Below, in pieces: positions 1 to 64,000 of a DNA stretch of 64,000 nucleotides (position 1 is its first letter; each line of letters opens with the position of its first letter). The stretch comes from an uncultured Trueperaceae bacterium (lineage in GTDB: Bacteria > Deinococcota > Deinococci > Deinococcales > Trueperaceae). The stretch covers positions 32,001 to 96,000 of the forward strand of contig CAWCXJ010000005.1 in the NCBI GenBank assembly GCA_963799485.1, given 5' to 3'. The translations under genes and the position numbers were made by a program. A model generated the notes under the pieces. That model was not told where the DNA came from. It did not search any database and saw only the letters and a list, made by a program, of their open reading frames with translations.

Positions 1-505
1 CAATCTGGTTGACGGCGGGTACGGTGTTGGTTTCTTTAGCTAAGCGCTCCAAATGCTCAACTTGAAAGTTCGACACGCCGATAGACTTCGAGCGACCGTC
101 TTTTTGGAACGCCTCGAGCGTCTGCCAGGTCGAAACATAGTCGCCGTCGTACTTCGTCGGCAGGGGCCAGTGGATCAAAAACAAATCCACGTAGTCGAAC
201 CCGAGCTCTGAGAGCGTTTTGTCGAAAGCTTTTTTCGCGTCGTCGGGCCGGTGAAAACCGTTGTTGAGCTTGCTGGTGACAAAAATCTCACTGCGCTCCA
301 GACCGGAAGCGCGTACCGCTTCACCGACCTCACGCTCGTTGCCGTACATCTCGGCGGTGTCGATGTGGCGGTAGCCGACCTCGAGCGCCTTGAGCACAGC
401 CTCTACGGTATTTTCCGGTTTGATCTGAAAGACTCCGAAGCCGAGTTGCGGGATGGTGTTGCCGTCGTTTAGCGTGATGTCAGGTACATTCATCGTGGTT
501 TGCAT
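1..505 (-). CDS. Aldo/keto reductase (2,5-diketo-D-gluconate reductase-like), 3' end outside window
   Basis: Manual translation of the minus strand: MQTTMNVPDITLNDGNTIPQLGFGVFQI...GYRHIDTAEMYGNE...FVTSKL...LFLIHWP...SIGVSNF. RBS GAAAGGA upstream. Absent from the ORF track because it runs off the edge. Confidence 0.9.
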   Translation of the reverse strand, partial: MQTTMNVPDITLNDGNTIPQLGFGVFQIKPENTVEAVLKALEVGYRHIDTAEMYGNEREVGEAVRASGLERSEIFVTSKLNNGFHRPDDAKKAFDKTLSELGFDYVDLFLIHWPLPTKYDGDYVSTWQTLEAFQKDGRSKSIGVSNFQVEHLERLAKETNTVPAVNQI

Positions 506-625
506 TGTTACAGTCCTTTCGTTATCAAGCAAGGAGTCGCTTGGTTTGTCACAAACAAACACCATATTTGCACGGTCTTTAACAAAAGAACGTCAAGCTC
601 GCCACGGTTTGGGTTCGTAGTCGTA

Positions 626-2404
626 TCAAGCTGCGGATACGTCCTCTTGCCACACAAGCTCCGGTTCGGGGTGTTGCGTTTTGACCAACCGGGCATAAAG
701 GCCGTTCTGCCGTAAAAGTTCGTGGTGGGTGCCGCGCTCCTGAATCCCGCTTTCACCGAGCACCGCAATCTGGTCGGCCTTGCGGACGGTTGAAAGCCGG
801 TGGGCAATCACGAGCGTGGTGCGCCCGACCATCAGGCGCTCGAGCGCCTCCTGAATCAGCCGTTCGGTGTGGGTGTCTACAGCAGAGGTCGCTTCGTCCA
901 AGATTAAAATTGGTGCGTCCCGTAAAACCGCCCTGGCGATCGCCAAACGCTGCTTCTGCCCACCCGAAAGCTTGACGCCGCGCTCGCCGATGAGCGTGTC
1001 GTAGCCTTCCGGCAGGCTTGCAATAAACTCGGTGGCATTGGCAACTTTTGCGGCCTCCTGCACCTCCGCGTCCGAGGCGTCGGCGCGCCCGAAAAGGATA
1101 TTGTCGCGCACGGTGCCGTGAAAGAGGAATACGTCTTGCAGCACGGTGCTGATCTGGCTTCTGAGGCCTGAAAGCTCGAGGTCGCGCACATCATGCCCGT
1201 CTAACGTAATGCGTCCGCCGTTCACATCGTAAAACCGGGGGATGAGGCTGGCGAGCGTGGTTTTGCCGGCCCCGGTTGCGCCGACGAGCGCAAGCACGGA
1301 GCCTGCCGGAACGTCTAGGTTAATCCCTTCAAATACCGGCCTGTCGGCTTGATACGAGAAACTCACGTTCTCAAATCGGAGATGCCCCCGGGCGCGGCCC
1401 GGTAACTTTACGGCGTTCGGCGCGTCGGCGATGTCGGGTACTTCGTCTAAAAGTTCGGTGACGCGCTCGGCTCCGGCGACCGCCTCTTGCAACTGTTCCC
1501 AGGCGTTACTGAGCTGACGCACGGGTTGATAAAACAGCTCGAGAAAGAGAAAAAACGTCACCAAGTCGGCGACCGGCAGCGTTCCGGCGAGCGCCATTCG
1601 CCCGCCGAAAAAGATCACGACGATAACCCCGGCCCCGGCTGCCAAGTTGACGAACGGTTCAAACGTCGCCATCAGTTTAAGCGCCCTTAAGTTCGAGTCT
1701 CTAAACCGGTAGATACGCGCCCCGACCCGTTCGGATTCGGCGTGCTCGCGGGTAAAGGTCATGATTTCGCGCATTCCCGAAAGGTTGTCTTGCAGCGTCG
1801 CGTTGAGTTCGCCCAGGTCTTTTTGCCGTCTTCCGAATGCCGGGTGCCGAGCCGGGTGGACGAAGACCGCAAACCCCCACATCGAGAGCAAAATCAGCGG
1901 AATCGGCAGGAGCGTCAAAAACATCAGCGTCGGGCTCATCCAAAAGAGCGCCACGCTGACGCCCAAAAGCATAAAGACGTTGACCAGCACGTCCGGCAGC
2001 GCGTGGGCGATGAGGCGCTCGCGCAAATCCGAATCGTTGACGGTACGCGACATGAGCTGTCCGGTCTGTTTGTCTTCGTAAAACCGGAGCGAGAGTTTTT
2101 GCAGGTGATTGTACATGGTGCGGCGCACATCGGCGACGACGCCCCAGCCCGCGACGTGCGCCATGTATGAGCGGATGAACTCGAGCCCTGCTCTTGCCAG
2201 ATAAATCGCCAGCGCCACGAGCGCGAGCTGGGTGACTAAGCGGTAGGAAGATGGGCTCGAGTCGCCTTCTTGAACCGTCTTAATCAGCTGCCGAATCAGA
2301 AACGGCGCGACGAGCTGCACCCCGACGAGCAGCATCATGCTGAGGACAGTCCAGCTGAGGGCGGTGCGGTAGGGGCGGGCGAAGGTGAGAAACGATTTGA
2401 GCAT
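626..2404 (-). CDS. ABC transporter ATP-binding/permease fusion (MdlB/MsbA-like exporter)
   Basis: N-terminal TM domain, Walker A GATGAGKT, signature LSGGQKQR, Walker B ILILDEATS. Start placed at MLKSF. Confidence 0.92.
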   Translation of the reverse strand: MLKSFLTFARPYRTALSWTVLSMMLLVGVQLVAPFLIRQLIKTVQEGDSSPSSYRLVTQLALVALAIYLARAGLEFIRSYMAHVAGWGVVADVRRTMYNHLQKLSLRFYEDKQTGQLMSRTVNDSDLRERLIAHALPDVLVNVFMLLGVSVALFWMSPTLMFLTLLPIPLILLSMWGFAVFVHPARHPAFGRRQKDLGELNATLQDNLSGMREIMTFTREHAESERVGARIYRFRDSNLRALKLMATFEPFVNLAAGAGVIVVIFFGGRMALAGTLPVADLVTFFLFLELFYQPVRQLSNAWEQLQEAVAGAERVTELLDEVPDIADAPNAVKLPGRARGHLRFENVSFSYQADRPVFEGINLDVPAGSVLALVGATGAGKTTLASLIPRFYDVNGGRITLDGHDVRDLELSGLRSQISTVLQDVFLFHGTVRDNILFGRADASDAEVQEAAKVANATEFIASLPEGYDTLIGERGVKLSGGQKQRLAIARAVLRDAPILILDEATSAVDTHTERLIQEALERLMVGRTTLVIAHRLSTVRKADQIAVLGESGIQERGTHHELLRQNGLYARLVKTQHPEPELVWQEDVSAA

Positions 2405-2578
2405 CCGGTCTCCAGGTTCGTTTACCTTACCGTGGCGACGTTTCTGTGAACGTGTCGCTACGTTTACAAATCCTGCTGAGACAGCTTGAAGCCGGTTGTC
2501 GCGCCTTTGTGTAACGCTGCGTTCACCCACGCTGAATTTCGGGGTTGAGTGACTTTTGGTGCATAGGTGGTTCTGTTT

Positions 2579-3136
2579 TTAGACCCTTAGCGAGCCACGA
2601 AATCCTCTGGCGGCGTAGTAAGATTCTGCCCCGTTGTGATACACGAAGACACGACCGTAGCGGTAATCAGCAAATACGGCACCGCCGAGTTCTCTAATAT
2701 CGGCGGGTGTTTGCAGCCAGCTCGAGGTTTTCGTATCGAACGCCCCAAGTTGCTGCAACTCCCGGTACTGCGCTTCGGTTAAAAGTTCAGTTACCATAGC
2801 CGTCGCCACATCAACTGCGCTATCTTTCGGTTTGTTCTGTTTCCTCGACTCGAGCGCGTTGCGGTCGTAACAGAGACTTCTGCGACCTTTGGGGCTTTCC
2901 GCCGAGCAATCGTAAAAAACGTATTCGCCTGTCTCTTCATCAAAACCCATAACGTCGGGTTCACCGCCGGTTTTTTCCATTTCGTAGAGCGACCAGAGTT
3001 TTTCAGGCTGAGCTTCCAGCTTTGTTTGTACTGCGGCCCACTCGAGCCCTTTATGGCGATCCAGATTTTTCTCAAACCGAGTTTCCAAAGTATCGAGCAG
3101 GTTTTTACGCTGTTCTGGTGACAGTTCTTTTTTCAT
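2579..3136 (-). CDS. DUF4256 family protein
   Basis: Recognised motifs RFEKNxxRH, MExTGGEPDV, DCSAESPKGRRSLCYD, YHNGAESYYAARGFRG. Confidence 0.85.
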   Translation of the reverse strand: MKKELSPEQRKNLLDTLETRFEKNLDRHKGLEWAAVQTKLEAQPEKLWSLYEMEKTGGEPDVMGFDEETGEYVFYDCSAESPKGRRSLCYDRNALESRKQNKPKDSAVDVATAMVTELLTEAQYRELQQLGAFDTKTSSWLQTPADIRELGGAVFADYRYGRVFVYHNGAESYYAARGFRGSLRV

Positions 3137-3325
3137 GGTGTCCTTCTTGATACTTTCCCCTATCACTTTGCAGTTGAGCTAGATTTTCTGCTATCAGTTC
3201 GGCACTTCTTGCAACACAGGCATGAGAAAGAGGACGAGTGGTCGCTTGTTCAAGAAAATTCTCCTCCGGTCGGGCTTGCTACCCGCGACAGAACCGAAAC
3301 AGGGCTCGCGGCGTAAAGGGGACTA

Positions 3326-4144
3326 CTAGGGCGACCCTCTCAAAGCCTCAAACATCACCCCGACAGGTGCGTCCCGGCCCGTCCACGCGGAGAACGCCTC
3401 CGCACCCTGATAGACGAGCATCGCCAGACCGTTTTGCGTCCTTAAACCGGCGGCGGCGGCGGCGCGCAGGAGCGGCGTTTCGGCGGGCCGGTAGACGATA
3501 TCGACGACCAGCTCGCGGGGCAAGCTGCCGGGGGGCAAAGGCGAACTGTCCGGGTCATACGTCTCATGACCGACCGACGTGGTGTTGACGACCAAAGACG
3601 CGCGCCGCACCGCGCGGCCCAGGTCTTCTGGTTTGATAGCGGCGACGTTACCAAAACGCTCCAGGTCGCGCGCCAACGCTTCAGCCTTGACCGGTGTGCG
3701 GTTGGCAATACCTAAATTTGCCCCCGCGCGCAGCAGGGCGAGCCCGACCGCCCGCGCCGCGCCGCCCGCCCCCAACATCACCACGTCTTGGTCTGCCGCG
3801 TCGTAACCGCCGTCTTCGGTCAGCGCGCGCGCGAACCCGCCGATGTCGGTGTTGTGCCCGACTAGGGTACCGCCCCGGTTAAAAATCGTGTTGACCGCGC
3901 CGACTGTTTCCGCCTCGGGACTCAGCGCGTCCAAAAAGGGAACAACGGCAAGTTTGTAAGGAATCGTTACATTTGCGCCGTAAACGTGCGCCTCACGGAG
4001 CCGCCGGACGACGCCGGGCAACTCGGCCTCCGTCACCCCCAGCGCCTCGTAGTGCGCGCCCAGACCGAGCGCCTTAAACGCGGCGTTATGCATAACCGGG
4101 CTGAGGCTGTATCCGGCCTCTTCGGTGAGCAGATAGGCGTTCAT
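3326..4144 (-). CDS. aroE: Shikimate dehydrogenase
   Basis: SLSPVMHN, GANVTIPYK, GAVNT, GHNTD, LGAGGAARA, NGLAMLVYQGAEAF. Confidence 0.95.
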   Translation of the reverse strand: MNAYLLTEEAGYSLSPVMHNAAFKALGLGAHYEALGVTEAELPGVVRRLREAHVYGANVTIPYKLAVVPFLDALSPEAETVGAVNTIFNRGGTLVGHNTDIGGFARALTEDGGYDAADQDVVMLGAGGAARAVGLALLRAGANLGIANRTPVKAEALARDLERFGNVAAIKPEDLGRAVRRASLVVNTTSVGHETYDPDSSPLPPGSLPRELVVDIVYRPAETPLLRAAAAAGLRTQNGLAMLVYQGAEAFSAWTGRDAPVGVMFEALRGSP

Positions 4145-4160
4145 AGGTCTTAGTCGAGGT

Positions 4161-5192
4161 TCAAGCCGAAACAGCGCTCGAGACCTGCTCGGCGGCGCTG
4201 AGAGTACGGGCGATATCGTCGTCGGAGATTTCATAGTGGGTCACGAACCGCACCGTCTCCGGCCCGAGCGCCCCCACGCGTATCCCGAAAGACTCGAGCT
4301 GTTCGGCAAAACGCGGCGCGTCCGGCACGTGCAGATAGACCATGTTGGTCTGTACCGACTCGAGGTCGACCGATACACCCGGCAGTTCCGCCAAGCCTTC
4401 AGCGAGCCGCCGCGCGCGCCTGTGGTCATCGCCAAGCCGTCCGGACATCTCCTCAACCGCCACGATGCCCGCCGCTGCAATCACCCCGGCCTGCCGCATC
4501 CCGCCGCCCAGCATTTTACGGTAGCGGTGCGCCTCCTGAATAAACGCCCCTGACCCCAACAAAACCGTGCCGACGGGGGCAGCCAACCCTTTGGAGAGGC
4601 AGAGCGAAACCGAATCGAAGGGCGCGCACAGTTCAGCCAAGGTAGTCCCCAGCGCAGCGACCGCGTTAAAGCCTCTGGCCCCGTCCAAATGAAGCGGTAA
4701 CCCTTCTGCCTTGGCGAGCTGGCCGATTTCTCGAAGCCGTGCTAACGGCACGACCGTTCCCCCGGCCTTGTTGTGCGTATTTTCCAGCACGATTAAACCG
4801 GTCGGAGCCTGATGAATGCTGCGGTGAACCGCCGCCTGAATATCCGCGACTTCCGGCACCCCGAGCGGCGCAGGAACAGTTCTCGGCAAAACGCCGCTGA
4901 TAACCGCCATGCTGCCGAGTTCATACTCGTAGACGTGTGCGCCCTCAGGAATGATGACCTCTTGACCGCGCGTGGTGTGAACGGCAATTGCGACCTGATT
5001 GCTCATCGTCCCGCTCGGCATCAGCAGCCCGGCTTCACATCCGGCACGTTCAGCAAGCAAATCTTGCAGGCGGTTGACGGTCGGGTCTTCGGCGTACACG
5101 TCGTCGCCGACACTGGCCCGGGCCACCGCGCGGCGCATCGCGGGCGTCGGGCGGGTTACGGTGTCGGAGCGCAAATCAATAACGTCTGGCAT
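4161..5192 (-). CDS. ltaE: Low-specificity L-threonine aldolase
   Basis: IDLRSDTVT, GDDVYx[31 protein letters not shown] (PLP lysine). Confidence 0.95.
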
Positions 5193-5208
5193 GGTCTACT
5201 ATACGCCG
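5193..5208. promoter_or_regulatory. Overlapping bidirectional -10 elements for leaderless ltaE and pabB
   Basis: Plus strand: TACTAT (5197-5202), 6 nt, GTG at 5209. Minus strand: TATAGT (5203-5198), 5 nt, ATG at 5192. Confidence 0.6.
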
Positions 5209-6936
5209 GTGACGCACTCCGCTCCTATCCGGTTCGACTTTGCGGGCGAGACGCTGTTTGGTAAACCCCTCGAGACCATCCAAGCCACGCGTCTAGCTGA
5301 GGTTTTAGGCGCGCTGCGGGCCGTGCAGAGGGCGAGCGAAGCGGGGCTTTACGCCGCGGGTTACGTTGCTTATGAAGCCGCGCCCGCGTTCGACAGCGCT
5401 CTCGAGACTCACCCCCCGACCGGGCAGCCGCTGGTATGGTTCGGTCTCTTTGAACGTGCGGAGCGTCCCGAGCATCATGAGGCTGAAGTTACCGGCACCG
5501 AACTGAACGACTGGAAACTCGATACTTCCGAAACCGACTACCACGCCGCTATCGCCGCCATCCGTGAAAACATCGCAGCGGGCGTGACCTATCAGGCCAA
5601 CTACACTCTCAGGCTCCGAAGCCCGAACGTCTGCCTGAACCCTTACGCCCTTTACGGCGCGCTCCGAAACCGGCACCGTCCGCCCTACGCGAGCTTTCTC
5701 GACACAGGCGAACTAAAACTCGTGTCACTCTCACCCGAACTGTTTTTTTCGCTCGCGGGCCGCACCGTAACAACTCGCCCGATGAAAGGCACGACTGCGC
5801 GCGGACGCTTTTTAGAAGAGGACGAAAGGCTCAAAACCACGCTCCGGCAGAGCCCCAAAGAACGTGCCGAAAACGTGATGATCGTCGATATGCTCCGCAA
5901 CGACCTCGGCAAAGTTGCCGTTCCCGGTTCTGTTGCCGTACCTGAGCTATTGACCCTCGAGACCTACCCGACTTTTCACACCCTGACCTCGACGATTACC
6001 GCCGAACTGCCTGAAAACGTGGGGTTGCTCGAGCTTTTCCGGGCGCTTTTCCCGTGCGGGTCGGTCACAGGCGCGCCGAAAGTCAGCACCATGCGCGTTT
6101 TACGGGGGCTCGAGGCTACTCCCAGAGGTGTCTACTGCGGCGCACTCGGTTACGTCAAACCGGGCGGCGACGCGGTATTCAGCGTTCCTATCCGCACCCT
6201 GGCGCTGACCCCCGGTGGTGCTGAATACGGCGTTGGGAGCGGCGTCACCTGGGATTCTCTGGCGGCGGCTGAATACGCAGAGCTCGCCGTAAAAGCGGCG
6301 CTCGTCACCACCCCGAGGCCGGATTTCAGTTTGCTGGAAACGCTGCGCTGGGACGGACGGCAGTTTGTCGGGTTGGCGCGTCACCTGGCGCGCGTTGCGG
6401 CGTCGGCGGCGTTTTTCGGCGTTCCCTTGCAGCTTGACGCGTTGCGCCAAGCGCTAGAGCAGCACGGTTTGGGACATCTCGGTAACACTAGACGGGTGCG
6501 GGCGCTCGTCTCCCAAACGGGCCGGGTTTACGTCGAGAGCTTGCCGCTCGCGCTGTCTGACAAATCACTTACGGTAGGGCTGGCGAAAGAGCCGGTCAAC
6601 AGCCGGGACGTATTTCTCTTTCACAAAACGACGCACCGGGCCGTTTACGACCTGCGCCGCCAGGACGCCCCGGAAGCTGACGACGTGCTGCTCTGGAACG
6701 AACGGGGAGAACTTACCGAGTTTACGGTAGGGAATCTGGTCGTCGAGCTAAACGGTGAACGACTGACGCCGCCGCGTGAGGCGGGTCTTTTGGGGGGTGT
6801 TCTGCGGCAAGCGGGGCTCGAGACCGGCGTCCTCAAAGAGAAAATACTCTACCCTGTAGACCTGACGCGGGCGACAAAGGTCTGGCGTATCAACAGCTTG
6901 CGCGGTTGGCAAACTGTGCTTATAACCGGCTTATAA
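5209..6936 (+). CDS. pabB: Aminodeoxychorismate synthase component I fused to ADC-lyase (class IV aminotransferase-like) domain
   Basis: [42 protein letters not shown], then LLETLRW...HKTT...ELTEFTVGN...GLLGGVLR. Start placed at GTG 5209 (ATG 5191 is the alternative). Confidence 0.9.
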
Positions 6937-7951
6937 CCGTGACCCCGCGCTGGGCAAACGACCCCATCGCCGCAAGTTCCGCCCCTGCCTCGGCCAGCGT
7001 GATGGTTTTGGCGATAAGCTTTTGCGGGTTCAGCACGCCGGCGGTAATCAGCTCTAGAAGTGCCGGGTAGCTGCGTGCGGGCATTCCGTGGCTACCGAGA
7101 AGCTCGAGTTCTTTAGCAATCACCTCAGCGAGCGGGAGCGGTACGGGTTTGCCCTCCCCGAGCAGCAGCCCGACCTGCACGTGCCGCCCCTTTTTGCGTA
7201 AAGACCGCACCGAATTGCGGCAGGTTCCGGCGCTCCCGAGCGCGTCGAGCGAAAGGTGTGCGCCGCCGCCCGTCAGCGCCAAAATCTCTTTTACCGGGTG
7301 TTTTGACAAGATGGTGTGTTCAGCACCCAAAGCCTCAGCCACCACCAGTTTTTCCGCGTCGATGTCAACAGCAATCACCCTGGCCCCCAGCGCGGCGGCG
7401 ATCATCACCGCCGACAGCCCGACGCCGCCGCAGCCGTGAACCGCGACCCATTGCCCCGCCGTTACGCGTCCCTGCGCGGTAAGCGCGTGAAACGCCGTCA
7501 TAAAGCGGCAGCCCAAGCTCGCAGCTTCAGCAAAGCCGAGCGTATCAGGAAGTCTGACCAGGTTGGTCTCAGCGTAGGGAAGCGAAACGTATTCGGCAAA
7601 CCCGCCCCAACCTGAAAAGCCCGGTTGATACTCATGGTGGCAGAGGTGTGAGGCACCCTCGGCGCACATCTCGCAAAGGCCGCAGCCACAGCAAAACGGC
7701 ACCGTCACGCGCTCCCCGACCCGCCAGCTTGTTACGCCGCGCCCGAGTTCGGCGACCGTTCCGGCGAGTTCGTGACCGGGAACGTGCGGGAGCTTGACCG
7801 TCGGGTCGTGCCCCCTCCACGCGTGCCAGTCGCTCCGGCAAACGCCGCACGCCTCGACCTGAATGACAACCCCGCCCTCCGGCGGAACGGGATCGGGAAC
7901 GGTTGTAAGCTCGAGGGGTTCCCCGAACGCGTGCATCACAGCGGCTTTCAT
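6920..7951 (-). CDS. Zinc-dependent alcohol dehydrogenase (MDR family)
   Basis: [20 protein letters not shown]...C, HGCGGVG. Confidence 0.93.
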
Positions 7952-8040
7952 GGGTAGTGTCTCCTAGAGGGTCGTATTAAAACCGATTAGACTGTGCGAA
8001 CAGGCAAAAAATCATGGCGGAAGAGCGCGGCTCGAGCCCC

Positions 8041-8706
8041 TCAGCTCGTTTCGGTTGCGCCCCGGCGAAAACGCTGTGCCATCACCCTTTGAAACGTCTC
8101 GGTATCGTTTACATGCGGAAACGGCGTCTCCGGCACCGCTACCCCCAAAAAGCGGCAGAGCGGTTCCCAACCCTCTTTAACCTCGTAAACGAGCAGCTTT
8201 TCAGGCGGCACGGCGCGCTTGACCTCTGCGATATGCCGTTCAAAGACCGCGATGGCGTGCGCTTTGTCGTGTTCTTTACCGCCAAACGTTCTTCTGGAAA
8301 TCAAACGGATGACGACCCAGAGCGAGCGCCACATCCGGGGCGTCGTCAGAAGTTGCCAAAGTTGCCTCGGCCCGCCGCGCGACGCCGTAAAAATCGTCTC
8401 GCTGGCGCTCTTGTACCAGCGCTCGGAATCGCGGACGCTCAAGACGACCTTGGCGTCCGGATACTGCGCCATCAGTTCCCGGTAAAAGGTGCACCCGGGC
8501 CAGTCTACTATCGCCTGATAGCCGCTAAACAGCTCGTCCCACGCGACGTTTTTGCCCTTTAGCGCGGCGTCCCAGTAGCGCGCGTGTTCGGGGTGTTCCA
8601 TAAACTCGAACATGTGGTAGCACCTGCTAAAACCGAGGGTCTCGAGGGCCTCTTTCAAGGACGCCGTACCCGTTCTGCCGAAACCTGCACCGATAACTTT
8701 CACCAT
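8041..8706 (-). CDS. Sulfotransferase-family (P-loop) protein
   Basis: KVIGAGFGRTGTASLKEAL, CYHM, DWP, YPDAKVVLSVRD, GWEPLCRFL, PFPHVN. Confidence 0.88.
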   Translation of the reverse strand: MVKVIGAGFGRTGTASLKEALETLGFSRCYHMFEFMEHPEHARYWDAALKGKNVAWDELFSGYQAIVDWPGCTFYRELMAQYPDAKVVLSVRDSERWYKSASETIFTASRGGPRQLWQLLTTPRMWRSLWVVIRLISRRTFGGKEHDKAHAIAVFERHIAEVKRAVPPEKLLVYEVKEGWEPLCRFLGVAVPETPFPHVNDTETFQRVMAQRFRRGATETS

Positions 8707-8805
8707 GTACCAAGTCTGCTTCAATAAACAAGTGTGCGTATAGGTGTGCGCTACGCTCCGCTTTACGGGCAACCACAAACCAGCCGCTCAGGTAGAGTAG
8801 CGGAG

Positions 8806-9819
8806 ATGAAACTCGCCATGCTCGCGCCTATCGCGTGGCGCGTCCCGCCCCGGCACTACGGCCCGTGGGAACGCGTCGTCTCGCTCTTAACCGAAGGGTT
8901 GGTCGCAGCGGGCGTAGACGTGACGCTCTTCGCCACTGCCGATTCGGAGACCCGCGCGACCCTCTCGGCAGTCGTGCCGCGCCCTTACGAAGAGGACAAA
9001 ACGCTCAACGTCAAGGTCTGGGAAGGCTTGCACCTCGCCAACGTGTTCGAGCAAGCCGGACAGTTCGATCTCATCCACAACCACTACGACTTTTTGCCGC
9101 TGACCTATAGCAGCCTTGTCTCGACGCCCGTGCTCACGACCATTCACGGTTTTTCTTCTGAAAGCATCGTACCGGCTTATAAACGCTACGACGCTTCTAC
9201 CCACTACGTCGCCATCAGCGACGCCGACCGTCACCCCGAACTGACCTACGCGGCGACCATCTATCATGGTATCGACCTGAGCGAATTTACCTTTCGTGAG
9301 GTTCCCGATGATTATCTGCTCTTTTTCGGACGTATCCACCCCGACAAGGGCGCAGCGGACGCCGTCGGCGTCGCAAAGCAGACCGGCAAACGGCTTATCC
9401 TTGCAGGCATCGTCCAAGACGAGGGTTACTTTGCACGCGACATCGAGCCGCACCTTAACGAACGCGTTCGCTACGTCGGGTCGGTCGGCCCGGCTGAACG
9501 CGACCGGCTTTTAGGCGGCGCTACCGCGCTTTTACACCTCATTCATTTCGGTGAACCGTTCGGCCTCAGCATGGTCGAGGCGTTAGCGTGCGGGACGCCG
9601 GTCATCGCCACGCGGCGCGGGTCGGTGCCGGAGATCGTGCAGGACGGCGTCAACGGGTTTACTGTGCACAATGTAGACGAGGCAGTCAGAGCCGTTGAAA
9701 AGTTGGGCGAAGTGTCCAGGGCTCGAGTCCGCGAGTACGCCGAAGCGCATTTCAGCCGGGAGCGGATGGTCAGAGATTATCTACGGGTGTACGAAAAGAT
9801 TTTGGCGCGTAAAAACTGA
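8806..9819 (+). CDS. Glycosyltransferase family 4 protein
   Basis: VPPRHYGPWE, FFGRIHPDKG, EPFGLSMVEALACGTPVI. TAGAGT -10 just upstream of the ATG. Confidence 0.92.
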   Translation: MKLAMLAPIAWRVPPRHYGPWERVVSLLTEGLVAAGVDVTLFATADSETRATLSAVVPRPYEEDKTLNVKVWEGLHLANVFEQAGQFDLIHNHYDFLPLTYSSLVSTPVLTTIHGFSSESIVPAYKRYDASTHYVAISDADRHPELTYAATIYHGIDLSEFTFREVPDDYLLFFGRIHPDKGAADAVGVAKQTGKRLILAGIVQDEGYFARDIEPHLNERVRYVGSVGPAERDRLLGGATALLHLIHFGEPFGLSMVEALACGTPVIATRRGSVPEIVQDGVNGFTVHNVDEAVRAVEKLGEVSRARVREYAEAHFSRERMVRDYLRVYEKILARKN

Positions 9820-9840
9820 AACGTTCAAGCCAAAACTATG

Positions 9841-9955
9841 CCGGAGCCGATTCCATAGCAGGTGCGTACGGTACTCACGGATAACGGCACGCCGCTTACC
9901 AACCGTCAAAAAGACCAGCTTGCGTTTGCCCACAGCTGCGGCCGGGTGTGTGCAA
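9841..9955 (+). mobile_element. Small IS481-family transposase remnant
   Basis: Frame reads IP*QVRTVLTDNGTPLTNRQKDQLAFAHSCGRVC, resembling the IS481 integrase-core segment (PYxIHTVLTDNGxQFTNR..AFxHxFDRVC). Contains an in-frame stop and is truncated on both sides. Confidence 0.55.
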
Positions 9956-10394
9956 CACGACCGGTGGCAAACCGCCCCATCACAACGGCGTGTTTTACAT
10001 GGTCTACACCTTCGCCGAACGGCTCCGGGCTTTGGACGCTGAAACCGGCAAAGTCTCGTCTTTTGCCGAAGAACCTGCCTACAACAAGACGGGTACTATC
10101 CGCCAACGGTCAAATTCTCGTCTGGGGTGACGACTTGACAGCCTGTAAACCTGTTCGCCGGCAGTTTTCGGCAAGGCTCGGTGTTGTTCGGCTGTACCTT
10201 GCCGATTTCGAAGGTTACAAAGCGGCGAGAACGGTACAGCGCCGTAAAAACAGTTGGGTGTACCTGAAAAGGTAGAGCCGGGTCGAGGCCCGGAGCTCGT
10301 CTCGGCTTGTGCTTTTACGCCTCATGAAAAAGCAGAGGTTTACGGAAACCGCACAAGCGGGTGCTTTCAAACTTCCGGTGAGCTACACTGTCGC

Positions 10395-11408
10395 GTGGCT
10401 AAGCCGACCCCTAAAGTGACGATGGCGGACGTGGCGCGCGCGGCGGGCGTCTCGAAACAGACGGTCTCGCGGGTTCTAAACGGCACCGGCTATACGAGCG
10501 CAGCGACCACCGCCCGCATCGAACGGCTGATCCGTGAACTTGGCTATCGCCGCAGCGGGGTGGCGCGGAGTCTGGCGACGAACTCGAGCCTGACTTTGGG
10601 CCTGGTCGTTCCGGCGCTCGACAACCCTTACTACGCCGAAATCGCGCAGGGTGCGGAGTGGGCGGCGTGGGCAGGCGGCTACAACCTGTTTTTAAGCAAC
10701 GCGTTTCACGACGCGGCGCGGGAAAGGGCGGCGCTCGAGTCGCTGCAAGACCGGGGCGCGGACGGCGTGATTGTAGATACCCCGAGTTTGCCGGACGACC
10801 CGCTTTTTGGGCTCTTGGCGGGGTTCAAGGCGGCGGTCGTTATCGGGCGGACGGTGCCGCCGGAGGTCGCCGGGAGCATCACCGTAGACGACGCGGCGGG
10901 TGTCCGGCTGGCGGTGCGGCGGCTGGCGGCGGCGGGGCGGACAAGGCTGGCATTTCTGGCGGGGCCGGAGCGGTTTGGTAGCAGCCGGGTACGCCGGGAA
11001 GCGTTTATCGAGGCGGAAACGGTGCGCGGGACGTTCTCCGGTACAAGGGTTTTGCAGGCGGACTCGAGCGCCGAAGCTAGTTATGAGCTCATCACCCGGC
11101 TGGCAGACAAGGGCCTCTTGTTCGACGCGCTCGTCTGCTTTAACGACGTGATGGCAGCAGGGGTACTCCGGGCCCTTGTCGACGTTGGGGTACGGGTGCC
11201 GGACGACGTCGCCGTAGTCGGACACGATGATATTCCGATGGCGGCGTGGCTACAGCCGCCTCTAAGCACGCTCCACATCGCCAAACGCGAACTTGGTTTG
11301 AGCGCGGTGAAGACGCTGCTCGAGCGCCTCAACCTCCAAAACCGCGAACCGACCGTACTAAAGCCCGAGCTTAGCTTGCGGGGCAGCACCGGCCCTTTAC
11401 CGGATTAA
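10395..11408 (+). CDS. LacI family transcriptional regulator
   Basis: HTH TMADVARAAGVSKQTVSRVLN; sugar-binding domain NPYYAEI, FNDVMAAG, VPDDVAVVGHDD. Leaderless TACACT-5nt-GTG. Confidence 0.93.
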   Translation: MAKPTPKVTMADVARAAGVSKQTVSRVLNGTGYTSAATTARIERLIRELGYRRSGVARSLATNSSLTLGLVVPALDNPYYAEIAQGAEWAAWAGGYNLFLSNAFHDAARERAALESLQDRGADGVIVDTPSLPDDPLFGLLAGFKAAVVIGRTVPPEVAGSITVDDAAGVRLAVRRLAAAGRTRLAFLAGPERFGSSRVRREAFIEAETVRGTFSGTRVLQADSSAEASYELITRLADKGLLFDALVCFNDVMAAGVLRALVDVGVRVPDDVAVVGHDDIPMAAWLQPPLSTLHIAKRELGLSAVKTLLERLNLQNREPTVLKPELSLRGSTGPLPD

Positions 11409-11442
11409 AGCTGCGCAAACAGCGGCGGTGCTAGAGTAGAGC

Positions 11443-11715
11443 ATGTTTTTTCGTCGAAACCCCAACTTCAAGCAAGAGGGCAGTTTCTTGCTGGCCCGCG
11501 TCCGCACCGACAAACACGGCGAGATAATCCCCGTGCGGCTCTCGAAAACCAGCGAGATGAGTTTGCAGGGCAGCGGCTACTTCGTTCGGAAAACCTTGGT
11601 CGGTTCAAACAGCCTCGACCAGGCGGTTTTAGAGGTTTCACTCAGTCGGGGCCACCGCGTCAAAAATGCGACCGTCGACGGCGGCGAGCTGATTCCCGTA
11701 AAAGAGTGGGAGTAG
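11443..11715 (+). CDS. Small hypothetical protein (90 aa)
   Basis: Clean ORF with TAGAGT -10 five nt before the ATG; no motif recognised. Confidence 0.7.
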   Translation: MFFRRNPNFKQEGSFLLARVRTDKHGEIIPVRLSKTSEMSLQGSGYFVRKTLVGSNSLDQAVLEVSLSRGHRVKNATVDGGELIPVKEWE

Positions 11716-11915
11716 CTTAAAGTAGCCCAGCAATACAGCTCAGCAAACAGGATGTCGTTTGTACCGGTAAGCTGGTCGGTTTGCTGGATTTTGGCCTCGA
11801 GCCTGACCGAGTAGCGTTTTGGGTTGGTGGCACGTCCTTCGCGCCCCCCGTAAAATCTACAATGGTTTTGAAAGAAGTTGACTTTGAACAAACACGCTTT
11901 TGAAAGCCGGTGCAA

Positions 11916-12818
11916 ATGCAGCTGAGCGCAGCGGAAACAGCCGCGCGCCTCCCATACCCGGAACTGGCGGACGCCATCGCCACGGTGCTTCTCAAGCGTC
12001 ACGAAACGACCGCGCCGGAGCGCAGCACGCTGGCGTTGGGGTGTGGCAGTCTGCTGCTGATGCCCGCCGCAAGCCGTGAGCTGACCATCACCAAACTCGT
12101 CACCGTTCACCCGGACAACCCGGGGCGGGGTCATCCAACCGTTCAGGGCGAGGTCGTTGTGATGCGTACCGGCACCGGGGTTCGGTTGGGTATTTTAGAC
12201 GGCGTGGTTACCGAACGGCGCACGGCGGCGCTTTCACTGCTCGCAGCCAAAACGCTCGCGCCGCGTCCTGAAGGCCCGCTACTTATTTTCGGGGCCGGGG
12301 TTCAGGCGCGGGCACATTTAGAGGCGTTTCGCGTCGGTCTGGGTGTCGAACAAGTATTTATCGCCTCAAGGACGCGGGAGAAAGCCGCCGACCTCGTAAC
12401 TTTCGCGCGTTCTCTCGGGATGGACGCACATTTTACCGAAAACCCTACCAAAATTTCAGCCGACGCCTCTCTTATCGTCACCGCCACGACGAGCCGGACG
12501 CCCGTCGTGAGCGGCCCCGTCAGGCGTGACGCGTTCATCTGCGCGGTCGGGTCGTTTCAACCCGAAACCGCCGAGGTTTCAGCCGACCTTATCGGCAAAA
12601 GCCGAGTGGTCGTCGATACCTTGGAGGCTGCCCAAACCGAAGCGGGCGACCTGATTCAGGCTGTGGCGGCAGGTCGTTTGCGCTGGTCTGAGGTCGTGGG
12701 GCTCGAGACTCTCCTGACCAACGCTACCCAAGTAGACCAGCCGACCGTATTCAAGAGCGTCGGTCACGCGCTCTTCGACCTTGCGGCGGCGCATGTAGCA
12801 TTTGGCGTTTCTATCTAG
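11916..12818 (+). CDS. Ornithine cyclodeaminase/mu-crystallin family (probable delta1-pyrroline-2-carboxylate reductase)
   Basis: LLMPA, KLVTVHPDN, TERRTAALS, FGAGVQARAH, TATTS, EAGDL, VFKSVGHALFDLAAA. Confidence 0.85.
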   Translation: MQLSAAETAARLPYPELADAIATVLLKRHETTAPERSTLALGCGSLLLMPAASRELTITKLVTVHPDNPGRGHPTVQGEVVVMRTGTGVRLGILDGVVTERRTAALSLLAAKTLAPRPEGPLLIFGAGVQARAHLEAFRVGLGVEQVFIASRTREKAADLVTFARSLGMDAHFTENPTKISADASLIVTATTSRTPVVSGPVRRDAFICAVGSFQPETAEVSADLIGKSRVVVDTLEAAQTEAGDLIQAVAAGRLRWSEVVGLETLLTNATQVDQPTVFKSVGHALFDLAAAHVAFGVSI

Positions 12819-12905
12819 AACAGCTATACCTAGAACAGCTATACTGAACACCTCGCTTTACGGCTACGCAGCGTAATGTAATAACGAACTCAGGAAGGGG
12901 CACAC

Positions 12906-13763
12906 ATGATTCCGACGCACGTTTTTGGTCGTACCGGACACGAGAGCAGCCGCACGATTTTCGGGGCTGCCGCGCTAAGCCGGGTCAGCCAAGCTGAAGC
13001 CGACCAAACGATGGAACTTTTTCTCGAGTACGGCCTCAACCATATCGACGTTGCGGCCAGTTACGGTGACGCCGAGCTGCGGTTGGCCCCGTGGCTGGGG
13101 CAGCACCGTAAAGATGTCTTTCTCGCGACCAAAACGGGTGAACGGACGTACAAGGCGGCGTATGAGCAAATCAGGCGTTCGCTCGAGCGCCTGAACGTCG
13201 AGCAAATCGACCTGATTCAGCTTCACAACCTCGTCGACCTCAGCGAGTGGGAAACGGCGCTCGGCCCCGGGGGGGCGCTGGCGGCGTGTGTAGCAGCCCG
13301 CGACGAAGGGCTGGTGCGTTTTATCGGCGTGACGGGGCACGGGCTCGAGGTCGCCGCGCGGCACAAGGCGAGCCTGGAGCGCTTCGATTTCGATTCGGTA
13401 CTCCTGCCTTACAGCTACGTTCTAATGCAAAACCCGCAGTACGCCGACGACTTTGAAGCTTTGGTCGCGTTATGCGAAAAACGGAACGTCGCGGTGCAGA
13501 CCATCAAGGCCGTGACCCGCGCACCGTGGGGCGACAGGTCGCAAACACGCGCGACCTGGTACGAACCGCTAGAAGAGCAAGCCGACATCGATACCACCGT
13601 TCACTGGGTTCTCGGAAGAGACGGATTTTTCCTCAACACGGTAGGTGATATTCACCTCTTGCCGAAAGTACTGGACGCTGCGAGCCGTTTCGACACGCGG
13701 CCCAGCGACGCCCGGATGCAGGCGGTGGTAGAAAAGCAGCAGATGTCGCCGCTTTTTACCTGA
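12906..13763 (+). CDS. Aldo/keto reductase-fold protein, directly upstream of larEBC
   Basis: [23 protein letters not shown]...[18 protein letters not shown]. The D/Y/K/H tetrad is present. Confidence 0.88.
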
Positions 13764-13820
13764 GCCGCGCTGTTTGTTCACCCTTTGTGATAGATAATCA
13801 GGACTCGAGGATACGACTGA

Positions 13821-14621
13821 GTGAAAGAGACTGCAGATTTAACCCCCTTTCAGGCGTGGTTCGCCGACTGCCCCGGCGCGCTCGTGGCGTTTTCGGGTGG
13901 CGTGGACAGTTCGCTGGTGGCTTTTCTGGCGCGGACGCTGCTCGGCCCGGAACGCGTCGTCGCGGTGATTTCAGCCTCACCCAGCCTGAAGCTGAGCGAC
14001 CTCGACGCTGCCAAAACCTTTTGCCTGAGCCACAACGTCCCGCTCCGGGTGATTCGCACCGCCGAACTCTCTAACCCCGACTACTACACCAACCCGGCGA
14101 ACCGCTGTTACTTTTGCAAACACACGCTCTACCGCGACCTGGACGCCTACGAAGAATTTGCAGGCTGGTGGATTTTGAACGGCACCAACCACGACGACCT
14201 GGGCGATTACCGCCCCGGTATTCAGGCCGGGAGTGAGTTCCAGGTACGCAGTCCGCTTGCCGAATGCGGGTTTGGGAAACCGGCGGTTCGGGCTTTGGCC
14301 GCCGCGCTGGGTCTCGAGTGCTGGGACAAACCCGCCAGCCCCTGCCTCAGCTCGCGCATCCCCTACGGTCAGCGCGTCACCGAACAAAAATTGCGGCAGA
14401 TCGAGGCCGGTGAACAGTTCTTAAACGAGCTGGGATTCCCGGTCGCGCGCGTTCGACATAACGACGGTCGGGCTGTCGTCGAGGTACCGGGGGAGCGGTT
14501 GGCTGACCTTGGGCGCGTCGCTGATACTGTCAGCGCACAGCTGCTGGAACTCGGGTTTCAGGCTGTAGAAATTGACCGGGAAGGTTTCGTGTCCGGTAAA
14601 CTCAACCGCGCGCTGTTGTGA
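13821..14621 (+). CDS. larE: ATP-dependent sulfur insertase LarE (nickel-pincer cofactor biosynthesis)
   Basis: PP-loop AFSGGVDS, NRCYFCK, GTNHDDLGDYRPG, WDKPASPCLSSRIPYG, GFVSGKLN. Confidence 0.93.
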   Translation: MKETADLTPFQAWFADCPGALVAFSGGVDSSLVAFLARTLLGPERVVAVISASPSLKLSDLDAAKTFCLSHNVPLRVIRTAELSNPDYYTNPANRCYFCKHTLYRDLDAYEEFAGWWILNGTNHDDLGDYRPGIQAGSEFQVRSPLAECGFGKPAVRALAAALGLECWDKPASPCLSSRIPYGQRVTEQKLRQIEAGEQFLNELGFPVARVRHNDGRAVVEVPGERLADLGRVADTVSAQLLELGFQAVEIDREGFVSGKLNRALL

Positions 14622-15343
14622 GCGGTGCCGACAGGGACCCAAGCAACGCGCTTGACGAAGGGACGAACACAGACAACTGCGGCACAGATAGCAGCGATGT
14701 CACCCTCGACGTAACCCGCGAAGTACGGCTCGGGTTTCCCGAAGTCGTCTACGGACAGCATAAATCGCCCGCGCAGCTGAAGCGCATTTTAGCGGCGCAG
14801 CTCGAGGGCCAAAAAAACGTCCTCATCACCCGGCTCCAACCTGAAAAAGTGCCGCCGCTGCTCGAGGCCGCGCCCAACGCGCACTATCACGACGACGCGC
14901 GCACGCTAAGCGTGGTCTTTAGTCCGCCCACAGCACGACCGGGAAAAGTCGGTATCGTCTGCGCCGGAACCTCGGATATGCCGGTCGTGCGCGAAGTCGA
15001 AACCACGCTGGCGTTTTTAGGCGTCGCTACGGAAAGTTACAAAGATGTCGGGGTGGCGGGTATCGGGCGGCTGTTTAACGTCTTGCCGCAGCTTAGGGAA
15101 TGTGACGTCATCGTCTGCGCGGCAGGCTTTGAAGGGGCGCTCGCCTCGGTATTGGGCGGATTGTTGCCGCAACCCCTGATCGCCGTGCCGACCAGCGTCG
15201 GGTACGGCGTCGCAGAAGGTGGTCACACGGCTCTCAACGCGATGCTCGCCAGCTGCGCCAACGGCATTACGGTCGTCAATATCGACAACGGTTACGGCGC
15301 GGCCCTCGCCGCGTTCAGAATTTTGCAAAGGATGTTCAGGTGA
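14618..15343 (+). CDS. larB: NaAD carboxylase/hydrolase LarB
   Basis: RLGFPEVVYG, AGTSDMPV, DVGVAG, AGFEGAL, IAVPTSVGYG, MLASCANGITVVNIDNGYGAA. Confidence 0.94.
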   Translation: MSGADRDPSNALDEGTNTDNCGTDSSDVTLDVTREVRLGFPEVVYGQHKSPAQLKRILAAQLEGQKNVLITRLQPEKVPPLLEAAPNAHYHDDARTLSVVFSPPTARPGKVGIVCAGTSDMPVVREVETTLAFLGVATESYKDVGVAGIGRLFNVLPQLRECDVIVCAAGFEGALASVLGGLLPQPLIAVPTSVGYGVAEGGHTALNAMLASCANGITVVNIDNGYGAALAAFRILQRMFR

Positions 15344-16542
15344 CCGACACGCACATGAAAAACAAACAAACCGTGCTCAAAATCGAACCCTTTTCGGGCC
15401 TCAGCGGGGACATGTTTCTGGGTGCCCTGGTCGAGCTTACGGGCGGCGCGGACAAGTTGCGCGCGCTGCCCGAACAGCTCAACTTGCCCGAAGCCGAAAT
15501 CGACGTCGCGCGCGTCTCGAAGTGCAGCATCGATTGTCTCAAGGTCACCGTAAAAGACCGCTCGCCGGAGGCTGAGCGACCGCACCGGCACCTTAAAGAT
15601 ATCCACAACCTTCTCGACGCCTCGAGCTTAACTAACCGGGTGAAAGCGAGAACCAAAGACATCTTTCAGCTTTTAGCGGAGGCCGAAGCCGCCGTTCACG
15701 GGGTCGGCCTCGAGCGGGTGCATTTTCACGAAGTGGGGGCGGTCGATTCGGTGGTCGATATTACCGGCGTGGCGCTGCTGCTCGGCGACCTTACGTTTAC
15801 GCACGTCTACTGCGACCCCATCTGTACGGGTTACGGGTTTGTCAAAACCGACCACGGCAGGCTGCCCGTCCCGGCCCCTGCCACGCAGAGACTCCTTCAC
15901 GGCATGCCGACCTACAAAGGCCGAACCGCCTCGGAGCTGATTACGCCTACCGGCGCGGCTATCTTACGGTTTCTGAAACCCGACTTCAGCGACCCTGTTT
16001 TGTCGTTGCAGCGGAGTGCCTACGGTGCAGGTTCTAAAGACTTCGAGCACCCCAACTGCGTGCGAATCAGTATGGGCGAAACGGGGGAGACCGGGCCAAA
16101 CGACGCGCCTGACGCGACCCACACCCTGATTCAAACGAACATCGACGACATGCCCGCCGAACAGCTCGGCGCGGATTTTCAGAGGCTCCTGCTTGAAAGC
16201 GGCGCACTCGACGTTTACCTGACCCCTACGCTGATGAAAAAGTCTCGTCCAGGGCTGAAACTCGAGGTACTTTGCCGCCAAGCCGACGCCGAGCGCCTCG
16301 CCGAGCTGGTGCTCGAGTACACCACGACGCTGGGGGTACGGTTTCTGCCCTGCCGCCGTAAAGAACTGGCGCGTACCGTAACCCCGGTCACGACGCCGTT
16401 CGGTGAAATCAGTGTCAAAACCGCCACCTTGCCGTCGGGCAAGCTCCGGCACAAACCGGAATACGAGGCGTGTCAGGCTGCCGCACGAAAACACCGGGTC
16501 GCGGCGTCTGAAGTGGTGCTCGAGACCTTGAAGTGCCTGTGA
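15340..16542 (+). CDS. larC: Nickel insertase LarC
   Basis: GLSGDMFLGAL, HRHLxDI, AEAAVHG...VHFHEVGAVDS, HGRLPVPAPAT, ELITPTGAA, TNIDD, MKKSRPG, KPEYE. A single uninterrupted ORF. Confidence 0.94.
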   Translation: MTDTHMKNKQTVLKIEPFSGLSGDMFLGALVELTGGADKLRALPEQLNLPEAEIDVARVSKCSIDCLKVTVKDRSPEAERPHRHLKDIHNLLDASSLTNRVKARTKDIFQLLAEAEAAVHGVGLERVHFHEVGAVDSVVDITGVALLLGDLTFTHVYCDPICTGYGFVKTDHGRLPVPAPATQRLLHGMPTYKGRTASELITPTGAAILRFLKPDFSDPVLSLQRSAYGAGSKDFEHPNCVRISMGETGETGPNDAPDATHTLIQTNIDDMPAEQLGADFQRLLLESGALDVYLTPTLMKKSRPGLKLEVLCRQADAERLAELVLEYTTTLGVRFLPCRRKELARTVTPVTTPFGEISVKTATLPSGKLRHKPEYEACQAAARKHRVAASEVVLETLKCL

Positions 16543-16761
16543 AGTGCCTGTAAAAATGGCTGTCGCCATCAAGTTGTCGCGTGCAGCACCACGGTGAAAA
16601 ACAGGGGTCAAGGCAACGGTAGCGGCGACGCGCGACGCATCGGCGTTTAGGAGCGGACCGTTGATGTGGCACTAGCGGATAGTGAAGACGCGCGCAGGCA
16701 CAGCGTTGCAAAGTGATTTTCTGTAACGGTCGGCGTTTTGGTGGTTGAGCCGGTGTCCGAA

Positions 16762-17769
16762 CTATCTGAGAAAAAACCCCGCCCCTACCGGGTCGTCCGG
16801 GTCGATAACCCACTGATTGAAGCCGGTGATGGCTGCGCTGCCACTCACTTCCGGAATTACGGCGTCAAACGCACCGACTTTGGTGTGTCCGACCACGCGT
16901 CCCGTAAAAATCGTGCCGATGATGCTCTCGTTGACGAGCACCTCATTTTCTTTAAGCTGGCCCCTGGCGTAAAGCTGCGCGACCCGTCCGGCGGTACCGG
17001 TTCCGGTCGGTGAGCGGTCTACTTCGCGGTCGGCGAAGATGCAGACGTTCGCCTGCGTTGAGTCCCGGTTTTGCGGCGGCCCAGCTATGATGGTGCCGTA
17101 AAGCGCTCTGAGTTCGGGGACGAGCGGATGCTGAATTGTGGCCTCGGCGCTCACGGCTTTTTTAACCTCGTCACCCAAAACGGTGAGCAGGCGGTAGTTT
17201 TCGGGGCCGACGGCAAGCCCGACCTGCGCGCCGTCCAGATACGCGTAAAACGCGCCGCCGAAAGCGATATCGACCGTCACCGGACCGAACGAAGGTGTGT
17301 GAACCGTCAAATCTTGCTTATAAAGAAATGAGGGAACGTTGTTAAACCGCACCCGACCGACTTTAAGACCGTCCCACGCGGCAAACGCCTCGATAAACCC
17401 GGCAGGCGAATCGATCCCGATGCGGGTTTCCGGTTCGTTGACCTTAACCAAGCCCTGCGCGACGGCGACTGTGGCAAGCGCGATGACGCCGTGCCCGCAC
17501 ATATCCGAGTAGCCTTCGTTGTGCATAAAGATGACGCCTAGGTCGGCTGCTTGTGTAACCGGCTCGGTAAGGTAAGCGCCGTACATGTCGGCGTGGCCCC
17601 TGGGCTCCCACATCAGCGCCTTACGCACGTCGTCCAGGTTTTCGTTGACCCAGCGGCGTTTTTCCAGAACTGTGTGACCGGGGATTCGCGGAATACCGGC
17701 GGTAACGATGCGGAGCGGTTCGCCTGCGGTGTGAGTATCGACGGTGGTGTAGGTGCGGCTGAAGTTCAT
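16762..17769 (-). CDS. Proline racemase superfamily, Cys/Thr type (probable trans-3-hydroxy-L-proline dehydratase)
   Basis: DTHTAGEPLR, EPRGHADMYG, MCGHG (Cys) and DRSPTGTG (Thr in place of the second Cys). RBS GGAGG. Confidence 0.85.
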   Translation of the reverse strand: MNFSRTYTTVDTHTAGEPLRIVTAGIPRIPGHTVLEKRRWVNENLDDVRKALMWEPRGHADMYGAYLTEPVTQAADLGVIFMHNEGYSDMCGHGVIALATVAVAQGLVKVNEPETRIGIDSPAGFIEAFAAWDGLKVGRVRFNNVPSFLYKQDLTVHTPSFGPVTVDIAFGGAFYAYLDGAQVGLAVGPENYRLLTVLGDEVKKAVSAEATIQHPLVPELRALYGTIIAGPPQNRDSTQANVCIFADREVDRSPTGTGTAGRVAQLYARGQLKENEVLVNESIIGTIFTGRVVGHTKVGAFDAVIPEVSGSAAITGFNQWVIDPDDPVGAGFFLR

Positions 17770-17813
17770 CTCTTGCCTCCGGTTACGCTGGGCCAAATAG
17801 TATATACTGACCT

Positions 17814-17905
17814 TCTCACCAGGGGTGCCGAAAGGCTGAGAGAGCCCGCGTTATGCGGCTCAACCCTAGAACCTGAACCGGGTCATACCGGCGGAGGAAG
17901 TGTGA
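17814..17905 (+). ncRNA. TPP (THI-box) riboswitch
   Basis: AGGGGTGCC...GGCTGAGA...ACCCTAGAACCTGAACCGGGTCATACCGGCGGAGGAA, upstream of thiamine-salvage genes. Confidence 0.93.
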
Positions 17906-17926
17906 CGCGCACTCAGCCTAATTGCG

Positions 17927-17956
17927 CCTCCTGGTGAAGTTACTGGGAGGTTTTTT
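17927..17956 (+). terminator. Riboswitch expression platform: hairpin plus T-tract sequestering the RBS
   Basis: CCTCCTGGT-gaagtt-ACTGGGAGG-TTTTTT immediately before the ATG at 17958. Confidence 0.7.
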
Positions 17957-17957
17957 A

Positions 17958-18638
17958 ATGTCTGTAAACACAGCTTACGGCGAGGGTGTCGGCACAGGGT
18001 TTTTAGCCGGGTTGAGCACTCAAGACCTGCGCCCGAAACAAGAACTGCTCCTCAACCATCCGCTCTGGAAGGGTATTCAAACGCAAACGACGACCCGTGA
18101 ACAGCTCGCCCGGTTTGCCCTGCAAGATATCTTTTTAATCCGTGAGGTGTACCGTTTGGACAGCCTCGCCATCGCCAAGGCGCCCACAGCTGAAGCGGCA
18201 GACGCGCTGATTGCCAAGCTGACGCCCAAGTCGGGTGCAGCCGACACGCTTTTACGGTTTGGTGAGGCGGTCGGCTTGACGCCGGAAGACTTTGACGCCG
18301 TAAAACCCCTTGCGCCCTGTCTCGCCCTTACGGCGCAGTTTTACTACCATCTGGCGCGGAGTTCGTTTGCCGAGACCGTAGCGTGTATCGGCGCGAGTGA
18401 AACGATATTTCTAGAAATCTGCGGGCGCATCGACGCTCCGCTCCGGCAGTACGGCTTTTCGGACGAGGCCGTAGCGTTCTTCAGGTTTCATGAAGCCTTG
18501 GAGCCTGCCGAACGCGCCACCACCGAGATGCTCCGCCCATTTGTGACGACCGACGCGGAGAAAGAGGCCGTCACTAGGGCCGCCGAAGTGTGCTACGACT
18601 TTGAACGGCTGTTTTACGACGCGGTGCTGACCGGGTGA
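17958..18638 (+). CDS. TenA/PqqC heme-oxygenase-fold protein (TenA_E-like, thiamine salvage)
   Basis: LLNHPLW, FALQD, GASETIF, FERLFYD; controlled by the TPP riboswitch. Confidence 0.7.
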   Translation: MSVNTAYGEGVGTGFLAGLSTQDLRPKQELLLNHPLWKGIQTQTTTREQLARFALQDIFLIREVYRLDSLAIAKAPTAEAADALIAKLTPKSGAADTLLRFGEAVGLTPEDFDAVKPLAPCLALTAQFYYHLARSSFAETVACIGASETIFLEICGRIDAPLRQYGFSDEAVAFFRFHEALEPAERATTEMLRPFVTTDAEKEAVTRAAEVCYDFERLFYDAVLTG

Positions 18639-19381
18639 AGTTCAGGAGCGTCCTGGCACCGCTCGTTGCGGGTGCTCTGATTCTGGGCGTGTGGCAGCTC
18701 GGCGTAGCACTGAGCGACGTTCCCGCGAGTTTTTTGCCGTCGCCGTCGGCTGTTTTTGCGACGCTGCTGGGGCAACGCGGCCTGCTGTGGCGTAACAGCC
18801 TGACCACGCTCTCCGAAACGGCGCTGGGGGTCGTTCTTGCCGTGGTTGCGGCGCTTGTCTGGGCGCTGCTGCTCGACCGCTTCGAGCTTTTACGGCGGGC
18901 GTTACTGCCCTTTCTCGTCGCCTCGCAAACCGTGCCGATTATCGTCTTGGCCCCGCTGATGCTCCTCTGGTTCGGGTTTGGACTTTTGCCCAAAGTGCTG
19001 CTCGTCGCGCTCTTCGCCTTTTTTCCTATCGTCCTCTCGACGCTTTCGGGTCTCGCAGAGACGCCGCCTGAACGTGTTGACCTGATGCGTTCGCTTGCGG
19101 CGTCGCCGTGGCAGACCTTTTGCCTCTTGCGTTGGCCCGGCGCGCTGCCGAGTTTTTTCTCGGGTCTGCGGATTACGCTGACCTACAGCGTCACCGGCGC
19201 CATCTTTGCCGAATATGTCGGGGGCTTTTCGGGTCTCGGGATTTTGCTGCAAACTGCCGCCAACTCACGTGCTACCCCTTTGGTCTTCGCTACCATCGTC
19301 GTCATCGCCCTCTTAAGCTCGCTGCTCGTCGCCGGAGTGCGGCTCTTAGAGCGTCTCACCATGCCCTGGAGGTTTCAGTGA
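18635..19381 (+). CDS. ABC transporter permease (ThiX/SsuC-like)
   Basis: FLPSPSAV, SQTVPIIVLAPL, FFPI, ALPSFFSGLR, GAIFAEY...GLG. Confidence 0.9.
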   Translation: MKFRSVLAPLVAGALILGVWQLGVALSDVPASFLPSPSAVFATLLGQRGLLWRNSLTTLSETALGVVLAVVAALVWALLLDRFELLRRALLPFLVASQTVPIIVLAPLMLLWFGFGLLPKVLLVALFAFFPIVLSTLSGLAETPPERVDLMRSLAASPWQTFCLLRWPGALPSFFSGLRITLTYSVTGAIFAEYVGGFSGLGILLQTAANSRATPLVFATIVVIALLSSLLVAGVRLLERLTMPWRFQ

Positions 19382-20352
19382 AAGTTCTTTTTACGTTTTT
19401 TGCCATCGTTTTTACCTCAGCTTCAGCCCAAACCCAGACCGTTCGCCTGGCCCTCGACTGGGTACCGAACACGAACCACACCGGGATTTACGTCGCGCTC
19501 GCCAAGGGCTGGTACGAAGAAGCCGGTGTGAACCTGCAAGTTTTGCCGTATGGCAGCGTGTCGCCTGAAGCGCTCGTAGCCAACGGTCAGGCCGAAGTTG
19601 CAGTTTCAGGTAGCGAAGGGGTGCTGACCTCGGTCGTTACCGAGGAACCGATTGTCTCGGTAGCGGCGATGCTGTCAACGAACACTGCGGCGCTGGCGGT
19701 GCTCAAAACGAGTGGTATCACCCGCCCGCGCGAACTCGACGGCAAAATCTACGCCGCCTACGGGGGCAACTACGAGGACGCGGTGGTCGGGGCCGTTATC
19801 CGGCACGACGGCGGTGAGGGAAATTTCAAGAGCGCCCTGCTGAACGTGGCAGGTTTCGACGCGCTCCTGGCGGGCCGCGCCGATTTCGTCTGGATTTTCG
19901 AGGGTTGGCAGGGTGTACAGGCCAAACGTGAAGGTATTGACCTGACGCTATTTAACTTCAACGACTACGGCATCCCCGACTACTACACGCCGGTACTGGT
20001 CAGTAGCGCCGCGACGATTGAACAAAACCCCGAAGCGCTGCGCGCATTTCTCGAGGCCACCGCTCGCGGCTACACCTTCGCCGCCGAGAACCCTGCAGAG
20101 GCAGCCGAACTCCTCATTGAAACTGCACCTGAGGGCAGCTTTCCCGACCCCGACCTGGTACGTGATTCGCAAAAACTCGTCTCGAGCTTTTATATTGCCG
20201 ACGGTGGAGCGTGGGGACAGCAGCGCCCGGAGATGTGGCGCGGCTACCAAACGATGCTTTTAGATGCCGGGGTTTACGGCGATAAAACCGCCGCCTTACG
20301 CAAGGCCGTCGAGAACGGGGCGCTCTTTACCAACGAACTGCTCCCGCAGTAG
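19378..20352 (+). CDS. NMT1/THI5-like substrate-binding protein (ThiY-like)
   Basis: Signal peptide, then LDWVPNTNHTGIYVA...GW, ELDGK, PDYYTPVL. Confidence 0.88.
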   Translation: MKVLFTFFAIVFTSASAQTQTVRLALDWVPNTNHTGIYVALAKGWYEEAGVNLQVLPYGSVSPEALVANGQAEVAVSGSEGVLTSVVTEEPIVSVAAMLSTNTAALAVLKTSGITRPRELDGKIYAAYGGNYEDAVVGAVIRHDGGEGNFKSALLNVAGFDALLAGRADFVWIFEGWQGVQAKREGIDLTLFNFNDYGIPDYYTPVLVSSAATIEQNPEALRAFLEATARGYTFAAENPAEAAELLIETAPEGSFPDPDLVRDSQKLVSSFYIADGGAWGQQRPEMWRGYQTMLLDAGVYGDKTAALRKAVENGALFTNELLPQ

Positions 20353-20433
20353 GGCGCGCGAAGCAACGAGCGGCGAAGAAAAACGCGTTGCTTGCTATCA
20401 CTTCTCTTTACCGCCTTGCTTTGGTACCGCTTT

Positions 20434-20482
20434 TTACTGTGCGCTCACCTTACTGTACGCTCCACCTTACTGTGCGCTCACC
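20434..20482. repeat. Three near-identical ~16-17 bp copies of the aroH 3' end
   Basis: TTACTGTGCGCTCACC / TTACTGTACGCTCCACC / TTACTGTGCGCTCACC. Confidence 0.85.
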
Positions 20483-20847
20483 AGGTCGGGGCGCAATTTT
20501 ACAGCCTCACGCAGATAGATATGCCGCATCTCGCGCTGCGTTTTGGTGGTATTGACCTGGAGCATCACCCGCACGGCCCGTGGCAAACGGTTCGGTACCG
20601 GAATCTCCTGATTGCACATTAAAGGCACCAGGTTCATCCCGAGTGCCCGCGCCGCCTCTGCCGGAAAGGTGCTCGTCAGGTCGGGCGTGGTGGTAAAGAA
20701 AATGGCTGCGATGGCCTCGAAATCGCGGATTTCGTTTTCGCGGAGCATGGTCGCCAAAAGCTCTTTGGTCGCCGTCAAAATCAGTTCGGGTTCGTCTTGT
20801 TCGACCGTCGTCGCGCCGCGAATACCGCGCACCCAGGTTGGTTCCAT
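20467..20847 (-). CDS. aroH: Chorismate mutase, AroH class
   Basis: RGIRGATTV, FTTTPDL..FPAEAAR, VPLMCNQEIPV, HIYLREAVKLRPDL. Leaderless TACACT-6nt-ATG. Confidence 0.93.
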   Translation of the reverse strand: MEPTWVRGIRGATTVEQDEPELILTATKELLATMLRENEIRDFEAIAAIFFTTTPDLTSTFPAEAARALGMNLVPLMCNQEIPVPNRLPRAVRVMLQVNTTKTQREMRHIYLREAVKLRPDLVSAQ

Positions 20848-20999
20848 GAGGAGAGTGTAACACTGCCCCCGGGCAAGGTCACAAAGTTCTCTCAACACCC
20901 GGTTTACGCCCGGACGTTTTACACCCGGACATTCTCGAAGGATTTTCAAGCGCTTGCTCCGTTACCGTCTTGCTGAAGGTTGTTTTATAAACTGTAAAG

Positions 21000-22481
21000 A
21001 TGACGCGTGGGGTTTTGTATGCGGTTTTCGCTCTGGCGCTCGGGCTCGCCGGTTGTCTGCCGATTCCCAACTTGCGCGCCGACCTGAACCTTCCGGTAGC
21101 GCCGCAGCGGATAGAGGCAGAGAGGGTTAAAACGCAGTACGTTTCGCTGCCCGGTGACAAAGCGCCGGGGACGCCCGAACCGCTTAACCGTAGCTATTAT
21201 CTGCGCTACTACGCACCGGACGCGGCGGGCAAAGACCCGGATACCGTTCTTATCTTGATGCCGGGGATTTTCGGCGGGGCGACGAGTTTCGATGTTTTGG
21301 CGCGGCAGCTCGTCGCCAGCCGCGCGGGGCTCGAGGTCTGGGCTATCGACCGCCGGGCGAACGGGCTCGAGGACGCGAGCGCGCTACAAGAAAGCCTCCG
21401 CACCCGTAATCCGAACATCGCCTACCGCTACTACGTTCAGAACGCCGGGACACCCGCCGGGTTCAACGCCGTTCCGGACGAAGACTTGGGTTTTATGCGC
21501 CGCTGGGGGCTCGTCACTCACCTCCGCGACCTGCACGAGGTCGTCAAACGGGCCAACGAACGGGCCGAAACCGTCGTGTTGGGCGGGCATTCGCTGGGCG
21601 CGAGTATCGTCGGTCTTTACGCGGCGTACCGTTTTCCTGAAGGTCTGGGTGACGCGCAGTTAGATGGGCTTTTACTGCTCGACGGGACGCTCGGGCGTAC
21701 CGGCGCGTTTGGTCTTACCGCCGGGCTTTCTCTCGGGAATCTCGAGCTGATCCCCGCCGCAACCGGCTACGACGCAGGGCGGGGCGCACCGTTTTTGTCT
21801 TTCGGGTTGGGGCCGGGGTTTTACGCGGCGCAAGAGGCGCGGGCGCTGCTCGCCCGCTTTCAACCTGACGAGCTTGCACCCGACGCGGCGTTTCCGGAAA
21901 CGAACCTGGCGTATGTAGGCGTTCGCGCCGACGAGGATTACGCCGTTTCAGCGACCTTCGGCGCATCTTTGGGCGAAGCGGTCGGGGCGCGTTACGGTGG
22001 CAATTTGCTCGCTTTTCTGATCGACGGCACCGGGAGTAGCTCGAGCCGCACCGTGGCCGGGGTCGCCGCCGGTTTTGACGAAGTAAGCTGGAGCCCCGGC
22101 GACCCGGGCCGCGAGTACAGCGATATGTCTGCTTACCTCCGCGCCCGCGTCACACCGGAAAGCGACTTCAACGAGTGGTATTTTCCGCTCCGGCTCCTCG
22201 TCGATATGAGCGAGCTGCCGCTCGATCTCTCCGGTCGGGCCGACTTTGCCCCTCACAGCGACGTGACGGTGCCGACGCTGGCCATCGGGGCGGGGCGCGG
22301 GTTGGTCACAAGTCTGGACGGATTTTCGGCGTACAGCAACCTGCGGGCGAGCGCGCTGTTCTCGAGCTACGTCATTCCCGGTCTTACCCACATCGATATC
22401 GTCACGGCCCGCGACAACCCGGTCGTGCCGCTGTTCGACCGCTGGCTGGCGCAGATTATGCAGCTGCGGCGAAACGAGTAG
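21000..22481 (+). CDS. Lipoprotein alpha/beta hydrolase
   Basis: Lipobox LAGC, nucleophile elbow GHSLG, C-terminal THID. Confidence 0.8.
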   Translation: MTRGVLYAVFALALGLAGCLPIPNLRADLNLPVAPQRIEAERVKTQYVSLPGDKAPGTPEPLNRSYYLRYYAPDAAGKDPDTVLILMPGIFGGATSFDVLARQLVASRAGLEVWAIDRRANGLEDASALQESLRTRNPNIAYRYYVQNAGTPAGFNAVPDEDLGFMRRWGLVTHLRDLHEVVKRANERAETVVLGGHSLGASIVGLYAAYRFPEGLGDAQLDGLLLLDGTLGRTGAFGLTAGLSLGNLELIPAATGYDAGRGAPFLSFGLGPGFYAAQEARALLARFQPDELAPDAAFPETNLAYVGVRADEDYAVSATFGASLGEAVGARYGGNLLAFLIDGTGSSSSRTVAGVAAGFDEVSWSPGDPGREYSDMSAYLRARVTPESDFNEWYFPLRLLVDMSELPLDLSGRADFAPHSDVTVPTLAIGAGRGLVTSLDGFSAYSNLRASALFSSYVIPGLTHIDIVTARDNPVVPLFDRWLAQIMQLRRNE

Positions 22482-22523
22482 CTTTGGTTGGTCGAAATAT
22501 ATGAGGTTGGGCTAAACTGCGGG

Positions 22524-23315
22524 ATGTTCGACGTTAAAGAGCAGTACAAAGACGCCTCGAATCTGGACGCCCGCGCCGCGCTCCACAGCCGCTTCAGCCT
22601 CAACCGGGTGAACTGGCACCGCTGGGTGTTCGAGCATTTCACCTTACCCGGCGGGGCGAGGGTGCTCGAGCTGGGCTGCGGTTCCGCTAAACTCTGGTGT
22701 GAGAACTTGGCGCGAATCCCTGAAGGCTGGAACATAACGTTGACCGATTTTTCAGCCGGGATGATCTCCGAAGCCGAGGCGAACTTGCCGGACTCGTTTA
22801 CGTTTGCCGTCGCCGACGCGCAAGACCTGCCCTTTGCAGACGCCGTATTCGACGCGGTTGTCGCCAACCATATGTGCTATCACGTGCCGGATTTACCCCA
22901 AGCTTTGGGCGAAGTGCGGCGCGTGCTCAAACCCGGTGGGCGACTTTTTACGGCGACGAACGGCGAAAATCACATGCGTGAGCTGGACGACCTGTCCCAA
23001 GACTTGGTCGCAGGGGGCGTCGTGAGGCTCTTCTCTGAGACTGCTCACGTGACCGACTTTACGCTCGAGACCGCCCCGGATTATCTTCGCCCCTACTTCT
23101 CCGACGTAAAGTTGCACCGTCCTGGAGGCGACCCCGCTTTGCTGGTGACTGAAGCCGACCCCATCACGGCTTATATCTTGTCGGTGACGCCGGACAAGCT
23201 TAAAAACGACTCCGAGAAAATGGCGGCTTTACGGGAACGCGTCAACCGAGCTCTGGCTGAAACCGGCGGTGTGCGAATTACGAGAGCGGTAGGGCTTTTC
23301 GAGGCTCGAGTCTAG
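22524..23315 (+). CDS. Class I SAM-dependent methyltransferase
   Basis: VLELGCG, TDFSAGM, DAQDLPF..FDAVVANH, EVRRVLKPGG. Confidence 0.9.
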   Translation: MFDVKEQYKDASNLDARAALHSRFSLNRVNWHRWVFEHFTLPGGARVLELGCGSAKLWCENLARIPEGWNITLTDFSAGMISEAEANLPDSFTFAVADAQDLPFADAVFDAVVANHMCYHVPDLPQALGEVRRVLKPGGRLFTATNGENHMRELDDLSQDLVAGGVVRLFSETAHVTDFTLETAPDYLRPYFSDVKLHRPGGDPALLVTEADPITAYILSVTPDKLKNDSEKMAALRERVNRALAETGGVRITRAVGLFEARV

Positions 23316-23348
23316 CCCCGTTCTCAAACTTTCAGGTACGCTTGAAAA

Positions 23349-24628
23349 ATGCTCGATCTACGGCTTATCCGCGACAACCCCGAGGCAGTGCGGCGCGCGG
23401 TTCGCGCCAAACAGCTGCCGAACGTACTGGGAACACTCGACCAGGTAATTTTGCTCGACGAAGAAAACCGGCTTTTACGGAGCGACTTGGAAGCCAAGCA
23501 AGCGACGCGCAACGCCAGCAGTAAAGAGATCGGGCTGCGTAAAAGACGGGGTGAAAACGCCGACGACCTCATCCGCGAGATGGGGACGGTCAGCGAAGAG
23601 GTCAAGCGCTTGGAGGAAAAGAGCCGCAGCTTGGACGCACAATTAAACGCCTTGTTGCTCGAGCTGCCCAACTTGCCCGACGAGAGCGTCCCCTACGGCG
23701 AATCCGAACACGACAATCAGGTGGCCTTTGAGCGCGGCAGCAAACCCGAGTTCGACTTCGAGCCGAAACCGCACTGGGAGCTCGCTTCTGAGCGCGGCTG
23801 GCTCGACCTTACGGCGGGCGTCAAAACGAGCGGGGCCGGGTTTCCCATCTTTAAGGGCGTCGGCGCACGGTTTTTGCGTTCGCTGGTGCAGTATTGCCTC
23901 AACGCGGTGGTGGACGCGGGCTATACCGAAGTCACGGTACCGCTTTTAGTCACGCCCGAGAGCGCGAGCGCGACCGGACATCTGCCCGACAAAGAGGGGC
24001 AGATGTACAGCGTCACCGACGGGTTTTATATCATCCCCACCTCGGAACTCGTGCTGACCGGCATGCACCGGGATGAGATTTTGGACGCGGCGGCGTTGCC
24101 GCTCAAATATACGGCGGCGAGCGCCTGTTTGCGCCGCGAGGCGGGAAGTTACGGCGCACACGTGCGCGGCATCAACCGCGCCCATCAGTTCGACAAGGTA
24201 GAGATGGTGCAGTTTACCAGCCCGAAGACTCTTACGCGGCGATGGAAGAGATGACGGCGCTCTCCGAAGGGCTATTAGACGCGCTGGGTCTCCCTTACCG
24301 CAGGCTCGACATGTGTACCGGCGACATCGGCTTTACCCAGGCAAAAAAGTACGATTTGGAGGTTTGGAGCGCGGGGCAGGGGCGGTGGCTCGAGGTCTCT
24401 TCAGTCTCCAACATCACCGACTTTCAGGCGCGGCGACTGCAAACCCGCTTTCGTGAGGGCGGTGCGCAGGGCAAGGGCAAAACCGAGTTGGTGCATACGC
24501 TTAACGGCAGCGCGTTCGGCATGCTCCGGATGGTAGCGGCGCTGTTCGAGCACTATCAGGAGGCGGACGGCAGCGTCGTCGTGCCGGAGGTGTTACGGCC
24601 CCTTGTGGGTAGGGAGAGGCTCGAGTAA
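23349..24628 (+). CDS. serS: Seryl-tRNA synthetase, split by a 1-nt frameshift near 24221
   Basis: MLDLRLIR, LPNLP, IPTSE, RREAGSYG, HQFDKVE; second frame YDLEVW, EVSSVSN.TDFQARR, HTLNGS. One extra C in accagcccgaa restores TSPEDSYAAMEEM. Confidence 0.93.
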
Positions 24629-24640
24629 ATAGCAAGTAAA

Positions 24641-24708
24641 TAGCAATGAGTGCCGAGCAATGAGCAACGCGTCGAAAAGCTTTTACGCGTTGCTTATTGC
24701 TCGTTGCT
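24641..24708. repeat. Palindromic intergenic repeat, copy A
   Basis: GAGCAATGAGCAACGCGT...AAAAGCTTTT...ACGCGTTGCTTATTGCTC; related copies near 51488 and 58625. Confidence 0.8.
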
Positions 24709-25227
24709 GTCCTTCAAAAACCGGGCGTTCAGCTCGGCGATAACGCTCCGCATCAGCCTGGTGCCGTCGTTTGAAATCGTTCCGTCCGGGCCTTGCGCCG
24801 AGTAGATTAACGACGCGCCCGCTGCGGTCGGCCTGATGACCACGGTGATGATGGTTTGTTCGGGGTTGGAGCGTTGCACCGGTACACTGAACGCGAGCCC
24901 TAGACCTGAAAAAAAGCTGTACGAGCCCCGGTGTTCACCGATATCGGCGTTTTCAGGAAAACGGTAGCGGTACTGGAGGTTGGTTGAAGGCCCGCGTTCG
25001 TTACGTACGGCGGTGATGAGGCCGGTTTGGGGGTCGGCCTGCGTGACCGAAAAGGTGAGGCGGTCGAGGCCGACGGGGACATAAGCGGCGGTCAAGGTTT
25101 GCAGGGTCGTATCGAACAGGTTGCGGTAGCTCGTCGGGTAGAGAACCGGGGTGTCGGGTGGATAGAGGCGCGTTGCCGGAACGCACGCGCTAAGGAGAAC
25201 GAGTAAGAGCAGAAAGGTTCGTTTCAT
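24694..25227 (-). CDS. Hypothetical lipoprotein
   Basis: MKRTFLLLLVLLSAC lipobox; RBS GGAGG. Confidence 0.75.
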   Translation of the reverse strand: MKRTFLLLLVLLSACVPATRLYPPDTPVLYPTSYRNLFDTTLQTLTAAYVPVGLDRLTFSVTQADPQTGLITAVRNERGPSTNLQYRYRFPENADIGEHRGSYSFFSGLGLAFSVPVQRSNPEQTIITVVIRPTAAGASLIYSAQGPDGTISNDGTRLMRSVIAELNARFLKDSNEQ

Positions 25228-25348
25228 GACGCCTCCACAAAAGTATTTACGGCAAGGTTTACGGCAAGGTCCATGCCTGTGTGTAGCGCCCCTAAGCCTA
25301 CCCACCGGAGCGATGAAAAGTCCTTAAGTTTCATGAACTGTTCTAAAT

Positions 25349-25642
25349 CTACTCACCACTTTCGACAGTACGCGGCACCTTGAAAAAGCCGTTTTCAGCC
25401 TCGACTGCGAGGGTTTTGTCGTCTTTTTGCGCGAGCCCCGAATGAACCGTGTCGTCGCGAAAGACGTTACGCAGCTCGAGCGGGCGGACGAGTTCTTCAA
25501 CCCCTGCGGTATCTAGTCCCGACAAACTCTCGAAATAGGTCAACAGCGAATTGAGGTCGCCTTTAAGACTCCGGGTTTCCGCGCCGGAAAGCTCTAAACG
25601 GGCGAGCATTTTGAGATGCGCCATTTCAGCGTCGCTAAGCAT
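25349..25642 (-). CDS. gatC: Asp/Glu-tRNA amidotransferase subunit C
   Basis: LARLELS...L..LDT.GVE...NVFRDD...GFFKVPR. Confidence 0.9.
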   Translation of the reverse strand: MLSDAEMAHLKMLARLELSGAETRSLKGDLNSLLTYFESLSGLDTAGVEELVRPLELRNVFRDDTVHSGLAQKDDKTLAVEAENGFFKVPRTVESGE

Positions 25643-25745
25643 AGGGCAGTTTACCGTGTCGGCTGGGTTTTATAACAGCCATGGCTCCGGCAGTTGGGCG
25701 TTTTCACTACGGTTAAAACGTGCACTTGTACACTATGATAGCGCT

Positions 25746-26504
25746 ATGAGCATCGAGTCCCTTCTCGCAAACGAAAAAATCAAGCAAATCCTCGTTCTCG
25801 TCGTGACCTGGGTCGGTATCATCGTCCCGTTTTTTACGGCGGTAAATAACTTTACGCCCGGCGGCCCGGCGGATACTTACGGGCTCGAGCCTCTTGTCAC
25901 CCCGTCCCCCTACGCCTTTTTGATCTGGGCCCCGATCTATCTAGGGCTGCTCGCGCTCGCGGTCTATCAGGCGCTCCCCGCCCGGGAAGACGACCCCGTG
26001 TTAAAAAAACTCCGTCCTTGGCTGGCGCTAACGGCAATTCTCAACGCAGTCTGGCTTTACGCCGTCGCTGCCGGAGGTGTCTGGCTCCCTGTCCTGACGA
26101 TCTTCGCACTTTTAGCGACTGCGCTGGCGCTACGCTACGCTTTTGGTATCGGCGTTAAGCACGAGGGCGTCATGCGCTGGCTCGGGTATTCGGTCAGCCT
26201 TTACGCCGGTTGGCTGACGCTGGCGACGATTGTCAACACGTCTAGCGCGCTGCTCCTGTCCGGTTGGACGGGCTGGGCGACCTTTTGGGCTATCGTGATG
26301 CTGCTCGTCGGCACCATTATCGGGCTTACGGTGCGCGTCAACTGGCGCGACCCGGTTTACGGCGGCGTCTTCGTCTGGACGCTTTTGGCGATTGCTACCG
26401 GGCAGTGGGGACACCCACTGGTGATTATCGTCGCGCTCTTGCTGATGCTCGTTTTTGCCATGACGTTGTTGCCGCCTGTTCTCAGGGGCCGCAAAGCGGT
26501 TTGA
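25746..26504 (+). CDS. Tryptophan-rich (TspO/MBR-like) membrane protein
   Basis: TPSPYAFLIWAPIY, NAVW, SLYAGWLTLATIVN, many TM segments. Confidence 0.75.
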   Translation: MSIESLLANEKIKQILVLVVTWVGIIVPFFTAVNNFTPGGPADTYGLEPLVTPSPYAFLIWAPIYLGLLALAVYQALPAREDDPVLKKLRPWLALTAILNAVWLYAVAAGGVWLPVLTIFALLATALALRYAFGIGVKHEGVMRWLGYSVSLYAGWLTLATIVNTSSALLLSGWTGWATFWAIVMLLVGTIIGLTVRVNWRDPVYGGVFVWTLLAIATGQWGHPLVIIVALLLMLVFAMTLLPPVLRGRKAV

Positions 26505-26652
26505 CATCGGTTTGACATCGGTTTGGCACCGCGCGTACCCGGGTAACCGAGTGCACTTGAACCTGTCGGGGCCTGCGCCGTAAACGGCTGCTTTTAAGAA
26601 CTGTCCCGTTTGTTTGCCCAAATGATGGGGCGGCGGAGGTACCGTATCTTGG

Positions 26653-27384
26653 TTAGTACAGCTGTAAACCCAGATAGTAAAGCGCGACGACCAGTAAAAG
26701 CGACGGCAGCAAACTCGCCACCCGAATCTGCTTGATTTCCAAGAGATTAATCCCGAGCCCGATAATCATCAGCCCGCCGACGCCGTTAATCAGCAGCACC
26801 CGCGGGTCATTCGCCGGGTCGGGGATAAGGTTGGCGAACAGTCCGGCGGAAAGCGAAAGCGTTCCCTGATAGAGCGCAATCACGACTGCCGAAAAGATCA
26901 CGCCGAACCCGAAAGTAGCAGATAAAGCGAGCGCCGCAAAACCGTCTAAAGTTGACTTCAAGACCAGAAACGAATCATCCCCGGTAAGACCGTTTTGAAT
27001 CGACCCGATCAGAGTCAGCGGCCCGACGCAGAAGAGCAGGCTGGCCGCAACGAAGCCTTCGGTAAAGCGGCCTTGCCCCTTAAAACGGCGTTTGAGGGTT
27101 TCACCGAGACGCTCGAGCCCCTCTTCCAGCCGCCACCATTCGCCTAAAATCCCGCCGAGCGCGAGCGCGATGAGCGCCACGATAATCCCCGGCGGGCGGC
27201 TCACTTCGTTTAGGTCGAAGGCGTTGTCGATGCCGATAAAAAGCGTGGTCAGACCGATTGCCTGCATGGTCGTGCGAACGATGCGTTCAGGCAGGCGTCC
27301 GCGCAAAAGCAGCCCGAGCGCCGACCCGACGAGGACGGTGACGAGGTTGACAAGCGTCCCGGAGGTTTGTTCAAAAAGGCTCAC
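26653..27384 (-). CDS. DUF554 family membrane protein
   Basis: GTLVN, GE...EEGL, EGFVAASLLFCVGPLTLIGS..GLTGD...KSTLDG. Confidence 0.88.
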   Translation of the reverse strand: MSLFEQTSGTLVNLVTVLVGSALGLLLRGRLPERIVRTTMQAIGLTTLFIGIDNAFDLNEVSRPPGIIVALIALALGGILGEWWRLEEGLERLGETLKRRFKGQGRFTEGFVAASLLFCVGPLTLIGSIQNGLTGDDSFLVLKSTLDGFAALALSATFGFGVIFSAVVIALYQGTLSLSAGLFANLIPDPANDPRVLLINGVGGLMIIGLGINLLEIKQIRVASLLPSLLLVVALYYLGLQLY

Positions 27385-27966
27385 TTATGAGGTCGGCTTA
27401 CCGGGTTTTGCAGAGTTCGCGGGCACTTTTCCGGGCGTTTCTCCGTTGCCGCGCGTCAGCACCAACACCGTCACGAGCAGCGCGGCGACAAGCGGCAGGC
27501 CGATTAGCCACAGCAGCCAGGTACGCCACCCCGCCGCGCCGGTCGCCGCCGGCGGAAAATTGAAGTCCTGCGCGGGATTCGCGCTGCCGACGCGCAGCGG
27601 TTCGGAGAGCGGGGCGTTCGCTTCTTCTTGCCGGTAGGTCTGGTCGCGGAGTAAAACGCGGTATGGGCCGGGTTGCAGGGGCGCTACAGCACCTTCGTAA
27701 ACCCCGGCAGTGTCCGTCTCGGTAAACTCGGCGCGGACGGGTTCAGCGTCCGGGCTCCAGGCGGGTTGCAACTCGGCAAAAACGACGGCAGCTTCGATAG
27801 GAACTTGGGTGGGGTCTTCAAGCTTCAGCCGCAACGTAAAGGGTACGCCCGCTGCGGGGCGCGCCGGTTGCACCTCGAGGTGACCCAAAACAATCGTCGC
27901 GTGCGCCGCAGCCGTATGCGTTCCGGTGAGGCCCAGCAAAATCAACATCAAAAGGGTGACGCGCAT
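27385..27966 (-). CDS. Secreted, membrane-anchored Ig-like (YtkA/FixH-like) hypothetical protein
   Basis: Signal peptide ending AAAH, a GVYEG motif, C-terminal TM helix; abuts the DUF554 gene. Confidence 0.55.
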   Translation of the reverse strand: MRVTLLMLILLGLTGTHTAAAHATIVLGHLEVQPARPAAGVPFTLRLKLEDPTQVPIEAAVVFAELQPAWSPDAEPVRAEFTETDTAGVYEGAVAPLQPGPYRVLLRDQTYRQEEANAPLSEPLRVGSANPAQDFNFPPAATGAAGWRTWLLWLIGLPLVAALLVTVLVLTRGNGETPGKVPANSAKPGKPTS

Positions 27967-28107
27967 TCTTTACGATACGCTTTTTGGGCTTCGGGAGGCC
28001 GTTTTAGCGGCGGCGAGGGCGGCTCCGGACGCGCCGCTGAAACCGTGTAACTATCGCCCTCTTGTACAAGGGCGATGTGTTAGTGTCGTGAGCGGTAAGG
28101 GGTAATT

Positions 28108-30012
28108 ATGCCGCACGACACCGACGATCCAGCTCACTTGAAAACACCCAGAGGCCGTTATCTTTACCTCCTCGCACTCGGCGCGCTAGGCGTCGTTTAC
28201 GGCGACATCGGGACGAGCCCGCTTTACGCCTTTCGCGAGTCGCTCGGTGAGAACTACGGGCTGTTGCCGACCCCCGGCAACGTTTTGGGTATCTTGTCGC
28301 TGATCTTCTGGGCGCTGATTATCGTTATCACCATCAAATACATCAGTTTCGTCACCCGCGCCGACAACCACGGTGAGGGGGGTATTCTGGCCCTGACCTC
28401 GCTGGTAACACCCCTTCAGGTCAAACGCGGCGGCGGTCGCTGGCTGCTGGTGATCCTCGGACTATTCGGCGCGTCCTTACTTTACGGTGACGGGATGATC
28501 ACCCCGGCGATCTCGGTCTTGAGCGCCGTTGAAGGGCTGAGCGTCGCGACGCCGCTCTTCGACCCGTATATCATCCCCATCACCATCGTAATTCTCGTAC
28601 TCCTCTTTTTGACCCAGCGCTTCGGTACGGGCAGCGTCGGTCGGGTGTTCGGTCCCGTGATGATCTTGTGGTTTTCGACGCTCGCGGTTTTGGGTCTCGT
28701 CCAGATCGTACAGCGGCCCGACGTGCTGGTCGCTGTCAGCCCGCTGTACGGCCTCCGCTTCTTTCTGCAAAACGGGGCGCTGGGTTTTTTCGTACTCGGT
28801 TCGGTTTTTCTGGTCGTGACCGGCGGCGAGGCGCTCTATACCGATATGGGTCACTTCGGCAAACGCCCTATCCGTTTGGCTTGGCTCGTACTGGTGCTGC
28901 CTGCGCTGCTACTTAACTACTTCGGTCAGGGAGCGCTGATCTTGGCCGACCCTGACGCCGCCCATAACCCTTTTTACCGGATGGTGCCTGAGTGGGGACT
29001 TTATCCGGTCGTGATTCTTGCAACGATGGCGACGGTGATCGCTTCGCAAGCACTTATTTCGGGGGCTTTTTCACTGACGATGCAGGCGGTGCAACTCGGC
29101 TATATTCCGCGCCTGGAAATCCAGCACACCTCCTCACGCGAGTTCGGTCAGGTCTATATCCCCGCCATCAACTGGGTGCTGATGATTGCGTGTATCGGCC
29201 TCGTCCTGGGGTTTCGCTCGTCGTCGAACTTGGCAGCGGCTTACGGTGTCGGCGTCTCAACCGATATGGTGATCACGACGATCCTCTTTTTCGTCGTCGC
29301 CCACGAACGGTGGCGTTGGAAGCTTCTGGGTGCCGGGCTACTCGCAGGACTTCTCCTTATCGTCGACCTGTCTTTTTTCGGTGCGAACATTCTCAAAGTG
29401 CCGCAAGGGGGCTGGTTCCCGCTCGTTATCGCCGTCATTGTCTTTACGCTCCTGACGACCTGGAAGCGTGGCCGCCTGATCCTCTCGGAGCGTCTCGACG
29501 AACGCGTCGAACCGTTAAGTCAATTTTTGGGCGAGATCACCGAACATCCGCCCAACCGTGTACCGGGTACGGCAATTTTTATGTTCCGCTCGCCGGTTCA
29601 TACGCCCTATTCGCTCGCCCAGAACCTCAAAACCAACAAGGTGCTGCACGAACGGGTGATTTTGCTTTCGGTCGAGACCGAAGAGAAGCCGCGCGTCAAA
29701 CGTTCGCAGCGCGTCACGTTGACACCTTTGGGGAACGAGTTTTATCAGGTGGTGATGCATTTCGGTTTTATGGAGCAGCCCAACGTCCCGCGGGTGCTTC
29801 GGAGCGTGTGGCCCAACGGGGCCGAGATCGCGCTTTCGGACGTGACGTATTTCGTCGGGCGAGAGACGGTCTTTGCCACCAAACGTCCGGGGATGGCGCT
29901 CTGGCGCGAGCAGCTTTTTGCGGTGATGTCGCGTAACGCGCTCTCCGCCTCGTCGTTTTATCACTTGCCCCCCGGGCAAGTCGTCGAGCTTGGCGCACAA
30001 GTCGAACTTTAA
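28108..30012 (+). CDS. kup: Potassium uptake transporter Kup
   Basis: GVVYGDIGTSPLY, RADNHGEGG, GDGMITPAISVLSAVEG, TGGEALY.DMGHFG, GQVYIP, QVVELG. Confidence 0.96.
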   Translation: MPHDTDDPAHLKTPRGRYLYLLALGALGVVYGDIGTSPLYAFRESLGENYGLLPTPGNVLGILSLIFWALIIVITIKYISFVTRADNHGEGGILALTSLVTPLQVKRGGGRWLLVILGLFGASLLYGDGMITPAISVLSAVEGLSVATPLFDPYIIPITIVILVLLFLTQRFGTGSVGRVFGPVMILWFSTLAVLGLVQIVQRPDVLVAVSPLYGLRFFLQNGALGFFVLGSVFLVVTGGEALYTDMGHFGKRPIRLAWLVLVLPALLLNYFGQGALILADPDAAHNPFYRMVPEWGLYPVVILATMATVIASQALISGAFSLTMQAVQLGYIPRLEIQHTSSREFGQVYIPAINWVLMIACIGLVLGFRSSSNLAAAYGVGVSTDMVITTILFFVVAHERWRWKLLGAGLLAGLLLIVDLSFFGANILKVPQGGWFPLVIAVIVFTLLTTWKRGRLILSERLDERVEPLSQFLGEITEHPPNRVPGTAIFMFRSPVHTPYSLAQNLKTNKVLHERVILLSVETEEKPRVKRSQRVTLTPLGNEFYQVVMHFGFMEQPNVPRVLRSVWPNGAEIALSDVTYFVGRETVFATKRPGMALWREQLFAVMSRNALSASSFYHLPPGQVVELGAQVEL

Positions 30013-30189
30013 GCGCGCAGCTGCTTAGCCACGCGCTTTGTTTCCTTGCCAGAGCGTCTTAAGCAGGGCGCTGCTGCACATCAGGTTGTGCAGTCACGCC
30101 GGTACCGCATCGACGCGCTTCGATGCGAAGATGCGACCTCTGGCTAAAGGCTCTTCCTCGGTTCGGTTCTAAACCGATCATGATTCGTA

Positions 30190-32158
30190 TCAGTTGATCA
30201 GCGCGCTTTTACGTTCGGTTTTGAGCAGGCTGTTTCGGTTGAGCGGCAAGAGTTCCCGAACCTCGCTTTCGGGCAGGGGACGGGCAAAAAAGTAGCCCTG
30301 CGCCAGGTGACAGCCAAGCTGTTTGAGCATGCGGGCAGTCTCTTCGTTTTCGACGCCTTCGGCGACTATCTCGAGGTCTAAAGTTTCAGCCACCGACGTG
30401 ATAGCCCGGACCAGCGCTACGGCGTAGTGCGGCGCAAGGCGGGGCTCTGCGAGGTCTTTGACGAACGAGCGGTCGATCTTGATGGTGTCGAGCGGCAAGT
30501 CTCTAAGGTAGCCCAAAGACGAGTAGCCGGTACCGAAATCGTCGATGGCGATGCGTACTCCTAGTTCCTGAAGCTGATGAAGGACGCCGACAACCTCCTC
30601 GGTGTTATGCAGCACGGTACGTTCGGTGATTTCAAGCTCGAGGTCGCTTCCCGATAAACCGTTGGCGCGCAAAATACCGGCAACCTCGGCAAAAAAACCA
30701 GCCTGCGCGAACTGCACCGGCGAGATATTGACGCTCATAACGACCGGCGCAAACCCGGCCCGTCGCCATGCGGCGAGCGTTTGACAGGCACTTGCCAGAA
30801 CCCAGCGCCCGAGCGCGACGATCTGCCCCGATTCTTCAGCCAGGGGGATAAAAACGTCCGGTGAAACCCCGCCCCTCAGCGGCTGGTGCCAGCGTAAAAG
30901 CGCCTCGACCCTGACGAGCTGCCCACTTTGCAGGCTGTAAAGTGGCTGGTATACGAGGTCGAATTCACTGCGCTCAAGCGCACCCTCCAACTCTTTCGCG
31001 AGGGCGCGCAGGCGTTCGGTATCGGCGTCTTTGGGGGAGAAGCGGCGGAGGCCGTCACGTCCGGCGGCCTTGGCGCGGTACATCGCGCTGTCGGCGTGCC
31101 GTAAAAGCGTTCTGGCGTCGTCGCCGTCTTGCGGGTAGAGACAAAAACCGACACTGGCGGTGAGATGTACGTTCTGCCCGGCAAGCTCGAAGGGTGGCTG
31201 AAAGGTGCCGCGCAGCTTTTGTGCGGTCTTCGAGCGCCGCTTGCTCAGCTTGCACCCCGTGCGCGAGCAAGACGAACTCGTCGCCGCTCACGCGCGCCAG
31301 GGTGTCTTGAGGCCTAACGGCGCGGCCTAAACGTTCGGCAACCCCGATCAGTAGTTCGTCGCCCGCAGCGTGTCCCTGGGTATCGTTGATCCGCTTGAAG
31401 CGGTCGAGGTCGATGAATATCACGGCGAACGGCTTTTTGGCGCGTAGTGCGCGTTTGAGGGCCGTCTCGAGGCTTAAACGGTTCGGTAAACCCGTCAGCG
31501 TGTCGGTGTGAGCCAGCTGCTCCATCGCTGCGCCGTGATCTTGTACCTGGGCAAAACGCGACTGAAAAAGGGCGAACGAACGCGTCAGCAAGATCATCAC
31601 GACGTTGGCGAGGTTAAACTGCGTGAGGGCGTAAAAGACTTTGAGTTCGACCGGCCCGGCAGGTTGTGTCAACACGTAAAGCGCGCTTAGAGCGGGCGTC
31701 AGCACTCCGAACAAAATGACGCCGAAACGTCCCCAGCGGACGCCGGGAATCCAAAAAGCGGCGATGTAAACGATAGGCGTCCAGAAAAAAGACTCGGTCA
31801 ATTCTCCCAGCAGGTCGCTGCTCGGGGGGGCCAAAAAGAGCACGAAGACGAACTTGGCGAGCAAAAAGATGCTGACACAGCTTATCAGCAGCGCCACCAG
31901 CGCGCTGAGGCGGTTGGGATAAAAGAGCAGCAAGAGCTCGAAGCCGGTGAGCGCTGCGATGCTCAAACTATACGCCACGAGGTCGAACAAGCTGGCCTGA
32001 CCCAGCAGTTCGAACACGATGCCGAGGGCGAAGGCGAGTGCGGTAAAAGGAACGGCCAGGAGCAGGGTGCGCCGCCAACCCGGGTGAAGTACAGGGTCGC
32101 GTTTGGCGTGGACATTTTGGTCTTGCCGGAAGCGGGATAACCACGCGGGTAAAGCCAT
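30190..32158 (-). CDS. Membrane-bound GGDEF-EAL diguanylate cyclase/phosphodiesterase, frameshifted near 31230
   Basis: N-terminal TMs, DTLTGLPNR, FIDLDRFKRINDT.GH, SGDEF; second frame TASVG..YP.DG...ADSAMY, YQP, EALLRW, ELEITE, DDFGTGYSSL, AEGVE, QGYFF. Confidence 0.88.
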
Positions 32159-32164
32159 ACTTTC

Positions 32165-32197
32165 AGGATAGACGCGCGTTGTCACAAACTTCTTACA
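32165..32197 (-). promoter_or_regulatory. Direct-repeat box TGTAAGAAGTTTGTGACAA plus -10 TATCCT (leaderless)
   Basis: Same motif as upstream of the pilin and comZ-like genes; the -10 begins 27 nt after the box start. Confidence 0.5.
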
Positions 32198-32454
32198 AAT
32201 GGGTTTCGGGGATGGTCGCACGAGAAAAACACCGGCGGCGTCGTGCTCGAGCCTGGCTGTAGCTCTGCAAAATGGGCGGTTTTGAACGCTTATATGTCGG
32301 ACATAGTGCGCTTCTCAGGGCTTGAAACCGTTCAAGCAACTAAAAGACGTGCGTGCGCTTCTCAAGCAGGTTGTGCTGATTCCAACGACCACCCCGAGGA
32401 CGCCGACGGTTCCCAAAACCGAGTTAAACTGTCAACCGAACCTTAGGAGCCTTT

Positions 32455-33228
32455 ATGCTTAGATTTGCAACCTCGTCGTGGAGTTTGGACGGTCTTTTGA
32501 GCGCGGGTTTGCCGCTTTTGGAGTTGCCTTCAGAGCTTCACAAGCACGGCATCGGGACGCTCGAGCTGTGTCACTTTCATCTGCCTTCGACCGAACCCGA
32601 CTACCTGGCGGCGCTCCGCTCGCGTCTGGAAGCCGCCGATATAGAGCTGTTTAGCGTCCTGATCGACGCGGGCGACGTGGCTGCGCCCGACCCGGCGGTG
32701 CTGGCAGCGGGTCTCGAGCTTATCCGCCGCTACATCCGCGCCGCCGCCGCCTTGGGCGCAGAACGTGTGCGGATTTCCGCCGGGCAGCAGCCCGCGACGC
32801 CGCAAACATTGGCGCAGAGTGCGGCGCAGCTGACGGGTCTGATGACCTACGCTGCCGCCGCCGGGATTGCGGTCGGCACCGAAAACTGGCAGCTTACCGC
32901 CCAACACCCTGAAGCCGTGCTGCACCTGCTGGACGCTTGCCCGGAAGGTTTAGGGCTTTGCGTCGATACCGGCAACGCCGAAGCTGCGACGAACAACTTG
33001 GCAGACAAATACGACACGCTGGCCCAACTCTTGCCGCGCGCGACCTCGGTGCATTTCAAGGCGCACACCACCCCGGCAGGACTCGACCTTGAAGACGCCG
33101 GGCGCTGCCTCGAGCTGCTTTGCGCCGCGTCGTTTACAGGGCCGCTGAGCCTCATCTACGACCGCAAACACAGTGAGTGGGAGGGGCTGGGAACGTTGCA
33201 AGCTGCGCTGCAAAGGCTCTTTGTGTGA
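32455..33228 (+). CDS. Sugar phosphate isomerase/epimerase (TIM barrel)
   Basis: LELCHFH, ALGAERVRI, GTENW, CVDTGN, SVHFK. Confidence 0.8.
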   Translation: MLRFATSSWSLDGLLSAGLPLLELPSELHKHGIGTLELCHFHLPSTEPDYLAALRSRLEAADIELFSVLIDAGDVAAPDPAVLAAGLELIRRYIRAAAALGAERVRISAGQQPATPQTLAQSAAQLTGLMTYAAAAGIAVGTENWQLTAQHPEAVLHLLDACPEGLGLCVDTGNAEAATNNLADKYDTLAQLLPRATSVHFKAHTTPAGLDLEDAGRCLELLCAASFTGPLSLIYDRKHSEWEGLGTLQAALQRLFV

Positions 33229-33286
33229 AGCCTAAAAACCGTGCCAGCCGGCTATTTTTTCGGTTGTTCCGGGGTAGCCTTGGAGT

Positions 33287-33748
33287 ATGTCAAACCTTCC
33301 CACACAAGCTTTCGTTCTCGGCGTCGCTTCTGGAATGCGCGCGAGCTTCGGTCTCGCCCTCGTCTCGCACCGGCTTAGTCAACACGCAAACCCCAAACTG
33401 GGCCGCCTGAACTTTATGCGCTCACCTAAAACGGCAACATTTTTCAAAATCGCTGCTGCTGGTGAGTTTATCGGTGACAAACTGCCCCAAACGCCCGCTC
33501 GTACTCAGCCGGGGGCGCTGGTCGGGCGGGCGCTGTCGGGGGCGCTTTGCGGCGCGGCACTAGGTCGTTCAGCCGGTCGGGGCGCGCGTTCCGGCGCAGC
33601 TGTCGGGGCACTCGGCGCGGTGGTCGGTGGCTACGCATTTTATTATCTGCGCCGCTACCTGACCCATGAACAGGGTTTGCCCGACTTGCCGGTTGCGCTA
33701 GCTGAAGATGCGCTCGCGCTCGGGGGCGGCGTGGCGGTGCTCGAGTAG
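33287..33748 (+). CDS. DUF4126-like membrane protein
   Basis: GVASGMR, GEFIGDKLPQTPAR, VALAEDALA. Confidence 0.7.
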   Translation: MSNLPTQAFVLGVASGMRASFGLALVSHRLSQHANPKLGRLNFMRSPKTATFFKIAAAGEFIGDKLPQTPARTQPGALVGRALSGALCGAALGRSAGRGARSGAAVGALGAVVGGYAFYYLRRYLTHEQGLPDLPVALAEDALALGGGVAVLE

Positions 33749-33778
33749 CGTTTGGAGCTAGGACGGTAAGCTGTTTCT

Positions 33779-34399
33779 ATGGACGTTTCTACCCTCTCTT
33801 TCGGTGCGCGCGGCCTTATCCCGGTCGTCACCCAAGACGCCGCTACCGGGCAGGTCTTGATGCTGGCCTACGCCAACCAAGCAGCCGTTGACAAAACCCT
33901 CGAGACCCGCGAAGCCCACTACTACAGCCGCTCACGGGGCGAGCTCTGGCACAAGGGCGCGACGAGCGGACACATCCAAAATATCGTCGAAATCCGTTAC
34001 GACTGCGACGAAGACGCGCTGCTCTACCGCGTCACGCAGACCGGCGCGGCGTGTCACACGGGCGAGTACAGCTGTTTTTACCGCAGTTTGAGCGAGCCCA
34101 CACCGCCCGGTATCGGGGAGATGATGGGCACCTTGGAGCGCGTCGTCGAAGCGCGTTTACGTGAGCTACCCGCAGGCTCATACGTCGCTAAACTACACGA
34201 ACGGGGTCTCGGGTACGTGGCGCAAAAGGTCGTCGAGGAGGCGGGGGAGAGCATCGTCGCGGCTTTGGAGCATAAACCCGATGAACTCGTCGGTGAGGCT
34301 GCCGACCTGCTCTTTCACCTGACGGTCTTGCTCAACGAGAGCGGCGTGAGTTTGCAGGCGGTGGCGGCGAAACTCTCGGAGCGGCACCAGGGCAAATGA
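33779..34399 (+). CDS. hisIE: Bifunctional phosphoribosyl-AMP cyclohydrolase/phosphoribosyl-ATP diphosphatase
   Basis: [54 protein letters not shown]. Confidence 0.96.
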
Positions 34400-34452
34400 G
34401 GGTAGCCGAACCGCCAGGACATAACCGCCAGGACATATGCCCTTGACCCCTC

Positions 34453-35115
34453 ATGTCAGACTTCAGGGTAGTGACCCGGACCCAGCGCCTTACCCTGATT
34501 ACTGCCGTTGTCGTCATCGCCGTTACACTCGGTGCGTTTTTGTACCTGAGCCTCAGGCCGGGGCCGAATTTGAGTGTGCAAGATAGCGGTTACGAAGGCC
34601 AACCGACACTCGGCAACGCCCGTGCGCCCGTAAAACTCATCTTGTTCGAAAACTTTCTCTGTGAACGCTGCCAACTGTTTGAGACCGAGGTGTTCGGGCT
34701 ACTAAAACGCGACTATATCGACACCGGCAAAGTCGAGGTGTATTACGTCAACCTGGCGTGGGGCGACGAGACGGCGGTGACGGCGGGCCGGGCCGGAGAG
34801 TGCGCCTTTAGGCAAGACGAGACGGCTTTCTGGGCGTACAAAGATGCTCTTTTTGCGGCGCAAGGGACAGACGGTTGGGCCACGCTCGAGAAGGTAGTAG
34901 AGGTCGCCGAAGGGATTGAGGGGCTCGAGCCCTCTACCTTTAGAACCTGCATCACCGAGGGTCGGACCCAGGCCGAAGTCACGCGCGACCTGACCCTAGC
35001 CGACTACGTGGGCGTAACCGGTACACCGTCGGTCATTATCGGCAGTCAGGGCTTTGAAGCGCCGAGCTACGACGACCTGAAAGCCCAGCTCGACGCACAG
35101 CTAGCCTCTAGATAA
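34453..35115 (+). CDS. DsbA-family thioredoxin-fold protein
   Basis: N-terminal TM, GNARAPV, CERC (CxxC), GVTGTPS. Confidence 0.85.
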   Translation: MSDFRVVTRTQRLTLITAVVVIAVTLGAFLYLSLRPGPNLSVQDSGYEGQPTLGNARAPVKLILFENFLCERCQLFETEVFGLLKRDYIDTGKVEVYYVNLAWGDETAVTAGRAGECAFRQDETAFWAYKDALFAAQGTDGWATLEKVVEVAEGIEGLEPSTFRTCITEGRTQAEVTRDLTLADYVGVTGTPSVIIGSQGFEAPSYDDLKAQLDAQLASR

Positions 35116-35119
35116 TCCG

Positions 35120-36010
35120 TCAAGGCGTCTGCGTTTGAGATTGACGTGTTTGGGCCTGTCCTAGAAAGTAACGATAGGTCTGGTTTTGCGGCGCTAACTG
35201 ACTGGCCCGCCGGTACGCGGTTTCTGCCGCCGTAAAGTTCTTTGCTTCAAACGCCAAACGTCCTAAATACCCCCACGCAGCGGCGTAATCGGGGTTCAGC
35301 GCGGTGGCCCTGGAAAACTTGCGTTCGGCGGCCCCGAGGCGGCCCGCTTCGTAATCGCTGACGCCGCCGTAAAAAGCCTTGGCTGCGCCTAAACCGTATT
35401 CGACGCCTGCACGTGAAAGCTCGAGAAAATACGCCGCGCCTGCGTTGCCGGGTTGCAACTGCTGTACGCGTTGCCAGTAGGGGAGAGCGGCTTCGGGACG
35501 GTCTTGCTCGAGCAAAATTCGCCCCGCCCAGCGCTGCGCCCGCACGCTGCCGGGGACGAGCCGGGTGACGGTGCGGTAGGCTCTAAGCGCCCCGCCGAGG
35601 TCGTTCTGGGTGTAACGGGCGTAGCCGACTTGGGTACCGCTTTGGGCAATCTGGACGCGGGCAGCCGCGTCCAGGGGGCCGCCCGCGTCTGCAAACCTCT
35701 GCCAGATGGCAAACGCCGGGCCGTAAAACCCGGTGACGCCGTACACTTCTGCTAAAAACCGGAGCGCTTCGGGGTTTTCCGGGGCAAGCTTGACCGCCTT
35801 GCGGCCTAACCGGATGGCCTGACGAAAGAGCGGTTGGTCGGGGCGGTAATCGCCGTAAACGTCTAACGCTTCTCTGGCAACGCCCCGCGCTTCGCTCAGC
35901 ACGGCCTGCGCTTCTTGCGGGAGTGGATTTTCCAGTGAAGTGATCTGCGCTGTTACGGGCGCGCTTAAAACAAGCGTGCATAGAGTTGCCAAAACCCACT
36001 TAAATGTCAT
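35120..36010 (-). CDS. Secreted tetratricopeptide repeat protein
   Basis: Signal peptide; TPR-like units (AVKLAPENPEA, ATALNPDYAAAW, ASQLAPQN). Confidence 0.8.
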   Translation of the reverse strand: MTFKWVLATLCTLVLSAPVTAQITSLENPLPQEAQAVLSEARGVAREALDVYGDYRPDQPLFRQAIRLGRKAVKLAPENPEALRFLAEVYGVTGFYGPAFAIWQRFADAGGPLDAAARVQIAQSGTQVGYARYTQNDLGGALRAYRTVTRLVPGSVRAQRWAGRILLEQDRPEAALPYWQRVQQLQPGNAGAAYFLELSRAGVEYGLGAAKAFYGGVSDYEAGRLGAAERKFSRATALNPDYAAAWGYLGRLAFEAKNFTAAETAYRRASQLAPQNQTYRYFLGQAQTRQSQTQTP

Positions 36011-36029
36011 CTGCTTCTCCTTATTCTGG

Positions 36030-36632
36030 TCAAATTGCGCGTTTTTTGAACCAGTCTGAAAATTTTTGCAACGCGCGGGCGCGGTGGCTGACGGCGGCTT
36101 TGGCGTCGTCGCCTGCTTCACCGAAGGTCTGCTGCAAGTCGGTGCTGTAAAAAACCGGGTCGTAGCCGTGCCCGTTGCTGCCCCTTGCTACCCTGGTGAC
36201 ATGCCCGTCACAGCGGCCCTCGAAGGTCTCGGCGTCCCCTTCCGGGGTAACGAAACCCAAGACGCAGACGAACTGCGCGGTGCGGGCGGCTTCGGGGGTG
36301 GCCTCGAGCCGCGCCAGCAGATGCGCGGTGCGCGCCTCGTCCGCCCCAAAGCCCCCGAAACGCGCCGAGTAGAGGCCCGGTGCGCCGCCTAAAGCTTTGA
36401 CCTCGAGTCCTGAATCGTCGCCCAAGCTCGGCAGGCCCGTCGCCTGCATCACAAACGACGCTTTGGTCAGCGCGTTCGCGGCGTAGTTGCTGCCCGTTTC
36501 TTCGGGAAACGCCCCGACGCCCAAGTCACGCGCTGAAACGACCTCCAAGCTGCTGCTTGAAAGCGCCCGCCGAAACTCACGCACCTTGCCTTCGTTCAGG
36601 GTAGCCAGCACAATTGTCACAGGTTTTGTCAC
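36030..36632 (-). CDS. rdgB: Non-canonical purine NTP pyrophosphatase (RdgB/HAM1)
   Basis: LAT.N.GKVRE, EETG...NA..KA, DDSGLEV.ALGGAPGLYSAR, GYDPVF, SHRARA. Confidence 0.95.
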   Translation of the reverse strand: MTKPVTIVLATLNEGKVREFRRALSSSSLEVVSARDLGVGAFPEETGSNYAANALTKASFVMQATGLPSLGDDSGLEVKALGGAPGLYSARFGGFGADEARTAHLLARLEATPEAARTAQFVCVLGFVTPEGDAETFEGRCDGHVTRVARGSNGHGYDPVFYSTDLQQTFGEAGDDAKAAVSHRARALQKFSDWFKKRAI

Positions 36633-37336
36633 AGCGAGCCGCGCACCGTTTCCAAAACTTGCTGCACCGCGCCGATACCCTGCGCCACGAGCTGCACATA
36701 CGTCTCGGCGGGGACGGGTTTGCCCTCCGCGCCGCCCTGCACTTCGATGATGTCGCCGGCGGCGGTCGCCACGACGTTGAGGTCCAACTCGGCTTCGGAA
36801 TCCTCGCTGAACTCCAAATCAACCAGAACTTGGCCTTTGACGAGCCCGACACTGACGGCGGCCAACTCGTGCGTCAGCGGCCATTCGTCGAGCGTGCCGG
36901 CCTTGACGAGTTTGTCGGCGGCGTGGTGCAGCGCGGCGTAACCTGCCAAAATCCCGGCGCACCGGGTGCCGCCGTCGGCTTGCAACACGTCTACGTCAAT
37001 GAGGAGCGTTTTGCCGACAAAGAGCGACAGGTCAACGGTGCCGCGCAGACTCCGCCCGATCAGCCGCTGAATCTCTAATGACCGTCCGCCCGAGTAGAGG
37101 CGTTCGCGTTGTACCCGTTCGGGCGTGCTGCGCGGGAGCATCGCGTATTCCGCCGTGAGCCAGCCTTCACGAACTTTTTTGTTGCGCAGATGCGGCGGCA
37201 GTTTGTTCTCTACCGTGACGGTCGCCAGCACGTGTGTGTCGCCCCATTTGACGAGCGCGGAGCCTTCGGCGAAGCGGTTGAAACCGGGCGTGACGGTAAT
37301 CGGGCGGAGGTCGTTAGGGTTTCGGTCTTGTCTCAT
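36629..37336 (-). CDS. rph: Ribonuclease PH
   Basis: AEGSALV, GWLTAEYAMLPRST, GRSLEIQRLIGRSLR, DVLQADGGTR, IEVQG.AE. Confidence 0.96.
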   Translation of the reverse strand: MRQDRNPNDLRPITVTPGFNRFAEGSALVKWGDTHVLATVTVENKLPPHLRNKKVREGWLTAEYAMLPRSTPERVQRERLYSGGRSLEIQRLIGRSLRGTVDLSLFVGKTLLIDVDVLQADGGTRCAGILAGYAALHHAADKLVKAGTLDEWPLTHELAAVSVGLVKGQVLVDLEFSEDSEAELDLNVVATAAGDIIEVQGGAEGKPVPAETYVQLVAQGIGAVQQVLETVRGSL

Positions 37337-37343
37337 AGGTGGC

Positions 37344-38162
37344 TCACAAGGAACTTTCTAAAGTTTTGGGCTCGAGGCTTGTGCGGCTCATCGGGCCGTC
37401 CGGCCCACCCAGCAACCGGGCCGTATGACGATAACTCGGCAGGTCGCCAGTGACAAAATGTTTTACGGTGCCGCTGCCCGGTCGGGGTGTGTTCAGGCCG
37501 AGCCGGGTGAGGTCGGCGGCGACGTTTACGGCGGTCGCTTCAGCGGAATCGACCAGCACCGCGCCGCTCAAAACCTCGTACAAGATGGGTTTGAGCGCCG
37601 GGTAGTGGGTACAGCCTAAAATGACGGCGTCTAAGGGCGGGGCGTCGGCGAGATAGTGCGCTGCCACAAGCCGGGCAATTTTTGTGTCCGACACGCCCTC
37701 CTCGACAATCGGTACAAACAGCGGGCAGGGCTGAGCCCAGACGGTGCAACCGCCCGCTGCCAAACCCCGCTGATACGCCCCCGTGTGGAGCGTACCGACG
37801 GTGCCTAAAACACCGACGCGCCCACCCGGGGCGGCGCGTAAGGCGGCCTCTACGCCGGGTTCGATCACGCCCCAGACGGGGACGGGCAGCAGCGCTGCCA
37901 GGGCCGGCAGGCTCGCTGCCGAGGCGGTGTTACACGCGACGACGATACCTTTGACGCCGTAAGAGACCAGGTAACGGCCGATCTCGAGCGCAAACTCACG
38001 CACCATCTCCAGAGGTTTTGAACCGTACGGAACGCGCGCGGTGTCGCCCAGATAGACGAAGTCCTCGGCAGGCAGCTGTTTTTTGAGTGCGGAGAGAACC
38101 GTCAAGCCGCCGACACCGGAATCGAAGACGCCTAAGGGGGCCGAGTCGAGGGAAAACGCCAT
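37344..38162 (-). CDS. murI: Glutamate racemase
   Basis: GVFDSGVGGLTV, GDTARVPYG, VVACNTAS, ILGCTHYP. Confidence 0.96.
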   Translation of the reverse strand: MAFSLDSAPLGVFDSGVGGLTVLSALKKQLPAEDFVYLGDTARVPYGSKPLEMVREFALEIGRYLVSYGVKGIVVACNTASAASLPALAALLPVPVWGVIEPGVEAALRAAPGGRVGVLGTVGTLHTGAYQRGLAAGGCTVWAQPCPLFVPIVEEGVSDTKIARLVAAHYLADAPPLDAVILGCTHYPALKPILYEVLSGAVLVDSAEATAVNVAADLTRLGLNTPRPGSGTVKHFVTGDLPSYRHTARLLGGPDGPMSRTSLEPKTLESSL

Positions 38163-38234
38163 GGGGAAGAGTTTAACACCGCAGCCGAGAGTTTTTACGG
38201 TACAGTGCGCTCTTTTGACGGCCAACCTAGGTAG

Positions 38235-39284
38235 CTAAAGCGACGCCTCGGCAAAGGTCGCCATCTCCGCGAGGGCACTAGCTGCACCTTCTAACAGGCC
38301 GAACGCCAGCACCGCGCCGGTGCCTTCGCCGAGCCGGAGGTTTAGGTCGAACAGAGGCTCCAGTCCCAAATACGCCAACTGCACCCGGTGCCCCCGCTCT
38401 TGCGACAGGTGCGAGGCGAACAGGTAATCTTTTACGGCGGGCTCGAGTTCCGCGGCTACGAGCGCCGCCGCCGTAGCGATAAACCCGTCCAGGACGACCG
38501 GCGTTTTAGCGGCTGCCGCGCCGAGATAGAACCCGGTCAGCGCTGCGATTTCAAAGCCGCCCAGACGGGCAAGTGCGTCTAGTGGGTCGGCGACGCTCTC
38601 CCGGTGTTTCGTCAGGGCTTTTTCAACGACCCCGATTTTACGGGCCAGACCTTCGTCGTCAACGCCCGTCCCGCGCCCGGTGACGGCTTCAGCACCGTAT
38701 CCTGTCAGGGGCCCCGTAAAAAAAGCGGTCAGGGCAGCGGCGGCGGTCGTGTTGCCGATGCCCATTTCGCCGCCTGCGAGCAGGTCGGCACCTTTTGAGG
38801 TGAGTTCTTGGGCGGCCCCAATCCCCACCTCACACGCCGCTTCAGCCTCGGCGCGGGTCATCGCCGGGCCGTCCAGCATGTTCTGCGTGCCGCGTGCAAT
38901 TTTACGCGACCAGAAGTTCGGATGCGGCGCAAAGTCGCCGTCCACCCCGACATCGACGATGAGTAGCTCGGCTCCGGCGCTTTTCGCAAGCGCGTTGACG
39001 GCTGCACCCCCCGCTAAAAAGTTCTGCACCATCCCGGCGGTTATCTCGCGCGGATAGGCCGACACACCCGTAACGCCGTGGTCGGCGGCAAAAACGGCGA
39101 TAGCTTTGTTCGTAATGACGGGTTTTACGGTGCCCTGAACGGCGGCGAGGCGGGCGCCGATCCCTTCGAGCCGCCCCAAACTCCCCGGCGGTTTGGTCAG
39201 GGTGGCGTGACGTTCCAGCGCTTTGTGGTAGACCTGCGCGTCGACCTTTTTAATCTGTGCGAGTGTTTGGGCGAGTTCAGTCAA
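38235..39284 (-). CDS. cobT: Nicotinate-nucleotide-dimethylbenzimidazole phosphoribosyltransferase
   Basis: LTKPPGSLGRLE, FAADHGV, GEMGIGNTT, GRGTG, GGFEIAA, LRLGEGTGA. Confidence 0.95.
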   Translation of the reverse strand: MTELAQTLAQIKKVDAQVYHKALERHATLTKPPGSLGRLEGIGARLAAVQGTVKPVITNKAIAVFAADHGVTGVSAYPREITAGMVQNFLAGGAAVNALAKSAGAELLIVDVGVDGDFAPHPNFWSRKIARGTQNMLDGPAMTRAEAEAACEVGIGAAQELTSKGADLLAGGEMGIGNTTAAAALTAFFTGPLTGYGAEAVTGRGTGVDDEGLARKIGVVEKALTKHRESVADPLDALARLGGFEIAALTGFYLGAAAAKTPVVLDGFIATAAALVAAELEPAVKDYLFASHLSQERGHRVQLAYLGLEPLFDLNLRLGEGTGAVLAFGLLEGAASALAEMATFAEASL

Positions 39285-41301
39285 GAGAAACCTCCGGCAG
39301 TGTGCCTTTAAGCGTTTGCGGCAAGCCGACCACACAAAGCGCCACCGCGTCGGCGGCTGCGGCGACGCGGGCGTTGGCGAGACCCAGCGCGTCGCGGTAA
39401 AGACGGCCCAGTGGATAGGCCGGCACGACGCCGCTCCCGACTTCGTTGGTGACGATGACGAGCGTTTTACGGCCCGCACGAACCGTTTGAATGAGGTCGT
39501 TTACGGCGTCTAAAACGGTTTGAGTCACAGCTTCACCGTCATGTTCGTGCGCGAGCAAGATGTTCGACACCAGCCCCGAGAGGCAGTCGAGCAAAATCAC
39601 TTCTTCAGAGCTTTCGGCAATGGCGGCGGCGGGGGAGAAGGGGGTCTCGAGCGTCCGCCAGCTTTCAGGCCGCCGCGCCCGGTGCGTCTCGATCCGCCGC
39701 GTCATCTCGTCGTCGCCGGCGGCTAACGTTGCCAGATAGAGGGCGTTTTCGCCCCGGCCCAAAAAGTGTGTCACCAACGCCTCGGCGTAACGCGACTTGC
39801 CCGACCGCACGCCGCCTGTCACGAGAATGAGTTGTGAACGGCGTGGTTTTGAGGGTTTGAATACGGCGTCGGTTATTGTGTCCGTGTCGAGGTGCGCTTC
39901 TACATGGTCGGCGAGGGTCTCGAGCGTTTTGTCCAACGCCGCGGCCCGGTCGGTATCCGAGCTTTGAACCCCTAAAGCGCCCAGAAACGCCCGCCGAAAC
40001 GCCGTGTCTTCAAACAGCCCGTGCAGATAGACGCCCGTCACGTTTTTCCGCCGGAAGCCGAGACCGTCTGACAGATACGGTTTCGTCTCGCCCCGGGCGC
40101 GGCTCTGACCGTGGTGGATTTCGTAGCCTGACACCTTTACGTCAGCCGATAAAAGCTCAGCGGTGGTCTGCCGCGTGACTTTCTCGGTTTCCAAGGTCGT
40201 GTCGAGCCCCAACAGTCCCAAGCCCGCAAAACTGCTCCCTTCGCCCTCTTCAACGCCGTGCGGGTCGTTTACGCGTTCCCCGAGCAGTTGCAAGCCGCCG
40301 CACACGCCTAAAATCGGGGTTCCGGCTTGAGCATGTGCCTTGACCGTTTCGGAAAGTCCTGTGCGCCCCAGCCACGCAGCGTCGGCGGCGACGTGTTTCG
40401 ACCCCGGCAAGATGATGAGTCCGGCTCCGGTGAGCGCTTCGGGCGCGTCTACCCAGCGCAAAGACACGCCCGGTTCATGTGCCAGTGCGTCGAATTCGTC
40501 GAAGTTGGAGACGGTAGGCAGCTTGAGCACGGCGACCTGTAAGCCTGCGTCCGGCCCTGTGGTTGATTCGGTGCCGACCTGTAAGGTGTGCGCGTCTTCT
40601 TCGGGTAAAGTAAGTGGCAAGTACGGCACCACGCCGAGGGTTGGGACATTTGTCCGAGCCCTCAGCCACCCCGTCCCGCCCCCCAACAGCTTCGGGTCGC
40701 CGCGAAACTTGTTCAGCACGAAACCCAGCAGCGACGCCCTTTCGTCCTCGTCCAGACACGCCCACGTCCCTAAAAGGTGGGCGAACGCGCCGCCCCGGTC
40801 GATGTCGGCGCACAGCAGGACGCGGGCCTGGGCCTCGAGCGCCACCCGCATATTGACAATATCGCCCGCTTTCAAATTGACCTCAGCAGGACTGCCCGCA
40901 CCCTCGATGACGACCAGCTCGAACTCGCTTAACAAACTGTGAAGTGAACGTTGCACGACGGGCCACAGCGCCGTTTTACGGTCTGTCCAGGGCAATCTTG
41001 CCACCGTCTCGTCGCGTTTACCCAGCACCACGACCTGCGAACGGGTGTCGCCTTCGGGTTTGATCAACACCGGGTTCATCCGCACGTCGGGCGTGACACC
41101 GGCGGCGTGCGCCTGGGTGAGCTGGGCGCGGCCCATCTCCAGACCTGCCGGCGTCACCCCGGCGTTGTTGCTCATGTTCTGCGCCTTGAACGGCGCGACC
41201 CGGACGCCGCGCCGTGCGTAGATTCGGCACAAGGCTGCTGTCAGGTACGACTTGCCCGCGCTCGAGCTGCACCCCTGCACCATCAAAGCCCGCCCCGTCA
41301 C
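39277..41301 (-). CDS. cobQ: Cobyric acid synthase CobQ fused to adenosylcobinamide kinase/guanylyltransferase CobU
   Basis: QGCSSSAGKS, PFKAQNMS, EGAGSPAEVN, DIDRGG, GVCGG, GYEIH, YLHG; then VTGGVRSGKSRYAE, RI..HR.RRP, LDCL, VTNEVGSG, YRDALG. One continuous ORF. Confidence 0.93.
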   Translation of the reverse strand: MTGRALMVQGCSSSAGKSYLTAALCRIYARRGVRVAPFKAQNMSNNAGVTPAGLEMGRAQLTQAHAAGVTPDVRMNPVLIKPEGDTRSQVVVLGKRDETVARLPWTDRKTALWPVVQRSLHSLLSEFELVVIEGAGSPAEVNLKAGDIVNMRVALEAQARVLLCADIDRGGAFAHLLGTWACLDEDERASLLGFVLNKFRGDPKLLGGGTGWLRARTNVPTLGVVPYLPLTLPEEDAHTLQVGTESTTGPDAGLQVAVLKLPTVSNFDEFDALAHEPGVSLRWVDAPEALTGAGLIILPGSKHVAADAAWLGRTGLSETVKAHAQAGTPILGVCGGLQLLGERVNDPHGVEEGEGSSFAGLGLLGLDTTLETEKVTRQTTAELLSADVKVSGYEIHHGQSRARGETKPYLSDGLGFRRKNVTGVYLHGLFEDTAFRRAFLGALGVQSSDTDRAAALDKTLETLADHVEAHLDTDTITDAVFKPSKPRRSQLILVTGGVRSGKSRYAEALVTHFLGRGENALYLATLAAGDDEMTRRIETHRARRPESWRTLETPFSPAAAIAESSEEVILLDCLSGLVSNILLAHEHDGEAVTQTVLDAVNDLIQTVRAGRKTLVIVTNEVGSGVVPAYPLGRLYRDALGLANARVAAAADAVALCVVGLPQTLKGTLPEVSLD

Positions 41302-41909
41302 CGTAAACTCTCCGTCAGGTCTTCCAGGTGTGCCACGTCCCCCACCGTTTTGATAATCGCGCCCGCGTCGCCCAAAACGAGTTTGGTCAGGCTCGCCGCG
41401 CCGACCTCGAAACGCCATGCTTGACCGTTGGGGACGCCTGTCAGACCGTAAAGAACGGCCCGGATGGGGCCGCCGTGCGTAAAGGCGAGTACGCGGCCTG
41501 TTTGCGGCAACGCCCCGAGCCACGTCTGGACGCGGGTCTCTAGCTCCCCGTAAGTTTCGCCGTCTGTTGGAGCGTTGCGGTAAGGGTCTTCGTACCAGGC
41601 GTTTACGGCGTCCGCGTCGTTCTCAGCGACCTCTCCCCAGCTTCGGCCTTCCCAAGCGCCAAAGCCGAGTTCGCGTAAGCGGGTCTCGAGCGTGACGTTT
41701 ACGGCGGGAAGTGAGAGCTGCGCCGTTTCAATGGTCCGTTTGAGGTCAGAGCTGTAGACTGCCGTAAAAGATGTATGAGCCAGCCTCGGTGCCAGCTTTT
41801 GCGCCTGCACCCTGCCGGTTTCCGACAAGGGCGGGTCGCCCCAGCCCTGTACGCGGCCCTCGGTGTTCCACACGGTTGCGCCGTGCCGCACGAGCCAGAG
41901 TTCTAGCAT
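41298..41909 (-). CDS. cobC: Histidine phosphatase (alpha-ribazole phosphatase-like)
   Basis: LVRHG.T.WN, YSSDLKR, RELGFG.WEG, THGG; located in the cob operon. Confidence 0.8.
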   Translation of the reverse strand: MLELWLVRHGATVWNTEGRVQGWGDPPLSETGRVQAQKLAPRLAHTSFTAVYSSDLKRTIETAQLSLPAVNVTLETRLRELGFGAWEGRSWGEVAENDADAVNAWYEDPYRNAPTDGETYGELETRVQTWLGALPQTGRVLAFTHGGPIRAVLYGLTGVPNGQAWRFEVGAASLTKLVLGDAGAIIKTVGDVAHLEDLTESLR

Positions 41910-41916
41910 GGGTTCA

Positions 41917-42945
41917 TCACAGCGCCAACCACTCGAGCAACGCGCTGTTGTCTTCTCGACGTTGGGCGGCCAAGCGGACACAGGCCCTGAGGCCGAAGCT
42001 CGAGGCGTCCCGTACCCGAAACCCGGCGGCTTTCGCCCGCGCCGTAAACCCGGCGGCGTCCCCGACCGCTACGAGAAAAAAGCTCGCCGCACTCGCCCAC
42101 GTTTCAAAGCCCAGGTTTTGTACCCCTGTTTGAAACATTTGGCGAAGCTCGAGCAGCTCAGGAACCGTCTTTTCTACAAACGCTTGGCCTTCAGCACGGC
42201 ACCAGTGAACAGCCGCCGCAGCGGGCGTACTTACGGGCCAGGGCGGAGCTGCGCGGCGGAGGGTCTCAGCAATCTCGGGCGGCGCAGCGGCGTACCCGGC
42301 GCGAAGTCCGGCAATGCCAAAGGTTTTCGTTAAGGGAAAAAGCGTTACGGCAGCTTCGGGTATTTCCCGGGTGGCGGCGCTCAGCTCGAGATACGCCGCG
42401 TCAATCACCAGGAGGGCGTCGTGTTTTTGGCAGGTGTCAGCAACTTCTGCCAAAGATTCTTTACCCCAAGCGTGCCCGGTCGGGTTGTTCGGTTGACAGA
42501 GCCAAACCAGCGTAGGCCGGATGTTTTGAACGGCGTAAACGAGTGCGGCAACGTCCGGCTCAGCACCCTTCGCGTAAACGTTGCACATAGCTATCCTCGC
42601 ACCGTAAAGCTGCGCGGCCCGCACGTACTCGCCAAAACTCGGCGCGGCGACGAGGACACCTCTGCCGGGCTGCAAATAACACGCTGAGAGTCGGTAGATC
42701 AGCTCTGCAGCGCCGCCCAGCACGATATTTTCCAGAGGAACGCTATGAAAACGGGCTGCTGCTGTTCGCGCTTCGCCGTAACTCGGGTCGGGGTAGCTCG
42801 AGACCTCAACTGCTCCCAGCTGCCCCAGCAGTTCAGCAGGTGGCCCGAACGGGTTGCTGTTGACGCTAAAGTCGAACCGAACATGCGCGCCGTCCGGCCC
42901 GCCGTGCGCCGCGTAGGGTGGGAGCGTCAAGACGGGTTCAGGCAC
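41917..42945 (-). CDS. cobD: L-threonine-O-3-phosphate decarboxylase-like PLP enzyme
   Basis: HGG, DFSVNSNPFGP, YPDP, CQPNNPTG, IDAAY, LTKTFGIAGLRAGY. Confidence 0.8.
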   Translation of the reverse strand: MPEPVLTLPPYAAHGGPDGAHVRFDFSVNSNPFGPPAELLGQLGAVEVSSYPDPSYGEARTAAARFHSVPLENIVLGGAAELIYRLSACYLQPGRGVLVAAPSFGEYVRAAQLYGARIAMCNVYAKGAEPDVAALVYAVQNIRPTLVWLCQPNNPTGHAWGKESLAEVADTCQKHDALLVIDAAYLELSAATREIPEAAVTLFPLTKTFGIAGLRAGYAAAPPEIAETLRRAAPPWPVSTPAAAAVHWCRAEGQAFVEKTVPELLELRQMFQTGVQNLGFETWASAASFFLVAVGDAAGFTARAKAAGFRVRDASSFGLRACVRLAAQRREDNSALLEWLAL

Positions 42946-43867
42946 GCCTTAGCCTCGTAAGCGCGTACAGGCCGAAACCGAACAGGACGGTCAATTTAAT
43001 CACGTGTTTTGTCCGGTCGATGTCTGCGGCTGCCGGGGTGCGGCCCGTTTCGTTGAGGGTGTAGACGCCGCGCTTCTCGAGCCTTACCCCTAACCCTTTA
43101 GCGGTCAGCGCCATCGTCACACCTCCGTTTGGGCTCGGGGTACGGTTGCAGTCTCTGAGCATCAGCGCCCAGCTTCTACGCGCCGGTGCGCCGGTTAGGA
43201 GTAGCGCCGGGTAGAGCAGTGCCGCCGCGAGGCGGGCCGGAACAAAGTTCAGTACGTCGTCTGTGCGAGCGGCAAATTTGCCGAAATACTCCAACTCCGG
43301 CGTGCGGTAACCGAGTACGGCGTCGGCGGTGTTGACAAACCGGTAAACCGCCGCCCCCGGTAAGCCGAACAGCGCAAAATAAAAGAGCGGCGCAACGATG
43401 CTGTCGGTCAGGTTTTCAGCGAGCGAAGAGACAGCTGCCCCGGCAACCTCACCTTCAGAAAGCGCTGAAGTGTCGCGGCTGACGAGGTGCCACGCCAAGA
43501 GCCGCCGCGCTTCCGGTAAGTTTTCAGCAAGGAGTGCGTCCTGTACACTGTCTCCGGCTTCTAAAAGGGCCGAAAGACTGAAGAGGGGTTTGAGCATCAG
43601 CGCTGTGCCGAAGCCTTTTACGGGCCGGGGGAGACGGGCGAGTCCTTTTTCCACGGCCCAAGCCGCCGCGCCGCACGCCGCCGCGCCGATAAAGACGAAC
43701 CCTGCACCTGTCATAAACTGCTTGCGCGGGGACGAGGAGAGTTGCAACAACCAGTCCTTCAGCCCCAAATACTGCCCCATTCCCACAACCGGGTGAAACC
43801 GCGTCGGCGGTTCGCCAAAACGGGCGTCGATTAAAACGCTCAGCAGCGCCGCGCCACCCTTAGCCAT
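42938..43867 (-). CDS. cbiB: Adenosylcobinamide-phosphate synthase
   Basis: D..FGEP..HPV, LVSRDT, LAENLTDSIVAPLFY, YRFVNTADA..GY, FGKFAARTDD..NFVPARL, SPN. Confidence 0.92.
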   Translation of the reverse strand: MAKGGAALLSVLIDARFGEPPTRFHPVVGMGQYLGLKDWLLQLSSSPRKQFMTGAGFVFIGAAACGAAAWAVEKGLARLPRPVKGFGTALMLKPLFSLSALLEAGDSVQDALLAENLPEARRLLAWHLVSRDTSALSEGEVAGAAVSSLAENLTDSIVAPLFYFALFGLPGAAVYRFVNTADAVLGYRTPELEYFGKFAARTDDVLNFVPARLAAALLYPALLLTGAPARRSWALMLRDCNRTPSPNGGVTMALTAKGLGVRLEKRGVYTLNETGRTPAAADIDRTKHVIKLTVLFGFGLYALTRLRRA

Positions 43868-44433
43868 CAGTGTTCGATGCCGCGCTGCGCCGGAACATCG
43901 GCGTCGAAGGCGTGCTTGATTTTCTTCATCTCGGTGACGGTATCGGCGGCGGCAACCAGTTTTTCGTGTGCGTCGCGGCCTGTCAAGACGACGTGCAGCT
44001 TTTCCGGGCGTGACGCCAACGTTTCCACCACGTCGTCGGGACTAATCCAACCCCACGATACCGGATAGGTCACTTCGTCGAGGACAATCAGGTCGTACTG
44101 ACCGCTTAAGATAGCCGCCTTCGCCGCCTCCCAGCCGGCAACCGCGAGCGCCTGACTCTGATCCAAATCTTGTGAGCGCCACGAAAAACCGTCGCCGAGA
44201 CCTGCGAACGGAATACCCAGCTCGCTCAGCGCGCGGTGTTCGCCGAACTTGGCCCCTTCGTGCTTGATAAATTGAAACAGCCGCGTTTTGAGGCCGCGCC
44301 CGTGTGCGCGCATCAGTAGACCTAGCGCCGCCGTCGTCTTACCTTTGCCGTGCCCGGTATTGATGATGACCAGCCCGCGCCGTTCGCCCTGAGCTTTTAC
44401 GGTTTTACGGTCGGTGGGGGGTGTTTGGGACAT
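43867..44433 (-). CDS. cobO: Cob(I)yrinic acid a,c-diamide adenosyltransferase
   Basis: [36 protein letters not shown]...AQRGIE. Confidence 0.95.
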
Positions 44434-44447
44434 CGTTTCTCCAATGT

Positions 44448-45141
44448 TTAGCTGGGGGTGAGAGCTGCTAACAGCGCTTTGTAGACCGTTTCGGCAACCA
44501 GAAAGCCGGGTGGGGTGGCGAGCCCGGCGTAAAGGCTGTAGGGGTTTGGGTTCAAGTTGATGATGGTTACTGTGTCGGTGGTCGTGCCGGTGGCGGTTTC
44601 GCCGAAACGGGTGGTAACGCCCGCTTTTCTGAAGGCAGCGGCTTTTGCTTCGGTGGCGCTCTGCACCGCGCCGATAAGGGCGGCGGGGCTCAGGCGACCC
44701 TCGAGCAACACAATGATATTGACTGTACCCGCAGGCTCTCCCAGCGTAAACCGTCCCCCCGCCGCTGCTGCGTTGCCGACGCCCGCCGTAACCAGGGCGT
44801 GAACCCGCCAGCCTGAACGCTCAGCCGTCACAACCTGCACATCAGCCATGCCGACCGCCGTGATGAGCCCGACGGTTGTTTCGGGCGAGAGTCCCAAACG
44901 CGCCACATACTGCGTCATATCGGCTTCGGGGTCGTCACTAGAATGGTCACTGTGCCAGTTTTTATCGACGCTCCGGTTGACGACGGCGCGGCGGAGGCCG
45001 AAACCGCCGTTTAGGGGGGCGCTCGAAGACCCCCTCACAAGCTTCGTCAAACGTGATGATTAGATGATGTCCCCGGCTCTCAGTCGGTAAGGTGCGCTCA
45101 ACCTTAACGCCGGGAATAGCCAGGTTTACGGCGTCGGTCAT
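44448..45141 (-). CDS. cbiZ: Adenosylcobinamide amidohydrolase, frameshifted at a G run near 45030-45034
   Basis: [38 protein letters not shown]. The N-terminus MTDAV...IITFDEACE lies in another frame; total length is 3n+1. Confidence 0.82.
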
Positions 45142-45866
45142 AGGAGTACCGCGACGCTCAGCATAACGGCTTCGCTCGTCTCGATCAGTGCGCCGTAAGC
45201 GTCGCCGCCGAGCCCGCCTAGCCGGTTTGACAGCCACGGAGCGAGCAGCGAAATGGTAAAAAGTGCTGCGAACGTCAACCCCAAAAAAGCCGTCAGCGTT
45301 TGCGTCAGGACAGCTGCGCCAAGTCCCAGCGCCAAACCCAAGACGAGTGGAAACCACGCAGCAGCGAGTCCCGGTTGGGTGTTTTGTCCAAGTCGGCTCG
45401 AGCCGTGCGTCCTCCCCAGCGCCAGCGGTAATATGATAAGTGTCCGGCTCAAAAGCAAAGTGAGCAGGAGAAGGGCGGGTTGCACGCTCCCGAGCACCGC
45501 CGCCTTGACGAGTAACAGCACGCCACCTGCGGCAAGCGCAAACGCACCCAAATGCGGGTCTTTAGCGATCTTCTGACGTTCTTCGGGCGACTTGCTCGCG
45601 AACGCTGCGTCCGCCACGTCGCAAAATCCGTCGAAGTGGAGCGCGCCGGTCAAAAGTAGCGATGTGCCCAGCAGGAGCGCACCGCGTAGCGTGTCCGGCA
45701 GCGGCCCCAACATCCACGCTGCGCCCCACAAAATAGCGCCGAGCAGCAGCCCGACGAGCGGATACGCCCGCACGCTCCGCCGCGCGTCGCCCTCTCGCCA
45801 CACGTTTACGGGGGGCAGCGGCAGCGTCGTTAAAAACGTCAGGGCGACGTGCAGGGCGCGGACCAT
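45138..45866 (-). CDS. cobS: Adenosylcobinamide-GDP ribazoletransferase (cobalamin synthase)
   Basis: FLTTLP, YPLVG, TGALHFDGFCDVAD, KDPHLGAF, GGLGGDAYGA..E. Confidence 0.93.
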   Translation of the reverse strand: MVRALHVALTFLTTLPLPPVNVWREGDARRSVRAYPLVGLLLGAILWGAAWMLGPLPDTLRGALLLGTSLLLTGALHFDGFCDVADAAFASKSPEERQKIAKDPHLGAFALAAGGVLLLVKAAVLGSVQPALLLLTLLLSRTLIILPLALGRTHGSSRLGQNTQPGLAAAWFPLVLGLALGLGAAVLTQTLTAFLGLTFAALFTISLLAPWLSNRLGGLGGDAYGALIETSEAVMLSVAVLL

Positions 45867-45872
45867 GTGAGG

Positions 45873-46760
45873 CTAGCGGGTTGCGGGACCGAATACGCTG
45901 GGATGGAGCGCCCGCGCAAAAAACGCTACCGCGTCGCCGATGCGTGGCCCCGGGCGGCTGATGGCGTCATTGATGACCGAATCTGTCGGAACGACGCGCT
46001 CATTTTTTACGGCGTCGATGCCCGCCCAACCGGGGCGCTCCGGCAGCGTTGCCGCGTCGCCTTCGCTGGTGATAATAACTTCGGGGTCGGCGGCGACAAT
46101 ATATTCGGGATCTAACTGCGGAAAGTCGCCTAAGCCTGCCGCGACGATGTTTTGGCCCCCGGCGCGGCTTAAGAGCACCCCGATAAACGAGTTCGGCCCG
46201 ACGCTGTAGGGGGTCGGGTCGATCTCGTAGTAGACCGAAACCGGCTCGAGCCCCTCGGCCCGCTCGCGTATCGCCCGGATACGCCCCTGAACTCGCCCGC
46301 TCAGGAGCGCCGCTTCGGTTTCACGGTTTAAGAGCGCACCCAGCACCGTAAACTTTTGGAACACTTCGCCAAAGGTCTGCGCGGTTCCGGCGTAGACGGG
46401 GATACCGAGTTGCCGCAGCGCCCCCGCGAGGTCGGACGATTCATCGACCAACACCAGGTCGGGGTTCAGGGCGACGATGGCCTCGAGGTTCGGTTCGAAC
46501 GCGCTGCCGAGTTTAGGCAACTCTTTAATACTTGCCGGAAAATTGCTGTAGGTATCGACGCCGACGAGTTTGTCGCAGGCGTTTAAGGCGCAGAGCGTTT
46601 CGGTATGACTCGGAATCATCGCCACGACGCGCGTCGGTTCGGCGGTGAGCGTCACTTCAAACCCCAAGTCGTCGGTGACCGTGTACGGATAGGTCGTTGC
46701 GTTAGCGACGAATCCAAACCATAAAACCACCGCAAATAAAACTTTGATAGAGCCCTTCAT
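45873..46760 (-). CDS. btuF: Cobalamin ABC transporter substrate-binding protein
   Basis: Signal peptide, YP.TVTDDLG, P.RVVA..PS.TE, E.IVALNPDLV, RPGPRI; first gene after the B12 riboswitch. Confidence 0.85.
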   Translation of the reverse strand: MKGSIKVLFAVVLWFGFVANATTYPYTVTDDLGFEVTLTAEPTRVVAMIPSHTETLCALNACDKLVGVDTYSNFPASIKELPKLGSAFEPNLEAIVALNPDLVLVDESSDLAGALRQLGIPVYAGTAQTFGEVFQKFTVLGALLNRETEAALLSGRVQGRIRAIRERAEGLEPVSVYYEIDPTPYSVGPNSFIGVLLSRAGGQNIVAAGLGDFPQLDPEYIVAADPEVIITSEGDAATLPERPGWAGIDAVKNERVVPTDSVINDAISRPGPRIGDAVAFFARALHPSVFGPATR

Positions 46761-46899
46761 GGTGCCTCCTCGGGCACCCGAGCAGCGGCAATTTGTTGAG
46801 GGTTAGGCCGACACCGTAAAAGTGGCTACTGACAAGCAGCTACCGTCATACCGTGAGCGCCGCCCGCCTCGGTCCGCGCCAGGGGTGCGTCTAGCGTCA

Positions 46900-47030
46900 A
46901 CACGCCGGTATTCGGGCTTCGCCGCGAGGTTTTGCGTTAAGACCTGTAGACGTTACCGTTGCGGGACAGCGCCGGACTTTCACCGGACTTCCCCAGCGTG
47001 GTGCGTGAGGGAGTTTACGGCGAAGGGGGC
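46900..47030 (-). ncRNA. Cobalamin (B12) riboswitch
   Basis: Minus strand GGGGAAGTCCGGTGAAAGTCCGGCGCTGTCCCGCAACGGTAA...AAGCCCGAATACCGGC, upstream of the cob operon. Confidence 0.92.
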
Positions 47031-47522
47031 GAGGTTGTCAATTACAGGTGTCGATTACAGGCGTTAATCAAGCCGGTTTTGCGGGAGAGAAACCGATATC
47101 GGGAGAACCGTCCGGTTCGGGACTCGAGCCCCCTCTTTAGAGGTCCGTGTACCCGACTCCGACCTTCATCAAAATATCGGGGGTAGTACGGTTGTGCGCC
47201 CCGGCGACTATCCTAAAACAAAATAAACGTGCGCGCAGACGTACTTTCTCGGCTACGGCAAGGCTCTGTGTGTACTGCTTTTCTGATACAGAAGTCCCTA
47301 TCTATTTACGTGTTTTAAGCTTACGGTGAAACACAAGTCACGTAGCTACCTGAACCGTCCGTGCAAATCAGGCCGAGGGCGTGTCGGGGCTACTGCCAGC
47401 GCATGAAAACATGATGGCAGTGTTGCAACGACCCCAGTGCGACGCTTTGGCGGTTTTGTAGCAGAGAGGCGTTTATCAAGCAAAACCAGGTCAGCGCCGT
47501 TTGGCAAGCCGAACCGCATCAG

Positions 47523-48602
47523 TTGCGGGCGATTCTCAAGGGTCTCGCCGAAGGTCTCGTGACCTTCGACTTGCGCGGCGACGTCCTCAACCTCAACGCG
47601 TCGGCGCGCCGTCTTTACGGTATCGGAGAAACGACCCGCAACCTTGCAGTTGCCGAGCTCGCGGCGTACTGGTATCCGGACGGGAACGCGGTTCCGGACG
47701 AGGCGACGCCCGCTGCGCGGGTGCTGCGCGGTGAGACCTTTACGGCGTATGAGCTGTGGACGCGCCCGCATCACGGTGCAAACGGAGGGACAAGTAGTGG
47801 CAGCGCGAGCAAGTCCGGGCGTAATGAGGGGCGGTGGTTGGGGGCGTACAGCGGTACTCAGGTCGAAGATTCGCAGACGCTCGGGGTGCTGACGGTAAGC
47901 GACGTCACCAGGGAGCGCGAGCTCGCGGCCCGCTTTAGAGCCGCTTTTACGGTCAACCCGACCGCTATCAGCATCCTCCGGCTTAGCGACCTGCGTTTCA
48001 ACGACGTCAACGAAAGTTTTCTCGAGCTGACCGGCTACACCCGCGACGAGGTGGTCGGCAAGACCGCTGCCGACCTCAAGCTGTTTTTGGAGTACGGCAA
48101 ACGCGACGCCGCGCTCCGGCAGATGCGGCGCAACCGCAGCGACCAGGTTACCGAACACGAGGCGAGCTTGCAAACGAAAACCGGCGAGCAGCGCGAGGTT
48201 TCAAGTGAAGGCCGGGTGATTTTCTTCGACAGCGACCCGCACCTGATCGACACCTATATAGATATTACCGACCGTAAACGCTCCGAGCGCGAGCTGATGC
48301 AGGCGATTCAGGCGACGATGAGCGACACCTCGTGGTTTACCCGCGTGGTGATGGAAAAGCTTGCCGAGATACGCGCGGGTGGCGGGGTGCAACCGGGTCT
48401 CGAGCAGCTCACCAGGCGTGAACAAGGAGTCCTGGAGCTGCTCGCCCAGGGCTACGGCAATGAGCAGATTGCCCGCGAGTTGGGTTTGTCGAAACACACC
48501 GTCCGCAACTACGTGGCGACCATCTACAGCAAGCTCGAGGTCAAGTCGCGGGCCGAGGCGGTGGTCTGGGCGCGCGAGCGCGGGCTTATCTTTCCGGTCT
48601 AG
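47523..48602 (+). CDS. PAS-PAS-LuxR HTH transcriptional regulator (start uncertain)
   Basis: Two PAS-like segments (DVNESFLELTGYTRDEVVGK...DITDRK) and LTRREQGVLELLAQG..N..IA..L.LS.HTVRNY...IYSKL. Confidence 0.85.
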   Translation: MRAILKGLAEGLVTFDLRGDVLNLNASARRLYGIGETTRNLAVAELAAYWYPDGNAVPDEATPAARVLRGETFTAYELWTRPHHGANGGTSSGSASKSGRNEGRWLGAYSGTQVEDSQTLGVLTVSDVTRERELAARFRAAFTVNPTAISILRLSDLRFNDVNESFLELTGYTRDEVVGKTAADLKLFLEYGKRDAALRQMRRNRSDQVTEHEASLQTKTGEQREVSSEGRVIFFDSDPHLIDTYIDITDRKRSERELMQAIQATMSDTSWFTRVVMEKLAEIRAGGGVQPGLEQLTRREQGVLELLAQGYGNEQIARELGLSKHTVRNYVATIYSKLEVKSRAEAVVWARERGLIFPV

Positions 48603-48660
48603 ACTACAACCCGGTTCACGTGACAGACAGTGCTGCTATACCCCGAACCGACCGGGAACC

Positions 48661-48745
48661 GGTGGTGCGCAGCTAAACTGGTAGTGCGCAGCTAAACCCA
48701 CAGTTGTGTATCTAAACCTGTAGTTGTGTATCTAAACCTATAGTG
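48661..48745. repeat. Degenerate tandem array of four ~20-bp units
   Basis: GTGCGCAGCTAAAC x2, then AGTTGTGTATCTAAACCT x2; all share CTAAAC. Confidence 0.75.
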
Positions 48746-48818
48746 AAGCTGTGCTCACAGGCGGAGACTACACGAGCCTCGCGCGTAACTCGAGGTTTGT
48801 GCCAAGAAAGGAATCATC

Positions 48819-49373
48819 GTGAGCACACCCGCCAAGAAACCGACGAGCCGCCCCAGCGACGAGGCCGACGAAACACAGCTTCAGCAGGCCAAAGCCGAAG
48901 GTCAGGCGTATGTAAAATCTCTGGACTACATGGCAAACGAGGTCGCCGATACGGGCGGCAAACAGCGCGCGGGTGAATACCTGATCGGCTTCGCGCAGGA
49001 GCGAGCCGAGGGGATGTATCGCCTGAAAGAGGGGGGGCTCGAGTGGGTAGAGCCTCGTGACGAAAACTGCCATATCGAAATTGCCGTCGTAGACGCCACC
49101 GACCACCGCTTTATTCCTTACCTGGACATCGACGTTACGGTGACGAATGCGAGCGGCAACGAGGTGACAACCTTCAAGCCGGAGTTTTTATGGCACCCCG
49201 GTTTGTTTCACTACGGCAAAGATATAAAACTTCCGGGTGACGGCGCGTACAACCTGCACGTCAAGATCGCCGCGCCGAACTTTCCGCGTCACGACAAGGT
49301 AAACGGCAAACGTTACGCCGAACCCGCCCAAGTGACGTTCGAGGGCGTGCAGATAAAAACGGGGCAGGAGTAA
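48819..49373 (+). CDS. P19/Tp34-like iron-transport-domain protein without a signal peptide
   Basis: AEGMY, HIEIAV.D...RFIPYL, FLWHPGLFHYG, GDGAY..VKI..P...RHD. Confidence 0.65.
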   Translation: MSTPAKKPTSRPSDEADETQLQQAKAEGQAYVKSLDYMANEVADTGGKQRAGEYLIGFAQERAEGMYRLKEGGLEWVEPRDENCHIEIAVVDATDHRFIPYLDIDVTVTNASGNEVTTFKPEFLWHPGLFHYGKDIKLPGDGAYNLHVKIAAPNFPRHDKVNGKRYAEPAQVTFEGVQIKTGQE

Positions 49374-49383
49374 GATTGCCGAG

Positions 49384-50619
49384 GTGCTTGTGACCTCGTT
49401 TTACACAGCGTTGACCTTGATCGGCGGTCTTTTGCTGCTTTTAGGCGTTACTTCCGGCCTGATTAAAAGAGACCTGTACCTGTCCGAGCCGCTCGTCGCG
49501 CTGCTTTTGGGGGTGCTGATCGGGCCGGGTGTTCTCGGTTTTATCCAGGTCGCCAACTGGGGCGATGAGACCGTCGTCTTGCAAGAGGCCGCCCGGTTTA
49601 CGCTGGCTATCTCGCTCATGGGTGTAGCGTTGCGGTTGCCACGGCGCTACATCTTCGAGAACTGGCGACCGCTCGGGGTGTTACTCGGAGCTATCATGCC
49701 GCTGATGTGGCTCGTAAGCAGCCTGCTCGTCTACCTCATTTTGCCCTTGCCCCCACTTGTTGCGCTGCTTGTCGGGGCGGCGCTGACCCCGACCGACCCG
49801 GTGGTGGCGTCGTCTATCGTGAGCGGGCGGCTGGCAGAAAAAAATATTCCTGCGCGCCTGCGAAACGTGTTGTCGGCAGAATCCGGAGCGAACGACGGCC
49901 TCGCGCTGCCGTTTGTGATGCTGCCCCTTTTACTCCTCGAGGCCACCCCCCGCGACGCCTTCACGGAGTGGCTGGGCCGCACCGTCTTGTGGGAAGTCGG
50001 CGTCGCGACGCTGCTCGGGGCGCTGCTGGGGTTTCTGGCAACGCGCCTGCTGCACTGGTCGTGGACACGGCAGGTCGGTGAAAAGGTACCGCTTTTGGCC
50101 GTTGTACTCTCGCTCTCGCTGACGGTGCTGGGGGTCAGCAGGCTTCTGGAAAGCGACGCGGTGCTGGCTGTTTTCGTGTCGGGCGTAGCCTTTAATCGCA
50201 CCTATCGGGGGGAGGGTGAGGGTCTGGAGCATTTTGCCGGGGTACAGGAGATCGTCACCCGTTTTTTCGAGTTACCCGTTTTCGTGTTGTTCGGCGCAGC
50301 ACTGCCGTGGGCGGCGTGGCTGACTTTGGGTTGGCGGGGCCTGCTGCTGGCAGCAGCCGTGCTGCTACTGCGCCGCCTGCCCGGCTTTTTGTTACTGGGC
50401 CGCTTTATCGGACCGCTACATACTGCCAGGGACGTGCGGCTCCTCGGCTGGTTCGGCCCCATCGGGATTTCTGCGCTCTTTTACGGGGCGCTCAGCTTAA
50501 ACCAAGGCGCAGCGGAAGCTGTTTGGACGGTTGTCAGCCTGGTCACGTTCGTGTCGGTTCTCGCGTTCGGCGTAACGGCGACGCCGCTGACCCGCGCCTA
50601 CGGGCAAAGTACCCGGTAG
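49384..50619 (+). CDS. Cation:proton antiporter (CPA1/NhaP-like)
   Basis: PTDPVVA, AESGANDG, RRLP, GWFGPIG; many TM segments. Confidence 0.9.
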   Translation: MLVTSFYTALTLIGGLLLLLGVTSGLIKRDLYLSEPLVALLLGVLIGPGVLGFIQVANWGDETVVLQEAARFTLAISLMGVALRLPRRYIFENWRPLGVLLGAIMPLMWLVSSLLVYLILPLPPLVALLVGAALTPTDPVVASSIVSGRLAEKNIPARLRNVLSAESGANDGLALPFVMLPLLLLEATPRDAFTEWLGRTVLWEVGVATLLGALLGFLATRLLHWSWTRQVGEKVPLLAVVLSLSLTVLGVSRLLESDAVLAVFVSGVAFNRTYRGEGEGLEHFAGVQEIVTRFFELPVFVLFGAALPWAAWLTLGWRGLLLAAAVLLLRRLPGFLLLGRFIGPLHTARDVRLLGWFGPIGISALFYGALSLNQGAAEAVWTVVSLVTFVSVLAFGVTATPLTRAYGQSTR

Positions 50620-50635
50620 GTATCTGCATAAACTA

Positions 50636-50862
50636 GGCTGTGTTGACAATTCACCGTAACCAGATGAGCGCCGAAGCGAAGTGCAAGAAGCTGAGGTAGT
50701 TACGAGCGAACTTATCAAACCTTGAGAAGCAGCGCCTATACTGCTTGAGCTTGTTGAAAAAGCACTCGCCCAAGTGGCGCTCCTGATACAGTTCCTCGTC
50801 GTAGTCCCGTTGCTCTTCGCGGTTGGATTGGGGCGGAATCACCGCTTCAGCCCCAACCCACC
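50636..50862 (-). mobile_element. IS5-family remnant (transposase C-terminus plus one terminal inverted repeat)
   Basis: AVIPP.SNR...YD.ELY.ERHL.ECFFNKLKQYRR.FSRFDK.A.NY..F...A..LIWLR*, followed by terminus GGCTGTGTTGACAAT next to CTAG. Confidence 0.85.
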
Positions 50863-50883
50863 CTAAAAAACCGCGTAACAAGC

Positions 50884-51462
50884 TCACCCCCGTAAAAAGT
50901 CCGTCGGCGCGTCCTCTAAAGGCGGCAAATCGTCCAGCGACCGTAAACCGAACTCCAAGAGAAACCTGCCCGTCGTCCCGTACAACAGCGGCCTGCCGAG
51001 AACGTCTTTACGGCCCACCACCTTGATGAGTTCACGTTCTTGCAAGGTCTCCAGCGTCGAAGAACACGAACTGCCCCGGGCGGCCTCGAGCTCCCCCCTT
51101 GTGATCGGCTGCTGATACGCCACGAGCGCCAAAGTCTCCAGAGCTGCCGCCGAGAGTTGCGGCAACGGCGGCGGCGAGAGGAGCGCCCCCAAGTCGGGCG
51201 TTAGTACCGGGTCAACAATCAGCCGGTAACCCCCCGCCACCTCTTCTAATACCAGCCCCAGATGCGCTTCTCGCAACGTGCCCCGCAGGTCTTGCACCGC
51301 AGCCTCGAGTTCGGCAGGGGACTCGAGCCCCAAAAGCACGACGAGTTCACGGGGTAAAAGCGGCCTCCCCGCACCCAAAAGCCCGGCACACAGGAGCGCC
51401 CGCCGACGCAAGTTAGCAACGTCTGGACGGTCTAAAATCTCGAGAACAGAAAGTGCGGACAC
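50884..51462 (-). CDS. scpB: SMC-ScpAB complex subunit ScpB
   Basis: EVAGGYR, LSAAALETLALVAYQQPITR, GRPLLYGTT..FL..FGL.SL.DLPPL. Confidence 0.94.
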   Translation of the reverse strand: MSALSVLEILDRPDVANLRRRALLCAGLLGAGRPLLPRELVVLLGLESPAELEAAVQDLRGTLREAHLGLVLEEVAGGYRLIVDPVLTPDLGALLSPPPLPQLSAAALETLALVAYQQPITRGELEAARGSSCSSTLETLQERELIKVVGRKDVLGRPLLYGTTGRFLLEFGLRSLDDLPPLEDAPTDFLRG

Positions 51463-51487
51463 CTACAAGCGTAACACGGGAGGTTTC

Positions 51488-51583
51488 GCAATGAGGCGAA
51501 AGCAACGAGCAGCGCGTAAAAGCTTTTGGTTTTCCCTCATTGCCCACTGCTCGGCACTCATTGCTGCTGTCCCACTTATTGCT
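51488..51583. repeat. Palindromic intergenic repeat, copy B (inverted relative to A and C)
   Basis: Reverse complement contains AGCAATGAGTGCCGAGCA and TGAGGGAAAACCAAAAGCTTTTACGCGCTGCT. Confidence 0.8.
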
Positions 51584-51618
51584 GTTGAGTTTTCAACACG
51601 TGCTGCACCCGCTTTTTC

Positions 51619-51652
51619 TGTAAGAATTTTGTAAGAACTTACTGAGTATTCT
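51619..51652 (+). promoter_or_regulatory. Direct-repeat box TGTAAGAATTTTGTAAGAAC plus -10 TATTCT upstream of the major pilin
   Basis: 11-bp periodic repeat; the -10 starts 28 nt after the box start. Confidence 0.6.
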
Positions 51653-51753
51653 CACTACAGCGAACGAAGAAAGGTTCGCAAAGCACTAAAAAGAGCAACC
51701 GGCCATCCCAAATCCCATCATCCGGGCGCTCGCCAACCCAAAGGAGCAACACC

Positions 51754-52135
51754 ATGCGTAACCGTAAGCAAAACCAGGGCTTCACCCTCATCGAGCTTCT
51801 CATCGTCATCGCCATCATCGGCATCCTGGCAGCGGTTCTCATCCCGAACCTGCTTTCGCACGGCCCGCGCAAACGAACACTGCCGCAAGCCTACATCCGC
51901 AACTGCGTACACAGCTGTTGAAACTGAACCGCGATCCCAGTAACACAAGCCCTCGCCCGCCGACGGTGATTGGACGGTGATCAGCTCGACGGCCTCCGCT
52001 ATCACAGACCACCCCAGCTGCTGTGGACGGCGCTGGCACCTTCGAGTCTGACGGTACCGGTGGCTTCTCGTGACTGCAACAAGCATTACCGGCACTGGGT
52101 TCACCTTCAACGGCTCAACTATGACAGCAAACTAA
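51754..52135 (+). pseudogene. pilA: Major type IV pilin (PilA4-like) with multiple apparent indels
   Basis: RBS AAGGAG; MRNRKQNQG|FTLIELLIVIAIIGILAAVLIPNLL. The frame stops at 51921, but pilin-like text continues in shifting frames (QAYIRNCV, TAVET, VTATSITGTGFTFNGSTMTAN*). Confidence 0.8.
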
Positions 52136-52152
52136 GCCAACCGCTTAATCCC

Positions 52153-52181
52153 AAGGCGAGCCTAACCGCTCGCCTTTTCTC
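52153..52181 (+). terminator. Intrinsic terminator after the pilin
   Basis: AAGGCGAGC-ctaacc-GCTCGCCTT-TTCTC. Confidence 0.75.
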
Positions 52182-52198
52182 TATTGAAAGGCTCATCT

Positions 52199-52417
52199 AT
52201 GCTTACGGTTTTACGCGTCTTTTCAATCGCCTCTATTATCCTCGGGGTGTTCTGGGGCACTTACGCCCTCGCCAACGGCTTCCGCGCTCCCAACGGCGAC
52301 CCCTTTTACTTCATCCCGCAAGCCGCGGGCTTTCTGGTGCTGGGCGCAGCACTCTGGGCGGTGTTCGGGGCGCTGGCGCAGATTTTACGGCGGCTCGAGA
52401 AACTCGAAACGCCTTGA
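52199..52417 (+). CDS. Small two-TM membrane protein
   Basis: 72 aa with two hydrophobic helices; RBS-like GAAAGG. Confidence 0.6.
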   Translation: MLTVLRVFSIASIILGVFWGTYALANGFRAPNGDPFYFIPQAAGFLVLGAALWAVFGALAQILRRLEKLETP

Positions 52418-52838
52418 CCGAACGTGAGAGGTACACTTTAGCTGAGGAGCCTATATCGACGCTGTTTTGGAGTTTGCCGCAAAACAGTTTGCCGTAAAAC
52501 CGGGCGCGCAGACATAAAGAAACTCCCACACATGGCCGGGGGTGAACATGTGCGGAGTTGTCTTGAGAAACGCAGCGCAGACCCGTTTGGACGCAAGCTG
52601 TTTCAACGTGACGCGGGTCTTGGCGAGCGTCACTACAAGTAACGCCGTAAAGCCGCGTTTGAATGCACGGCTAAATCCTGAACCATTTCTGCCGGAATGA
52701 CGCGCCGCACCGACTGTGCAGTTTTTTACATGAAGAAAGCTTTGCCTAATCTTAAGCTTTCCTTAAGCTTTGGTGAGCATCATAAAAGACGCGCCAGGGA
52801 AAATGCCGGGGCGTGCGTAAAAAGGGGAGGCCAACCCC

Positions 52839-52871
52839 AGCCCGTGTGAAGGTACCACGGGCTACTTTTTT
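52839..52871 (+). terminator. Terminator-like hairpin in the leader region before the comZ-like gene
   Basis: AGCCCGTG-tgaaggtac-CACGGGCT-acTTTTTT. Confidence 0.6.
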
Positions 52872-52928
52872 GCCGTGCTGCCGCCTGCGTGGTCAAAACG
52901 GTTCGTGAGACGCTCCGTAAGAATTGGG

Positions 52929-52962
52929 TGTAAGAATTTTGTCAGAACCCGTTTTATAGATT
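52929..52962 (+). promoter_or_regulatory. Direct-repeat box TGTAAGAATTTTGTCAGAAC plus -10 TAGATT upstream of the comZ-like gene
   Basis: 19 of 20 positions identical to the pilin box; same 28-nt spacing to the -10. Confidence 0.6.
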
Positions 52963-52979
52963 GGTGCAGAAGGAGACTT

Positions 52980-55043
52980 ATGCAACCCCGCCCCACCTCA
53001 CCCGTTTTACCTAAAAACCTACCGGCTCAAAAGCCGAAATTCTCTCAGCGCCGGGGGCGGCAGGGTTTTACGCTGGATGATATGCCGGTTTCTCGCCCTA
53101 CACGTACCCGTCAGACGCAGGGAATTGCGCTCGTTATCGTGCTCTTGTCGGCGATGATTTTAATGGTTTCGCTGCTAGCTATCAGCGCGACGATGACGAT
53201 CTCGAGCCAGCGCACGACGGCTGACCAGGGTGTAACCCTGCAAGCGCAGTACGCTGCCGAGGCAGGTTTGGCACGTGCCACCAATAATTTTCTAGAGATT
53301 CAATCTGTGATGCAGCAGCTTCGCGTCAGCTCAGGACAAAATGCCAACAACGTCAACACCCACATTGACAAGTTTTGTGACACCAAAGCAGCAAATTTGC
53401 CGTCAAAATATAGTGACTACAGCAACTGGACAGCAGACGAAAAGAAAGACGGGCTTCCGCTCTGCACCGCCATCAACCTTAACAGTAACGGGAATAGCCG
53501 GTATTCACTTTTTACGGCGTATGTACCTAGCAAAGCTTACCCAAACGGCGCTTCGCCCGGTCAGTACTGGCGGCAGGCTTTCTCGAGTGGTACGGACAAC
53601 ACAGCTACAACAAGAATCGCTGTTGACGCCAAGAGTGGAGCCGAAACCTGGTACACCGTGACGTATGGGCTAATGCCGAAAGGCGTAAGGCTTATGGCAC
53701 CCGACTACTTCCGCTTTTCGTTTGTGGTCACTGTAACAGAATCCGTGGGTGAGGTTCGCGTAGGGCCGCGCGTCGTCGCACGTCGAAAGATCGTACTAGG
53801 CGCTGTTGAAAATCAGTATGTCGATATTGCCCTACCTTCGCTGGCGTCTTACGCGCTGTTTCGTAACAACACCAAATCACTCACCGGCGGGCAGCTATAT
53901 TTTGCGGGCGGCGAAGTGTTTGACGGGCCGGTTCACACCAACGGCACGCCGGGGTTTTATAAGGTAAGCGGCAAAACTCCTATTTTCAAAGACGCTTTTA
54001 CCTCTGAAGCAAAATCCGGCACGTACTTTGGTTATGGCAACACAGCTGACTACGATAGTACGTTTCAAAAATCCGTTGAGTTTGATACAAATAAAATTGA
54101 GCTCCCCAAGAATAGCAACAATCAGCTCCGCGCATCATTTGGCGGAGACGCGCGAGACGGCAAGGAAGTCAAAAACGAAGAACTAAGAGACGCCTGGAAC
54201 CTTGACGAAGGCAAAAAGACGAATAAGGATCCGATGCCAACTGGCGTCTACTACAGCAAAGGCGACGGCAAAAAAGCGAACTATCAAAGCAACTGGGCAG
54301 ATAACGACGACAGCGACGGTATAACCAACAAAGGTGGCATTTATATCAGTGGAGACGTGTCTCAGCTTAAGTTTTCCACGCAGAGCGACCGTCAGGTCAT
54401 CGAGATTACTCAGAGTTCGAAGAAAACGCGTTTTGAAGAAAACGCTAACGGCACCTGGACGGTTAAAGAAAACGGTACAACGGTCAAAACGCTCTCCGGC
54501 ACCTTCAATGGCATGATCTATGTTGATGGCAATGTCCTTGACTTAAGTGGTGACGGTTCTTCAGCTGCCGATGTTGCCAAAAACTCTCAGCTCACTCTTG
54601 CTAGTACCGGCGGCATGACGATCAAGCAAGACATCACCTACGCGCAAGACCCACGTACCGACACCTCAGCGACCAATGTTTTAGGACTGTACTCGAGCAA
54701 CGGCAGCATCTTGGCAGACGGCCCCTCGAGCAAAGACTTGAACATCCACGCCACCATCATGGCCTCGGCGGACAAAGAAGGATTTGGAACAGTCGACTAC
54801 ACAGTCAAAAGGCTATTCAGCAGTCAACAAGCGCGTATCAACTTACTGGGCGGCATCATCGAAGACACATCTCAGGCTGTAGGCACTACAAGTGGTGGCG
54901 GTTACGCGCGTAACTATGTTTACGACCGCAGGTTTCGTTCAGGGTTTAGGCCGCCATACTTTCCTACGCAGCAGGTTTGGCAAACAAACACGAGCCCACT
55001 TGCCAACAAGTCAGGGGTATGGCAACCCGTAGCGGGTTACTGA
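52980..55043 (+). CDS. ComZ-like/PilX-N-terminal large pilus-associated protein
   Basis: QGIALVIVLL pilin-like helix, QAQYAAEAGL, FDGPVHTNG, GIYISG, NVLGLYS, LLGGII, YD.RF..G..PPYFP. RBS AAGGAG. Confidence 0.75.
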   Translation: MQPRPTSPVLPKNLPAQKPKFSQRRGRQGFTLDDMPVSRPTRTRQTQGIALVIVLLSAMILMVSLLAISATMTISSQRTTADQGVTLQAQYAAEAGLARATNNFLEIQSVMQQLRVSSGQNANNVNTHIDKFCDTKAANLPSKYSDYSNWTADEKKDGLPLCTAINLNSNGNSRYSLFTAYVPSKAYPNGASPGQYWRQAFSSGTDNTATTRIAVDAKSGAETWYTVTYGLMPKGVRLMAPDYFRFSFVVTVTESVGEVRVGPRVVARRKIVLGAVENQYVDIALPSLASYALFRNNTKSLTGGQLYFAGGEVFDGPVHTNGTPGFYKVSGKTPIFKDAFTSEAKSGTYFGYGNTADYDSTFQKSVEFDTNKIELPKNSNNQLRASFGGDARDGKEVKNEELRDAWNLDEGKKTNKDPMPTGVYYSKGDGKKANYQSNWADNDDSDGITNKGGIYISGDVSQLKFSTQSDRQVIEITQSSKKTRFEENANGTWTVKENGTTVKTLSGTFNGMIYVDGNVLDLSGDGSSAADVAKNSQLTLASTGGMTIKQDITYAQDPRTDTSATNVLGLYSSNGSILADGPSSKDLNIHATIMASADKEGFGTVDYTVKRLFSSQQARINLLGGIIEDTSQAVGTTSGGGYARNYVYDRRFRSGFRPPYFPTQQVWQTNTSPLANKSGVWQPVAGY

Positions 55044-55474
55044 TGCGGAAGGGTTTTACCGTGCTCGAGCTGCTCATCGTCTGCGCAATTATCGGGATTC
55101 TTATAGCCGTGGGCTTCGTATCGTTTCGCGGCGCGATAGACCGTTCACGCCTGTCCGAAGCGAGCGCCCAAGTCGTCGCCGACTTGCAGCGGGTGAGGAG
55201 CGCCGCACAACGCTACAACCAGAACGCTTCGTTTACGACGGCAGGAAAAACCGTTACCAGCTATACCGTTTCGCTCGGCGGTCAAAACCTTACCTATACG
55301 TTACCGGCGGGTACGCAGCTGGCCTCGAGCGACAAACTCAACCTCACGTATAGCGCACCTTTCGGCGAAGTTGGCATGACCAACACCGACTTGACCCTTT
55401 CACTCCAGAAGCAGCCCACCCAAACCAGAGTCATCAAAGTGTTGGGCGTGACCGGAAAGGTTTATCTAAAGTGA
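55043..55474 (+). CDS. Type IV minor pilin (FimT/GspH-like)
   Basis: MRKG|FTVLELLIV...; C-terminal GVTGKV. Confidence 0.85.
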   Translation: MRKGFTVLELLIVCAIIGILIAVGFVSFRGAIDRSRLSEASAQVVADLQRVRSAAQRYNQNASFTTAGKTVTSYTVSLGGQNLTYTLPAGTQLASSDKLNLTYSAPFGEVGMTNTDLTLSLQKQPTQTRVIKVLGVTGKVYLK

Positions 55475-55962
55475 AGTCAGCGCGCGGTTTTACCCTTATC
55501 GAAATGCTGGCGGCGACAGTTATTCTGGGCGTTATCATTACGGTTGTCCTCGGGCCGCTAAGCCAACTGTTCCAGAACACCAGTCGCAGTGACAGATCGC
55601 TGCAAGCCACAACACAAGCCCAAGAACTCGTCGAGCATATCCGGGGCCAGTGGCAGTCTTATCCGGTCAACCTCGATCCGACAACTTCAGCAGACCTCAA
55701 CGCAGCTAAACGGACCGAGAGTTTGGACAAGTACGACAAAACCTGTTATACCCCGCTTCCCAGCGTAGCCGGCCTAACCCGCATCATCGAAGTGCGTGCG
55801 CTCGACCGTGATGCGGTCGCGGGTAGTGCCCTCACTTTAAATACGAATTGTGCAACGACCACCGCAAGCTCGAGCCCGCCACCTATGAAGCGCGTCAGTG
55901 TTACCGTAAAAACTGCCGACGGGAATCAGAGCGTGCTTACCCTAGACGTACCAAGACCATGA
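55471..55962 (+). CDS. Type IV minor pilin (PilV-like)
   Basis: RG|FTLIEMLAA..., AQELVEHIRGQW. Confidence 0.85.
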   Translation: MKSARGFTLIEMLAATVILGVIITVVLGPLSQLFQNTSRSDRSLQATTQAQELVEHIRGQWQSYPVNLDPTTSADLNAAKRTESLDKYDKTCYTPLPSVAGLTRIIEVRALDRDAVAGSALTLNTNCATTTASSSPPPMKRVSVTVKTADGNQSVLTLDVPRP

Positions 55963-56795
55963 ACCGGGTAAGGACGAATAAGTCCACGCTTAACTGTGCC
56001 GGCTTCACCCTGCTAGAACTCCTCGTCAGCATGGTGATTTTAGGTATTCTGATGCTTGCATTCACACAGATTTTTGGCGGCTCACTTAAAGCAGCAGGCC
56101 AGATCAACGGTCGGAACGAGCTCGTCACTGAGGGCCAGGTCGCACAGCAGCTTATTGCTGCCAGGTTACAAAGTGCTGCTTACGTTTACCCAGCAGGTAC
56201 AACCATGCAGCTGAGTAGTAGTGGACTGACCTCTAAAAACACCGTAGGCCCGAGCAGTGGTCAAAACTGGAAGGTTGGAACCGACCCGATTCTGGCGATG
56301 GTCTTGCCTCCCAAGGCGACAGGAACCTGCAACAACAGTACCGACGTCAACAAAGACGCTTGCTTTACGTTTTACGCTTATTATCCCTACAAAAGGGGGT
56401 CACTTACCAGTAGTGGTTTGGCAGAAGCACCTACAGAGAACCCGGCAAACGACGATCAGTGGGTACTTATGCAGTACAAGAGCTACATTTATGACGGTAT
56501 CACGCGCTCTTCCTTGTCGACTACGCCGCCTTCAGCCTGGTCGTACACGTCTATCCTGAGTGGTGGATCCCCCAATATACGCAGCCAGCCTGCAAACGTT
56601 TTGGTTGATTACCTGCAACCCGCAACCAGTGCTCCAACCTACACGATGTTTGCCATAGACGCGACTAGTGCCACAAAAAGTGTAACACTCAACTTACGCT
56701 TTTTACAGATGAGGGGCACAAAGGCGCTGAGGGTACCCGCCGCAACGGGCTCAGCGCCGCTGAGTACCAGGGTCTATCCGCGTAACTGGTACTAG
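55959..56795 (+). CDS. Type IV minor pilin (PilW-like)
   Basis: AG|FTLLELLVSMVILGILM..., AYVYP.G, C-terminal VYPRN. Confidence 0.85.
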   Translation: MNRVRTNKSTLNCAGFTLLELLVSMVILGILMLAFTQIFGGSLKAAGQINGRNELVTEGQVAQQLIAARLQSAAYVYPAGTTMQLSSSGLTSKNTVGPSSGQNWKVGTDPILAMVLPPKATGTCNNSTDVNKDACFTFYAYYPYKRGSLTSSGLAEAPTENPANDDQWVLMQYKSYIYDGITRSSLSTTPPSAWSYTSILSGGSPNIRSQPANVLVDYLQPATSAPTYTMFAIDATSATKSVTLNLRFLQMRGTKALRVPAATGSAPLSTRVYPRNWY

Positions 56796-56810
56796 CGGTT
56801 TTGTAAAAAC

Positions 56811-58598
56811 TTACTCCCCGCTCGAGAGCACCGCCAAAAACGCCTCTTGCGGCACCTCGACCGTCCCTAACTGCTTCATCCGCTCTTTACCCTTTTTCTG
56901 TTTCTCCAAAAGCTTGCGTTTACGCGTGATGTCACCGCCGTAGCACTTGGCAGTCACGTCTTTGCGGAAGGCGCGGACGGTGGCGCGGGCTAACACCTTG
57001 CTGCCAATCGCGGCCTGAATCGGGACGGCGAACATCTGCCGGGGGATGACCTCGGCCATCTTATCGACGATTTTTCGGCCCAGCGCGTACGCCTTGTCGC
57101 GGTGAACGATGACCGCAAGCGCGTCCACTTTTTCGTCGTTGACCATGATGTCTACCTTGACGAGGTTACCCTCGCGGTACTCCAAGGACTCGTAGTCCAT
57201 GCTGGCGTAGCCGCGCGTCAACGATTTGAGGCGGTCGTGAAAGTCGTACAAGATTTCGCCGAAGGGGATTTCGTAGCGCAGCTCGACGCGCCGCCCGTGA
57301 TAGATCATGTTTTTCATCTCGCCGCGCCGCTCTTGCAACAAGCCCATCATATTGCCGACGTACTCTTCGGGCACGTAGATGTTGAGCTTGACGTAAGGCT
57401 CTAAAATCCGGGCAATTTTGCCGGGGTCGGGCAGGTCGGCGGGGTTTTGGATGCGCTCCGAGGAGCCGTCGGTGCGTTCGATTTCGTAAATGACTGCCGG
57501 GGCGGTGGCAATCAGGCCCAGGTCGAACTCGCGCTCGAGCCTAGCCTGCACGATGTCCGCGTGCAGCAGCCCTAAAAAGCCGCACCGAAACCCGAACCCC
57601 AACGCTTCCGAAGTCTCAGGTTCAAAGGTAAAGGCCGCGTCGTTTAACGAGAGTTTCTCGAGTGCCTCGCGGAGTTTCGGGTAATCTTCCGAATCGGTCG
57701 GGTAAAGCCCCGAGAACACCACCGGTTGCGCGGGCTTAAAACCGGGGATGATGTTCTCTGTCGGGCGGGTTGCGCCCGTAATGGTGTCGCCGATCTGCGT
57801 GTCCGAGATGTCTTTGATGGCCGCTGTAAGCCAGCCCACCTCACCGGGGCCGAGCTGCTCGGACACAGTGGGCGCTGGCGAAAAGAACCCGACTTTATCG
57901 ACCGTAAAGGTCTTGCCGGTGCTGACGATTTTGATGGCGTCGCCCTCTTTAACCGTGCCGTCGAATACCCGGACAAACGAAATTACGCCCTGATACGAAT
58001 CGAACACGGCGTCGAAAATCAGGCACGAAAGGGGCGCTTTGGCGTCGCCTTGCGGCGGCGGCAGGTGGGCAACGATGCCTTCTAAAATCGCCTCGACGTT
58101 TTCGCCGGTCTTGGCTGAGACCGCGACTGCGAAGTCGCCGGGGATGCCGACGACTTCCTCCAATTCTTCAATCGCGCCGGCAGGGTCCGCGTTGGGCAGG
58201 TCGATTTTGTTGACCACCGGCAAGACTTCCAAGCCGTTGTCGGTTGCCAGATACGCGTTTTGGATGGTCTGCGCCTCGACCCCTTGCGACGCGTCGATGA
58301 CGAGCAGGACGCCTTCACACGCCCGCAGCGAGCGCGACACTTCATAGTTGAAATCGACGTGACCGGGGGTGTCGATGAGGTTAAACATATACGGCGCGCC
58401 GTTTTTGGCGGTGTAGGTCAGGCGCATCGGGGTGGCTTTGATGGTGATGCCCCGTTCGCGCTCGAGCTCTAGCGTGTCCAACATCTGATCGCGGCGGCCC
58501 CGCTCGGAGACGGCCTGCGTCAGCTCCAAGATGCGGTCGGCAAGGGTCGATTTGCCGTGGTCCACATGTGCGATGATCGAAAAGTTACGGATTTCCAC
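56811..58598 (-). CDS. lepA: Translation elongation factor 4
   Basis: [65 protein letters not shown]. Confidence 0.98.
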
Positions 58599-58624
58599 AG
58601 GTCATTGTAGCCCGGACAGGTAGC

Positions 58625-58713
58625 GCAATAGGTGTTGAGCAATGAGCAGAAAGCTAGTAGGCCATGAGGGAAAATCAAAAGCTTTTACGCGTTGCTCATG
58701 ACTTATTGCTGCT
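58625..58713. repeat. Palindromic intergenic repeat, copy C
   Basis: GAGCAATGAGCA...TGAGGGAAAATCAAAAGCTTTTACGCGTTGCTC...CTTATTGCT. Confidence 0.8.
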
Positions 58714-58754
58714 TCATACCTTCTTGTCTCCAGCTTCGTGTCACGATCAGAACC

Positions 58755-59555
58755 GTGGACATTTCCAACCTTTACGGCAGCCCCCGGCATCAGGGGTTTG
58801 TACTCGGTCAAAGCAAACGGCGTGCGCTGCTCTTGCACGGCTTTCCCGGTACACCCGCTGAGATGTTGCCGCTCGCCGAGGCGCTGACCGAGGGGGGGCT
58901 CGAGGTTCACGGCCCGCTCTTGCCCGGTTTCGGCCTGGACATAGAAAATCTGGGCAAAACGCGCTGGCAGGACTGGGTAAGGGCGGCGCAAACGGCCTGG
59001 ACGCAAGTTCAAAACGGCGCAGAGACGACCTTGCTGCTGGGGTTTTCAATGGGTGGGGCGGTGGCGCTCAACCTGACGGCGAACCCCGACCGGCTTGTGC
59101 TCATCGCCCCGTTTTGGCGTTTTACCGACCCGCGTGCGAAACTCTTGCCTGTTGCCCGTTTTGTCTTGCCGCAACTCAAGCCGTTTCAAAACGCGGACTT
59201 CAGCGCCGAGGTGGTGCGTTCGCAGTTCCGGCGGCTCGAGCCCGCCCTCGACTTGGACGACCCCGAGGTTCAAAAAGAGCTTAAGGAAAAGGTCGTCTTG
59301 CCCACCTCGTCTTTGGTAGAACTTCAGCGGCTCGGTAAGCAGGCGTACCGGGCCGCGCCACGGGTCAAGGCTCCCGTGCTCGTGCTTCAGGGCCGGTGCG
59401 ACCGGACCGTCGCTCTTACCGATACCCGCCGCCTGGCCGCACGCCTGGGCAGTCCCCTCAGCTTGCTCGAGCTTGACGGCACACACGAGCTGATCAGCCC
59501 GAACGCGGCGGGGTTTGAAGGGGTAGTGGGGCGACTCAAAACGTTTCTAGGCTGA
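58755..59555 (+). CDS. Alpha/beta hydrolase (carboxylesterase-like)
   Basis: LLHGFPGTP, LPGFG, GFSMGG, LQG..D..V, GTH. Confidence 0.88.
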   Translation: MDISNLYGSPRHQGFVLGQSKRRALLLHGFPGTPAEMLPLAEALTEGGLEVHGPLLPGFGLDIENLGKTRWQDWVRAAQTAWTQVQNGAETTLLLGFSMGGAVALNLTANPDRLVLIAPFWRFTDPRAKLLPVARFVLPQLKPFQNADFSAEVVRSQFRRLEPALDLDDPEVQKELKEKVVLPTSSLVELQRLGKQAYRAAPRVKAPVLVLQGRCDRTVALTDTRRLAARLGSPLSLLELDGTHELISPNAAGFEGVVGRLKTFLG

Positions 59556-59803
59556 CGCCGGGCGGGTCTGACGAGGCTGCCCCCGTCAGGAACAGCTCAC
59601 CCTTCTAAAACGTCGGTGTGAGCTGTAGCAAAACTCATCGCCGGATTTCCAGAAGCTGAGATACACGCTCCGAAGGGGCCAACTGTGAGCGTTTCACGGC
59701 CTCGTGCGCCGATAAACCCGAGGCTGGCCGCGAGCTGTTTTAACGCCTGCTCAGCCATATCGTTTTCTCCAGCGGTCACTTGCTGCAAAACTCGGCACAA
59801 AAC

Positions 59804-60901
59804 TCAACTGAGTGCTCGCCATTCGCGTTCCAAAATTGCAAACACCACGTTGTCCGCCCATTCGCCTTTGAACCACAAGTCTTCTTTATGGTGCGCTTCT
59901 TGCCGCATTCCGAGGCGTTCCATGAGTTTGATTGAAGGCAGGTTACGCGGGTCGGTAACGCCCCGGATGCGGTGCAGCCCTTTTTCGGTAAAGGCGTGAT
60001 GAAAAAGCGCTTTTACGGCTTCGGTCGCCAGACCTCGCCCCTGAAATCTGGGGTCGAAGGTGTAACCGATTTCCGCTTGTTTGCCCGCTTCGTCCATTTT
60101 GAAATAGAGGTCGCCGATAAGCGCGTCGGTACTTTTTAGCGCCACTCCGAACTGAAACCAGTTTCCGGCAGAAAAGGGCTCGAGCACCTTGCAACCGTTT
60201 ATCAGCTCACGCGCTTCTTCGGCGGTGTAGCTTTCCCACAGCTGCATCCAGGCGACTTCGCTCAGGTTGCGGTAGGCGACGAGCGCGTCCAAATCGTTAT
60301 CGCGTAAACGGCGAAGCGTGAGGCGTTCGGTTTCGACGGCCCTAAACGTCGTGCGTGTTTGCCGGGCCCGGTAGTCGGGTGCTAACAAACTCATCTTGAC
60401 AGCGTTGTGATACTCCCCGTTCCAAAACAGTACATCGCGTAAAATACCTTCTTGCACAAAGCCGAGTTTTTTGTAAAGGTGCTGCGCGCGTGGGTTGAAC
60501 GTGAAAACTTCCAGGCCGACGCGGTGGAGTTCCAGCACCTCGAACGCGTGCTTGAGCAGCAGTTCGGCCGCTTCGCTGCCGTAACCTTTGCCGCGATTTT
60601 CCGGCCCGCTTATCGCAATGCGAAAATGCGCCGACTTGTTCGTCCAGTCGATCTCATTTAAGACGATCTCGCCCCGGTAGCGCGGGTCGTCCGACAGGGT
60701 GACGGCGTAATCCAGGCGGTCGTCGGCCCCGGCAACGCACGCACAAAACGCCCTGACTTGCGCCAGCGTAAAGTTTTCTTGCGTGCCGGTCAGCTTCAGC
60801 GCTTCTTCGTCGCCGAGACCGGCAAATATTGCTTCGGCGTCCTCGGCGGTGATGGGCCGCAGCGCGATAGTCTTGCCTTTCAAAATAGGTTTGTCGAGCA
60901 T
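59804..60901 (-). CDS. Tandem RimJ/RimL-type GNAT acetyltransferase (two domains)
   Basis: Domain 1: RGKGYGSEA...N.RA..LYKKLGF.QEG. Domain 2: ETERLTLR...QGRGLATEA...N.PS.KLMERLGM. Confidence 0.88.
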   Translation of the reverse strand: MLDKPILKGKTIALRPITAEDAEAIFAGLGDEEALKLTGTQENFTLAQVRAFCACVAGADDRLDYAVTLSDDPRYRGEIVLNEIDWTNKSAHFRIAISGPENRGKGYGSEAAELLLKHAFEVLELHRVGLEVFTFNPRAQHLYKKLGFVQEGILRDVLFWNGEYHNAVKMSLLAPDYRARQTRTTFRAVETERLTLRRLRDNDLDALVAYRNLSEVAWMQLWESYTAEEARELINGCKVLEPFSAGNWFQFGVALKSTDALIGDLYFKMDEAGKQAEIGYTFDPRFQGRGLATEAVKALFHHAFTEKGLHRIRGVTDPRNLPSIKLMERLGMRQEAHHKEDLWFKGEWADNVVFAILEREWRALS

Positions 60902-61301
60902 AGCGTACTCCCTTTTGCCCTGACTCGAGCCGGCTGCGGTGTGTTTTCTCTTTCGAGCCTACAAGTACAGATTATTTAAGGACAAGTGCGATAACTGTCG
61001 GGACAAACTGCCGGCTTATAGCCGAAGTGGAGCCTGGTACACGGGACGAACCGCTCCAACACGCACAGCTGTTTGCGGGCCGTAAACGCCACTACTGTCG
61101 CCACGCGTGCCTTCAAGGATAGTTAAGGATATGACGTAAGCGACTGTAAGAAATCAGAGCCGTAGGCGGGCAAACCGTCGTCATACTTGACCAAACTGTG
61201 GACTCCAGAAAGCCGAATTTCCTCTAGAATATCCCCGCACCCCGAACGACCACATGCGAGCACTTTTGGAAAAAGTTCCAAGTGCCCGCCCGCCGGTTTC
61301 G

Positions 61302-61330
61302 TTGACACCTACAAAGCAGGTTGCTATGCT
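61302..61330 (+). promoter_or_regulatory. Sigma70-type promoter of the V-ATPase operon
   Basis: TTGACA-17 nt-TATGCT. Confidence 0.75.
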
Positions 61331-61471
61331 GAAACGCGTAAAGCGCGATAGGTCTACTTCGCGTTTTTTTATGCCGTAAGATGCAACCCTTGTCCCGGCT
61401 TCGGCTGTGGTTCCCGAACTGTGCCGAAATCCGGTAAAGGTGTGTCTTTACTCATAGGGAAGGAGGATCGC

Positions 61472-61792
61472 TTGGAAGCTCAGGGTGAAAAACTGTTGCA
61501 ACGTCTCGCCGACGAAGAGCAGCAACTCCTCGAGAAAATCGACCGGGCCAAAGAGGAAGCGTCGCGGATCGTTGCCGAAGCGGAGCAAAGGGCCGAGAGC
61601 ATCCGTCAGGGAGCGGCTGAACGTGCGGATAAAGCTGCTCAGGAGCGGCGCGACGAAGCCGAACGTGAAAGCAGCGCCGCCCGCGACGAGGTGCTAAAAC
61701 GCGCCGAAAGGGACGTTGCCGAGGCCAAGGCGAGAGCGCAAAAAAGGCGGGACGGGGCCGTCAAACGAATTCTGGAGCAGGTGCTACCGTGA
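61472..61792 (+). CDS. V/A-type ATP synthase subunit G (H)
   Basis: Charged coiled coil ending EQVLP; RBS AGGAGG before TTG; directly precedes subunit I. Confidence 0.8.
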   Translation: MEAQGEKLLQRLADEEQQLLEKIDRAKEEASRIVAEAEQRAESIRQGAAERADKAAQERRDEAERESSAARDEVLKRAERDVAEAKARAQKRRDGAVKRILEQVLP

Positions 61793-61817
61793 GACGGCGT
61801 TTACGGGTGATCTCGCT

Positions 61818-63812
61818 GTGATTTCTACGATGGATCAGCTGCTCGTCGTCGGACGCCGGGGTATCGCCAAAGAGGTACTCGCTACGCTGCAGCAACTTGG
61901 CGTCGTGCAACTCGTCCCGGTTCGCAGCGACGCACTCGGGCAGTTCGCCGTCGGCGACACCGACAAAGAGACCGAAGAAGCGTGGGACGCAGCGGTGGCC
62001 CGTAGTGAAGGGCTGATTGCAAGTTTTGGGCTCGAGGCTACCCCGACGCCGAAAATGAGCAACAAAGACCGTGACCGCCTGCCGAGCAGTCTTAGCGACA
62101 TTCAAGACTACCTCGCCGAGGTCGGCGCACAGGCCGACCGCCTGATCGCCGAACGCGCGCAAATCGCCGACGAGCAAGACGTCATCAACGTCTATCTGCC
62201 GCAGTTTCGTGAGCTTGCGCCGCTCCTCGCCCCGTTAGAAGACAGCCGTTATCTGAGTAGCGCCGCCTTTTTGATTCCCAACGAGGACACGTTGGAGAAG
62301 ACCCGGGCAGCACTCTCCGAAACGCTTTCCGAACGTTACGAGTTGGCGCTCAAAGCGCAGGGCAAAAGCTTTGTTGCCGTCGTCGCGGTTATGAAAGCCG
62401 ATCAGCCGGAGCTGCTGGCGACGCTTTCGCGTTTGGGTCTCGGGGAGCTGCGTTTGCCCGAACGTTACGAAGGCGAAGGGGTTGCTAAAGCCGTTCACCT
62501 GATGACGGAGCGCGCGCAGTCCTTACCCAAACGCCGCCAAACCATCGACCAAGAACTCGCTGAACTCGGTAAAGCAAACGGTGCGAAACTCCTGCTGGTG
62601 CGCGATACGGCGCTCACCTACCGGGCGCGCTACGACGCACTCGGTGGTCTGGCGGGGGGCCGTTACAGCTTCGCCTTGCAAGGCTGGGTGCCATCGGACG
62701 AGCGCGCGCGCGTCGTTGCTGCCCTCGAGAAACAGTTCGCTTCGGGTATCGCCGTAGAGAGCCGCCGCGCCGACGATCACCACGACGAAGGGGTGCCGGT
62801 GAAGCTCGATAACCCCGGCTGGGTCAAACCTTTCGAGGGGCTCTTGTCGCTTTTTGCGCCCCCTAAATACGGCTACTTCGACCCTGCCTGGACGCTGGCA
62901 GTTTTCTTTCCGCTCTTTTTTGGCCTGGTCGTCGGCGATATCGGCTTCGGCCTGATCTTCCTGGCGCTCGGTCTCTGGTTACGGATACGCGGTAAAGCCG
63001 GTAAATCCCTGAGCCTCGGCCCTATCGGAATTACTCTGCAACCCGCCGCGATGCCGTCAATTGGCACCGTCATCAACTGGTGCGCGGCGTGGTCAATCTT
63101 TTGGGGCTTTCTCTACGGTGAGTTCTTCGGGAACTTTTTAGAACTTTGGCCGCGCAACAGCCCTGTCTTCTACGTCCCGGGCCACAGTGGACATGGTCTT
63201 ATCCCTATCGTCTTGTTCCGCGTCGAGGTGTTTCAGCCGCTACTACTGATTTCGCTCGGTTTCGGGATTTTTCAGGTGCTGTTCGGCTGGGCCATCCGCG
63301 CCTACTACGGCTTTCGTCACGGCGACAAGAAGCACCTGTGGGAAGGTATCGGGATGTTCAGCGGTCTTAGCGCCGTCGTCATTTTCTCCTACGGCTTTTT
63401 AACGCAGTCGAATAACGCGTTTACCTGGTTTCTCATCATCGCTGGTTTTGCAATTTTTATCGTAGCTGTCGTACTTTCGCGTATCCCGCTGATGATCGTC
63501 GAACTGATCTCCAACTCAGGCGCGATTTTGTCCTACTTACGACTTTTCGCCGTCGGTTTGTCGGCCGCACTCGTCGCTAACCTGGCGACCGACCTAGGCT
63601 TTGCTATCGGGGGCGTTGCGCCCGTTATCGGGCCTGTTCTCGGAGTTATCGTCGCCCTGGCTGTTCATACGTTGGCCCTCGCCCTGACGATTATCGGGCA
63701 TACGCTGCAACCTTTACGTCTTCAATACGTCGAGTTTTTTACCAGATTCGGGTTTTACGAAGAAGATGGTACGCCGTACCGTCCGTTTCGCACTCTTGGA
63801 GGAAAAGCATGA
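61818..63812 (+). CDS. V/A-type ATP synthase subunit I
   Basis: LQQLGVVQ, LQGWVP, VPVKLDNP, FFGLVVGDIGFG, YGEFFG, LSYLRLFAVGL, RLQYVEFFTRF. Confidence 0.94.
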   Translation: MISTMDQLLVVGRRGIAKEVLATLQQLGVVQLVPVRSDALGQFAVGDTDKETEEAWDAAVARSEGLIASFGLEATPTPKMSNKDRDRLPSSLSDIQDYLAEVGAQADRLIAERAQIADEQDVINVYLPQFRELAPLLAPLEDSRYLSSAAFLIPNEDTLEKTRAALSETLSERYELALKAQGKSFVAVVAVMKADQPELLATLSRLGLGELRLPERYEGEGVAKAVHLMTERAQSLPKRRQTIDQELAELGKANGAKLLLVRDTALTYRARYDALGGLAGGRYSFALQGWVPSDERARVVAALEKQFASGIAVESRRADDHHDEGVPVKLDNPGWVKPFEGLLSLFAPPKYGYFDPAWTLAVFFPLFFGLVVGDIGFGLIFLALGLWLRIRGKAGKSLSLGPIGITLQPAAMPSIGTVINWCAAWSIFWGFLYGEFFGNFLELWPRNSPVFYVPGHSGHGLIPIVLFRVEVFQPLLLISLGFGIFQVLFGWAIRAYYGFRHGDKKHLWEGIGMFSGLSAVVIFSYGFLTQSNNAFTWFLIIAGFAIFIVAVVLSRIPLMIVELISNSGAILSYLRLFAVGLSAALVANLATDLGFAIGGVAPVIGPVLGVIVALAVHTLALALTIIGHTLQPLRLQYVEFFTRFGFYEEDGTPYRPFRTLGGKA

Positions 63813-64000
63813 AAAAAGTTCTCGTTTTAGTCGCTCTCTTTACGCTCATCAGTTTGGGTTTTGCTCAAGAACCAGGAGTAGCGGCAGCAACTCCTGGTGG
63901 TACTATCGGAGACGGCCTTATCGCTATCGGCGCGGCCCTCGCAGTTGGTCTCGCTGCTATCGGGGTAGGGATCGCGCAGGCGTCAATCGGGAGTGCCGGA
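63809..64000 (+). CDS. V/A-type ATP synthase proteolipid subunit K (c), partial
   Basis: MKKVLVLVALFTLISLGFAQE...GLIAIGAALAVGLAAIGVGIAQASIGSAG; overlaps the subunit I stop. Confidence 0.88.
   Translation, partial: MKKVLVLVALFTLISLGFAQEPGVAAATPGGTIGDGLIAIGAALAVGLAAIGVGIAQASIGSAG

Follow-up and report, generated by a model that had tools for sequence, protein, structure and literature searches.

The closest described system is NphT of Alicyclobacillus cellulosilyticus, a hydride transferase of the aldo-keto reductase (AKR) superfamily that depends on the nickel-pincer mononucleotide (NPMN; PDB 9YEB; Semersky et al., Nat Chem 2026, PMC13524815). Cofactor binding, structure and mutants were all reported: NPMN is attached covalently via K200, nickel is ligated by H144, and the AMP pocket is capped (PMC13524815). 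Redox-neutral disproportionation and transhydrogenation were shown, and neither activity nor products were obtained with NAD(P)(H) (PMC13524815). The tether lysine, as well as the H144/K200-type pair, was reported absent from characterised NAD(P)H-dependent AKRs (PMC13524815). The criteria for an NphT-type enzyme include an NPMN adduct of +450 Da held covalently, bound nickel, hydride transfer independent of NAD(P)H and a cavity too small for the AMP half. LarA and GntE2 (PDB 5HUQ, 4NAR), i.e. the classical NPN-dependent 2-hydroxyacid racemases/epimerases, hold the same cofactor by means of a lysine and a histidine, but in a fold unrelated to that of AKRs. LarA carries out intramolecular racemisation or epimerisation, whereas NphT-type enzymes shuttle hydride between molecules (PMC13524815).

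In this work, we analysed a 64-kb stretch of contig C5 of an uncultured Trueperaceae bacterium (phylum Deinococcota), hereafter the window. It contains four co-oriented genes, as follows:

12906..13763, + strand: NphT-type AKR, predicted NPMN-dependent hydride transferase (285 aa)
13821..14621, + strand: larE, predicted ATP-dependent sulfur insertase of the CXXC-C (three-cysteine) type (266 aa)
14618..15343, + strand: larB, predicted carboxylase/hydrolase acting on nicotinic acid adenine dinucleotide (NaAD) (241 aa)
15340..16542, + strand: larC, predicted nickel insertase, fused LarC1-LarC2 (400 aa)

The AKR gene is separated from larE by 57 bp (13764-13820), and 4-bp overlaps join larE to larB and larB to larC. 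Family scans identified LarE (TIGR00268, 273 bits for a cut-off of 150), LarB (NF033503, 264.5 bits for a cut-off of 175) and LarC (PF01969, 415 bits, with additional matches to TIGR00299 and NF052512); both parts of LarC scored above their curated cut-offs (LarC1, 200.6 for 90; LarC2, 139 for 50). A preliminary description of this DNA had reported a complete, overlapping larE-larB-larC trio preceded at 57 bp by a co-oriented AKR-fold gene, and the ORF coordinates and family scans, including the PF00248 match of the AKR, bear out both statements. LarE aligned with the L. plantarum LarE structures (E 3.5e-43). Whereas the L. plantarum protein has no CXXC, the window LarE carries, in addition to an SGGVDS P-loop (SGGXDS type), CYFC and the cysteine of CLSSR, and hence possesses the CXXC-C motif as defined in PMC9283937. 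In a paper on the T. maritima LarE, the three-cysteine type was shown to act catalytically with a [4Fe-4S] cluster. A promoter and terminator scan gave no candidate between the upstream gene and the AKR gene or after larC, its totals being similar to those of shuffled sequences, and no nickel importer of the NicO family (PF03824), the sole importer family searched, was found in the genome.

The AKR matched the Aldo_ket_red profile (PF00248, 81.5 bits, 7e-23) over residues 18-202 only, i.e. profile positions 3-191 of 291. Its C-terminal third had no match to this profile, and the same region aligned with that of NphT. The closest solved relative was NphT itself (9YEB, E 8.1e-76, 257.8 bits, residues 4-264; about 47 % identity, counted by hand in the alignment), and the next PDB match fell to E 1e-10. 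The counterpart of the tether lysine is K201, in TIKAV opposite TIKAI of 9YEB (NphT K200), and that of the nickel histidine is H145, in VTGHG opposite ITGHG (NphT H144); each was found in all 80 orthologues compared. The catalytic tetrad D48, Y53, K76 and H107 corresponds to D47, Y52, K75 and H106 of NphT, and the other NPMN contacts A21, A22, T143, I200, W218, Y219 and G247 align with A20, A21, T142, I199, W218, Y219 and G248. Eleven NphT cofactor or catalytic positions were identical in 80/80 AKR orthologues; A21 was kept in 73 of them (G or S in the remaining seven), and G247 was present in at least 90 % of 24 aligned sequences. The AlphaFold model (pLDDT 95.6) is a predicted TIM barrel with alternating strands and helices. 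Its top Foldseek matches were all AKRs (TM 0.6-0.75), which confirms the generic AKR fold only, since the PDB copy used (to 2026-04-08) did not hold 9YEB.

The tetrad motifs quoted in the preliminary description (IDVAASY, ATK and QLH) and the quoted C-terminal tail are all present in the translation, and the C-terminal NADPH-binding motifs are missing as it had stated. Its main proposal, in which the AKR would take up the nickel-pincer mononucleotide in place of NAD(P)H and would be a client of the neighbouring lar genes, is supported by the homology to NphT and by the kept residues. On these sequence grounds, the window AKR very probably belongs with NphT among the nickel-dependent enzymes. 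The idea was right, yet already published: an AKR-fold nickel-pincer enzyme is not new, as the family was described in June 2026. The terms Truepera, Trueperaceae and Deinococc had no occurrence in the 12 supplement files of PMC13524815 that were searched.

NphT and the window AKR share the AKR fold, a length of about 290 aa, tether lysine, nickel histidine, tetrad and cofactor contacts; both are encoded beside larB, larC and larE, and neither has a signal peptide or an extra domain. The window protein, which aligns with NphT from residue 4 onwards and carries no Fe-S tail, thus represents a plain version located in the cytoplasm. They differ in origin, NphT being from another phylum, and in context: the window AKR gene opens a compact block of four, devoid of sugar genes, whereas the neighbours of NphT are sugar-metabolism genes (PMC13524815). 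With NAD(P)H-dependent AKRs, the window protein shares the TIM barrel, the D/Y/K/H tetrad and similarity in the N-terminal half (E 1e-10 and weaker), but these enzymes have the C-terminal NADPH motifs that it lacks, its PF00248 match ending at position 191 of 291.

When the whole genome was searched with Lar_N (PF09861), the only match was on contig C13 (77 bits for a cut-off of 23.3). The 64-kb window thus has no LarA-family gene, in agreement with the preliminary description, but the genome cannot be called larA-less as that description supposed, since this match is a GntE-type LarA homologue. It resembles T. maritima GntE2 (4NAR, E 1.4e-60), and in the alignment with LarA (2yjg) it has H, H, K and H at H108, H174, K184 and H200, residues whose roles are taken from PMC7583248. 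Its gene sits in a uronate gene cluster, away from the lar genes.

We assessed the linkage between the AKR and lar genes in other genomes. The lar trio was within the fetched flanks at only 5 of 80 AKR orthologue loci, and larC was not found in 21 of the 80 orthologue-bearing genomes. In three larC-bearing members of the same family (G082, G116 and G137), an AKR orthologue 65-70 % identical to that of the window adjoins lar genes which are arranged in a different order and are only 31-47 % identical to those of the window. Within the family, larC was present in 5 of 60 sampled genomes; it was not found in 25 of the 29 sampled AKR holders, nor in 41 of the 45 sampled genomes with Lar_N proteins. 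The four larC-less AKR holders checked (G002, G003, G004 and G013) also had no LarB or LarE over the cut-off, and the AKRs of the larC-less holders of the family still kept the cofactor residues. In the Chloroflexota sample, larC was found in 33 of 40 AKR holders versus 44 of 111 non-holders (odds ratio 7.2, Fisher p 2.7e-6, uncorrected for relatedness).

Comparison with a genome of the same genus (G129) revealed that the four genes are part of an insertion/deletion. G129 is collinear with positions 10374-20867 of the window at 78-85 % nucleotide identity, except for the block, and in G129 the two genes flanking the block site end 14 bp apart. The corresponding features of the window are:

12819..16761: four-gene block present or absent as an indel relative to G129 (3.9 kb)
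11910..12818, + strand: left flank, outside the module, delta1-pyrroline-2-carboxylate reductase of the ornithine cyclodeaminase (OCD)/mu-crystallin family (NF005603, 327 bits versus 266)
16762..17796, - strand: right flank, outside the module, trans-3-hydroxy-L-proline dehydratase (NF045511, 568 bits versus 540)
12816..12844, + strand: TAGAACAGCTATAC in two exact copies 15 bp apart, at the left block junction, the repeat starting with the stop codon of the left-flank gene

The dehydratase is 85 % identical in G129 and the reductase orthologue 79 %; in this lar-less genome the two genes stand end to end. TAGAACAGCTATAC has two matches in the window, for 0.08 expected by chance, and 1 of 100 shuffles reached two. 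These four genes, in unchanged order, were also found in other surroundings on two metagenome contigs. On L097 (proteins 88, 90, 78 and 82 % identical) they have a phage-integrase fragment on one side and a DDE transposase fragment on the other, and on L174 (83-89, 87, 78 and 76 %) behind a GH38 alpha-mannosidase; nucleotide homology was limited to 12905-16538 and 12889-15761, respectively, and stopped at gene ends. What is new here is that the AKR and larEBC are present or absent, and move, as one block. Inheritance or movement of the four genes as a unit is stronger genetic evidence for a link between enzyme and cofactor than adjacency alone. The preliminary description would have given up this link if a larA existed elsewhere in the genome and relatives did not conserve the AKR-larBCE linkage; a larA homologue is indeed present and adjacency occurs at few loci, but the recurrence of the cassette and the Chloroflexota co-occurrence uphold a functional relation.

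Most likely, the block was gained as a unit by this lineage. The opposite direction, i.e. an ancestral and immobile block deleted in G129 whose linkage is a relic, is possible because the window junctions show no mobile-element gene and no flanking target duplication and the G+C content of the block (60.2 %) equals that of its flanks (60.6 % and 59.4 %), leaving no compositional signal; in addition, the AKR shares 81-85 % identity with other family members, a level similar to that of the flanking genes. We nevertheless regard such a deletion as unlikely, given that both sampled same-genus genomes are devoid of the AKR and of larC, that larC is so rare in the sampled family, and that L097 and L174 carry this block in other contexts, with mobile-element fragments on both sides in L097. 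The window LarC is at most 45 % identical to the LarC of 58 larC-bearing genomes, and no donor can be named. The functional reading of the AKR holds whether the block was gained or lost.

Two other readings concern the client of the lar genes. These genes could serve only the GntE-type LarA homologue, the AKR next to them being ordinary or cofactor-independent and working with NAD(P)H or another compound. The LarA homologue, with its similarity to 4NAR, its conserved H/H/K/H residues and its uronate cluster, could alone explain the retention of lar genes, and the 25 larC-less AKR holders of the family also speak for this reading. We consider it improbable, however: the lar genes adjoin the AKR and not the LarA homologue and travel with the former in three surroundings, none of the NphT cofactor residues is missing from the AKR, not even the lysine reported absent from characterised NAD(P)H AKRs, and NphT itself yielded no products with NAD(P)(H) (PMC13524815). 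Even less credible is an operon OCD-AKR-larEBC in which the OCD-family gene at 11910-12818 encodes a second nickel-pincer client. This gene lies on the same strand 87 bp upstream of the AKR gene, and an NPAD-using ornithine cyclodeaminase has been found by lar-gene context (Desguin 2025, as cited in PMC13524815). Against this, it scores as a delta1-pyrroline-2-carboxylate reductase, and its lar-less G129 orthologue is paired with trans-3-hydroxyproline dehydratase, which is the expected two-step pathway pair; moreover, no OCD gene stands beside the cassette in L097 and L174 or beside the lar clusters of G082 and G116. The reductase score, the pairing with the dehydratase and the lack of conserved lar linkage led us to reject this candidate.

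We thus retain, with high confidence, the reading of positions 12906-16542 as a self-contained module made up of an NPMN enzyme and its cofactor genes. According to this proposal, LarB, LarE and LarC would turn NaAD into NPMN, which would be loaded onto the AKR, most likely covalently via K201 and with H145 as nickel ligand. The tetrad D48, Y53, K76 and H107 would ensure proton transfer, and the bound cofactor would accept hydride from one substrate, a carbonyl or alcohol compound, and hand it to another. By analogy with NphT, the outcome may be redox-neutral disproportionation or transhydrogenation that does not involve free NAD(P)H. The GntE-type LarA homologue probably draws on this cofactor supply, too.

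The locus, being independent DNA from another phylum, confirms a genuine genomic partnership between AKR-fold nickel-pincer enzymes and lar genes. It also constitutes a compact natural cassette, whose expression as a whole could yield holo-enzyme. In the family, clients and cofactor genes often do not go together, which raises a testable question, i.e. cofactor sharing or another biosynthetic route. Tentatively, the nickel-pincer cofactor may behave like a vitamin in this family, most client-encoding genomes (those with an intact NphT-type AKR or GntE-type LarA homologues) making none. If so, such genomes would depend on neighbours for the cofactor or one of its late precursors, or use another route, and the AKR-larEBC block would represent a portable kit for self-sufficiency. 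The question of sharing or another route is not brought up in PMC13524815, whose main text has no passage on scavenging, salvage, uptake or auxotrophy.

Finally, gene neighbourhoods were compared at 63 of the 80 orthologue loci, 17 being left out as their AKR frame was not called by the ORF picker. No conserved neighbour that could serve as a substrate clue emerged among the 63 loci; the commonest were a full-length canonical AKR (11 loci) and an ABC ATPase (seven loci), all others occurring at five loci at most.

Four same-strand ORFs occupy 12906-16542 in the ORF listing of the window, i.e. an aldo-keto reductase (AKR) followed by larE, larB and larC, with a gap of 57 bp between the AKR gene and larE and overlaps of 4 bp at both larE/larB and larB/larC. 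The first gene is the following:

12906-13763, (+): AKR, 285 aa

Family scans assigned LarE (TIGR00268, 273 bits for a cut-off of 150), LarB (NF033503, 264.5 bits for a cut-off of 175) and LarC (PF01969, 415 bits, with both NCBIfam LarC models also matching). The translated LarE contains SGGXDS and CXXC-C motifs, which mark it as a predicted [4Fe-4S], non-sacrificial enzyme, the CXXC-C type characterised in T. maritima (PMC9283937). PF00248 aligned with the AKR at residues 18-202 only, covering profile positions 3-191 of 291; the last third of the protein therefore diverges from the family. Both the AKR-larEBC arrangement and the atypical AKR C-terminus reported in the preliminary description were thus confirmed.

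When the AKR was compared with all PDB sequences, chain A of 9YEB was by far the best match (E 8.1e-76, 258 bits, residues 4-264; second-best match, E 1e-10), with about 122 of 261 aligned positions identical (~47 %, counted by eye on the printed midline). This structure is NphT, a hydride transferase dependent on the nickel-pincer mononucleotide (NPMN), described by Semersky et al. (Nat Chem 2026; PMC13524815), who mined larA-less larC neighbourhoods and found 427 instances of an AKR beside lar genes. NphT from Alicyclobacillus cellulosilyticus binds NPMN covalently (+450 Da), a binding abolished in K200A, and uses H144 as nickel ligand; its cofactor cavity is capped at the site of the AMP moiety in canonical AKRs, and no products were obtained with NAD(P)(H) (PMC13524815). 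It disproportionates aldoses into lactone and alditol by intermolecular hydride transfer and needs the AKR tetrad, Y52 and K75 being essential and D47 and H106 important (PMC13524815).

Residues were mapped on the printed alignment after correcting for the 9YEB chain numbering, which equals that of Semersky et al. plus 3. The tetrad (D48, Y53, K76 and H107 in the AKR) corresponds to D47, Y52, K75 and H106 of NphT, and H145 and K201 to H144 and K200. Further equivalent positions are A21, A22, T143, I200, W218, Y219 and G247 (A20, A21, T142, I199, W218, Y219 and G248 in NphT). Among 80 orthologue loci (56-85 % identity, mostly from Chloroflexota and Deinococcota), 11 checked cofactor or catalytic residues were invariant (80/80), and the twelfth, A21, was found in 73, the remaining 7 having G or S there. 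An AlphaFold model built with 24 orthologues as input gave a TIM barrel (pLDDT 95.6), for which Foldseek retrieved generic AKRs only, from a PDB copy older than 9YEB. Judging from its sequence, the window AKR very probably belongs to the NphT family, as a simple cytoplasmic enzyme accompanied by the genes for its cofactor. The mechanistic idea first put forward, i.e. an AKR acting as client of the nickel-pincer mononucleotide, is therefore supported by the 9YEB match and the conserved NphT residues, but its novelty is not, as such an enzyme was published in June 2026.

Beyond the published NphT, our analysis adds the behaviour of the cassette and a mismatch between clients and biosynthesis in the window's family. 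The same-genus relative G129 (99 % complete) is collinear with window positions 10374-20867 at 78-85 % nucleotide identity, except for 12816-16761, which it lacks; at this site its pyrroline-2-carboxylate reductase and trans-3-hydroxyproline dehydratase genes end 14 bp apart. Neither the AKR nor larC was found in the two genomes sampled from this genus. When metagenomes were scanned with LarC, two contigs with identical four-gene order were recovered; their nucleotide homology with the window is confined to the stretch from AKR start to larC stop:

L097: AKR 88 %, LarE 90 %, LarB 78 % and LarC 82 % identity; a phage-integrase fragment on one side, a DDE-transposase fragment and an HTH_21 ORF on the other
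L174: AKR 83-89 %, LarE 87 %, LarB 78 % and LarC 76 % identity; cassette located behind a GH38 alpha-mannosidase

That the block occurs in three surroundings and is missing from a close relative speaks for joint selection and movement of the AKR and its cofactor genes. Independent support for the linkage comes from three family genomes (G082, G116 and G137) in which an AKR orthologue (65-70 % identity) adjoins a different lar lineage, with only 31-47 % identity to the window's Lar proteins and the order AKR-larC-larE-larB. At the window site, the direction of the indel (gain versus loss) is one that we infer: no mobile genes were found at the block junctions, and the G+C content of the block equals that of its flanks. 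At the left end (12816-12844), a short tandem duplication holds two copies of TAGAACAGCTATAC, beginning at the upstream gene's stop codon, and at the right end (16531-16552) an 11-base tandem unit (AAGTGCCTGTG / AAGTGCCTGTA) lies across the larC stop codon. On L174, the AKR copy (L174:2285-3150) is split across two overlapping frames, reflecting a frameshift or an assembly error.

Across genomes, the association of the AKR with lar genes held in a sample of 151 Chloroflexota (holders defined by E of at most 1e-50), with larC in 33 of 40 AKR holders (32/39 without the unpublished genome G166) versus 44 of 111 non-holders (odds ratio 7.2, Fisher p 2.7e-6, uncorrected for relatedness). It is not strict, however, as larC was detected in 59 of the 80 orthologue-bearing genomes; adjacency is uncommon, the lar trio lying within the fetched flanks of 5/80 loci, and the window's own family behaves in the opposite way. 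Its 60 sampled genomes (G081-G140) comprised 5 with larC, 29 with the AKR and 45 with Lar_N proteins (including the unpublished G113), and larC was not detected in 25 of these AKR holders and 41 of these Lar_N holders, among them single-contig genomes 96-99 % complete (G083, G100, G103). Neither LarB nor LarE exceeded the cut-off in four AKR holders (G002, G003, G004, G013), and the window's own LarC, a second query that recovers 58/58 larC holders, had no match in five larC-less client-bearing genomes. Cofactor and catalytic residues nevertheless stay conserved across AKR orthologues despite these larC-less genomes, whose lineages may take up the cofactor, make it by an unrecognised route or use another one.

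No conserved neighbour pointing to the AKR substrate emerged among the analysed orthologue loci. A canonical full-length AKR (~335 aa, whole Pfam profile) lies at most 5 genes away from the NphT-type AKR at 11 of 63 analysed loci (L004, L009, L015, L016, L029, L030, L042, L062, L064, L066 and L073).

The preliminary description had noted the lack of larA, which is true of the 64-kb window but not of the genome, where the LarA N-terminal domain, used as query, matched a single gene, on another contig (C13):

L003:8894-10198, (-): GntE-type LarA homologue, 434 aa

Its closest PDB relative is 4NAR (E 1.4e-60), i.e. GntE2 of T. maritima, an NPN-dependent D-gluconate/D-mannonate 2-epimerase according to Desguin et al. 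2020 (PMC7583248), and the printed alignment places H, H, K and H at positions H108, H174, K184 and H200 of LarA 2yjg. The neighbouring genes (UxaC, a shikimate/gluconate-kinase-like protein, a short-chain dehydrogenase, UxaE, a LacI regulator and a TRAP binding protein) fit a hexuronate route. The protein is likely a D-mannonate/D-gluconate 2-epimerase and a second cofactor client, which brings the candidate clients of the lar genes in this genome to at least two. A LarA-like neighbour was present at 2/80 orthologue loci; in two Chloroflexia genomes (L030:8589-9830 and L064:8607-9290), a LarA homologue with 61 % identity to the GntE-type protein lies immediately upstream of the NphT-type AKR, so that both types of client can adjoin.

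The genes flanking the block are the following:

10254-12818 and 16762-17796: trans-3-hydroxy-L-proline pair (dehydratase and pyrroline-2-carboxylate reductase), with a LacI regulator upstream

The upstream cyclodeaminase-family gene deserved attention, given a published NPAD-using ornithine cyclodeaminase (cited in PMC13524815). The gene was rejected as a member of the module, since it scores as pyrroline-2-carboxylate reductase, pairs with the dehydratase in G129, which is devoid of lar genes, and is not beside the cassette elsewhere. The pair and its LacI regulator are kept, uninterrupted, in G129. Also kept there is 17922-20352, encoding a TenA/PqqC-like protein, then an ABC permease and an NMT1/THI5-type binding protein, which may form a thiamine-precursor salvage unit.
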